Of a stretch of 64,000 nt of DNA, positions 1-64,000 are shown one piece after another. The position numbers and the translations under genes are program-made. The stretch comes from Tubiluchus corallicola. Its lineage: Eukaryota; Animalia; Priapulida. Numbering within the stretch: position 1 is the stretch's first letter; each line of letters starts with the position of its first letter. The notes below the pieces were generated by a model. The model was not told the DNA's origin. It made no database searches and saw only the letters and a program-made list of their open reading frames with translations. The stretch is taken from positions 124,001-188,000 of the forward strand of contig JAQGDQ010000005.1 in assembly GCA_030141605.1 (NCBI GenBank). Reading direction: 5' to 3'.

Positions 1-431
1 GATTAAACTCAAGCAACTCCGAGGTTGGGGTGAAGATAGGAAATCAACACCTTTACTCTGGGTAATTACAATCCAGATTAGATTTGGCTTTTGAAAGAAG
101 ATGCGCTTACATCCTTGAAAGAAGTTACGCTGCTATTTCACCACAATCGTCAGAATCTCTGCAAGCTCTGAGTCTCATCTTAATAGCTTAATAGCATATC
201 CTTAATAATGAGCGAGTTTCCAGTCTTAGCATTTCCATATTGAGTAGAATCTGCTGTAAAATGCCTGATTTTGACTTGTAGTGCAGCGAAATGCACAAAA
301 TGTGTTTTTACCAAGCGCCATCTTCGAGCAGTGACCGGGAAAACAAATAAACAAAGAAATTTTTTATTGTTTTGTTTACTGAGACATATAGCATCTTGAT
401 AAAGGCAAAAATTGTATCATCGTCTCACGCC

Positions 432-573
<142 letters not shown>

Positions 574-1811
574 ACGTTTTTTACTCTCTTACTCTAGATC
601 TTGAATTTTTTTACCGTTACAAATAAAGCCTTACACAGACTACACCAGACACCTCACTGGTTTTTCCTGCAAAATGTTCTTGCTTTATGGCAGCGTTAAA
701 GCCTTTGGCAGGAAAATCTCGATAATAAATAAGCTCCTTGCGAGCAGAGCTTATGAGTTGAATGCCACATGCTTCGCACATGAGAGTAAGCTTGTAATAG
801 GATTACATTAACACTGATTTCAAACGCATTGAATTTTCGTTGAATCTGAAAACTTGAACAATTAGGTGTAATAAAGGTAAAAAAACTTCAAGAAGATTGG
901 GATTCTTGTCAGAGCAGCTTCTGGAAACTATATAAAAACTGCACACAAATTGATTGTATGAAATACATTTAGTCATGTTTCGCGCGGATCTATGCAAGCA
1001 AAATTTTCCCTTGTCCATTACATAACCACGCTGTAAATTCAGTGAACTCATTACGATCAATAATTTATTGTAATATGGTAACCTTTGGTATAATCTTTCA
1101 CAAAAAATACTTCACAGGTCTACAACCATTAGCGTATAACTTTCCTTTTAATTCTTTCGTATGAAATAAATGAACAAGATATGCAGAGTTTCTTATTGCT
1201 TAATTACGGCTTACACTTTAACTGTTTCTGTAATTCGCTCTTTGCGAATTAATCACACGCTGTTCAAGTATTGGAGAGCCTAGGATTATTGCTTAGTTAG
1301 CATTCAGACGGCTTTCTCGCGAATCTTATGAAATTAAAGCGCACTCGACCTCTCTTCCCCTTGTTCAACCTCAGCGTAATTATTCGAGTGATTGAATTTT
1401 GTTGTATTGTACTGAAAGAGGCGATATTTCGCAGGCTTTTCAACTACAGTGTTACTGTATATTGTGTTCCTAGTTGTTACACAGAAAAGTGAACTGGAAA
1501 TACAGAGTATAACGTGTTTAAGCGCGATCTGTGAATATGGTAGCTCCCTTACAAGTATGGTAAGCCAGACACAGCCAAACCAAGAAGGTTCTCAACTACG
1601 TATACGTATACTGAGCAGAACTGCCATGACTTTTTAATTGTGAAGTTCACTACCATGGTCAACTTTGCGGGTTCAGTTCTATCTGGTTTGTTCATGTTAA
1701 TTCCGCTCTAAATAAATTTATTTGTCTGTGCCTCAGTAATAACATCGGTGCATATTCTGTCATAAGGCCTTATTTATATTTCTAAAAGCTTTAGAATAAA
1801 ATCTCAGTCTG

Positions 1812-1908
<97 letters not shown>

Positions 1909-1944
1909 TAATAATAATAATAATATCAATAATAATAATAATAA
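1812..1944. repeat. (AAT)n microsatellite
   Basis: Direct reading; explains the poly-Ile ORF at 1760-1963. Confidence 0.98.
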
Positions 1945-3054
1945 CTGAGACTATTGAAGCCAACAGTTAATGGTGGACAGCATCATGATTCAGATCAGTT
2001 ACAAAACTACTTCCGGGGTTGATGGACGCCATCTCCGTTCTAAACTGAAGTGATCTCACTCGCGGTTACTTTTTTCAAAAATTACTCAACGTAGCATTTT
2101 ACTGGTAGGTAAAAAACACCTGACAAGCAGGAGAATGGATGCTGCAAGGCGGAAGTTTTCGCTCACAAGTTTCCTCGTTGAAATACTATATCAAGGCAGC
2201 CATTTTCGGAAATTACAGAAAAATTTCTATAAATATGGCTTCCTTTTGCTAATGAGCTTCTTCTTACTAGCAGATTGATAGGTCGTCTGGAAACCTAACT
2301 ATATATAGTATACCCTTTATTACTATTGTTTACATTTGGTGTAACACGCTAATAGCCTCGGGATAATTAATGTGTTTGGCACAAAATGAACGGCTGCCCA
2401 CATCGCACATCTTTGAAACAGAAAGACTTTTTATAGCTTCTCAGAGTCGCCATTACCTTATTACCAAACAAAAATAAACAGCTTAGAAAACAGTCAACTA
2501 AAATGTTATTCACCAAAACTTGCCTGCTGATCTTAAAAGTTATAAGTTCCATTGATGTGATCCACACAGTTTTGTTTCGATTTCTTTTCAGCCTCAATTA
2601 TTGCTAATCAACTGTGACGATCAGTTCTCGAGATTTTGTAGCCCGCAAATTGGGAATGAACGACCGTGACAGTTAAAAAGTGATTGCGGTTTTCTTAATA
2701 GGCTAATAAAGATAGTGGACAATAACACGGTCGCCATGTTTTTTATTGTTCTGATTCTAGAATTTGCATTATTCTTGTATAGCCTCATGCTGTAGAGGCA
2801 TAGACCTTCAAGAAAATCACAAGGATAATTTGTCCCCCGAAGTAGTTCCAATATGTTGTCTGGCTGACGGCTAGTACATGATTAATTGTTTGATGACGTC
2901 TTGATTTATTTGTTGATAACATAGTTGTTTGAATTTACACTAAACTATGGGGATTGCATATTGTATTCCCTCGCTGTAGTAGCAAAATTAATATAATTTT
3001 TTAAGTGTGAACTGTTAAAAAACTAAGTTTATTAAAAACCGTTACGAACATTTA

Positions 3055-3885
3055 TCAGCTGGGATAGGTGTAATTAAATAAGAGAAAATCTGGTAGATAT
3101 TTCTTAAACAATTGTTGAATAACGTGTGGATGGATTTTTGAGAATGCTTTTTTCCACGAAAACGAAACACTTTTTTGAGCAGGATATTTTATCAAGTCTT
3201 CCATACCCAGTTTTCTTAACACATGCTTTACGTCTGCCGAAAAAGTTTCATGCTTGCCGATGACGTCATATTGCACGTGACACGGATTGCATAAATCAAT
3301 GTACCTCGCCCAATGATCGTCTGCTTTCCTTATTCGAGGCAGATACCTTGCAAATTCTCCTATTGTGACGGGTGGACGATCCTCGGCTGTACCTGGGTGT
3401 GAATTTCTCACCATTAGTTTGATTTTGGCTCCAGTTAGGTTTTTGAACAGTTCGTTCCCAGGGTTCAGTTTGTCTCGATATGCGGAGAAAATTCGTTCAA
3501 ACGGATGACGAACAAACATAAACTTGAAGTAATATTTAAGCCTGTATCCTTGCTCTTCCTTGCTATAATTACCTAGCAGTTTCATCACTTTGTACACGTC
3601 GAGGTGTTCGTTTTCTATCTCATTAATTTCGTTCATTTTTAAAAAGGCGTACTTCCAGTTTGTGCTGCCTACTTTAGGCACGGAACAGTAAATAAATTTA
3701 TGTCTGTCGTCTACGAAAAGCCGTTCCAAGTACTTGGTTTTGTCAGATTTTGAAAAGGTGTAATTAGCACAGATCTTGCTGACTAGTTCTTTTCTAGCCA
3801 TATAGATGTCGTTGCCATTTTTAAATTGCTTTAATACAACAGGTCGTTGAAACATTCTAAGTGTTTGCGTCTCAACAGTAACTAC
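3055..3885 (-). CDS. Carbohydrate sulfotransferase (CHST11/CHST8-14/HNK-1ST family), main catalytic exon
   Basis: 5'-PSB motif CSVPKVGSTNWK, 3'-PB motif FVRHPFERIFSAYRDK, then DHW, CNPC, YDVIGKHETF and terminal DFLLFNY. Acceptor ttttttacatttgcag precedes 3885 in phase 0, so the ORF part 3886-4014 is probably intron. Confidence 0.9.
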   Translation of the reverse strand, partial: VVTVETQTLRMFQRPVVLKQFKNGNDIYMARKELVSKICANYTFSKSDKTKYLERLFVDDRHKFIYCSVPKVGSTNWKYAFLKMNEINEIENEHLDVYKVMKLLGNYSKEEQGYRLKYYFKFMFVRHPFERIFSAYRDKLNPGNELFKNLTGAKIKLMVRNSHPGTAEDRPPVTIGEFARYLPRIRKADDHWARYIDLCNPCHVQYDVIGKHETFSADVKHVLRKLGMEDLIKYPAQKSVSFSWKKAFSKIHPHVIQQLFKKYLPDFLLFNYTYPS

Positions 3886-4880
3886 CTGCAAATGTAAAAA
3901 AAAATATTTAAATATGAAGTTTTTTAGCGGAAAACAGTCATGCATGTACAAAGTATTTAATGCTTCTTCTCTGATTGTATTACTTACTTCTGAAAAATCT
4001 TTTCGCATGTGCATTCAATTTGTTCCACTGTGACATACGTTTAGAAGTCTTATGGGCAAAGCTACACAAATTTCTTACCACATGAGGATGTTAATCAAGC
4101 ACAGTTGTACTAGCACTCTTATGGTTGCCAAGGACTTTAGGTTCTTTAGAGCTACGAAAATCTTTGCCTAGAAACTTTTGTATAAGGAAAAACCATATTA
4201 GAGCGGAAAACATTAATTTCGTACATGATTAAGTAAATTAAACTTCAATTCCAGTGCATAATAGAGCTGGTTTTCATACCTGGACGCAAAACTGGATTGA
4301 ATAGCATTTGTGTTACTATAAAGATCCCGTCGCGGCTTTTAAAACACTAATCCTAATATTATGAAGAGAATGGTTTATTGATTTTGGTCAATTTCTCCAT
4401 GATTTCATCATTCCAAAACAAAAACGAATACATGTATATACAAATTATTCCCCGTGAAACACGAGAACATTTGGTGGAAGATGTGACACGACATTGTTCG
4501 CATTATTGTAAGAAAGACTGGCAACACTTTAACAAAGGTACGCAGTACACTATTTCCTACATTACTAAAAATATAAGATACGTGCAGCCGGTAAGCTGTA
4601 ATAATTCTATCACTTTTCATGTTAATTTGGTGATATTTAGGTAGAACCGTAGAAATCTGGCCGAGATTAGTTGCCATCTACTGCTAGCTATCACTGTTTT
4701 GCCATCTCATGTAAATGATTGTTGTACACCTTGAACGGTGAAGCTTTTGACCGCGAATGTATTAGAGAGCATGGTTTTTTTTATTAGCTTTTGCTCACAT
4801 TAAGTAGCTCCATAGTTGCACGAGGTACATCTACAGCAGAGTGTTGTAATAATATTAATTATGTTGCCTCGAAAACACAC

Positions 4881-4979
4881 CTTTATATCTGCTAATTGCC
4901 GCAGTATAAGAGCTAAAACCACGCTGCAGCACGTTCGATAAAACAGTGTAAATATCGCGCAATGTTTGCTTGCTGCCAT
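4881..4979 (-). CDS. Candidate first coding exon of the sulfotransferase (N-terminal membrane anchor)
   Basis: ATG-initiated MAASKHCAIFTLFYRTCCSVVLALILRQLADIK ends at an AAG|GTGTGT donor in phase 0, matching the phase-0 acceptor at 3885. The hydrophobic stretch fits a type II Golgi enzyme. No homology support. Confidence 0.35.
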
Positions 4980-6639
4980 GCAGGTCAGAGTATGCATGCA
5001 CTTTGTTTAACAGTTTTTCACGAAGCCACAAATTAATACACGTACAATATCGGTCAATTTGTCAAAGATGTTTATGTCTGCCATGTTGAAATATGTATCA
5101 ATTTTCAGTAAAAGCTTCCTGTAAAAAGAATTATCATGAGAATGAGAAATCGGGCATAAATTGAGAATTATTTGTTATGAGGAATTTTCAGTTTGTTCAT
5201 CAATTAGTGCTTATACCAAATGAAAAAGTAAAAACTGAAATTGTAGATATTGTCTCCACAGTGAAACATTGTTACATAAAAACCTTTAATCACACCATTG
5301 TTCATTAAGAGGTGCTGACAAGCCATCGGCATATCAGTGTCCAGTTTTTTGCTGAATTAACTGCTGTGTTTACCTGTCTTGGGAGCAGATTTATTTCAGA
5401 ATTCTGCTTGCCCAGAGTCTTGCCCCGGGCGTATAATGATGATAAAGATGATGACGATGACGCTAGTTTGATTAGCGGTAATTTATCTGAAATTTCTTCA
5501 CAACATCTACTGTATGAAACAATATAGTCTGGTTTTTAGGAGTAGGCAAAATATTATCATTACGTTATATAAAATATAATGAAATTTGTTTAGTTTTTAG
5601 TACAATGGAGCAAAAAATGAATTCAATCAGTTAATGCAAAAGTGCTATAATTAAACATAATTATACAGTGATATCAAAAATATTGAAAATTTACTAACAT
5701 TTACTGTTTATAGTGCTGCAACGAATAGGCAAATCACCACATCGCAAGCAGTAGTGATCTTTAACTTTTCCATACCTCTGGCACAAATACTTTTGAAAAA
5801 AGGTTGTATGATCATATATTCTACTATTTCTGGGAAGATATGTGTTTCCCAGAGAAGGATAAATACAGAAAACAATAGCGAGAAATCCATTAGTTTATTA
5901 ACTGACGTCCGCAGTTAAAAATGATCATGTTTAAATGTATTACGGCAATGCTATGAATCATTCAGCAAATTTGAGCATCATTGGCTGTAGCTGTGGCAAC
6001 GTCATAAAAGCGTTTCACCATTTGATAGTACATCGAATTTATTTTGCGTTGCATTACAGTTTTTGTTTTAATTATTTTTAGTTAATTTGCAAGACGACCC
6101 GTGGATATTTCTCACTTGCTGCGGCTAAGTGATGTTCCTGTTTTCCTATCATTTTACACAAGTAAAAGTTGTTATTTCTAAAATCAATACTTGTGTATTG
6201 ATGAGAAAATGGGTACCCAATCTTCTTTCAGCGAAGAAGAACGCATTATGGCTGACAACAAGTATTCACGGAAAGGTGACAACCCTGTCAAAAACAGTTC
6301 AGAATTAGCATTAACTAATTGCTTCGTTATAAAACCGGAGTGTATAGTTATCTAAAAAAATTGTAAAGGCGACACTTTAAAACTTTAAAAGGAACTATAA
6401 GTTGGTCACAATGCAACAGCGAACTATAGTCGTCCTCAGTCAAACCTTAGCTTTCGGTAAGCACATGCAAATAAGGAAACTACTTTTTTAAACAATGGTC
6501 TTGTCTTTTAATACCATTTATTTTAACCTTATCATAATTTTATATTCCATGGTACTTATGTTTTGCGTGAATTTGTCTTAAGTAATTTTAACTTTTTGTT
6601 ATACGAATTATAAATAAGTAACTAATTAGCCTTAGATGC

Positions 6640-6880
6640 ACCTGACCCACAGGAACAAGAGTAAACCCCTACCGGGCGCATCCCCCGGGTGGCGGACCCC
6701 TGGCTCACGAGCCAGGGTGCTCCGAATATTCAAATAAGGAGCTGTGGACCAAATCCTTCAGGATAGACCTAGCAAGTCACTGAAGTACTTTTTGCTCAAG
6801 TAACTCATGGCGAACACAACTGTATCAAGTGTTCGCCGGCTGACAGATGAAAATCTACCAGGAGGATGGTGAGAAAGAAA
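6640..6880 (+). mobile_element. GC-rich structured island resembling an RTE-type non-LTR retrotransposon 5' UTR remnant
   Basis: GC-rich patch with hairpins ccctggct-CACG-agccaggg (6698-6717) and ggcgaacac...gtgttcgcc (6809-6837). The motifs gggtggcggac and gctccgaatattcaaataaggagctgtggac resemble RTE 5' UTRs as I recall them (not searched). Confidence 0.35.
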
Positions 6881-8340
6881 GTCACAGTAGACATTAAAAT
6901 TTAACAATGAAGGCAGATCGCTTTCAGGGCAAAAGCTTGAGTGACTTTTGAATTATAGTGGGTAAATAATGCTGCCAAAAAGTTTCTAATTGATAAAGAT
7001 TATTATGAGAAAAGCATGACTTTCTCACAAGAATACCATGAATCAACCTAGCCATAGTCACTTGATTCTAAAAGTCGATGAAGGTGATCTATCGTCACGA
7101 CCTACTGACCTACTTCCAGATCAGACCTTAAATATGCCTTAGATAAATGTTGACTATGGAAATATGGATAGTAACGCTCTAATGTCATGTTCATCCCCAC
7201 CATATTCATCATTGCACATGCATCATTATCTCATCACGACTCTTTAGAACAGTATACGCTTGAAAAAGCTGTATGGGCCTAACCTCTAGAAGCAAATTAA
7301 GGGTGCCCCCAACAAGCAGGTAACAGCTGGTGAGGTGAAGTGCAAAAATAATCAACGTCAACTGGGCTTTATGACACCACTGATGGTCATTTCATAGCTG
7401 TCCTCTCTCACGTCGCTTCATTTGTGAGTAATTAGACGCCGCGTGCCGTTTGCTGCTGGCTTCATCGATTAGGGCTGATCCAGAAATGAGGAGTCGCCTG
7501 GAAGTGCTGGGTTTGGTCAGAGAGCGGGTTATTGAGATGCACGTGTGATCAAAGGAATGAACTTTTATAAGCATTCGTGTGCATGTGGTGGATTATGTTT
7601 AGAAAAATAATTTTGTTTAACGTTCATCAGAATGGTTTTTTGCAAGGAAATTTGTTTCAACTTATTAACAGTATGATTACACGCTACGCTGACCACTATA
7701 CTCATACGATATCATACGATTTGTTACTAATCCGGAATTAAAACAAACGTATTTTGTTTTCATAAAGGATCGAGGAGCGTCTTTTTTTGAGAACTAGCAC
7801 GGTATTAATTGGGGCAATATACTTGATTAATTAAGTTTCAAATGATGCAGTCAGTAGAGCGGAAACGACATTAGCTTTAATTAATGTGCCGCTGTGCTGA
7901 GCAAAACTCAGTGCATTTCTGGCTCAAGCGTATTTAAATAAAGTTTGAGGTTAATTTTAGTCTTTATAGTTTTGAGCTCGAACATTTAATTAAGTTGTTT
8001 GTTGTAACTTAATGGCAATGTGATATCATGCAAGTCTGATATAATAAGACTCCAGTAACCAGATAAAAATCGTTACCTACAGTCGCATTCGATAAGTAAA
8101 TACTGCAGTGTGGCGCTCACACTCTGGGCTGTGAGAAGTTGGCTATGGCACTTCCTGATCAGTCAAAAGTTAAAATTAAGCATCAGTTGTTGGACTGTGA
8201 AATAAGGCGAGATAAGTGTGGAAGCCTTTACTAAAGACGCTCTCTTAGTTTATTAATAATATAGTTTCTGTTAATTTAATAATTATTTTACTAAATAACG
8301 ACATATGTGCCAACATTTTTCAGCAGTACTGATAATACTA

Positions 8341-8844
8341 CAGGGTGGTACATAACATTTTGTTAGAGTAGTACAGAGCACAACAGAGAATCCATTATGC
8401 TCTCAGTGTTTAGTGTGAAAGCTTCGCCCATAACGTACAGCTTGCAATCTTGATGGGATCAGATTCAGAGCAAATCGAACTGAAAGGCCCAAGATTTCAC
8501 TGGACTTCAACCTCGTCGAACACATTGGGGCTATCCTGAATGAAAGGACAGAGACTAATACGATCTAAGAACATGCCATGTTGATTGGTATTCAAAAGAT
8601 AAGTTTCTGAGACACATCTATAACGTGTTGGAGGATCTTGAGACAATCATCATAGTGACCTCTTCAAGTTGCTCCTTCGGCTATATTTCTCAAGTCTGCA
8701 GGCTGTTCGAGACGCGTGAAACTTCCACATTGAATAAGCCTGATAAATTCTACGTAATAATTAATTAATCAATGCTTTGATGTGATAAATTATTCTATAA
8801 CTTTACTCATTTTTAGATCCCTAGTAAAAAGACGCACCACCTTG
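8341..8844 (+). mobile_element. Internally deleted Tc1/mariner DNA transposon
   Basis: TA|CAGGGTGGTAC ... GCACCACCTTG|TA: imperfect TIRs with a TA target duplication. Internal remnants RPKISLDFNLVEHIGAIL (about 8485-8540, cf. Tc1 WPxxSPDLNPIE) and LQAVRDA (C-terminal helix). Confidence 0.75.
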
Positions 8845-10523
8845 TATATTATGTGAATAACTTGGTAACATTTCCTGATAAAAAGAATGCATTGAAATTT
8901 GTGTAACTCCTTCAAATCTGGTCCGAAAGAAACATTAAAAGTGTTAAATGCGCATTAAAGTGAAATCCGTTTGAAAATAGATACTTACACCAGACAGTGT
9001 TATAAGAACAACGGTAGATGTTACCGCTAAACAGCAAGTAAAGATTCTCAGTTTTACTGTGCCGTATGTGGACTTTATACTTGTTGATTCCATTAACTAT
9101 CTATTTACATTATAAGCGCTATAATACAGGTCTTTGTAGTCCTCGAGTACTAGTTATAGCTGCCATATTAATATGGAAACAATTCGTCATTGCATAATTC
9201 CTGTGTTACTACGCTCAGTAACGAGCTATGTCTTTTCGTCTCTCTAATGTCAAACTTTGCACAGAAAATGAGCACAACAGTTAGTGTGTTCCTTTTCAAA
9301 TCATTTTCTTTCATTTCGCATTAAAAAATTCGTCCTGCGTGTTTGGGAAGAAGTTCAGCTTCCGCGTAGTTTTTGCCTCCGTTGTTAAACACTTCCAGTT
9401 TTCCACAATAGCATCGTTTTATCCACTTCATCACAAACAACTCTGAATGGCATGACATATCAAATAAACACTTAGCGAACTGTTTGGTTGTTTCATACAC
9501 GCAATTTCAAGCTCTGCTCGTAATGTTCGCCTTGAAACTAATAAAGAATAAGTGAAAAGTGCCGGCAAAGAAAAGCTATAAGGTGAATGGCCTGCGTCTG
9601 ACGAATTATTAGAGCGAAAATAGGTTTGAAATTTAGCGGTGTAGCTGACGTAGTTTTACTAACCAATGCTTATGGTCATACGGTAAAACCGGTTTTGAGG
9701 TAACCACCCATGTGTTCCAGATATTCTATCGGTCAATGTTCTAACTTTTGTAGGAAGAAATGTTATGGTATTTACAGCGTAGACATTCCCTTTTTAGTAT
9801 GCATTGTTGTTTCGGCCGTCGCTGCTAACTTGCTAAATAAAATTTACTGAGAGAAAGAAATCGAAATTTACAATTTTTTTCAAAATGTGTAAAATATCGC
9901 TTAAAATCGAATACAGTGTACTTACAAGTGTTAAGAAATTCACCATGCAAAGAGGAGAACTTCCGCGACAGGCCAATAAGGCCATGGAGCTGGTCAAAAG
10001 GTTCTGAAGTGGCAGAAATTCCTTCTTTGTGAGCTATATAATTAGGCTGTATAAATCGCCCGCAGCTCGTTAACACCAGTGGCAGCTACAGTTGGTATAA
10101 GGGACTAAACATGGAAACGTGAAAATATGAATACAAGCCCAGAAAAATACAATTCTTGTAACTATTATTTGTTAGTGAATGCTTTCTTTAACAAGAAAGT
10201 TCTGGTAAAACATGCTACAGGCAAGAGATCCAATGAAAAAATTGAATTTATAAGTAAACGTGCATACTGCATCTAGAAATGTCGATACAGAGTAAAATTT
10301 TACACAACACACACAAAAGACAGCAGTTAACACAGTTTGAATGCACATTTCGTACATTTTTCGTTATTATTAGTTTTTTAAACCGTTCGAAATTTTCTTT
10401 GAAATTTCTCCAGCTCAAGGAGGTAATACATAAGACTTAAGTCAAAATGACCAGTTGTACGTCTTATTTACTGTGTTTATCTGTTTCATTTCCGGTCTCA
10501 TCCTGTAATTTCCGCTTTTGCAG

Positions 10524-10624
10524 AATGCCCATCTGACGGTTCGGAAAAAGCTGTCTCAGTGCAGTTGGATGGAGAAGAATCAGACATTATCTTCCATGAG
10601 ATGGGCAGGGAAATGTTCGAGGCA
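10524..10624 (+). CDS. RGK-family (Rad/Gem/Rem) small GTPase, internal exon
   Basis: ttttgcag acceptor and gtaagt donor. Translates (E)CPSDGSEKAVSVQLDGEESDIIFHEMGREMFEA, matching the RGK VSVxLDGEES segment; phase 0 into the next exon. Confidence 0.8.
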
Positions 10625-11270
10625 GTAAGTAAGCTTTTGTGAGGGAACATGTTTGCCATTAAATCAGAAAATGCACAAGTTCTATACAGCAATTAGACGC
10701 GTTTGTTCAATAAATAAAGAGAAGCGCAAGCCATAGTCAACTTGTATAGTAATTTCTAAAGCCGGCGTACTGCTGTAAATCAAACGTATTTGCTTTTCTA
10801 CAAGCTATTGAAAACAGAAATGTGACTGAAGTGCGCAAAAAGCTCTCTCTGGCTATATCTATTGGCAAAATAAAGCACAGTAGTTCCCAAAGCAAACAGT
10901 AACGGAAAAATCACGAGTAACGCAGTTTTATTACGGAAAAATACGCATTGAATATGGTCTAGAATCTCCAGATTGTATGCCATAAGCTGCAGGAATAATC
11001 GCTTGTTCTCTGAGTTGACAATATTAAAATTTAAAACACTTCTTCCAGAAAAATGTTAAGCACCACATTGTTCATTCTGTTGCCCCCTGAAAATGTGCAT
11101 TTAACGTATAATACAAATATTAATGGGATTTCCTGGCATTCGTTTTGAAATTCAAGTTAAAATATATAGTTCTTGAGTTCCACTGTGTTTATAACAGCAT
11201 TCCACTAGAACCGAAAATCTTGCCTCTTTTTGTACGTTTTCAACTCTGTGTTTGTCTGATGTTTTAAAAG

Positions 11271-11460
11271 GATTTTACTGAAATGAAGGCTGAAGCTGAT
11301 TGCTACGTCATCGTTTACTCCATAACTGACAGAAGAACATTCGAAGAAGCTGTAGACATCTTATATCAATTGCACGAACGTGAAGAGATAAAGAGCAAGG
11401 CAACCATTCTAGTGGGGAATAAAAGTGACGTTGCCAGGGGGAGATCAGTCAGTCATGAAG
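11271..11460 (+). CDS. RGK-family small GTPase, internal exon with G4 motif
   Basis: aag acceptor and G|gtaggc donor. DFTEMKAEADCYVIVYSITDRRTFEEA...ILVGNKSDVARGRSVSHE contains VYSITD and NKSD (G4). Confidence 0.88.
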
Positions 11461-12764
11461 GTAGGCAGCTTCCATCTTTTACTGGGTGTTCGAACACAAG
11501 ATTTTGGCGTCCATCTCACATTTTTGCAGGAAAATAAAAAGGACGATAATCAAATTTATATTTGCAACGCTTACTTTTTTCGTGTCTTACTGACGTAGAC
11601 AACGTGAGCACAAGTCCAGTCGTCACTGGCTGGTGAAGAACGGACGCTGGACTCCAGATACTTAAAAAATGGGAATACCTTCTACTTTCCAGCGGCTGGC
11701 TTGCGTTGTGTGAAGCAAAAATTTTCATCACTTATTGACAATATACACGTTATTTCTAGTTTCCAGATGCTGGACGTTTTGGTATATCATAGGCATTAAT
11801 ATATGCGATGACATATCACGACATGGCCAATGACATATGAAAAATGACACACAGGAATGCATTTAAAACGTGTTTGGGAAGTAGCTGAAAAAATGCATCC
11901 CTACTTGTGTTTTGTAACAAACAGCCACTAAGAATATAAAAAAATCAATGCAAAAGTTGATTTAACAAACGTGAACCGCAAGAAATAAAACTACTTGTGG
12001 TATGTTGCTAGAAAAAATTGAATAAAGCAATCATTTAGCTCGATGCATTCTGTCTACGTCAGTCTAATCACTTTAAGCCGTTTAGGTTGCATTTATTGGC
12101 GTGTAAAATGTCTTGTAAATTTTAAAAATATTCTTGTCCCGGATGTGTTCATACAGCCAGGCTGCTTCAGAAGTTGACTGGCGAAGTGAGTGATTACCCT
12201 CTGCTAGTTATGATAAGATTAACTGAAATCTTCGAAAACAATTAAGCTATTAAGAGATGGACAGGGTGTACTGCATGTTACACTATACCTCGTAAATGTC
12301 TGCTGTTCAAACTCCTCGGAGACTTAAATGTTGAGATAGTATGGCATTTGCTTTCCACGGACGAATCAACTCGACCGTTTGATGTTTTAGTGCAGCGTAT
12401 TGCATTTTTAATCTTTTGTGAAAGCGAAATTTTAATCTTCAGTGCTGCAGCTGATAGAACGCTTACACAATAATGACAACATTAAAAGCTTAAAGTTCGA
12501 TAATGAAAAACTTTATCTTACTCGGTTTTATGTAGGTAGGTAACCAACAAAGTATTAAGATTATAACAATTAACCTTAAGTATTGCAATGTACAAGGAAC
12601 ATAGATAAATTTAGATAAACTTACATACATGATACACTGAGAAAACTGAATTTAAAACCTAGGAGATTAAAGGAAAGCAGTAAAACTATTTACATTTTTA
12701 TATTCTGTCATTCTGAGTGTCTGTAAGATCATAACAAAGTTTCATGTTATCTTTTCTTAGATGT

Positions 12765-12920
12765 TTGTCAGTCTCTCTGTCTGTCCTCTGTCTTATTCTC
12801 TCTTTCTTTCTCCCCTCTCCCGCTCTCTTTTCCTGTCCCTTTCCTCTTCTCTATTTCTTTCACTCTTTTCTCTTCTCAATCCCCCATTGTTTCTCATCCT
12901 TCCTTTCCCCTCTTCCATTG
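12765..12920. repeat. Low-complexity polypyrimidine (CT-rich) tract in RGK intron
   Basis: Direct reading; explains ORF 12744-13001. Confidence 0.85.
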
Positions 12921-13119
12921 GTTTTTACGAGATCTGAGTTAGTCGTTTTGTTCGATCCTCCGATAGTGGCATCGAACATTCCAGCAAGGCCCATAAAATA
13001 AAAATCTGATAAATAAAACTTTGATAAACTCAGGAACCGATTGACAGACGGATATAGCATTATCTAGATATAGAACCGATTTTACTATTTCTCTTACTCC
13101 TTATCATTTTTCTTCGCAG

Positions 13120-13373
13120 AAGCTGTATCCATTGCCAAAACATACGGGTGCAAGCTCTCTGAAGTTTCCGCAGGAATCAATCACAGAGTGGACGAACTTC
13201 TCGTGGGAATAGTGAAGCAGACACGAATCAAGGAAAAGATACGAATAAAAGAGAAAGGTGCCAGAAAAACGAGCACTACAACGTGTCCCAGCGGAGCTAA
13301 AATTTTGTTAGATAAGATATTCCACTCTAAACACGCCTTTACGTCACGATCGTGTGAAAACTTGTATAACTAA
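13120..13373 (+). CDS. RGK-family small GTPase, last exon
   Basis: Polypyrimidine-cgcag acceptor in phase 1. (E)AVSIAKTYGCKLSEVSAGINHRVDELLVGIVKQ...TSRSCENLYN* has G5 EVSA and the RGK-type SxSCENL C-terminus with no CaaX. Confidence 0.88.
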
Positions 13374-14286
13374 AATTACACACACTCATATATATATATA
13401 TATGTATATGCGCGGCCTTTTCTTTTTTCATATATTATATTTTTGTCGTCGTTGAAACGATTTAATTTTTTTATCGTTATTATATGACATATCATGACAT
13501 CAACGGCCTATATTGTTGGTTATTTTTTTATAATGTGACAAACGATACAAGAACCGAATTTTAAACAATATAAAAACCGAATTATCACCCTGAGAAGGAT
13601 TGGATTAATCAGCTTTAGTAAAATGTGACAATATATTACCAGATCAACACTTTATAATTTGCTTTATAATATTAAAACCGCGTTTTAATAGTATCCATCC
13701 TACGTTGCATGATTAAATCCTTCAAGATCTAAGACGGTGAGTTTTGACTGCTTTCTGGGTTACCTTATGTCATGTATTTATTTTCCTAATTTTACTGCAA
13801 TCCTACCTAACCCAAATAATGGAGACTCTTATAGCCTAAACTTCTGCTAATAGCCCAGTATGTTTATATGTGGGATTAAAATAGGCCAACTCAGTGAACA
13901 AGTATGAAAACATGCGACTAAAAAAGTACAGCAATCTTGTACAGTTGCACTACCATCCATAAAGTTTGCATTTCTCTAGTATACAACATCATAGATTATC
14001 ATTCCACAAAATGGCCTGGTTACTCACATCGTTGTAGTTAATATCATCATCAATGTTGTCATCATCGCAGTCGTCATGATGATCATCATCATCATCACTA
14101 TCATTATTACCGTCATTATTATCACCATCATCGTCACCATTATTGTCCTTACGTCGTCGTCATTGTTACATTACTCTTAGGCTGAACGGTGACACAAACT
14201 GATCAAATAATTTTTACCAATTATTTGCCAATAGTCGCTAATTATTCCGACTGGTTATATACATTACTAAAGGAAATTTAGTAATA

Positions 14287-15235
14287 ATGGGAAAAGAATC
14301 TTGTGTAGAGTGCAAAAGGACGAAATCAACAAACGAGATAAGAGAAAGTGGACTTATGCTATGCGACGAGTGCTACGAAAAAACAGCTACTCTAGATTCT
14401 TCAACTCAGCCTGATGAACTAGTGTCAGAGGACGAAGATATGCAAGAGTCTGATGAAGACGACGTGCCGAGTCCAGACTCTACAGCGATGCTAGCGAAAT
14501 TAAACAGATCCATGAGTAGCATTTCAAAAGAAGTTTCAGCAATTCAGAGATTTCCATGCACAAGTTAATAGTCTCAAAATAGACTTACAGAAGAAGATCG
14601 AAGAGGAGGTTGCCCGGATACAGAATGACGTGTATGACGAAGCTGCACGACGACCTAAAAAGTTTAAAGGCCGAAAACGAGACGCTACGAAAAACTTGTA
14701 AAAGTTTGTAGAGGTTGCAGAAAATCATCAAAATTACTTGAACAACATGGATATTGCAAGAAGAGAAAGAAATGTAATTGTGACGGGCGTCCCTGAGGAA
14801 GAAACAGACGGTATGAGTGAAGACAGCGACAAATGGGAGCGTATAGTGTTGGTGTTACAAACTGAGGCTGCATCTGCTTCAGTTCAGACAATAGGAAAAC
14901 GTGCCGACAATTATGAAGGTCGCGGCAATACCTCGCAAACACCGAGGCCTATATTAATAAAGTTTAATAGCGACCGAGAAGCCAAATTAGTACTAACAAA
15001 TGGAAAGAAACTGAAGACCGCATCCGAAAATTGGCTACGAAAGGTGTACATTAGGGGTGATCTACCGCCTGGTGTTAAAAAAGCATATGCAGAGCTACGT
15101 GCTAGATTTAGAGAAGAAAAAGACAAGCCTGAAAACTTTGGTCACAATTTGAAAATAGATCTGCATGCCAAGACTATTAGCAGAGACGATGTAGTTTTAT
15201 ACAAAACCCAACAAGATTTAAAGCAACAGGGGTAA
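14287..15235 (+). pseudogene. LINE ORF1 (zinc finger, coiled coil, RRM-like domain), frameshifted
   Basis: Pieces 14287-14568 and 14738-15235 are in different frames; ORF1-type motifs as listed for the element. Confidence 0.8.
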
Positions 15236-15240
15236 CAACT

Positions 15241-17883
15241 ATAGGTAAAACATTTAAAATTTGTGTTTGGAATATAAATGCGGTGAAAAGTAAATGCAAT
15301 GACAGTAAAGTTTTAAAATTGTTAGTTCAATTTGATATTGTGTTTTTAACTGAATGCAAAACGGCTCTTAACTTTTGTGTTCCTGGTTTTGAAGTATTTA
15401 GAAGTCAATTTGCAAAGAGTGAGGGTCATAGGGGAGGTGTAGCAGTTCAAGTCAAACACAATTTGCGTGATGAGATAACTAGCATAATTTTGGGCGAAAG
15501 AGATTTGGTATGTTTAACTCTAGCCAGTGTACCAAATTTAGTGTTATGTGGCTGCTACATTCCACCTAGCTATTCCGCCTATTTTAACATTCAAAATTTT
15601 GCAAACCTACAGTTGCTCATTTTGGAAACCAGTGAAAGAGGTTAGGAGTTATTTAAGTCTCCTATATTCATGTTAGGAGACTTAAATAGCCGTGTCTCCG
15701 TCAGTGTGATAGGTTATAGTCAGTTGAAAATAATATCACGTATTCTGTAAACCCAGACGAAATACTTAACGCGCATGGTAGATAACTATCGTCATTGTGT
15801 CATTTGTGTGTTAGCAATAAGTTGCTGGGAGTTAACCATTTGAATGATCGTTCTTTTGATGAGGGCTTAACGTTTAGAATGACATTAGATGGGTCTCTCA
15901 GCTTGACCTCGCCGTTGTCTTGGCGGATTTTGTCAATAACATTAGTGAATTTTCTGTATTTAACGATAGTAATTGATACCCTTGTAATTGCGCATCTATT
16001 TCGCTGACTGTTACGCCAGATACATTACACATGGCTCTTCTACTTAGTAAAGTCTCGTTCATTAGGGGATTACTCCAATTTAGTAGGTTTTGCCAACGCG
16101 TCAATGGTTGTCATAACAATTAAAGCATGTGATATCGACTTACCCAAGAGCTTCTAAACTTAGACTGTAATTCTTTGTCGGTCAACTTCCTAAATATGAT
16201 TGAGCTAAGAAAGCATATGGAAAGCCTAACAGTAGGATTTTTCCAGCACGTAATAAATGGCATAATCTTTTAGAAGCCGGCAACGAAAAAGACATATGGA
16301 AGACTATCAATTTTAAAGGAGAAATTCATAATAGAGTAATGAACAAGAGGCCCACGGACGCGGAGTTTAAATTACACTTCGAACGGCTGCTTTAATTACT
16401 GTAATACTGTGGAAGATATAACAACTGAACTTAATGACCTTAACGTATATATACGTTTGCTTGATGACCTGTTTAGTGTCCATGAAGTCTTAGACGTAAT
16501 TTTCGATCAGAAGTCGAGAAAGAGTTCAGGGCCTGATGGTGTCCAAACGTCCTGGTTTAAATATATTAATGGTAACTGGTTGGGTGTGTTGACGTTAATT
16601 TTAAACACAGTGGTTTTGCAAGATCCTTTTCCTGCGCAATGGAGTTTAGCCAAACTTGTTGCATTGTTTACAAAAGGAAATCTTGTGTTATAACTGTGGA
16701 ATGAAACAAGGATCTCCTAGTTCTTGTCTGCTGTTTTGTTTGTACATTAATCCTCTAGTGCGTGCTCTGAAGAATTCAGGACCAAATGGTTGGCTAGGAA
16801 ACCTACATGGATTATTCTTTATAGACGATATAGCTGTTATGGCAACTTCTCGCCAACAATGTTTGGATAAATTGAGGTAGATTTTAGTACTGAATTCGGC
16901 ATGGATATAAACAAAACCAAGACTGAGTTTATGGTTGTTAACGGCAGTAATCATTGTCGAGAGCTGCTTGTTGTTGATAAATTAGCTGTAGAGCACACTT
17001 TCTATTATGTATATCTAGGTGCAGTAATTACTGCTGATGGAAAAGGAAGCACAATGGCTGCAAAGCACTTGGAGGTTAAAAAGCAGCATGTCCACAAATT
17101 TCATGCTTTTCTGTACAAAAACAATGACTTCCCCCCTTTTTGGATGAAAAAGAAGGTCCCGGGTAGTGCTTTATTGGCTGGCATCTTTTACAACGTTGAA
17201 ACCTGGAACTCCAATTTCAGGTATACTATAGCAGAGTCAACGTATCTAGAACTGTTAAAGTCTCTTTTACCAGTGAGAGCAAGCACGTGCAACGAACTAG
17301 TCCAAATAGAAAGTGGATATCCTTCATTTAAAGTGTGGCTAACAGCACACCAGATTAATATGTGGTCTAAACTGTCTTCTGAACCGGAGAAACACGAGCT
17401 TTTAATGACTGTATTGAATGTTAGCAGAGCTGTTAACGGGAAGTTATCGAAATTTTTGGATAAATTACGGAGCAACAAAGTTGTTTTTCTAGAAAGGAGC
17501 AAGCAAAATTTGATTACACCTATAGAAAGAAGTGATTCCACTAAGCGCATGACGTATAGATAGCTAAACCCAGAATTAAAGACTCCTACAATTCCTTACG
17601 AAACTCTTGAACGGCATCGTATTGGTTTTACAAGGCTTCGTCTGCAGTCACATAGCCTTCGAATAGAAACTGGACGGTGAAGACGAGAACCTAAAGAGCA
17701 CAGATTGTGTGACTGTGGTGCAATACAAACAGAAATCCAGATTATTAGTGAATGACCACTATAACAGAACAAGGTAGGAATAATTATCGTAACACAAACT
17801 TCTCAGACTGTGCAGAATTCTTTGAAAATGAGCTAGCTTGTGTCATTTGTTATGAACTATTACGCAAAGTAGAAAGTGATTAA
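15241..17883 (+). pseudogene. LINE ORF2 (APE endonuclease + reverse transcriptase), fragmented, with a deletion in the RT
   Basis: Motif series spread over several frames. The sequence jumps from LFTKGN (about 16680) straight to GMKQG (about 16698), so the NYRPI/QxGF/first-Asp RT segments are missing. Confidence 0.88.
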
Positions 17884-19767
17884 CTTCGTCTCACTTTTTT
17901 GCCTGACACGTTTTTGTTTTTGGATCTATGTGGCTGTACCCGCAAACAATATAATTTTGGACTGAAATTTGTTATCTTGCTGGTTGTTACCCCGCTAATG
18001 TATTGTATATTTGAGAAAATTTTGGTCAATAAACCTACTACTACTTCTAATACTAATGTTATCATCGTCGTTATAATTGTCAGCATTACTGTCATCACCT
18101 CCGTCATTGTCGTCGTCGTCGTTTTCATCATTGCCGTCATCGGCAAGTGGGACTTGAAATTCAATGGACATCAATTTTATGCCATTAAAAAATTGAGAAT
18201 TTCATGTGATTTGTCTCATTTATTTTCGTAATAGATGCTTGGATACGAATCTAATATCATTAAACCGGATATATTGTAGCCTATAAAATTTATAAACATA
18301 TCAAACGTATCGTTAAACCCGCAACTAATAATTGTGTATTCGTGTGCTGAGGCTTAGGTAGGCTTGTTCAAATTGCTGTGAAGAACTGATCTCTAGCTTT
18401 AGCACAAATATAATTTTTCTGCATTTTGTTTCAGGTTTGTGATAGGGTTAGTTGTAAACAAAACCAGCTTGCATTAATGATTTACTACATCATCGTTAAC
18501 TGCTTATATTATTGTAGGCGACGTTAACCTGTTTTTTGTTTTTTAATCGCGAATGCTTCTTTCTGTCGCGAAGACTCTTCAAGACAGTCTTTCTCAATCT
18601 TGTTTATTATTAAAAAAATTACCTCAAGTGCAATTGGTTTGATTGTGGGAGCCTGACCTATGCACTTAACATACCATAGGGTACGCTATTTCGCGATGAT
18701 TTGACTGACGTTTGTTTCCAATGTTATAAAGGCGCGTTTTTATTTTTTAGTTATACTTGCACGTGACGTCTGGGAACCATAAATTGTAGTGGCTCTTGCA
18801 AAAGCTTGAAGTAAAGCATAGCTTGAGTTTAGCAAATAATAGGGAACGATAGTGCCTTCTGGGTAGTAAAAGCTAGTATAAGATAAATTTAAAGCGCTTA
18901 GTATTATGATTCCAAAGTGTTGGTTTAATTCGCTGATGCAGTGACATTAGGTAACTTTGACTAGAATTATGTCTTTGCTACAGAAAAACCATGATGAGGG
19001 ATTTATCGTATCAGTTTCTTGCAATAAAGTCAAATAACTCTAGCCTAAGAAAATACAATCTTGTGAAATTATGCCTGAAACAGTTTTTCAAACAAAACCT
19101 ATTATGCGGAATAATACTGAATGCGTTTCTCGCTTCGCCGAGATAAACGCCGAAATTTCAGTGTAGCGAAAATATTGCAGTTCGGAATAGGAGCTCATTT
19201 TTCAATCATAAATGTGTATTCAAGTATTATTGTGGAGACGTACAGACTTGCATGATGGAAACCCATAATAAATCCTTCTTATGAAAAGCTTACTGTCAAC
19301 AAAGTCTTCTAATAATGTTGCATTAATGTTACAACATTGCATAGTGCGAACTCACTTCTAATTTATTTTTACTGCAAGTTTTAATTTACGGGTAATTACC
19401 TCAAGAGAACGCTATAAGAACAACTTGTTATTAATTCCTGTGTGAATATTTTTCCGCGAAAATCATTTTTAATTACAAAGCTTAATAGCGACGTATATTG
19501 GAAGTCGCTAGGCTTCTTTGATTTATCAAAAGAATTTACATGGGTTTCGACTGGGCTCATGTAACAGTGAATGCTACTTACGTATCTATACACAGGTCAA
19601 CAACGTTTGACAAGCTAGTACTTCAGTTCATTTAACTTTGTTAATCTTCTTTTTATTTAAAATGAATAGTCGTTTATCACTGTTAATATATTTATCTTAA
19701 CGTTTTCTCGGGTTCTAGTTTATTAACTCTGTATGATACAAACAAATAATAATATAATTCAATCCTG

Positions 19768-19990
19768 GGGCCCGATTTATCATTGCGCTCCTGAGAATAT
19801 TCGTAAAAAGCATGATTGAACGGTCATACGCAAAAGCTTACGAAGCTATTTATCATTCTAATGAAACTTTTACGAACGATTTTTTACAAAAGTTCGTAAG
19901 TAAAGATTCTTGAGTAAATCGAACTTGACGCTGCGATCCAGTGTGATCTTACGAAAGAAGTGTTCGTAAGATCGTAGATAAATCGGGCTC
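19768..19990. mobile_element. MITE, Harbinger-like
   Basis: Terminal inverted repeats GGGCCCGATTTATC ... GATAAATCGGGCTC; internal repeated TTACGAA/TTCGTAA motifs in both orientations. Target duplication (CTG-like) is imperfect. Confidence 0.7.
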
Positions 19991-21489
19991 TGAAGTTGGT
20001 CCGTCCATTTCTGCGAAACTTACAAACACATTCCACAAAAAACGACATGACGATTACGCGAGAATAATCGGTTAACTCGGTGTTTAGCGCATTATCAAGC
20101 GATCAAAAATGATCAAATGATCCCTTGATCAAAAATTCGTAGATGCAATAATGCGCGACAATCTTTCACTTGATGTTTAGATGGCGGTACAAAACTTGCC
20201 TTGAATTCAGTCATTTCTTTTTCTGATAAGAAAGTATGGTTAGAAAAATAAGTTTTGTTAGAAAATTGACATTATGGGCAAGTCCAAACTGCTGTATTTA
20301 TTATCAAAGATTAACGTACAGCAACTAAGAAGTTTTTGTAAGCTGTTTTATGTTTGTACTAGTGCTGTAAGATTCATTCCTGCAATAGTTCCTGTAGGCT
20401 TAAATTATAGTAACATTGTGGTGAATGTGCATAAGTAGAGTAGAAGCCATTTACATTCATTTACCGCTTTTCTCAGTCGATCTAAGATTTAATTAATGCC
20501 GCTTACGATCTCACTTGATAATAAATGAATGTTTATAGTTCTTTTATACAGATTATTTTTACTGAGATGATTTTCTTGTTCTCTTGATGCAGATTTTATG
20601 ACTGATTAATTTTTGCGGATCCATAAATGTGCTGTACATTGGGAAAGGTTTGTAAGAGTATAAAAGATCTCAATAAGATTTCGTGTATTTCACCTTGTTG
20701 TACAATTTTTTAATTCTAATGTTTATGAATGCGCTACTTACTTATCGTACGATTTATCGCCACATTATCAAATATACTCATTTTTGCTCGCTGTGTTACT
20801 GTTATCTATAAACGAGTTTATATTGATTGTACTTAATTAATTAAATGTTATTAAATGTAATTGTTTTGAAATACTTTTTGTGCTACGGATTTGTTTTGAT
20901 GCGAGGCTTCTGTAATGCGTGTGGTTGAGATCATGTCAAAAATCTGCTTTTGTTCACTATTACCCGATGTATTAGTACGCAAACATACGTTTAAAAATAT
21001 AAACCATTTACTGAAGCAAGATCATTCAGACGTAATGGCTGGTCTTTTGATTTTACCTTATTCGCGCAAATTTAACCATTACTATGGGCCTTCCTTCGAG
21101 AGATGGAAAATTTCCCCAAGCCTGTTTTTTCCATCAATTATTTCTGAACGTGTGTATAGAAACTGCGCTTCTCCTCTGATTACATCGTCTCAATGATTGA
21201 TCTAGATAAATATTTAAGATGAGAGCGGAAAGATATACATGAATCACCTTTTAAGCACGATCAATAAATTCGAAGGTTTCCCTATAGGAATTCAGCTGTT
21301 AAGCACATTCAACAAAGTAAGTTTACTAATCATTTAAGATACTAATCATTAAAGATAATCCGAACTTTTACAGATGTTTGACGTCTGCAGAAAATTAATA
21401 AGAAACGTAAAGGGTATAATCAACAGTAGCAAATATTAGGAAGCGAAATTTAATAGTATCAGAAAAATGTTATATTTATGCATTATACA

Positions 21490-21732
21490 TACACCCGCAC
21501 CCCCCCCCCCCCCACACACACACACACACACAGAGAGAGAAAGAAAGAGAACGGATAGAGAAAAGAATAGAAGAAAAACCAAAAGAACAAAATAAAAACA
21601 TTAAGAATGTAAGGAAAGAAAGAAAAGAAATGGGATAAATGAACAATAAATAAAACAGGAAAGAGAGAGCGACGAGAGAGAATGAAAGAAGGAAGGACAG
21701 AAGAAAGAAAAAATAAAAGGCAAAAAGAAAGC
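21490..21732. repeat. Compound poly-C/(CA)n/(GA)n and purine-rich low-complexity tract
   Basis: Direct reading. Confidence 0.85.
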
Positions 21733-22650
21733 AATTAAGTTCGATTCCTTTTACAAACAATTTTAATTTACTGTAATGCATTTTTACATTTTCACGGTCA
21801 TCTACAATATTCGAAATTATAAGACAGTTCTTCCATTGATAAACAGTTATTTATGCAGATTATAGAACATACTTGTATTTCTGAAGCTTGCTCAACTGTG
21901 CAGTTTTTGTAACAGAACCACCGAGTAATAATATTTTATAATCTATATATACGATCAAAGATTACTATATACATGTTAATAACCGCTATCATTTCACTCG
22001 AACATAACATATTGCATATAAAACTTTTTTTAAAGTACTGGTATTTTAAATGTCAACTGAAAGTCACCTTGCATTAGATGCCAGAAAGGTTGCGCAAATG
22101 TTAATGGTTCAACTTTTCAATGTGTGGAAAGCAATTAGAAACACATAACTACTTGGTTAGTTTAATGGTTACTTCTTGTCAAATGTAAAATAATGGTGTG
22201 ACTCGTGAGAACATAGCAATTTTTTATGTCAGCAGTATTGTTACAGAAACTCATTCTCATAAGACCGTACAGTTATTATTAAGCTGTACGTATGTGTGAT
22301 AAGAAGTACAAATGTAAAATCAAGAATCAAGTCTGCACGTTATAACATTAACGATTTGGTGTTACGTTGTGGCACGAAAATTTCATTTTAAGTACGTAGT
22401 TCATACATTTACAAAATGCAATAGTACTTAATGCTACTGAGTGGCATTGCCTCATCGCTACAATCTGATTGATTTCACAGCTGTCAAACTGATCAAATTC
22501 AAATTCAGTAACTGATATGCAGACAAACACTTAATGAATGAACGGTAAAAATTATAATACCGCTTCAGGTTTCCAGGTCGTCTGCTTCTCTCTTCCCCAG
22601 GAGAATTGTTTTTAGCGAAACTTTTCAGCTATATCAGTGGACTGTAAATG

Positions 22651-23407
<757 letters not shown>

Positions 23408-23440
23408 TATTAATATTAATATAATAATAATAATAATATT

Positions 23441-24629
23441 AACTATATTCTAAAAATTTATGTTAAAATATAAAAAGAAAGAAATATAAAAATGAGCATT
23501 TTGAAGTAATTTCATTGCTTAAACATTAATTGTTTGTAAGTGGATAGACAGACATTATGCAACATTCAGGGGTGTGCAAATTATCTGACTAGCCGGGCCA
23601 CATTAAACTTTCCCGCAATTCCTGCGGGCCACAGGCAGTTTGATCAAGGAGCCAAGTACAGAAAGGCCTAATAACAATTTTTTTGCATCCGACCTGCGTA
23701 CATCATTACTACTACTACGAAACTATTTTAGAAGTTATTAAAATTTATATTACAAACCATATATTTCTACTTTCAGGACAGATAGTGGTAATTTCATTGA
23801 TACAGTCTGAGTAGTACAGTGACATTAAGCTACAACCGTCTTGTAAGGATTAATGGCATCCGATCTAGTAGAAAAAACTAACCGCACTATCTTTGGGATC
23901 GTGGCACGGACTTCAACTGGATATACTCAATTAATCGCCTAGGCCGCACTTTCATTAGATTGATAAATCTCTTCGCGAGCCGCATAAATTCTCTATGAGG
24001 GCCGCAATTTGCACACCCCTGATATAACTGCATTTTAAGTATAATTGTAACTGAAACATGCACACGTAAACATAACTGAAACATACAGAATTTGGTTGCT
24101 TTGTCAGCATCAACTCTCTCCTGTAATGGTAAAACTCCCAAACTAAGGATGGATTACTTCTGAATGCAGTCGGAGATGCCAGCTCCTAAAATGAGGAATC
24201 AGAATAATTACAGCACAAATAAGACCTATTGCTACTATAGCTAAATGTATCTAGCACAAATGCAGATAATGAGGACTGATGTTGACGACAAAAGTATTCA
24301 GATATCAAAAAATAATAGCAACTGACAACTGCTCAGTTGGTGGTTGTTAATTTCCAGGAAAGCCTCACTTATTAAGAACTAACGTTATTACACAAATATG
24401 TTGTCAATTGTTGACATGTAGAAGTGGCCTGCATGACATATGCAATTTTAAGCATAGCGTGCAATTCATGTCTTCTATAAGGTCCACAAAATTGACAAAG
24501 ATGCCTTCTGAGTGGTCTATCCCAGTTTTCGACTTAAGCATGGTTTCGTCACTGTGAGTGTTGGTTTAATTTTTACAATACTTAAATCAAATACAATTAA
24601 AAGTTACCGTTGCCTGCCACTGTCTCCAA

Positions 24630-24630
<1 letters not shown>
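23441..24630 (-). pseudogene. Duplicated SIRT5 fragment (last 23 nt of exon 1, intron 1, intact exon 2 at 24087-24185, most of intron 2)
   Basis: Near-identical to 31871-33065 in the same orientation; one 5-bp deletion and a handful of substitutions seen. Confidence 0.95.
23567..24021. mobile_element. hAT-type MITE, copy carried inside the duplicated SIRT5 fragment
   Basis: TIRs CAGGGGTGTGCAAATT/AATTTGCACACCCCTG; left target duplication partly deleted. Confidence 0.85.
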
Positions 24631-25401
<771 letters not shown>

Positions 25402-26994
25402 AGAAACGTATTTGGAGGGGGAAGATAAAGGTGCACAATGATACAAAAATTAATAAAATTTTAGAAATAAATTGAAAAACCAAATGTCAAAAAATGTAGA
25501 TTATTTGTAAACCACAATTAAACTTCAATGGACATAGAATATTCGGGAAACATTGTAGAACTGGGAAGTATTCTGTCAAAATGAAGAAAGACAGATTTGC
25601 TCAATGAGGCGCAAGGAAAAATTGACAGTGACGGAGACTACTTTACTGAAATCCATGAAATTTGAAACAGAATATAAGACATAAGTAGCAGAGTGGAAAA
25701 TCTGCAACCTACCTATGTATATTGCCACTTGAGTTTTTAAAATCAAATACGAGTAAAATACTAAAAACACAATAAAATATGAAAAAGCCTCCCCCTAAAC
25801 AAACAAACACATAAACATATTTTTAATAACATGTCAGAAGTTATCTATTTCTTTATTGACGCTAAATACAAATTTATGTTTACAGTTATACAGCTAAAAT
25901 ATTCCTGATATGTTAATAAAAATGATATAAAGAGCATATGGTTGGTCACACTAATAATTTTCAAAGCCGCTCCTAACAGCTGCTTTTATAAAAACTCATT
26001 CTAAACTGGTATAAAATCCAAAATCATGAATCAAAGAATCATGATAATATTATAAGTAACAATAATTAAAATAAAGAATATAATAACGCAACTAATAATA
26101 AGCTAATTATTTGCTTGTTTATTACAAAATGTATCTGGTTAGGAGTTTGGTTTAATTTAACAAAAGAAACCTTGGGCAACTTGAACAAAATAGTACAAGA
26201 TAAGTGCTTTACTTCTGTAGCTAGTCCGAAATAGTCAACAAATATCCAGTATCATGTTATAGTTTGACACATAAAAAATGATTAACCGAAGCTTAAATAT
26301 GACAAACTGTGCAAAAAGCGCAGTATTTTCTCTGCCACTAATCTTCATATATGCGGTTCCAGATCCTTTTGTTGTGCTTCTCTAATCGATTCATTCGCTA
26401 GACTGAAGTTTGGATTACTTTCAATTAAGTGCATCATTTAATATATTCCCGTCAGTTTATCGAATCATTATTAATTTATCAAAACAACCAACAGATGCAT
26501 TTATCTGGTAACATATTATATTAATAAACCCCCAAAGACGTTGATACTGAACGAGTAGATGCAAAATGTTGGGTATAACAAAGTACAGAGCAGAAACTGG
26601 ACTTTTCACTTCCTTAAAAATAGTTTTAATTTAACTAAAAGCACAATTCGGTAAACGTTGCACACATGTTTTGTGTTGTTTCATTAATAAATGTTACAGA
26701 AGAATCCAGAAAAGCCAATTAACAGAAAATAAGATTCAGCTATAAGGCTAATTTTCTGTTTTTCATAAATAAGATTAGCCAAACATCAAAAGCCTTTCAA
26801 GTGCTAGAAGTCTCAATCAACAAAACTTATGACTTTCTGCAAAAATTTCCGAACCAGCTAGCTGAGGTCAATACATTTCTTAGATTCACTAACTAGATTA
26901 TGAACTAGAAAAAGTAATTATAATTTGTTGTTAAAAATGCAAAGTTTCCGTGATGACACAAACTTACAATATTAAATTAGAATCATTTCCAATA

Positions 26995-27155
26995 TAGAGG
27001 TAATGCACACATGCACTTCGCGTGAATGACTCGCAGGTCCCTGGTTCAATACTCACTGTGGGAGGTAATATTTATCATGCTTGATGAGCCTGGTTGTTTA
27101 CCTCATAGAGGCAGTATATATATATTCGAACATGCTTGAGGCACATCTGCCGGTT
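26995..27155 (+). mobile_element. Possible tRNA-derived SINE remnant
   Basis: B-box-like GGTTCAATAC in the context gcaggtccctggttcaatactc; no clear A box or target duplication. Confidence 0.25.
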
Positions 27156-29105
27156 CAGTGGCTCATTCCACCTTGATAATGAGCCGAACTTCAGTCATGC
27201 CACAAACATCGCCCAGTCGCTGAATTTTAGCTTCTGGCTTAAAAAATGTCAAAGTTTATAAAAAATAGAAGCTAAATATGGAAAAAGTTGTGACTGCATC
27301 TTAAGTAAACCACTAAGTAGACGTTTCCAGTGCAGGTGGTACCACTTACCCATCACTTGATTAAATAAGTCTTAATTCAATCCTAATCCTTGTTAACACA
27401 CAGCAACTATTTAAAAAATTTTATATTAGGACGGAGTGACCATTGGAAAACTGTTTAATCTGGCATACTGCCTCCAGCAAATAACTCCTCAATGGTTTAG
27501 TTTCTCATCTCAGAATTAAGACAAGTATAATTTTTGTTTTTCTAGTTTAGGCCGCAACTACCTACATTAAACAGGCCTTGCAGTTGAGTATGGATTCTGT
27601 ACTGCTTAAAAAAGCTTGCGTTTCTCAGTTAAATCTAACTCAACACTGCTGCTAGAAAAGCAAACCTAATATTATTAATGAGGGAGTAAAATTGATGGGT
27701 CTTGCAATGAATTTTGCACGAGTCATTTACCCTGAAGTTTGTTCAGTCTTACTTAGCTTCTGTCAAACTAACAGCACTGAATTCTTAATTACAACATATA
27801 ATTTTGTTCATATTAACAGTCTGACTGGAATAGCTCTGCTATTAAGTGCTTCGTAAAAAACAAAAACGTAATTATGACTTCGTCTTAATCACTTTGGCAC
27901 ATTTTTCAAGTGATACACATGAAATTGTTCATAAACATAAAGAAGTCAGAAAAGAATTTCTTTAAGTTCTTATGCGTGAACTTTTTGAAAATATCTCGAA
28001 ACAGTTATCAATAATGACCAAAAATAATTATGAGATGAAATACTGGGATAATCACTCTTTACAATTTCAGCAAAACTAAACAAATAAATAACAGATAAAT
28101 AATAACTAAAAATATAAAATTAACACAGCTTATTCTCAGTTTCAGTTATAACTGTGTAGTCAAAGTACAACACTTTTGGCCATAATAGTTAAACAGTTAA
28201 ACTTACTGTAAACACAGATTTTATAAGGCAATAATAATCAGATATGATGATCAAATGGTATACAGCTTCAACTTCTATCTGTGCAACTTTATATTTAAAT
28301 TGATTAGATCTGTTATTGGGTGCATATACAGGAATTTGCACATAATTATTTGTGATAGTTGATGACATTTATAAATATGGGGCAACATACAGTATTCCTA
28401 ATGCTACCAAAAACAGTTCTTTCAATTCTTTGGTAAGGCAGCAATGTTGTATAACTCTTTCTATATACATGTTCACCATACAGCTAAATACACACTTTAA
28501 AATAAACATATGTATTACAATTACTCTCTCAATTTTCAGATTTTACTGAGTTGTTTTACAAAAGCCAAGTAAAGATTGACTTCTGTAGTCTTACCCAATA
28601 TTTAGCAGGGATCATTAAATGTTTTTGTTTCATTAGTTAAATGCCAAGGAAATGCTGGCAAGGTAGACTCACAGTCTACAACACAGATTTTGGCATGTAA
28701 TTAAAAAGTAACCAACGGCTCCAAAAAGGTAAAAAATGGATTAGTCCTTTTGGCCAAAAACCAGAAATTGACATGACTTAGGTGTAACTTATATAAGTCT
28801 TACGCTTTTCAAGCTCAATACACACTCTGTGCCAATCACTCATGTTATTATTAATTACTCACACATAATTATTGTTGTATATATTATGGAAAATTTGAAG
28901 AAAATCTCTTAAGCTTTCACAGTTTTTACGATACAAGCAAAGTTGTTGAAGACTTGCTGAAAAACTAATAATGTTGTCATACCTTTGGTAAAACTACAGA
29001 ATGCAAGTTTTACAATGATACTACTTACAAAATGGCAGGAACTATTTACAACATAGGAACAGCCTGCTTGATATGAGAACAGCTTATTTCACAAGAATAC
29101 AGACA

Positions 29106-32100
29106 TCAGTTCTTCTCATCAGTGTGTGCTAAGGCTTCAGAAACTGTCTCGCTGGCAGGACCTCTAAAGTGGAAGCCAAAACCTGTGGTGGCCGAAGTTT
29201 CTTCCAAATTGAACTCAGCAACAGGAACACCTCTTGACGCCACTTGAGGTGCAAACATGGCAGCAGGATACACAACTGATGAAGTGCCAACCTGCATGAA
29301 CATTTTTACAAATTAATACAAAAAATAATGAAAAATTTCAAAACTGTTACTAATTATAATATGCAATAAAATCTTCACAATTTTATAGAAAAAAACCAAA
29401 GGTTTTGCTGCTGATCATGATGATGGTGACTTTCAATGTGCAAATTATTGATCTTTTTTCTTTAGTATTAGAGCAAAATATTACTAAAGCAACTGTTATT
29501 TCCCTGATTTACTATTTGAAACCAAACTTTGTAGCGAGCAGTAAGTCAGTGAGTCTTAACCTAGTATGATGTTCTTAAAAAATCCATGTATTCACATTAA
29601 CATTAACAGGCGATTTTCTGCTTTATGATTGGATTAGTAAAAAATAACTAATAATGTCATTCGTTACATTGCAGAATTTTTCTCAAAATGACTCTCAGTT
29701 TTTTTAGGGCATGTATACAAGCAATACATACAGGCATGTATGTAAGCAAATGATTAGACAATGAAACTTCTGTTTTTTCCATTTTGTGGTGTACCATTAA
29801 GTGGTCCATATTGTAATATTTTTATATGCCCATCTAAAGATAGAACACATTTACAATGGAAATTTAATAATAAATGAATAGTAGACACAAGATTAACTCC
29901 TAATTTTCTGCAATAAAATCATAACATTACTAATAAATTAAACTAAAAAGTAATTAATGTGACAAGAATTCCTTTCAACATATATCCATAGCACAGTTTA
30001 GAATTTATAATGAAATTTAAGAACTAACCATCTAATTTTCAATACAAGAGGGAAGAGCTCTCTTACGTACCAGATGACATCTATGAATAAGTAACAAGAT
30101 GCGTACTTTTAAAAGTTCTTTTAAAAATAAAACTATTACAAACACATTTAAATACAGAAATTTGGAAACATAGTATAAAACCCTTTATATACAATGCCTA
30201 TCAAATATATAGCATTTAATAAAAAAATATCAAAACAATATGAAATGCAACTACGAACCACTAAACATAAGTCACATTGACTAAGTTCTTGATGTGTCTG
30301 GTCCAGAACATGTTCATCTAATTGCTCGCCAAACCATACGACATGAGGACGCAGAAGGCCTGAGCATTTCTTGCATTTTGGTAAATCTTTTTCTGGTATC
30401 CTAGCATCTGGACAATTTTCATCAGGAGCACTACAAGAAGCTTTTCTTTAGCAATCAAAAAATTTAACTTAGCTATACACAATATCACAAACTAGCTAAT
30501 TTCTCACATGATGACTTACAATTCCAATTAAAGCAATTGGTAAATCCAGTGGCGCAGCTAGAGCTTGTGCCGCCCTGGGGCACTTGAGTGACACCCCCTA
30601 CTAATGAAAATCCTTATGTACATACATAGGAAGATTTGAGATTTGTAAAATTTAGCAGTGTTGCCTTACAATCATGGAGATAAATTGACATAATAAAAAA
30701 GTAGTACAATAGGACATTGATTACTGAGACAGCTCAGTTCTGAGAGATCCAAAAAGTCCTGATCCAAAAAATGCCAATGATCAGACTTACCTAGTTTGCT
30801 TTATCAACAGCTTATCATATTAATTTATCGAGGACTTTGAACCTCAAACTTGTTGAGTTTCCACTACAGTGGCTTCGTTGCTCCAAAGCTTTAACTTAAC
30901 TTGTTAATCTGAGGTGTTTCCGTGTTGGTATTACTGAGGCAGCTAAGCGCAGTCATTCTACCTGCTGTATTCCCAGACAATTTTTTCGATAAAATTGAAA
31001 GTTCGAAACATTGAAATAATGTCAAATTAGTAAAAGAAGCTGCCAATCCACTGCTCCATTACAGGATTATGCATTAAAGGAAAGAATACGTTTTCCCATT
31101 TTTTAACTCAGAGCTAAATGAAAACTTTTCAAACGTGTCTTTGGTGCACGTAACAAGCTTTTAAAATCATTCTAATTTCTTCTTACCCTTTGCCTTTTAA
31201 TGCAGGACAAATAGGACTGTCATAGTTTTTCTCAATAGCTGAACAACTTGTACACCTTGTAGTAAACAAATTACCTGAAAATTGAGAACAATGTAAGCCA
31301 GCCCAGGATTTACAATGTTTATAAAGGCAAGCAAATATGGTAACAGTTAGGACAATTGTTCAAAAGGACTTACCCATTATCAAATTTTGTTGATATTTTG
31401 CAAAAACTTTGGGCAAATTGTAAATTTGAAGTAAAAACCCACTTTAAATTGTTTAGTATCAGTAGGGTGTGTATAACATGACTATAGTGAAATTAAGAGC
31501 AAACACTTGTAGCAACTTAGTTAGTACATGTCAACTTTAGCTAGCTAGCCGAATATCAACATCTGACGTTAATCCAAATAACTGTCTAGCAACATGGTTT
31601 AACATTAATCCAAATAATACCAGAAAACTGTTTTAAAAACACAACTTCATTTATATTCTATTTAAATACTAACCATGTAGCTCCAAAATATTGCGTGATC
31701 CCGCTCTGTAGTGAAGTTCATCTATATTTTGTGTAATAACAACAAGATGTCTTCCTTCTTCTTTTAATCTTTTCTCAGCATCAGCTATGGCTTTATGAGC
31801 CTGAAGTATTGTTAAAAACTTTAATGTTATGAAATGTTATAGCATATTACTGGCTTTACAGTCAGATAACAACTATATTCTAAAAATTTATGTTAAAATA
31901 TAAAAAGAAAGAAATATAAAAATGAGCATTTTGAAGTAATTTCATTGCTTAAACATTAATTGTTTGTAAGTGGATAGACAGACATTATGTAACATATAAT
32001 TCAGGGGTGTGCAAATTATCTGACTAGCCGGGCCACATTAAACTTTCCCGCAATTCCTGCGGGCCACAGGCAGTTTGATCAAGGAGCCAAGTACAGAAAG

Positions 32101-33294
32101 GCCTAATAACAATTTTTTTGCATCCGACCTGCGTACATCATTACTACTACTACGAAACTATTTTAGAAGTTATTAAAATTTATATTACAAACCATATATT
32201 TCTACTTTCAGGACAGATAGTGGTAATTTCATTGATACATTCTGAGTAGTACAGTGACATTAAGCTACAACCGTCTTGTAAGGATTAATGGCATCCGATC
32301 TAGTAGAAAAAACTAACCGCACTATCTTTGGGATCGTGGCACGGACTTCAACTGGATATACTCAATTAATCGCCCGGGCCGCACTTTCATTAGATTGATA
32401 AATCTCTTCGCGAGCCGCATAAATTCTCTATGCGGGCCGCAATTTGCACACCCCTGATATAACTGCATTTTAAGTATAATTGTAACTGAAACATGCACAC
32501 ATAAACATAACTGAAACATACAGAATTTGGTTGCTTTGTCAGCATCAACTCTCTCCTGTAATGGTAAAACTCCCAAACTAAGGATGGATTACTTCTGAAT
32601 GCAGTCGGAGATGCCAGCTCCTAAAATGAGGAATCAGAATAATTACAGCACAAATAAGACCTATTGCTACTATAGCTAAATGTATCTAGCACAAATGCAG
32701 ATAATGAGGACTGATGTTGATGACAAAAGTATTCAGATATCAAAAAATAATAGCAACTGACAACTGCTCAGTTGGTGGTTGTTAATTTCCAGGAAAGCCT
32801 CACTTATTAAGAACTAACGTTATTACACAAATATGTTGTCAATTGTTGACATGTAGAAGTGGCCTGCATGACATATGCAATTTTAAGCATAGCGTGCAAT
32901 TCATGTCTTCTATAAGGTCCACAAAATTGACAAAGATGCCTTCTGAGTGGTCTATCCCAGTTTTCGACTTAAGCATGGTTTCGTCACTGTGAGTGTTGGT
33001 TTAATTTTTACAATACTTAAATCAAATACAATTAAAAGTTACCGTTGCCTGCCACTGTCTCCAAAATCCCCCAGCTCCTCTAAACGTAGGAACTCCGCTT
33101 TCTGCACTGACGCCGGCGCCAGTTAAAACAACAACATTGCGTGCCTTGGCAAAATGAGCACGAAATGCTGCCATATCTGAACTTGGTCTAGATAAACTTG
33201 CAGTACCAGACATTGTTGCTAACTTATTAAGAAGCTCTACTGTTTGCTGTGCCATCTTCCTTGTAATATGCTGAGCGGATGCAAATGATAACAT
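29106..33294 (-). CDS. SIRT5: NAD-dependent protein deacylase sirtuin-5, 6 exons: 33294-33043, 32620-32522, 31800-31674, 31274-31187, 30430-30259, 29291-29106 (307 aa)
   Basis: All introns GT-AG with consistent phases; CDS 924 nt. Motifs [23 protein letters not shown] (Tyr/Arg pair giving malonyl/succinyl specificity), TQNIDELH, catalytic LELHG, Zn sites CTSC and [29 protein letters not shown]. Alternative in-frame ATG at 33255. Confidence 0.97.
32002..32456. mobile_element. hAT-type MITE in SIRT5 intron 2
   Basis: Perfect 16-bp TIRs CAGGGGTGTGCAAATT; 8-bp target duplication atataatt/atataact; subterminal GCGGGCC motifs. Confidence 0.9.
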
Positions 33295-33606
33295 TACTAC
33301 TTTTAAACACTAACAAGGAACTTTCACCAAAAACGGCCGAAGTCAGTGAACAGTACAGTACAGAAATGTTGTTTACAATGTTATTCTGCCACCTATTGGG
33401 CACTTTCAAAGCTTTTTAGGAATTTTTAGTATAAAGATTTGTTGATAGATGGCAATAACATGATGCACGTTTTGACTCGTAAACATAAACTAGATTGTCA
33501 CAGTTAATATGTTTATTTTAGTAATTTAGCAACGTAAATTTATAATTTTCCGCTGAAATGGTCTTTTTTCGCCGAAATTTTTCGCGCGAAATTCGTGTGT
33601 GAAAGT
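33295..33606. promoter_or_regulatory. Putative bidirectional promoter shared by SIRT5 and MLYCD
   Basis: Only 312 bp between divergent ATGs. Contains the palindrome TTTCGCGCGAAA (33580-33591) and CTCF/YY1-like motifs at 33386-33399 (minus) and 33446-33454 (plus). Confidence 0.7.
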
Positions 33607-35193
33607 ATGATTTCACTTTCTGTGAATCACAATTTTTTCTGTATCCCCAAATGGCTTATTGTTGAATTAAGTCCAAGTAATGCCCACTCGAGTAACAATT
33701 TGGCGGGCACTGGTTTTAACGAATTGAAGCCAATATTTATGGATTTAAGATCAATGGCGACGATACCAAAACAGCACGAGGAAAGCTTTTTGTCTAGCAG
33801 ATTTTCAACGTCGGTCATGGATAGGGTTGAGATACTCTTAAATGACATAATCGATCACCCGCTTTACGTAGATGAACACAAAACTAATGACCTTTGCAGT
33901 TTATATCTCTCTTTCAATGAGGAGGAAAAACTATCTTTTCTGACTTCTTTATCTATAGGTTATAGCATTGACCATGCTGACATACTAGAGCATGCAGAAG
34001 CTGCATACAATCGTCAAATAGATGAGCAACAAATGTATATCCATGAAAGAAAACTGATGTCAGCGTTGGTGCCAAAATACCTACATGTTTTTAAGGCTAT
34101 AGCCCGACTAGAAGGAGGAGTGAAGTTTATTGTTGGTTTAAGAGCAGATGTTTTGGATGCAATTGAGAAAACAAGAGGCTGGAGTTTACAAAAATATTTT
34201 CTTCAACGGCTTAGCGATTCACTCAAGGACTTATTGTCTATGTGGTTTTTTGTCGGCTTGCTTCATGTACAACGTGTCACTTGGCAAAGCTCTTGTGATA
34301 TTTTACAAAAAATATCTGAATATGAGTCTGTACACCCTATTTCAGACTGGTCAGACCTTAAAAGGCGTGTTGGTCCATATCGGCGTTGTTATGCTTTTAT
34401 GCACTCCAGCATGCCAAGTGAGCCACTAGTTGTGCTCCACACTGCACTTACTCCTTATATATCATCCAAGATTCACACTATATTGTTATGCACTGGAAAT
34501 AAATCTAAACCTAATGAAGTGGAAGATAAGGGCATTATAAATAGTGCTGTCTTTTATTCTATCACGTCAACTCAGAAGGGTTTGCAGGGCATAGAACTAG
34601 GAAACTATCTTATTAAATGTACTGTTAGGGAGCTTATCAAGGAATTTCCACACTTGCAACAGTTTTCTAGCCTGTCTCCCATTCCTGGATTTCGCACGTG
34701 GCTTATAGGTGAAATTAACAGTTCCATTTCAAAACTTGAAAGAAGTGCTTTCCCCCTACGACTGCAAGAACTTCAGAATTTGTCCAAACTTTTTAATGTA
34801 AAACAAGATCGAATTGTAGTTCTGACATCTTTGAAGCAAACTCTAATTAGCTGTGCCTGGGTAAATTACCCTGCTCTCTGTGATACTCTAAAAGTTATTT
34901 TAACAAGACTTTGTGCTCACTATCTTTGCAATGTGAAGCGCCGTGGATATGTGATGAACTATGTTGCTAATTTTCATTTGTCGAATGGTGCCGTGTTGTG
35001 GCGCATTAACTGGCTGGCAGACACCTCTCCTCGTGGCTTGAAAAATTCTTGTGGACTGATGGTAAATTATAGGTATTATCTGGGAAACACCGATGCCAAG
35101 AGCAGACGCTATCGCCAAACTTTCCATGTTGAAGCTTCTGAGGAAGTTTTGCAATTATTGCAAAGTGACTGCTTAGGCAAAAGTAAACTGTGA
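33607..35193 (+). CDS. MLYCD: Malonyl-CoA decarboxylase, single coding exon, C-terminal PTS1 (SKL)
   Basis: Motifs EGGVKFIVGLRAD, YESVH, DLKRRVGPYRRC, FYSITSTQKGLQGIELGNYLIK, FSSLSPIPGF, VANFHLSNGA, GLMVNYRY, and ...SKL*. First in-frame ATG is 33607 (ORF-track start 33595 is GTG); the true start is uncertain (33739 also possible). Confidence 0.95.
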   Translation: MISLSVNHNFFCIPKWLIVELSPSNAHSSNNLAGTGFNELKPIFMDLRSMATIPKQHEESFLSSRFSTSVMDRVEILLNDIIDHPLYVDEHKTNDLCSLYLSFNEEEKLSFLTSLSIGYSIDHADILEHAEAAYNRQIDEQQMYIHERKLMSALVPKYLHVFKAIARLEGGVKFIVGLRADVLDAIEKTRGWSLQKYFLQRLSDSLKDLLSMWFFVGLLHVQRVTWQSSCDILQKISEYESVHPISDWSDLKRRVGPYRRCYAFMHSSMPSEPLVVLHTALTPYISSKIHTILLCTGNKSKPNEVEDKGIINSAVFYSITSTQKGLQGIELGNYLIKCTVRELIKEFPHLQQFSSLSPIPGFRTWLIGEINSSISKLERSAFPLRLQELQNLSKLFNVKQDRIVVLTSLKQTLISCAWVNYPALCDTLKVILTRLCAHYLCNVKRRGYVMNYVANFHLSNGAVLWRINWLADTSPRGLKNSCGLMVNYRYYLGNTDAKSRRYRQTFHVEASEEVLQLLQSDCLGKSKL

Positions 35194-38100
35194 TAACATG
35201 TTTAAATGTGTTAAAATATTTTCAAATTTCTTTACCTGTGGCTAAAAATTTATTATTTCATTTTATCGTCATTATTTTCTAATCTGTGTATGAAATTTTA
35301 ACTGTATAGAAATATGGCCTGTTAAATCTTAGTCTAGATCTGTATTGAAGTTTCATTCAATGCAGATATAGACTAATACCTATACAGATAAATCGCTACT
35401 ACAAATAATTAGATCATTGAAGTGTTGGTAAATAAAGACGTATTAAACCCATTTGGCTCTTAATAGTTGTTTAATAGCTATTATAGTAGTGGTTTAATAT
35501 TGGTTTAGTGTTGAATACAATAGAATTTGCTTAATAAATCCACAGATAATAAATCCAGCCACTTTTTGTATCCACTGTGACTGGAACAGAAGTGTATAAT
35601 GCCTTTATCTATTAAAATCCGTTGTTTGTTAAATTAAAACTTCGCTTTATAAACTCACTTTGCACACTGTAATCACAACGAAATTGTAATGCAAGACCAC
35701 ATGATTGTCTTGTATCTTAACTTGAGCTAGATCAACTTCTTTGTTCTAAACGTGTTTTACATCTTTGCATTTTTGCCACTTATTTCTTTGTCATTAGCCA
35801 TTTGTGCCGGCAGGCGGACGCACTGAATTTCCACGGAATTTCTTAAGAAAACTTTTTTATGGCTAAATAAAGAAATAAAGTTTTTAAGCAGGATTCCAAG
35901 AAACACACCAACCCCTTGTTTATTGCGCAATCCCCCAGCAGTCAGCTGATTTGCATAGTGAAGTTCTGTTTATGTATATCACTTACAAAGTGTCGATTCT
36001 CTTATCGATTTTTGTTGTCTAGACAGTTTTTAGCTAACTGTAACTGCACTTTTGCATTTAGGGAGTGGGCCTAAAGGGCCTGGGCCCCCTTTCACTGTAG
36101 TAGTGAAACTTGCATGAGGAAATAGCTTCTAGCAACTGCAAAATGATCTATAATGCAGTAAAATTGCATTTAGCTGTGTCTGGTGGGAAAAATTAACACC
36201 GGCACGCAGACGTATTAAATTTTGTATGAACAGTGGGTGGACTGTAAACTTAAGAGTCTCAAATCAGTTTTATGTTTGACTGTCCACATTTTGCTAGGTA
36301 GGTAATCTTGACACTAATTAATTAAGCTTAAGTAATCCGTCATCCGCACTGCAGTGTATTACGAACTTGCTTTTAAGATGTATGACTACTACAGTATAAT
36401 ACAATGAATATTACCTAGGTAAATGTAGGTCAGATATATTTTTTAAGACAGAATTTTTCACGTTTGAGGAAGTCTATGTACCAGAATATAGATGTCATTT
36501 GAGGCCGTCAAAATGTGCTTAAACACAGGAAAATGCGTTGGTGACCGTGGCTCCACCCCGGTCTGGCGGCACCCATGTCGTTAGCGGTCTAATTTAAACG
36601 TCAGAATGCAGAATCATATGTCAAGCAGAAGTCAAGAGATCTAATTATTTTAAACTAACGTGCTCATGCTTTCTGAAAGAGCATTGTGCGTGAAAATGTC
36701 AATGACTTGTATAAATGACTGCTGAATCATCACTGATATTAAAGTTGCATGTATTCCATTTTTTTTAAATTGGCACAAAAAAGTTAATGGCATCATCGAT
36801 AAATAATATGTACATACTTTACGCGAGTTAGTTTAATTATACCAATGCCATTAAATTATTATGCACTTTATTTAAACAATTGCTAGCCATTTACCAAGTG
36901 ATAAGAGCATTGGCATCCTAAATAAACTGTGGAGCAAGGTGAATTTATTAAGCGAAGTATGCCGTAGTTGTTTCTTCATATAAAATCGATGTAGTTGCCT
37001 CCATTATGCATGCGTAAAGTAATACCAGTAGATACCCAGAGATGACACCTCAAAGTAAGTTTCAGCAGCTGCTAACGCATGGCTAACTCTTCTTTGTCAT
37101 ATAAAGTGAGGCAAGGGCATTACAACTAGGGTGAAATTGTCAGTAATTCTTAACAAGTGCTGGACAATCAGAAAAGGTTGTTTAGCAGTCTAAAGAACAT
37201 GTGTTTATTTTAGCTTTAATTTGGCAACAGTATATAATCAAACTGTTTTGATTTTTTGATAGGGCAATGAAATTCTAATGATTTTTAATTGTATACAATT
37301 TAACTAAAAATCAGTAGTTTTTAGTAGTCATATTTTTATACTTGTCTTCTCTTATTACTGTATGTAACTTGTTAATTATTATTATTTTTTATGATTTTGT
37401 GCTGATGAAGTGAACCTGGTGGCTAGTGAATTTTGATACCAAACTTGCCGGGAAAACAGAAAATGCAAAAAAGCTGGAATTTAGGGAGGGGAACCTTTAG
37501 ATTGCATAATGTCCAATGCCATGACCACCAGACTAATCAGACTCAGTACCATGGTAGATAAGTTTCTATCCTAATGGCTCACCAACCAACACATTATCTT
37601 CAAATGTAAATTAGTTGTTGTCCAGACCTTTTCACCATTCCTTCTTTTTAGCCAAGTTTGGTTCAAAATTCCGTAACTGTGGGCTCATTCTGCCATTAAA
37701 AAATAATCAAGTTGAAGGTGAGATTATAAATATTTCATTTAGGTGCTATTTAAGCTGACACAGTTTTTGCTTCCTATGAAAAATCTATGATATTTATTAA
37801 CATCTGCTGTTTTCAATTTTCCATTAACAGACTTATTGTCACTATAAAAAGTATGAACCTGACTTGGCAGCTAGGGAATTTTTGAAGATTTTTTTCATAT
37901 TTGTGGTGATAAAAATACGTATAACTCATGAACTGGAGGCTGTAGTAGTTTAATATGTGATTTTTATCGCGGCGTATGTTACCTCGGGTATATTATTTGC
38001 TTTTAAATAGCTGCCTGGAGATGGCACCACAAAACAAGTTTTCGTTTGCTTCAGCCGACTAGGTCTGACAATCATAGATTGAAAAAAATGGAGGGATACG

Positions 38101-38509
38101 ACATGTTCCAATTTATTCGCCTTTTTGACTTGGATGACATCCATTCGTACTACACATTAGCTTTGAGGACTTGTTTTCCATTACGCTGTAAATACTCTTC
38201 TTATACCTGTCAGTGACAAAATGCTTAATGTCGCCTGCTGGATGCTGCATGCTTAGAATAGAGGTAATAAATTGGGTCGTCGAGTCTTGAATGTGGAGAT
38301 CTTCTGGGTCCTGCAGCCTAGGCCTTTACATTAGTTTCTGGTCCAAAAAAACCGGGACATGTTCTGTACTTTCTGCATAGTTTAAATACAAGCCAATAAT
38401 TATTGTTCAGAACGAATAGGCTTGCTAGCCAAACGTTTTTGTTGTGCCGATTAATAAAATCGCTCAGAGTTACGCGATTTTGTAATAAAACTCTTAGGTA
38501 GGCAGATTC

Positions 38510-38755
38510 TTTTTACCCACGCCAAGATGTGAAGGGGTAGGCGATTTAGTTGCGTCTGTGTCACTGCGTGTCTGTTTCGATATAAAATCAAACCTGATGA
38601 AGCTAAAAACACAAATTTAGCACAAAGATAACATGACGTGGAAACCCATTGCTTTTTGGTGTCAAAGGTTAAGGTCAAAAATCTTCAACACAAGTTTTGC
38701 CTATAGTGACTTCAAGTCAGGACGTGGGTTTTCCTTCTATTGGAAGCTTTCTAGT
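38510..38755 (+). mobile_element. Non-autonomous Helentron/DINE-1-like (HINE) element
   Basis: 5' T-run plus subterminal repeat ACCCACGCC with a near-complement GACGTGGGT at 38721; GTCT/GTGTCT micro-repeat near the 5' end; AAAGGTTAAGGTCA motif; short 3' hairpin cttc..gaag followed by CTAGT. Confidence 0.6.
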
Positions 38756-40539
38756 AGATCACTAAAATTGTGAAAAATTAAGAACTTTCTTTAAGTAAAT
38801 TATGAACTTACAAAGCAAAGAGCGTTATTATAGCTCAAATTTAATAATTAGCGCAAACAGACTGACTCACAAGAAAGGCTAATAATTTATTGTTCCATAC
38901 AATAACCTGAGCTTAACGTTCTTCTTTTTAATGGGGGTTTTTATGCGTGAAGCTACTAAAACAGGTTATTTTGCGTGCTCTTTGTTCTATTTGCCTTGTT
39001 TAAAACTATCTTTTATTTTATTTCTAGGTGTATCATCTTAGATGCTTTTTAGTCGCGAGCATTGATTTCAATATTCGTGTTTTAGCAAACGACAATTTCC
39101 AATTAATTTGTAGCGCTGAACAGTTGTTATACATAATTATAATTATATAAACACAAATCGCGGTAGGCTTATCCATAATATACTGCTAGAAAATCATTGT
39201 CGCAGTGATAAATCGTGATTACGAATACATCACCTGTAAACAAACACAGAACACGTGACCAATCACGTGCCACCTAAAACAAAACCAGCAACAATCGAAG
39301 TTTATTTGATCAGGTCGTCACGATGTGTACTGGCTGTGTTGAGGCAGCCAATTAAAGCAACTGGAAACAATTCATCTGGGCACGTGGATTCGATGCGTTT
39401 AGTGAAAAGCAAATAACTAGTTAACAAGATGAAGCGAGGGTGGCGCGTGCCGCCGTAAGTGGCCGCCATGTTTTATTGCTCCAATTGTTTCGATAAGCCA
39501 CGCACGCCCAGGCTTCTATAAGCTCCTCCTAGGGGCAGATTAGCTAGAGCTCTGTTTTCTTTTTTTCCCTTCGCTTTATTCGCTTCGCTCGATTTGCTTG
39601 TAAAATTCCGTCTGCAACTCAAAAGATTACTAGTGTCATATGTTTCAGAAACAGTTGAAAAAACCATTTGCTTCTGATAAAATTCACATACATTAGGAGA
39701 AATTTAACTGCTTTAAAAATTAGGTTATTTCAATATTTTGTCACAAACGCTCAAGAATACGTGTTCCTTCTTTTTATATTTCATAACACTGTAATTACTT
39801 AACATCTGCAGCCTTTCGACATAGGTATCTTTTGTCGTTATACCTGTTGAAATTATTAATAGGCCTAATTCATAAATGAAATAAACAATTGAGATGGTAT
39901 AATGCATCGAGATGGTACAATTATTATGCTGTCACGGGTCAGGGAAGAACCGATTAGCATTTCATAATGATCACCTGAAAAGTAGGAAAAAAGTCAATTT
40001 TAATTAAGTATGGTAAGTTTCTATCTTAGATATTTTCAGATGACATAACAGAGTGCTACAAAAAGCCCCAAGTAGGTTGCGTGTCGTACACGAAATGACG
40101 TTAGAACAATTTTCTCTGTTTTGTTCTTACAATGTAATCTAAAAAATAATTGTTTTGCAAAACATTTAGCAGAAGTATGTCGTATATTTTCTAGTGAATG
40201 AGTACAGGGTGCCATTTTGCTGAGTATTATTTTGTTTCGCTCACTTAAATGGTTGGTTTGGCTTTATAGTTCTCTAAACATCTGTCCCGTAATTACTATA
40301 TAAAGCCTATAAGATTATGTTAAACTGCACTTACCCTTATAAGTGTTCATGTAAATCTCAACTGTAAACGTTACCAGTTTCAACTTATTCTCTTTGTGCG
40401 TTAACAGCTAGCTTCTTAAGTATCTTTATTATAATATGCCGTACTGAATTAAAAATGCCAAATAGACATACGTCTTTCTCCATAACACGCTTAGCATATT
40501 TTGTCCTTTTAGCATAACTTTAATATAATGAGTAATCTG

Positions 40540-40655
40540 TAGATAATGATGCGGACGATGACTACAAGTGATGACGATGATAATGACAAGGATGACTAGA
40601 AGGATGATGACGATGATAATGATGAGGATGTTATCAACGACGATGATGATAATCT
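40540..40655. repeat. Degenerate (GAT)n microsatellite
   Basis: Direct reading. Confidence 0.85.
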
Positions 40656-41008
40656 CGTCACTTTATAATTAGGCATGAACTAATATTTTCCGGGAAGTGT
40701 ATGTGGGGTGGTCTCCTGCGAACCACCTGCCAGCAAATCACTTTGACAAAAGGATTAGTTTTAACCCATTCTCTAATGGCTGATTTTTCAGTGGAGGTAT
40801 AGCTGAGTTTAATTGACCGATTATAAGGATATGCAAGTTAATAGCAACTCACTATTACTACGTTTACACGTTTATTCGTATTTACCTCATGTTTTTTCTT
40901 AATGAAACTTTAAATCTAATTTAGGTTCGTAACGCTTTGCGTAACAATAAGTTTTTGCTTCTAGATAAGTTTTTATTAACATGACGGTTAAGACCACATA
41001 TACGCGAG

Positions 41009-41009
<1 letters not shown>

Positions 41010-41052
<43 letters not shown>

Positions 41053-41116
41053 TTATAGTTCTTTATGTATAGGATATATTCGTTATTTATAGGATATATA
41101 TATATAGTTCTTTAGG

Positions 41117-41153
<37 letters not shown>

Positions 41154-41246
41154 GTATATATATGTATGTATGTATGCATGTATGCATGTATGTATATATG
41201 TATGTATGCATGTATGTATGTATGCATGCATGTATATATGTATGTA
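41010..41246. repeat. (TA)n and (TATG)n compound microsatellite
   Basis: Direct reading. Confidence 0.95.
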
Positions 41247-42694
41247 TTTCAAGTGGAATTTTTCGCTTGAAACGCTATCTGAAGGATTTATTATGGCCTG
41301 GAATTATATGCGTCTATATTACATTATGTTGTGTTACAAATGGCTATCTATACTTGTTCTAAAATAATCCCTTGCAAAATTTTTTGGCGAATGAAAAAGT
41401 GACTACGTTGACTTTGTTCCTCTCTTGTTTGATCACCGTAGTCCATCATGCAAGATAAGACCAGTAAACATTGTAATCAACAAACAATTATCATGTTTAT
41501 TCAAGTAGCCACTCAATATATAGTGTCCACTTTACACTCCTTTAGCTACATATCAGCAGCTCATGCAAGTACCACGTTTATTTACATTCATAATCATCAA
41601 GTTTTGGGCTCGTGGCAATGGACCTATGCTATTGTATGTTACGTACTTACATAGAGGAGCGTCACATGCACCTGTTCCTCATCTAGTAGACATGTACTCT
41701 AAATAAACATACTCATCAGGTCCATTTAATCACCTGTCTTCATTAAATCATGAAAGTTTATCGATAGGCAAATATTGTAGGTATGAAACGATACTTTAAA
41801 TGATCTGTCAATCCTATAATCAGTTTGTTTATACGATCCAAGGTTTGAGAGCTTGGAATTATTCAAGATCATTGTGAAATCCATGTGCAGTTTTGAACTT
41901 TACAGTGCTTTTAATCGACTAATTTCGCTCATGTGTATAACTAAAGAAAGATGAACTGTACACAAATTAAGAAAAGTACATGTACTCACAAGTTATTTTA
42001 CTTTATATAGTTTATTTTGTACATAGTTGCTGCTGTCTACTCACTGAAATGAATAAACGTTTATTGCATCGATAACTCTTTAAAGAGTTAGAGTTAGTGC
42101 TCTTTCGCCTCTGTTAACATAAGCAAGTCTTATTGTTGAGTGTTGTGTATAGGTGTGCAATATGGCAATTGCCAAACATTTTATAAAAAAATAAATGCTA
42201 AGCAAGCCGACAAGGGAAACTATAATGGAGTTTTATGCCACATCTCACACCATCTTTTGTAAATCTAGGTGGCAAGCACATCGTTTAACAACGCTGATAC
42301 AGGTGTTACATTTTTCGTTATTTGGGAAATTGGGTCTCAGTTAAATTCCCGATCATGGCCGAACTTTCTGGCGACAGGGAAGAAATACCATGCATACAAC
42401 TGAAAAAGTACGACTGACAAGCTGCATTACGCACTGGCTTTTCGAAGTTCTTAAATTGGTTACATGTTGGCTTCGATGATTTGGAAGTATAAATGCGATA
42501 TTGCAAAAACTTCGAAATACTTGGCCCGTGTTGGTAGATTCGAAAATTGGAGTGGGGACGTGCTCTATCAATTTTTTTCAGAGAAGGAAAGGATATTTCG
42601 CTCATAAAGGGATTTGCATCCATGGTTTGTCTAGAACTACGAACAGAAATATGACGTCATTGGCTTAGTTGCCTAACTCGCAGGATGGCTCGAA

Positions 42695-42755
42695 AAATCA
42701 TTAATAATAAACTATAAGCTCTTGGAAATCATTAATAATAAACCATAAGCCCTTG
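42695..42755. repeat. Two-copy about 31-bp tandem repeat
   Basis: aaatcattaataataaactataagctcttgg followed by aaatcattaataataaaccataagcccttg. Confidence 0.85.
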
Positions 42756-45700
42756 TGCACACAGAGCCAGGGTATGACGACTGTCATGTTGACAGAGAAT
42801 ACGTTGGACGTACACTTTTAACGATTGAATGCTTCTTTCATCTATTGATTGCCTAAAACACTGGGACGAAAGTTAATGTGTAAACCTGTCAGAAATGTAG
42901 GAAAATCAGTTCCTGCAAGAAAAAGTTTTTCGTTTATGTTTTAGTATAATTTATTTTTACTTCTATTTTTATATAATAAATAAAATGTAATAAATATAAA
43001 ACATATAATAAAATATAATAAATGTAATATTATAATTATATAATTTTATTACGTTTTATAAAAATCGTCCGCATGCACGTCGAGGTAAGCAGGAAACTAA
43101 AAATATGAAAAGAGGCCAAAGAAATGGAATTCTTATAATTAACCTGCTAGTGATCGTATATTGTTTCAGCGGGTGAAGTCGTAGTTACTAGTACCGGGAT
43201 CACAGTAATAATACTAGTATCAGTTTACTGATAGAGAAAACTACAAATGGACGAAGCCCGAGAAAAAAATTTAATTGATAAGGAGCTATTCCACAGGAAG
43301 ACAGTTTAGGAGCACTTAGTACTACTGTTGCGAACAAAATGTGGAAGTTTTGTAATCAGTGACAAGAGGGCTGAGAACATCCAAAGAAGTGGCGATATAA
43401 CAAGTTTAATGTAGCAACTGACCTTTGATGAATGAAATTAAAAGTGCACGTGCGATTTACATGTGTTGTGCAGAAATCAGCACAAATTCAGTCCAAGCCC
43501 TCGCGCAGCCTGTCATAAAAACTGCTTCGCTGGGAAATATTATTTGCTGTCAACCCAATGTTTAACAAGCTCGGGGAAATTTGATCAGGTGTGCTTATAC
43601 TTTATTAAAATTATACCTGGCATTTTATAACGACACAATATAGTGCATGCGCAATTGCATATGGTGAATACTAAATAATTTTTACTGCTGATTATTAAAC
43701 ATTTTTTTATTAATTATGACGCTCCGAAACGTTCATATTTCTTCTTCAGTTATGAGAACTGCAAAATAATTCAGGTTAAATAATTTACAATGCGATATTA
43801 TCAAATTGATAATGAAAAATTGATAGTTTAAAATTAATAATTTAAAAATCGCTGGATGAATTCTATAGGTGAAATTCATATAAAATAGGACGATAATTGT
43901 TAAGACGGAACCTTTACTGAAGTGAATTAAATACAAATGTAAATGTGAAAGCGTAAAAAATTGTAAACTCTATTAAACCTGTTAAGCGTAGGAATAATAT
44001 AACGCGCAGAAGTTTATTCACGTAGATTTAACAATTTTTGGTACAATTTTGTGATCTTCTTGCTGTATACATGCAAGAGCATAATCTGTGAGTAGATATA
44101 AAGTTGATATACTCATGCCAAATTATGTAGTCACATCTACATGTATATGATTTTCAGCAATTACATGAATTATAATTATTTTAAAATTCGACATTGACAG
44201 ATTCCACGGCTTGCTTTGCAGGAACAATATTCAACGAATATGCGAAAATTGTAACTTAGGCGAAATAGAAAACAAGATACATTTCCTTCTTACAATACAC
44301 AAAGTAAACTAATACACACAGTCCTTTTTACAATTCACAAACAAGGGATTTATTTCAAAAATTTTGTCACATTGAACAAGATTTCATTCAACTGGTGAAT
44401 ACTGGAAAAATTGGTTTTATTATGAATACTAATGTTTTACTAGACGCCTTGCTCGCTTTATACAAAATTCCTACCTGAAGAGGCAAAAAGAAATTTGTAA
44501 GCATATCTGTCAGTTTTGTGTAACCGTTTCCAAAATCGTTAAGTGATTTTTTACCATGTATGTAATGATGTTATCCGTATGAATATTGCTACGTGTACAC
44601 GTTAAGAAAAATTTTGGCCTTAGTAGGTGGTGACTTGTAAGCCTAAATGGCTGGATTTATGTCTAAAGTTTTGTCATAGTTTTTGTCACAGAAGCGTAAA
44701 AATGATTGTAATGTATGATCGGTGTAAACATGTCACTTTAATAAATATTTTCTCACTCACTCACTATTACAGAAGTATAAGCCTACATAATCGATGAAGC
44801 TAATGAAAATAAATGAAAGATACTATGTCTTTTCTTTTTTAATTTTGTATCAGGTAAAGCTCAAGTTCATTACACTTGATACGTTACCTGAACAACGGGT
44901 TGCAATTTGACGCATGTGCTAGATTCACACGCGCGGCATCCCTTTATACAGCTCCTCTTTTATACTCGTATAAAAAACAAGTTGACCATAGCGTACAAGT
45001 GTGTGTACTTTCTGGGTACTTACTGTTCTAGCACGTGTCAAGCAATTTACATTAAACAACTAGAGGCTACAACTTGCGGGCCAGAAATTTGGTAAACACA
45101 CCGCCTTTGAATGTCCCCGGTAAGAGAAAAATCACGCAACCCTTTGGATTAAACGTTTTCAACACGTGTATCAATTCTTTTTCGCTTTTTTACCTGATGT
45201 AAAATATTTCCTGTTTGCAGTAATTATTGCATAATAATTGAACAATAATTTGAATGTAATAAATAAGAATAGCGTGATCAACTCATTGTTCCTGGCTAAT
45301 TTTGCAAAGGTGTCTCGCCTGGGAAAAAATAGTACAATAGGGACAGTTTTGTGCTTGTGGTTGTATTGTAAAACATCTATTATTATGCCGAATGGTTTTC
45401 TTCAAGCGAGTAATTGCAAGAAAAAAGTTTAAAGTATATTTTTTATCATTTCAATTTATTGAATCATGGATAAAAATGGATAAGGGAGATAAAATTTGAA
45501 AACATAAGTAGCGTAAATATGGTAGTTATAGTTAACACAAAAAGGCTCTACAATTTTGTAAGTGAATTAGTGAAGACAGTTAATTACATTAAAAAAATTT
45601 TTGGTGAAATAACCCATAATTGTTATTAGACATCTGATATTTGTGTATTGAACGTAGCAGCATATTCAACAAGCAAAAATAGATACGCACTGAATGATAA

Positions 45701-46182
45701 AAAACGACAAAGTACCTGTTTGAAGACAGTAGAGCGAACGAAATAAAACATTCTTGCGCTTTAGATGGGCGACGAAAACGTAAAAAAATCGCAGATTTTC
45801 TTACAGCACATTTTAGAATTAGAATTAGAATTTAGAATTGTTATTATTTTAAGCCGATCATGCGCGTATGCAGTGGGTCATCAGAAATATAAGAACTTTT
45901 GAGATTTACTTTATATTAAACAACAATTTTTCACACAAGAAAGCAACAACAATGTATGTCACAAATGTTGTTAAATTATTAATTTGCAACAATCGACAGG
46001 AGGCGCTGCATTTTCCTGGAAGATTAAATTATCAAGTGTTTGACCTTTCTACCTTTTCAACGGAATTACCCTTTTCAGTACACTTGATCAAATCCTCCTC
46101 CGTCCCCTTAGCTATGCCAGTGTCAGTAGACCCAACTGATTAGTGCGACATTTTGACTTTCAAACGCTAAACTGCATAAAAA

Positions 46183-46370
46183 CATTCATCATCGTTCTTT
46201 ATCATTATCATTGTACATTCATCGTCATTCTTTATCATTATCATTGTACATTCATCATCATCTGCACCTTCACTGCTGTTACAGTCAACATTATCATCAT
46301 TATCATCATCGCTATCATCATCGTCGTCACTATTATCAGCAGCAACAGCAACAATAGCTACAGCAGCAGA
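46183..46370. repeat. Degenerate (ATC)n/(CAG)n tract with a 33-bp internal duplication, upstream of Ptf1a
   Basis: Direct reading. Confidence 0.85.
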
Positions 46371-46539
46371 GATGATTAATATAACAGAGATGATTAATGT
46401 GTTTTTATGTAATTCTTTGTATCGTAAAATTTGAGACAATCATGTTCTTCTTGCAATCAGATTAATATGCATTTACTGAGACTTATCAGCACAAACCTTT
46501 CACCGCCAAGCATACGCTACTGATTGACATCGCTTCTCT

Positions 46540-46665
46540 ATACTGGCACACGTCTGCTTGCCATTCATTGGCTACCTGTAACTGAGCCACGCGACGCGAC
46601 GCGTTCCATTAAACGCTGTTGATACGTACTCATATAAAACCAGAGTCTGCGTGTGGTTTAGACGG
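46540..46665 (+). promoter_or_regulatory. Ptf1a core promoter
   Basis: TATAAAA at 46633-46639, about 50 bp before the ATG; reverse CCAAT (ATTGG) at 46567; local CpG-rich patch. Confidence 0.6.
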
Positions 46666-46688
46666 GCTTATACACTCACAGTTTAAAC

Positions 46689-47136
46689 ATGGATAACATG
46701 ACCCTAGAAGGCATTGGGAGACAATTCCTACAAGAATTTGATTTGAATTTGTCATCGGAAGATGAGTATGGGATGTACAGTGACTCCCCTACCAGTTCGC
46801 CTTACTCCATCAATGTGGACCAAGAGAACTTGTCCTCGAAGCATCGACGGAGGAAGAAGAGGTGTCCACAACAATTAGTGCATCAGCGTCAAGCGGCAAA
46901 TCTGAGAGAGAGAAAACGAATGCAGTCTATAAATGACGCGTTCGAAGGACTGCGTTCACACATTCCTACGTTACCGTACGAGAAAAGATTGTCTAAAGTG
47001 GACACGTTGCGGCTAGCCATTGGCTACATACATTTTCTAACAGAGCTGGTCGACTCGGACAAGCAAGGTTCGGCACAAAATTCGGACAGTTTGCGCGCAC
47101 AGGAACACAAAAAAGTGATAATTCAATGTCATAGAG
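46689..47136 (+). CDS. PTF1A: Pancreas transcription factor 1a (Ptf1a/Fer1-type bHLH), exon 1
   Basis: b[59 protein letters not shown] followed by [10 protein letters not shown]; donor AG|GTAC in phase 1. Confidence 0.95.
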
Positions 47137-49983
47137 GTACGATTACTGATAAATATAAAATTGTCTTAATGTTGGTAATTCTAAATTGAAAGGTTTTTAT
47201 AAACTGATATTGGTATACTTAAATATAAAGCTATAGCGAATAATACTATATAAAGCTCGTCCCGTTAAAATAACTTACAACTATTAAATAAAAAACTCGC
47301 CTGTTAGAATTTTAAGCGTACGGCCTGCAAATCAGTTCTAGTGACAAAACCCTTTTTAGATGAACCTAAAAAGCACATGGACTAACTATAGTTAAATATA
47401 ATAATTATAATTAAGTATTAATTATTTACTAAATTAATTCTTTAATTAATTTTCAAAAGAAATTAAAACAACTTTTAATATTATTGTATACACGCTGAAA
47501 CTGACGAATGTTTTAATTATACCTAATTAAAGCCTATAAAAATTTATATTTTGATTATAAAAATTATAGCTCCATTTGATAAAATTACTAAAAATGCAAA
47601 AAGCGTTTTCTTATTTTATTATTATTTCTCTTATACATTCCAAACCTGTCCCAGCAATTATCTACGTCTTATAGTAATAAATTATTTTTACTACATTGTA
47701 TAAAATGATAGAAAGCAAATAATAATATTATGTGTATATCAACTGATATCTTTGAACGCGTGTCTGTTAAACTTAGCTATCATCTATGAAGTATCTTCTT
47801 CGTTTACCTGTCAATCATAACCGTGTCATCAGCAAATAAGACTTCATCACTGATATATAAATTTACCAAACAAGTCTACGTAATGAACTTTTTACATAGG
47901 TATCATTACCGCACATCACATAAAATTTCACAACAAAAATGTGACTTTGCTAAACTTGCTAATCTCATATTAGTAAATGACTTACAATAATAATTCTTGG
48001 ATAAATGATAAACACCTGCTTTTATATGCCAGTCAAGTGTCTTATGGTGTAAAATTACCACTATAAATCATTTTAAAAATTTAAAAAATAACAGTATAAT
48101 GCATAGTCTTAACAGACAGTAACATAACTAGTGGGATGTGAAATATTTCCACACTAATCTCAAGATTTTGCAACTGGAAAAACTGATTGGTTTAGAGGCA
48201 AAAAATACGAACTACTTTCAATTAATACGCATTTATTTTTCAATCTTTTTATCGCAGTACAACATTTCTGAGACGGCGCGGTGACAGACTGGCACATTAA
48301 ACTAAGCGATCAATTGAATGATACTAAAATTAAATTGATAGTGGTTATAGAATAAACGATTGTTCGGGGCAAATAGGGTATTCTTATTGTTAAACCAGAA
48401 AGGAATGTTGGCCAAACTCGCTACCACCAAGTAATACTGCTGGGATACTCAATAGACAGAGAGGAAATAGTTTATGTGGGGACAAGCAGGACATTGTTGT
48501 GAGCTTTTACCTTTGGATATGTTACTTTGGAAACTAGCTTATGTTGTGCTAATTGTGTGTTCAGTAAGCACTTGTATTTGTTTCGCAGTTTTAAGTAACT
48601 TTAAAAAACGTTTCGAGCTTAAAGGTATATCAGCTTCTGTCAGTTCTATAACAATTTTAGCAGATAGCGATATCAATAATAAGATAAGGCTGGTTAAGTC
48701 TACTAACAAAAGAGACGAATGATTATAATACGGTTGGTTTAATTATCAAAGTAAAAGTCAATAGCTTATTCAGAGTAAAAGTCGAACAGCCAAAGTATGA
48801 ATATTTAACTTTTTTATGTCGTGTAAAACATAGTCTCCGATTTACTACGTTGTGCACAAACCCCATAAATTTTCCTTATTTGGCACAGATTTCTGCATTT
48901 ATTGGCTCACAATAAAGGCCTAACAACAAAAAGTTTGAAGAAGTAATATAGTTGTAATTTCAGCATAATGCTTACCTTTTTCAGCCAATTATGTAGGCAC
49001 AACGCAAAATTCTTAATCAATATTTTCGCATTTCACTACAATAATTAAGCAGGTATAATATGAACAACACTGCAATTCACCCCTTTCGCATGTATAAGAA
49101 TTATTCATCAATCTCAAGCCTTAAATGCCTATTTACCTAGTCCCTGGTTCGGCTGCGTTAACAGTTTAACGATTTGCCGTGTTTTGGATTAAATTTATAA
49201 TATTTTGAAAGAAAAACCGCGTATAGCTTCATTGCTTTAAATTGGTTATCTGTATACGAGATGCAATTTTATTTCTCGTAACCCATGTAGTAAATAAAGT
49301 TATGAATTTAGCTGAGTTGCCGGAAGTATTATTCTTTTTTCACGTTCTTCTTACATTTCAGCTAATAGTAAAACAAAAGGCACGTGTGTCTGGCCTAATT
49401 AGAAAAAAGGGCAAGTCAAGCTAATTACATCATTCAGTTAGATTAATTAATCAAATTTAAAATTTATAGAAAAAATAAGGACAACCATTTCGTTCAGCCA
49501 GATTTTAGCGCGACACAACACTTTTTCCAATTTGAAAATTCTAAAATGAGATATTGGAAGATAAAAAGTCCCAGCTGTAAATTGAAGTATTGCTAAATCT
49601 GTTTTCTTCATGAAATCAACACTTTTACAAGTTAAAAAATGGTGCTTAGTTTTTTATTGCAGATGTACGTTCTATTCTGATGATAGAATGGTAAATACGA
49701 AAAAATATAATATAATGTCAATGTATCATAAAAAACTTATTGATATTCTTCATGGCCGTTAAAATATACAAAATGAACTTGCACTAATTTCAATAGTTAT
49801 TATTAACCTTTTGTTTATTCATTGTAAAAATATTTTAAATTGAAATAACACTGCGGAGTTTGCATCACTGACACTTCCATTAAATGATCTTTATATTTTA
49901 ATATAGCTATGCTAGTACAGGTGGCTCTTACTCACATATATTACTGTTTTTGCAGAACTTATCCAATTCGTCTATTTTTGCAG

Positions 49984-50150
49984 TGCAATCTGATGAGATG
50001 CTAGGCTTACCGCCTCTGGCTGGTCATTCGCTCTCATGGGTCAAAGGTCACGAAGAGGGCGTTGGCCAGAAGAAACATGCAAAGGTGTGGACACCTGAAT
50101 ATCCTCGTAATGTCGGCGAGCAACAGTCGCCATCGTCAACATCATTATGA
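49984..50150 (+). CDS. PTF1A: Ptf1a exon 2 with the RBPJ/Su(H)-binding C1 and C2 motifs (204-aa protein to the first stop)
   Basis: tttttgcag acceptor in phase 1; encodes LPPLAGHSLSW and AKVWTPEYPR; ends with TGA at 50148-50150. Confidence 0.93.
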
Positions 50151-50672
50151 CTAGACGACGTTGAAGAACCGCCGCCGGATGATTTGACATTAAAAGTGCA
50201 ATCAACTTGTCGTACTGACTACCCAAACTGGAATGTTGCGCGAAAGAAAGTACTTTTATCTGAGCAATCATGGCGAAGAAATGGCTCAGAGAAGCCATAT
50301 TTACCAGTAACTACCAGCGAAACAAAGGTGGGCAAAGGCTCTCTAATAGGTGAGAAGTTGGCATCAGATAATACGGTTTCACATCAAAGTCTTGTATTGC
50401 CAGAAATAACTGGAAACCTGGAGTTACAGACGCCCAGCTGGCTGAAAACAACTGGCACAGTTCTACAACTTTCAACTAATACTTTAACACGTGCAAATTC
50501 CTCTGTTTCTGAGTTTCCAAATACAGCTCGAGAAAGAAACGCTTATTCTTCTTGTTCTTCAGAACAATGGGATGGTTCTTCAGTGACGTCATCACAAGAT
50601 ATTCTTGACAGTTCTTTAGATTCAGCATACCATTCAGATGAATCCTCTGAAATCCAGAATGTAGATTTATAG
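50151..50672 (+). CDS. Predicted stop-codon-readthrough extension of Ptf1a (173 aa)
   Basis: TGA-CTAG context; the same frame stays open (LDDVEEPPPDDLTLKVQ...EIQNVDL) to TAG at 50670-50672 and contains no Met. Confidence 0.65.
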   Translation, partial: LDDVEEPPPDDLTLKVQSTCRTDYPNWNVARKKVLLSEQSWRRNGSEKPYLPVTTSETKVGKGSLIGEKLASDNTVSHQSLVLPEITGNLELQTPSWLKTTGTVLQLSTNTLTRANSSVSEFPNTARERNAYSSCSSEQWDGSSVTSSQDILDSSLDSAYHSDESSEIQNVDL

Positions 50673-53600
50673 GCTACAGGCATAGTTCTTGTCCCATCAA
50701 CATTTCACATCAATGCTAGTTGAGGTTGAATTTACTTCAAAATTCAGAGGCTGAAATTTTGTATTGATAACAGGATAATAACAAAAATTCAGCGTTCACA
50801 CAAACTTACCACTCAGTGTAAATATTATGAATAACCTAAATATTCATATTCATAATGTACTAAACGTATTCAAAATCAAATTTATCTATGTTGTATAGAA
50901 ACAAGTTACATCACATCTAGTCGCATAATTTATTAACCGTACAAAGAATAGCTATAGCTTGAGTTTTGCTTACTTAGATTATTGAGCGCATTTTTTGTAA
51001 CGGATTCATGTAGTTAGCAAAATCGTCTAGAATATTCTCAGAGTAACGCATATAGAGAATTGCAAGAGTTATCTAATGCATTACTTTTCTGACATTTTAT
51101 GTAATATAAATGAAAATCTGTGCTTATATGTAAAGTTCAGAAAAACAAAGGCAAGAAAGCTTTAAATTTGTTGTTACTCAAGGTTTCTTTGTTTTCACTT
51201 AAATTAAAATAATCTCGTTCTTGGTCATAAAGTATATATAGAGAGTTCGTACATTCTACAAAAGCTTAAGTCTGACTAATTATACAAATTATCATATTCT
51301 ATTACTTGTAAATAAGTCTATGAACACGTGTATATTTTATTAATTTATTAAATTTTGTGCTGATTCTAAACTGTGTTACAAAACATTTGTTCAATAACAG
51401 CTTGTGGATCTTAAGTGAAGACACGCAAGTTGGTATTGGGTCTAAGTGATTTGCATGTTAATAATTCTATAAAGTGCAAATAGTCGCCCAGTTTTTCCAA
51501 TACAGCCAACCAGAGTATCACAGCCCCATAAAAATAACTTTATAGACAACATTAACTTTCCACGAGTATACTTACTAGAGGAAACATTAGGATGTTTTTA
51601 TTCTTCAATGAATGGCTTTTCTCTTTGAATTTTGAACAGTGTTGTAAATAAAGTCAACTCGATTTACTCCACTGACAAATGTAATTATTTTGCAATCCAA
51701 CCGGTCTTAAGATTCATTTTCAGAAATGGGGAAAGCTCGAGAAATTTAAAGAATGGTATTTACACATTTTTTGTATTATTTTATTGGGTACTAGAATTTA
51801 TTTACACTACATATCACTGCAAAACATTTGCACAAAATACTAATTCGCGCAATTAAAAGATTAAAAAAGTACATTAAGATAATATCATAAATCAAATATT
51901 AAAACAAACGAAAAAAACGTCTTATAAGGCGTATTTTTGACCCAATGTAACATTAAATTGACATATAAAATAGCATAATTATAATAAGCAGTGCATTTAT
52001 GTAAACTATACATATATTCAAGAAACAGCATTATTATAACTGAAATATAAACGGTTTGGAAAAATAACTTTCTTACATAACGCAGATGTTTCTGGACTCT
52101 GGGTCCCATTTTGAACGTGAAAGCTAAATAATAAAATAATTAAAGTTATGTTTAGTACTTCATATGTTATAATAAAACCGACTTTTATGTCGGGGAGTAA
52201 ATGCAGAAGTTTGTTGATGGTTTTGAAATAATTGCTAAAATGAAAAATACTTCATGCATTCACACGTCTACCTAAATTTAATTCAAAGCGTTATATATAA
52301 ACTTGGTTCATTTTGTTAATGTACGCCACACGAATATAAATAATTTCGTACACATAATAATTATACTTTTGCTATGTTATGCATACAGACCATATGGCCT
52401 ATATAACAGGGTTAAACAATGAGAAGAGAAGATAACATCCTTAAAAACTGGGATTCAGTGAATAGTTGAGTGGTTACGGTGTGTGCTTGGCACGAGAATT
52501 ATTGGACTAGCCAACAAATGGATGATGACGGTCGGAAAAAGAGCTTCTGGTTAGATAGATTCTGCTATGGGCTTAGTCCTGACTGCTTCTCTCGATCAGA
52601 AAAAATGTTTGTCTTCAACAAAGGATTACCTTTTGTAATGACATACTGTAGGTTTCAGTTTTCTCAAACGTCAACATTATAAGTGGAGACAACAGTATCA
52701 CTGAGTGTTGGCTTGCAGTAAGCCAAGCTGTTTAAAAAACTCAAAATTATTGCTTACGTCTCTATAACACTATACAGTTTTAGGTGAACAGTTTATCATG
52801 AGAGCATATAAGGTTTAAACTGCACTATATCAATTAATAAATCTTAGCAGGTAGATCATTTTGGATTTTGATAGGATTTTAGTAGGATTTTGAAGTGTTT
52901 TTAATCACTGAAGGTTTTTTAACTGTGAACCAGCAATGTTGTTTTGCCACGTAATCATCGTTGACTAATGTTGTTGCAGCCTTGCAGGACTATTTTACAA
53001 TTTTCAAGTTTCATTAGCTTATATATCTACAGTAATTTTAGCGTAATTTTAAATTACTCTTATGTGCACATAATTCGAGTTTATTGATAATAATACTGAT
53101 AGTACTATAATTCTTTGGGAAGAATTACACCCCCTTGCCTTGCTTGCCTGTCTAGAACATGGTCATTCGGACCTCTAAATGGCGTAGAATTTCCCCTGTC
53201 CTTCAGCTCTAAAGGTAGATCGTCCCCTTCTAAGATCTATCGACATGTTTCCATCAAGCGTCGTGACTGGACTTTAGCCAAATTGATTTTTAGGTTGTCA
53301 GAAATGGGAGCATCTGCAAGTTGAGACGAATGTTCCCACCGCCTTTGTCAATACTTCAAGTCCAAGTCACTTACTAGACTGCCATTTTGCCGTGCTGCAT
53401 TAAAGAATTGCTATAGAGTTAATTAGGTTTAATTAGTAGGTATTACGCAATTTTCTAACAATTGTTACGAACGAATATAAACAGTCACTGTATAATATTA
53501 TTCACTTTTGATGGGATGTATGGGGTTAATTTTTTTGTATTTTTTGTCGCAAGTTTGAAGCTTCACAACTCACTATGCTAAATTTTTCTGTGAATTTTGT

Positions 53601-56600
53601 ACAGATGGATAACAGACACGATCGACCTGATTAATTTGTAGCAGGTTCCCTTGTTAGTGGGAGTCAAAAAAATTCCCTGTTTAATTCGCTAATCTTGTTA
53701 AAATCTATTAAATTCCTATCTATTTATGAAAAAAAAACGAATGGTTGAAAGAAATTAAGGACGGCCCTCTTGTCAAAGGTTGTTTGTGTTTTGTGAAATG
53801 AAAATGGTTCATTTGTGGGTTTTTAACGTGTTTCTAAATTGTTGCTTTTCCTGGTCGAACAAACGTTGACAATAGAAATCCGCAAATATTTATTTCAGAC
53901 CCCACGCTTGCTTTAGTGTTCTTTAATGTTGACATGCCGCATCTTATCTGGCTTTGTAATCAACATTACCAACAACAATAACAATCAAACAAACAAAAAT
54001 GAAGTAACCAGTTTTGTTGCGAGCGATAAGACTGTTGACAGATAATTAAAAATAGTAGTTTCAGTTTTCAGGTGCTTATTATGGTGCCATACTGGCTGAG
54101 ATGTGAAGCTCACCGGTCGATTAATTTGATATTAATTACAAATTATATGATTTTGCAGGTGTTAGATTTGTGTACTTTGCAAACTTGTAATACCCTAATT
54201 CTTTGTATGAGTTGCACCATCGTAGATTTTGTGAAATAATAGTATTTTTCCTTAAAATTTTCATCTTAATTGGGGCCCGTGACTTCTTAATAACTTCTGC
54301 AAAATTTTTTTTAAATGTTCACCGGGTTTGATTGTTTCCACATTTTGGTCAGTAGATGCCACTACATTATGTATAAACCTAATAGAGCTTACTACTAGCA
54401 CTGCTTACTGGGTTAATAAAGCAACATTTACATGCTTTATGAAGTAACAAAAGTTAACGCATTTTTAAATTGTCTCTATCTCACCAATTAAATCTTGAAT
54501 TGAAGTTGTAATCAGCAGGTGGAAATCTTAAGGTAGCTGCAGAACGCGTGTTCACATAAAACCCAGGAAAAAGGGCAATTGTATGTTATCATTATTTCAA
54601 AAGATGGACACTGGACAAGCCAAGGACAAATATGTAAGATACCTGCAAAGTTCATGAAGATTTATTTTATATTGATGCCGACAATAAAAGAAGGCAGGTG
54701 CAGAAGAAGTCAAACCTCAACCAAAAAGTTCAACCAACTTTAAATATAAACTCATGCAACACGTTCCGCCTTTACCGTCATGAGTTCCGTGATCATGACA
54801 CGATTTTAATTCTCATCCCATCTTCAAACTTGTGGATCAAGGATTGCATAAAGGCAGGAAGTAAATCCTCCTAACTATTGTCTCCGTTGCGTCAGCTGCT
54901 TGTAACGTGTTGAGTAACAGGTACGCTTTGAAAGTAAGACCATTTTTCCATATGAATACGCCCGAAATGTTTGCATTGCGTGGCGCACGTGAACACCTAA
55001 TGTTGCATCTTCATACGTAAATTAAGTCGAGGGTTAACTCTTACTACACGTTGTTGACGTTGAATCAAATGACTGAAGAGCGACAGCGAACAGAAAAAAT
55101 GTAGATGGATATTCCAGGTTCTTGCACGTGTGACACAAGTGTTAGGTCCTAAGTGATGGTGACATTTGAAATTTAAATTTTAGACATTGCTCGTCACGAA
55201 TTCAGCCAAATTTAATAAAAAGTTGAAACTGCCAACTAAGGCAAAGCTCTACTATACAAGCCAGTGATTGGGCGCACGATATTATTCTATATTAATATAT
55301 CCATAACTATATTTATACATAAGTAACTATATTGCTATCTGATCCGAAAGACTTGACGTGACCTTTGTGTGACTATGACCTTTGAGTCAATTATTAGCTC
55401 GACCAGTTTAAGTTCTTTGTTCCTCCTTCACTTGGATTTTTCGGTTTTCTGAATGTTGCCATTGGTCAGTTAGTCGGATAATCTGTGAAACAGATAGGCC
55501 TGTAAAGTAATTAGTCAGCCATCAAATTATCCGTCGGTTTGTGAGAACCCAGCCCATGTTAACCTATGGTTATACTTAACTGTACTATTGCTCCACACTG
55601 GTTAAGTCTGGTACAATTAAAAGCTAGTTGGTTATTCGAAGTGAAATGGTTAAAGTTAAATGGGTTATACTACAAGCCTAACTTTACATGCTTGTACTGT
55701 AATCTAGTACTGAACATCGCAGACACGCGTGTAGTTCTTACCCATGTGGGATATTATTCAAAGAGTTGAATCGATTACAATGCAAACCTTTCGTGTGCGA
55801 GGCCACCTGATTTTGTGTACAAAACTGGCTGTTTTCTTTTATTAGCAATTTAGCCGTGAGAAAACGCGGCTGGATGCTTTCAACTCTTGCCTACTGCCAA
55901 CCACAACAAGCTTCTATTGTTATACTGTTCACAATATTGAAGCACCACCAAGGCTGTTAGAAGTAGCTCCTATGAGTGAACCAGTAGAAGTCAATAAATA
56001 AGAACACATGTTTGTAATATTGATTTAACCGGTGCATAGCAACTTTGAAAGACATTAGCTAATTCTGTTCTACTTATCTGCCTTGTTAGGCAATAAGAGC
56101 TAAATTGGATTTACCTCAAAGTGAGAAGATGGCACACGCTAGCAGCACGTGTCACAGCTAATAATAATAGACTTATTATTAATTATTATTATTACCATTG
56201 ACAATATAACTTATAACAACACTGTAACGCCATTTTGTTTTTTGATTTAGCAATGAAGTATTCAGTGAAAACTGTTTCACTGCGCGCACTTTCCGAGTTC
56301 ACAAGCATTTGTTCTAGTAAAGCTAATTTTCTGCATCCCCTTCACAACTTACCATGCAGATTATTAATATGTATTTCCTTTATGTTCATATCTGCAATCT
56401 CTTCATGAACCATTCAGGACCTGATATTCCAACGACCCTAAAATTTTGTATAGGTGTAGGAATTGTTTGCGACATCCGAAACTGATGTTACAATTTTATA
56501 TAGGATTATTTCTATCTCTATAATTTATCTATCATACATCCATTACTAGTAAACACAAGACTGGTCATTTGCGTATGTATGGATACAGGCTGAACTTCGA

Positions 56601-58852
56601 AAGTTTATATTTATGACGCATTAATGTGGCCTTGCAAATATAGTTTTATTAGTTTAATGGTGTGCTGGACGGCACGCGTGCCAATGGTGTCACAACAAGA
56701 TAATGAGACACATGTAGATATCTTTAAGTCACACCTGTCTATCTGATAAAACATATTTACCAATAGAGCTTCATAACTTCAAAATGTTTTTATAATCAAA
56801 TTATAAAATCAAAATAGTAAAAATAATATATTCTTGTGCAGCACTTATAGTAAATCAAGAAAGACCGGCCTGAAAGAAGATGGCTCACTTCTTGAAAGTT
56901 CTTTTTAATGCTGTAACTACAAACGGGTTTTATAAGTTATAGTCTTGGTAGTTTTTTATGCTCTCCTGTTAATGGATAATAGTAAATTCACACATGTTGT
57001 GACACTAAGATGAAGAATTATTTTCTATCGATTTGCAAAATTTTGCACTACAAGTATAGAAAAAGCGTGAAATAAAAAATTATTTAAATTGTAATGTAAA
57101 TTTCTGATTTTTAGCGCCAATCTGGTGAATTAAGTTATTAACAAAATAAATCACACATTATGTTGCATTACGTTAAAACCCAACAAAACAAAGCACATTA
57201 AAACATAATCCAAATGCGTAAATTATTTTCTGTATGACTGCATATCAGAACGTATACACGTATGGCATTTATTACATTCTTTTACCTGCGTAGGCGATGG
57301 ATAAAAATATCTTGACAAAATTTCTAGACAGTTGACAAACTAAGCAGGCTTTTTATCAGAATGAGATGATAATTTAATGATTACATCACAAGTTGATATT
57401 CGAAGAGCAGCTGTCTTTATTTTAACTTATTTACACTGCTAATATTCAATATACAAATGTGTATCTATTTCTCTAAATAAGGCCATCTTATATAAAACAG
57501 CCAAATGATGTAACATCTGGACAGCGAGATATTATTATCAACCTTTATCGAATTTTGAATCATGTATGTGTTCATCTTCTAAACAAATTAATCTAAAAAT
57601 GTGGCTGTTTTGGCTTTGTTCTACCTGCTTTAGTGTTTAAATTTTCCCACCTGAGCAGAGCGCGTGCGTGTGTTCTGCAAGCCACGTACTCTAAGCCTAC
57701 ATAGATACGTTTACTTAGTTAAATGTATAAGGTATTTATCAGATCAAAAGTAACTATCACAAAAGTGGGATTCATTTATGAGGTGTCTGGATTACGTAGG
57801 ATTACATAATAAAAAGTTCTTAATTAAAGTTGCACGATTTTATTGCGTACTATAGTTCTGCTTTACTATAGCTAGAACAATATATAAAGTTCTAGTTTTT
57901 ACAAAATCGTTTAATGACTCCTGTAACAACAGCTGCAAAAGTTGCAAGCTATAGATTTTTCTTGGTAACGTGGCTTTCTGTCTATCTATTTTTTGTAAAC
58001 AAATTCTTATGTAATATATTATCTTTTTATTTTTCTCTCACATGCCCTAAAACAGCCGACGGAAAGCCTTGTTTAATAAATCTTTCGTGTAGTAATATGT
58101 AATAGCAAGTATCGTCTCGTAATTAAGCAGGTTTTAGATCAGTTTAAAGTTCATTGTCAACATGACATTGATGTAAACTGAAGATTCCACAACAAATATT
58201 AATTACGCAAGTCTAAGCAGAATAGGCTTTACTAGAGAAAACTGTCTATCCAAGTCTCATTATAAAAAACATAATTCTGTAATTTGGTTTTGTTAGAACT
58301 TTTCTGAGGCGCTCTATGCATTAAATACGTAAATAGCGTTTAAAAATAATTAACAGAAACATTTGCATTATTGCTAATAGTAAATTGGTGCTTGCTGTTG
58401 TGAAATTGATTTAAATGCATAAATGCGTATGATTTTGTATGCATATTTTTGTGCAATTTAATAACTCAATTCGCCAACCAAATACACAAAATGTAACGAA
58501 CTTAACATACACTATATACATTATGCATCCTCTACACACGTACAAAATAAGCGTTGATGTGTTTGCTTAATCTATTAATGTGTGTTAATATTCAATCAGT
58601 GCAATCAAAATCTCATCAACAGGTGCAATTTGACATTCATCTTGCATGCACTGCAACGAGTACGTTTGCAATTGAGATAATTTACAGTAACACTCGACAC
58701 ACTAAATGATAGGACTAGATACAAGAAGTGATAGCATAAACTGTAAGTAAATATTAATTTAGAGACGCATCTGTTTATTTTTAAAGACGAGTAACGGCGA
58801 GCTGGCGAAGCAAGTTGTGTGTATTGTACATGAGACGGTTATGATTTACATA

Positions 58853-58906
58853 ATGCGGAGATTTTGCGGAGAAAAGGGAGCATATATCGCCGCAAAATCT
58901 CCGCAT
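58853..58906. repeat. Perfect 17-bp inverted repeat with a 20-nt loop
   Basis: atgcggagattttgcgg ... ccgcaaaatctccgcat, followed by CTAG. Confidence 0.9.
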
Positions 58907-61760
58907 CTAGAGCATTTATTAACGAACTAGTACGCAATTTACATCGCTCAGAAATTTATAAATTTTGATTCTAGACGTATAATTAAGCGTTCATGGATGA
59001 CTTAGACTGTGTGTTTTTTGGAGGATACTTAATGCTTGAAACAATATAAGTTTGTGTGTATGCGCATAGAATTGCGTACATTGTAAGCGGTTGGCAGCTT
59101 TGTCTTAACTGACTGGTTGGCTCACTCACTCAAAATACATTACTTTAAGAGGCCTAAACTAATGTCTATGGCTTATCGATTTCGTAATCAAATATTGAAA
59201 GTATAAGTTTAAATTTCCTGGTTTACTAGTATCATAGAATGTAATGAATATAACTATTTCAAGATGCAATAAAACTTTACCTTGTATTAAACCTTGCGTT
59301 TTGCGTATTAGTTTTACGTTACGAACTGGCGATATAACCAATCACTTTTAAAAATTCAAATAGCGGTCATTACCGTATATATGAGACCCTAATATTTCTG
59401 GCTTATAAAATGAAAATCTATCAGAGTTTTTGCCCACGTGTGTGGCAAGTGTTAATTTTGCTCAAATTTCTCTCTCACAATAAGTGTCTTCCGCCCTAAA
59501 ATGACAATCACCAGCCACGCGGCGCGGCCTGCGTAAACCTATTTTCTATCATTAACCTAACGAGCTTCAACTCTTTGATTGAGAAATACTGGGTGAAAAA
59601 TGTTGTTGTAACTCTTTGACTGCAATGCGTTATGCATAATATGATATACATTGGACGGATGTTAGTGTTGTTGACCCATTCATGTCTATTCTGTAGCAAG
59701 TCAGAAGTCAATCCTCTGAACTCAATCACACATTCAGAGAGAATGATTTTGATATGTGCATGACGATTTTCTCATGATGATTTCCTTCTGCAAGATAAAG
59801 GCAGCTTTGGACTTGGAGACTAATTTGAGTTTAATCAGCTGTCGTCCCCTTATGTGAAATAAGAACATGAAAGGAGGATGTACAATAAGAAGAAACAACC
59901 ATACGCTACAAGGTCTTACATTAAAGGCTACCACGGCTGTGTTTTCTTATATGTTTTACTATGTTGTGTTCTTCTGCCGAACTTTTTGTAATTATACTAT
60001 ACCTTCGTTGTTATTTATGAAAAATACATAACTGCCACGGACTGCTCTTTTAAATAAATCTAAATTCAGTATCAAAGCCGAACCAAAAATGATTGTAACG
60101 TCACATTTCAAAATTCTTAGATCTTTATTAAATTAAAAGCAATTTAATCAAAATTTGTGGTTTAATAACTATGAAACGTTTGTACCTCCAGAAAAGCAAC
60201 ACCAGCTGAAATAGAAGAAAAACATTTAATAGTTAACTGCAAAGTAATTTATTTGTACATAACATTTATAACTGTACATAATGGATACGAAAATATTAAA
60301 AATAAAATGTTAAAATAATTATCTTAGGACGTTTGAATGACTTACAGTACTTGTAGCAACAGACTTATGATTGGGAAATCGAAGTTTAGCAAGAAAAGAC
60401 ATCACTATTCAAGTGATTTCTATTGTAATGTCTTTTCTCGTTTTGAATGTTTTAATAAACACAGAATAATTTGCACATAATATTAAAGTGAATGTTTTTA
60501 TTAGTTTAGATATTACTACTATGTAATCATATTGTAGAATGTTATGATTACAGGTACCTGTGCATTATCGTTTGGTACAACACGGTGTATTGGGCGGGGA
60601 CGGCAGGAACTGCAAACAGAAATCTTCAACTATTTCCGGAGACTCCAAAATTTGATTTTCTGTAATATAAAAAAAATTCATTAAACAAATCATATTAACG
60701 CAAAATAAAAAATGTTAGTTACAAAAATCAAAATTTCCTAAAAACACATACCATCTAACACCAAATTTTTCCACAGTGAAGGGCAGCAATATTTTTGATT
60801 GTCCTGGTAGCGATTTCTTCCAACTGGTGACGGCTAAGAAAAGAAAACGTGTTTATCTATCGTTTATTTAATTTTTATACATTAATTCAAGCAATAAAAA
60901 CGAAATGTCCAGTGCTATGTCTATAATGTAATAGGCATATTGTTCTCAAATATAAGCATTAGTTACAGCCTTCCCTTGCGCATGTCTTTATTCATTGTGT
61001 CTCAGTGCTTTTTTTCGTGATTGTATCTTTTTAGGTGTAATATTTTTGAATGTGTTAAAATACAAAAACACTAAAAAATTTAGTAATAGTAATTATTATG
61101 TGATAACCATGTGATTATTTTCTCTTATAATTTTTCGCCTGAATTAAATCACAATGGTAGTTTGAAAGGGTATACTTGTTTCATAAAATTGTGGGATTTC
61201 TCATTTTGGCATAAAGAATTAAATTTGTGTCATAGACTAGTTATTGCGAAGTAAGAAACAAATATTTAGAAATATATTTGAACTATATTCTGACAACTAC
61301 CCAAACAAGGAATAATTATTTCTTGAACGGGGCAAATAATGTAAAATAATCAGTAGTTTTTTACTAACAAATGTAATTAAGTTTTACTGTGTTTTATTAC
61401 AATTTTTAATTTGCTATACAGTTGAGCAAATTTTCGCTTTCGTTAAACACCTCAAAGTCCCTATGCATCATTAGTGAATAGTTTTAAATTAACATGCACA
61501 CTTATATTTATATTAAAGCATTCATTGATTGATAATACATGTATGTACAACCGGCAAACAATTACTTTGCTAATGTAACAAATGTATTGCGGATTTTAAT
61601 TTAAAGCTGAATAATGTCACATTTTTACAGTGATCTTACAATGAAAAAATATTTGTAATTTCAGAGCTAACAAGACTTCTAAAACAAATCTATGACATTC
61701 AGTTGATCTTCCAACTGGATAACCATAAATGTTAGATGAAATTAACCTTGAACTAGACCG

Positions 61761-62042
<282 letters not shown>

Positions 62043-64000
62043 CTACTCCCCCCAACAACATCTATATTTGGAAACCGTAATATTGCGTGTAGCAATATGT
62101 TTTAAATATTAAAGGCTTTACGATGGGAGAAATTGACAATATTGTAATTAACACTGACGTAATAGCATTCAGCAATGATTCAGTTTGCGTTGTGTACAAT
62201 ACTTTTCTCAAAGACAGGCAAGAACAACATGACATTGTTCAAAATGTTTGATAGTCCGTTTGAAAATCCGTAAAAGCCAAAGCAGATGGCGGCGTAAGCG
62301 TGTTGCTCTTTGCCACCCAAATACACCAATCACAAGCAATTTGCTCTTATTCCACACCTTTATCTGCTTTTCGCCCAACATTGTCCACATAATAAGCCAC
62401 CTTTGTGAATAGGTTCAACAATCAAACGAAATGCTGAAAGAATTCGTAACGTACAATCTGGTTGTACAATACCAAATAAGATGCCTCACCTGAGTTTTGA
62501 CGACATGCATGCATCACTGAAGCACTGCAAGGTAAGGAGACTTAGGAGAGGTAACAAAAAAATCACTAAATCTTCATCTACGTATTATGTGCCCAAAAGT
62601 AATAGTTATCTTTGATTTCCTCTAACTGTTATTGTTTTAAATGTGTCATTTTGATTTATGTCGATCCTTTACAGCAACAAGAGTCAATAAAAACGAGGGT
62701 GACACTACGCACACCCACAATGCGACAATGTGAAAATTGGTTTAATCCATTATTTCAGTCTCAGCTGCATCAAGAGCATTAAATAAACGCAAATTCCGGA
62801 GAAAAACACGTGAGATAAGATCTAAAAAGCAGAGTGATTTCGAAAAATAGCCCACCTACAAACAGTTCTACTCGATAATGCGCTAATATTTTCCGTTGGA
62901 CTCATGTAAACTGTAACACGCAATAAGTTAACTAGATGATCTTGCACAATCACCAACTTGGTTTTAACTGGGTTCTTCAACTAGAAAAAAATCTGGGTTA
63001 TTTTCAGATTATTGTAAAAAAACAAAGCAAACACAATGAAATATAAATTTGTGGTTCTTTGTTCCTTTTAAGGAAAATGCAATGAATAGTTAAGATCAGC
63101 GCTAAAATTTGTTCCGTGTCTACGAATGGAAAACTTCTTCAGGTAACTAAACTATAGCAACAGAAAGAAGTACACTGGTTCTACACACCATAGATATGAT
63201 AAACCTATAATTTTCCGTAACGAGTTTATTTTTAATTATAGATCGAAAAAACAGATTAAATCTACTGTATTTGTAACTTTAGTCAAGTAGTCGCATAATT
63301 TCTGCTGAAGTTTATCTCAATTCTACTCATAAATTGAGTGCTAAAGTAGCAAAATATATAAACGTTAACTCATACTTTTCTTAAAGACACTGGTTGCTTA
63401 AATTACTTATTTGTTTATTCTACCACTATTTAACAACTGTCGTTTAAGTTAACTGAGACCCTTTCACTTAATACACTTAACTTGTACCTGACAGAATAAA
63501 TTTGTTCAAGGAGCCACACAAAGATGCCTAACAATACAAACTTTCACTTAGCCTAGAACTCATTTTCTGTCAGTGTCTCCGCTCAACAAATGCTGACCAC
63601 AATGGATAACTCAGAAATACTTCACAACATCACGTGCAGAACTAGAATTGTGTGCATTCAAATCTCGCGAGGCACATTTAAACTTGAAAAGTAATTGTCT
63701 GACTATATATTAATACATATCCAAAGAAAAGAGGTATTGGGAAATTCATGAAAAAAATGACGACTGATACAAAAGGGCATCGCGTTCTTAAAAATTGTTC
63801 TGTTTTTTACATTTCTAACTGTTTTTTACCAAGTTTCGTGCGTTAGACTACACTATGCAAAAATATTCGAAATAATTTTTTGAATTGTTTAGCTTAAGCT
63901 ATGATGTTACTCATTCAAGTTTACAGTAAATTTAATGATGAAAAGTTATAAACTATAACAGAACATAAAAAATTGAAAACGAAGAGATGACAAGTAAAGG

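Follow-up and report, generated by a model that had tools for sequence, protein, structure and literature searches.

A Ptf1a gene lies on the forward strand of the window, the 64,000-nt stretch of DNA that was analysed, with its coding sequence divided into two exons by a single intron (Table 1). The assignment to Ptf1a, first made in a sequence-only reading of this DNA, is confirmed by a bHLH domain (residues 66-117, in exon 1; Pfam HLH, E 2e-22) and by the best named matches, which among the matches listed are Ptf1a, with that of Priapulus caudatus the nearest. In a tree of 37 rows, picked out of 128 proteins for their spread over invertebrates, the protein joins Priapulus with support of 100/99; judged by sequence, the animal appears to be a priapulid-type worm, outside Pancrustacea. 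Like the Ptf1a/Fer1 family at large, the gene encodes a bHLH domain, two tryptophan motifs and a short tail and has one intron after the CHR residues; unlike it, the gene is followed by a long open frame, and none of the orthologs among the matches listed carries such an extension. The tryptophan columns of both motifs are invariant in a 16-row Ptf1a alignment, the motif columns as a whole are invariant or nearly so, and the exon 1/exon 2 junction is the same as in the spliced proteins of relatives, P0005 and P0008, which come from public assemblies. A putative TATA-like box, read from the sequence, is located upstream at 46633..46639 (+). Simple repeats rich in ATC, in which one unit is duplicated, occupy 46180-46380, about 300-500 nt 5′ of the Ptf1a start. 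The Priapulus protein P0011 has an additional stretch ahead of the first tryptophan motif that resembles the translated last 27 nt of the present intron (49956-49983), which hints at an upstream acceptor used or annotated in Priapulus.

Elsewhere in the window, a single unbroken ORF of 551 codons encodes malonyl-CoA decarboxylase (33538-35193, +; Pfam MCD and MCD_N), and a sulfotransferase exon lies at 3055-4014 (-; Pfam Sulfotransfer_2); each ends in TGA-TAA and has no second ORF. Broken ORFs at 14242-17563 (+), with ORF1-, endonuclease- and reverse-transcriptase-like pieces, are what we take to be a decayed non-LTR retrotransposon. Long (GA)n and (CA)n microsatellites are found at 22612-23057, 24570-25051 and 61617-62112, and two (GA)n tracts with common flanks suggest a local duplication.

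Table 1. Ptf1a and the observed and predicted features past its first stop codon, in window coordinates
Feature	Position	Strand	Remarks
Ptf1a coding exon 1	46689..47136	+	149 codons + 1 nt; phase-1 donor at 47137
Ptf1a intron	47137..49983	+	GC 0.295; strong acceptor at 49983/49984
Ptf1a exon 2, coding part	49984..50147	+	contains both family tryptophan motifs
Ptf1a tryptophan motifs	HSLSW 50025-50039; VWTPE 50085-50099	+	
TGA stop with CTAG 3′ context (leaky-stop motif)	50148..50154	+	TGA at 50148-50150
Second ORF, predicted readthrough extension	50151..50672	+	173 codons, then TAG at 50670-50672
First ten residues past the stop	50151..50180	+	resemble the acidic-proline end of vertebrate Ptf1a (post hoc)
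5′ arm of predicted stem	50154..50173	+	+4 to +23 after the stop; core +9 to +21
Conserved end block of the extension	50484..50657	+	codons 112-169; 50/58 identical in P0004
Pyrimidine-rich AG, possible alternative 3′ splice site	50542..50563	+	phase 1, in frame with the exon 1 donor
3′ arm of predicted stem	50570..50590	+	loop of ~400 nt
Acidic-hydrophobic motif ILDSSLD	50601..50621	+	residues 151-157, within the sole predicted helix
DSAYHS	50619..50636	+	invariant in P0004
Candidate polyadenylation signals	51203..51652	+	ATTAAA at 51203 and 51347; AATAAA at 51647

The sequence-only reading had noted that exon 2 ends in a leaky stop context followed by a long open frame, and had predicted programmed stop-codon readthrough. 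The end of exon 2 indeed reads TCA TTA TGA CTA GAC GAC (50142-50159), which includes a TGACTAG heptamer; with both strands of the 64,000-nt window counted, 6 of 2401 TGA sites have it. The same frame then stays open to the second stop, and this downstream ORF has no in-frame ATG, as had been stated; the lengths given for the two products, 204 aa at the first stop and 378 aa with readthrough, are both correct. The argument that 173 open codons make a long frame for AT-rich DNA also holds, and chance is excluded: none of 20,000 base shuffles was open, the chance of an open second ORF from base composition is 1.5e-5, and the remaining two frames of the stretch contain 12 and 11 stops. GC content is 0.41 in the second ORF, compared with 0.295 in the intron and 0.297 past the second stop. 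Its codon score of 0.163 was reached by none of 203 non-coding windows (-0.15 +/- 0.07) and exceeds 99.6% of its own base shuffles (P = 0.004). The antisense strand of the second ORF has no long ORF. The tail had been described as rich in Ser and Thr, which together make up 26% of the extension, and its net charge is -10. Searches of the extension found no Pfam families and, in the ESM Atlas, low scores only. One further ATTAAA, a candidate polyadenylation signal, lies inside the second ORF at 50189.

A stop in this position could be a private nonsense allele or a sequencing error, as the earlier reading had itself cautioned. A second haplotype (X1 contig 7, 49523-51017), possibly from the window's own sample, carries nine placed differences and one unplaced gap, with none of the nine at the stop, and a contig from another sample and study (X4 contig 14, 50038-50188) has no differences, with stop and context kept; the coverage of the X5 and X6 contigs lies outside the stop. 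P0005 and P0008 terminate where the window's Ptf1a does and differ from it at 4 of 127 and 2 of 201 residues, a comparison that, as for P0004, is made at the protein level, so that the stops of the relatives are known from the proteins alone. The tail that follows the lysine of KVW is 19-76 residues long (median 30) in 115 proteins having the second tryptophan motif, and it measures 22 in the window's Ptf1a. Because the stop is kept in haplotype and sample, because the relatives' proteins also terminate there, and because the tail falls within the family's range, the TGA is best regarded as the ordinary end of the family's protein, which rules out a private lesion or error. The bHLH and the tryptophan (RBPJ-binding) parts are both complete ahead of it.

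No Ptf1a joined to the extension through a sense codon was found among the 120 matches listed of 1133 (110-399 aa), nor in a search of 1.84 billion representative proteins, the search that covered proteins above 399 aa. In 47 exon-2 Ptf1a loci of other animals, taken from metagenomes and having 33 distinct ends, TGA-CTAG is not found once and no second ORF exceeds 73 codons. As both the context and the long ORF are missing from these loci, the leaky stop and its second ORF are lineage-limited. A tblastn comparison of the extension with the 47 loci gave nothing meaningful, and a metagenome scan with the extension gave no match. Three cockroach- or termite-like loci (L017, L021 and L032) have second ORFs of 72-73 codons behind TAA-A; their close relatives L028-L031 break at 27-50 codons, so these three loci are unlike conserved readthrough. 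In the 3′ UTR region (50709-51300), X5, which bears the same species label as X1, yields colinear pieces that are ~8-15% different with several non-triplet length changes, and these may represent a cryptic lineage or a repeat.

The downstream frame has a counterpart in a relative. Four matches to the query came from the representative search, P0005 and P0004 being the relevant ones; the other two, P0006 and P0007 (E 3-5e-4), looked unrelated and were dropped. P0004 is a separately called ORF of 157 aa that is 71% identical to the extension. It and P0008 each derive from a Logan contig of 1728 nt, and from this equal length alone we infer that the two sit on one transcript contig in the order Ptf1a, stop, downstream ORF. 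Aligned with codons 16-169 of the extension, P0004 is identical at 108 of 153 positions, contains no stop and differs by indels of four codons and one codon; the frame is thus open in the relative with frame-preserving indels, the pattern that the earlier reading had proposed to look for. This comparison involves one relative at the protein level, and an ORF search can find only frames kept open. In neutral simulations run to the identity of P0004, in which indels were assumed to be one-tenth of substitutions and one-fifth of indels to be triplet, 1-4% of runs remained stop-free, and <=0.03% remained both stop-free and frameshift-free.

Constraint is spread unevenly along the extension. Identity to P0004 is 58 of 94 across codons 17-111 and higher in the end block of codons 112-169 (change-point permutation P = 0.0097), and the residue changes across codons 17-114 resemble neutral ones (mean BLOSUM -0.78 versus a simulated -0.58 +/- 0.25). 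In this sequence comparison, coding constraint is clear for the last 58 codons of the extension only. Passages of PMC5100048 report it as a rule that readthrough regions change faster than first ORFs. A neutral-looking linker would also be expected of a relic or a harmless leak, in which a recent stop in once-coding sequence, or tolerated noise, has left an extension that is functionless and merely undecayed. Both differences listed for X1 within the extension change residues, and one of them weakens the stem described below, which likewise favours a relic. So do the availability of a single comparison, that with P0004, and the contig of the second relative (P0005; 1872 nt), on which no extension ORF was called in the representative search or in the extension-profile searches at 86-303 aa and 30-85 aa; the profile retrieved P0004 alone in the longer range and nothing in the shorter. 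We nevertheless consider a relic quite unlikely. The stop stands at the family's usual end and is common to the proteins of three lineages, a neutral stretch at the divergence of P0004 nearly always gains a stop or a frameshift, and the end block is held tighter than the linker.

The second ORF could also be translated on its own as a small acidic protein, by re-initiation at a non-AUG start or, in the relative, possibly at an AUG at codon 12 or 16. The call of P0004 begins with Met at codon 16, a position that is GTG in the window; gene callers write Met for GTG and TTG starts. The lack of an in-frame ATG in the window's ORF argues against independent translation, a free disordered peptide without the DNA-binding part has no obvious use, and both the leaky context and the stem would be left unexplained; we judge it highly improbable.

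Folding predictions place a long-range RNA stem past the stop. Its core of 13 bp runs without a break from +9 to +21, with an A-A mismatch at +8. The 21 nt from +4, a test region picked after the helix had been seen, pair with 50570-50590 at -25.8 kcal/mol, and none of 208 other 21-mers from exon 2 and the extension pairs as strongly; the same region taken as a 45-mer is ordinary (-26.8 versus -26.7 +/- 3.8). The predicted energy stands out from shuffles (P = 0.002) and from synonymous recodings (P = 0.024), pairs +12..+20 have probabilities of 0.87-1.0 in four windows, and the stem is present in the minimum-energy fold of the spliced mRNA. The stem test gives a z of -4.55, whereas the best value among Ptf1a loci of 29 other animals, of distinct sequence and with >=450 nt behind the stop, is -2.61. 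Nine windows of 80-150 nt revealed no remarkable local hairpin 3′ of the stop. The sole residue change of P0004 in the 3′ arm is Thr146 to Ser and, to judge from the protein, a single-base path to it would close the mismatch. The X1 difference at +18 breaks a core A-U pair and shifts the predicted energy from -21.0 to -17.1 kcal/mol.

A TGA codon with a predicted duplex adjoining it might also be recoded in another way, as selenocysteine or through A-to-I editing that turns UGA into a Trp codon. For selenocysteine, an Rfam scan of 49900-53000 with E up to 5, a method of limited sensitivity, yielded no SECIS match, and the aligned orthologs have no conserved Cys at the place of the TGA. Editing is opposed by the position of the TGA itself, outside the predicted helix, and by the spliced relatives' contigs, which still read a stop. 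Either form of recoding is very unlikely.

The main rival to readthrough, which could also coexist with it, is alternative splicing into the second ORF at 50563 or 50155, or removal of an exitron at 50107-50562. Use of the acceptor at 50563 would yield a protein of 185 aa and use of the AG of CTAG, at 50155, one of 321 aa, each with the bHLH domain and the acidic end and without the RBPJ-binding tryptophans. Both AGs share phase 1 with the exon 1 donor. No AG of the locus has a better pyrimidine tract than the one at 50563, which has a crude score of 15.5 against 14 for the true acceptor, ranks among the top 0.1% of 7142 AGs and lies close to where the most conserved part of the extension begins; 41 of 5000 synonymous recodings reach its score. 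The exitron, a cut of 456 nt, would set the acidic motif 22 residues past the KVW lysine, a spacing that is 19-24 in spiralian tails. However, splicing does not account for the open frame, with in-frame indels, that two lineages have in the 137 codons ahead of the AG, for the conservation of codons 112-137, which lie 5′ of it, at 22 of 26 positions, or for the presence of a leaky context and a stem at +9. The pyrimidine tract at 50563 consists of Ser codons that are kept in P0004, CTAG is without such a tract (70th percentile), and the donor at 50107 matches poorly. P0005, P0008 and the unbroken P0004 point to the unspliced exon as the main form, although contigs drop rare variants. Altogether we hold splicing to be an unlikely source of the open frame.

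Within the extension expected from readthrough, a two-sequence AlphaFold2 model has low confidence throughout (mean pLDDT 42) and a single helix, at residues 149-159; the extension is thus predicted to be disordered apart from one acidic helix. The ILDSSLD motif in this helix fits the pattern [LI]LD[SN]xL[DE]. Seven of the 14 named spiralians scored have this pattern at the C-terminal end of Ptf1a, and it is absent from the rest of the 128 proteins; P0004 has the motif with one change. Its spiralian likeness, spotted by eye ahead of scoring, has a shuffle P of 2e-4 over seven columns and of 0.012 over twelve, when the upstream Cys columns are included. At the other end of the extension, the first ten residues past the stop beat all 154 other extension 10-mers and 765 controls as a match to the tail of vertebrate Ptf1a, the 49 vertebrate tails counting as one motif; set against spiralian, arthropod, ambulacrarian and Priapulus tails, they have no likeness beyond chance. 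In sequence terms, the vertebrate-end and spiralian-end likenesses point to coding sequence older than the stop that precedes it, and convergence of acidic motifs is as likely an explanation. That a leaky stop was inserted into sequence that once coded for Ptf1a, so that access to ancestral C-terminal motifs is now gated by CUAG and a stem spanning 400 nt, is a tentative proposal that we regard as rather doubtful.

Both activity and turnover of vertebrate Ptf1a have been linked to the C-terminal part of the protein: passages of PMC6054649 describe a C-terminal tryptophan required for RBPJ binding, and passages of PMC7697007 describe degradation via a lysine near that tryptophan. A tail at the C-terminus could alter activity or turnover, since the RBPJ tryptophan and the degradation lysine sit there. 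By analogy, the extension might act as an added activation surface and bring faster turnover. The DSAYHS sequence near its end has what we take to be a resemblance to a phosphodegron of the beta-TrCP type, and a search of the literature for this degron variant found no paper.

The elements at the Ptf1a stop each have precedents. Passages of PMC5868278 report 1.3-6.7% readthrough at UGA-CUAG for each of 17 newly tested human genes, with the best reaching up to 17%, and a passage of bioRxiv 10.64898/2026.07.14.738498 reports that nearly any change in CUAG cuts readthrough. In the same passages of these two sources, the human genes AQP4, MAPK10, OPRK1, OPRL1, MDH1, LDHB and VDR have a stop and 4-nt context identical to those of the present Ptf1a. 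Moreover, VDR too is a transcription factor, and its C-terminal extension measures 67 aa, compared with 173 aa in Ptf1a. In contrast to these human genes, the Ptf1a described here is an invertebrate gene with a predicted long-range stem and is known from sequence alone. The stem in turn fits, as a model, the layout of type II readthrough in alphaviruses and kelch. Passages of Firth et al. 2011 (PMC3159437) give VEEV a spacer of 8-9 nt, 11-12 bp, a loop of 101 nt and a 10-14-fold stimulation, and a predicted 8-nt spacer, 14 bp and 268-nt loop for Drosophila kelch. As there described, the nsP3-nsP4 junction of VEEV and SINV and kelch resemble Ptf1a in having UGA, a spacer of ~8 nt, a stem of 10-14 bp and distant arms in coding sequence. 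They differ in the loop, which is ~400 nt in Ptf1a against 101 in VEEV and 268 in kelch, and in the context, since kelch has UGA-AUG whereas Ptf1a would combine the CUAG motif with a stem.

A further parallel is Drosophila Dfr/Vvl, in which, according to passages of PMC8417969, readthrough adds a disordered, activation-type extension with a developmental effect, and in which the stem begins at +9 and its distance matters (passages of PMC13170385). In the accounts of these two sources, Dfr/Vvl, like Ptf1a, is a transcription factor that acts in development, has a C-terminal extension that is disordered, and has a stem from +9. It is unlike Ptf1a in its UAG stop, in a local hairpin from +9 to +59 and in being an insect POU factor, and function is demonstrated for Dfr and predicted for Ptf1a.

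Readthrough is likely at this locus because a leaky TGA-CTAG and a predicted stem are followed by 173 codons that are open here and also in a relative. We therefore think it probable that programmed readthrough of TGA-CTAG produces a minor Ptf1a isoform of 378 aa beside the form of 204 aa, a prediction in which the sequence-only reading is borne out by the kept stop, the relative's open frame with in-frame indels and the failure to find a fused sense-codon form in the protein searches above, with the predicted stem as an addition. That reading had also appealed to the abundance of readthrough in insects. Its argument from the stop motif stands, whereas insect abundance is not directly applicable, because the priapulid-type lineage lies outside Pancrustacea, the group to which passages of PMC5100048 assign abundant readthrough; the same passages report that it was not found in a centipede.

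The proposed mechanism begins at the stop itself, which stands at the family's usual C-terminus with the DNA-binding and RBPJ parts complete before it. UGA-CUAG alone would permit readthrough, at levels that in human cells lie at about 1.3% and up to 17%. The 13-bp helix 8 nt past the stop, with its partner ~400 nt downstream, would stand at the mRNA entry of the ribosome and delay termination, in the manner of alphaviruses and, by prediction, of Drosophila kelch. A near-cognate tRNA would then presumably be inserted, and the ribosome would unwind the stem and reach the TAG at 50670. Selection would keep the first ~110 residues as an open disordered spacer and the last ~58 to sequence. The least certain step, to which we give somewhat under an even chance even if readthrough is granted, concerns function: the acidic helix may be a co-activator-binding surface, and the degron-like motif may shorten the life of the isoform. 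Readthrough would in this event adjust how strong Ptf1a-RBPJ activation is, and how long it lasts, in particular cells, as in Drosophila Dfr/Vvl.

Readthrough of the UGA-CUAG and stem type is already known, and the Ptf1a case in a priapulid-type animal appears to be new. Literature searches on Ptf1a readthrough, on priapulid readthrough and on Priapulida with Ptf1a returned no relevant paper. The names Fer1 and Ptf1 and a fly gene number are absent from the searched supplements of three papers on Drosophila and Anopheles readthrough, PMC5100048 (two of three files), PMC3840789 (the listing and two small files) and PMC13278127 (one passage and one file), a weak negative, since a fly case might be entered under other identifiers.

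To our knowledge, readthrough has been little described outside insects, vertebrates, yeast and viruses. The Ptf1a case in a priapulid-type animal, which concerns a core regulator of cell fate in nerve and gut, would offer a test gene for structured readthrough signals in a lineage that split before arthropods, and with a CUAG motif and a predicted long-range stem in one cellular gene, their separate contributions become testable in one reporter. Gene models that end at the TGA would miss the 378-aa isoform. If the extension holds the family's old C-terminal motifs, it would give a rare view of the birth of readthrough, with a stop placed in coding sequence and no UTR recruited. Should priapulid genomes prove to have many such cases, readthrough as a means of controlling developmental regulators would reach back beyond Pancrustacea towards the base of Ecdysozoa.
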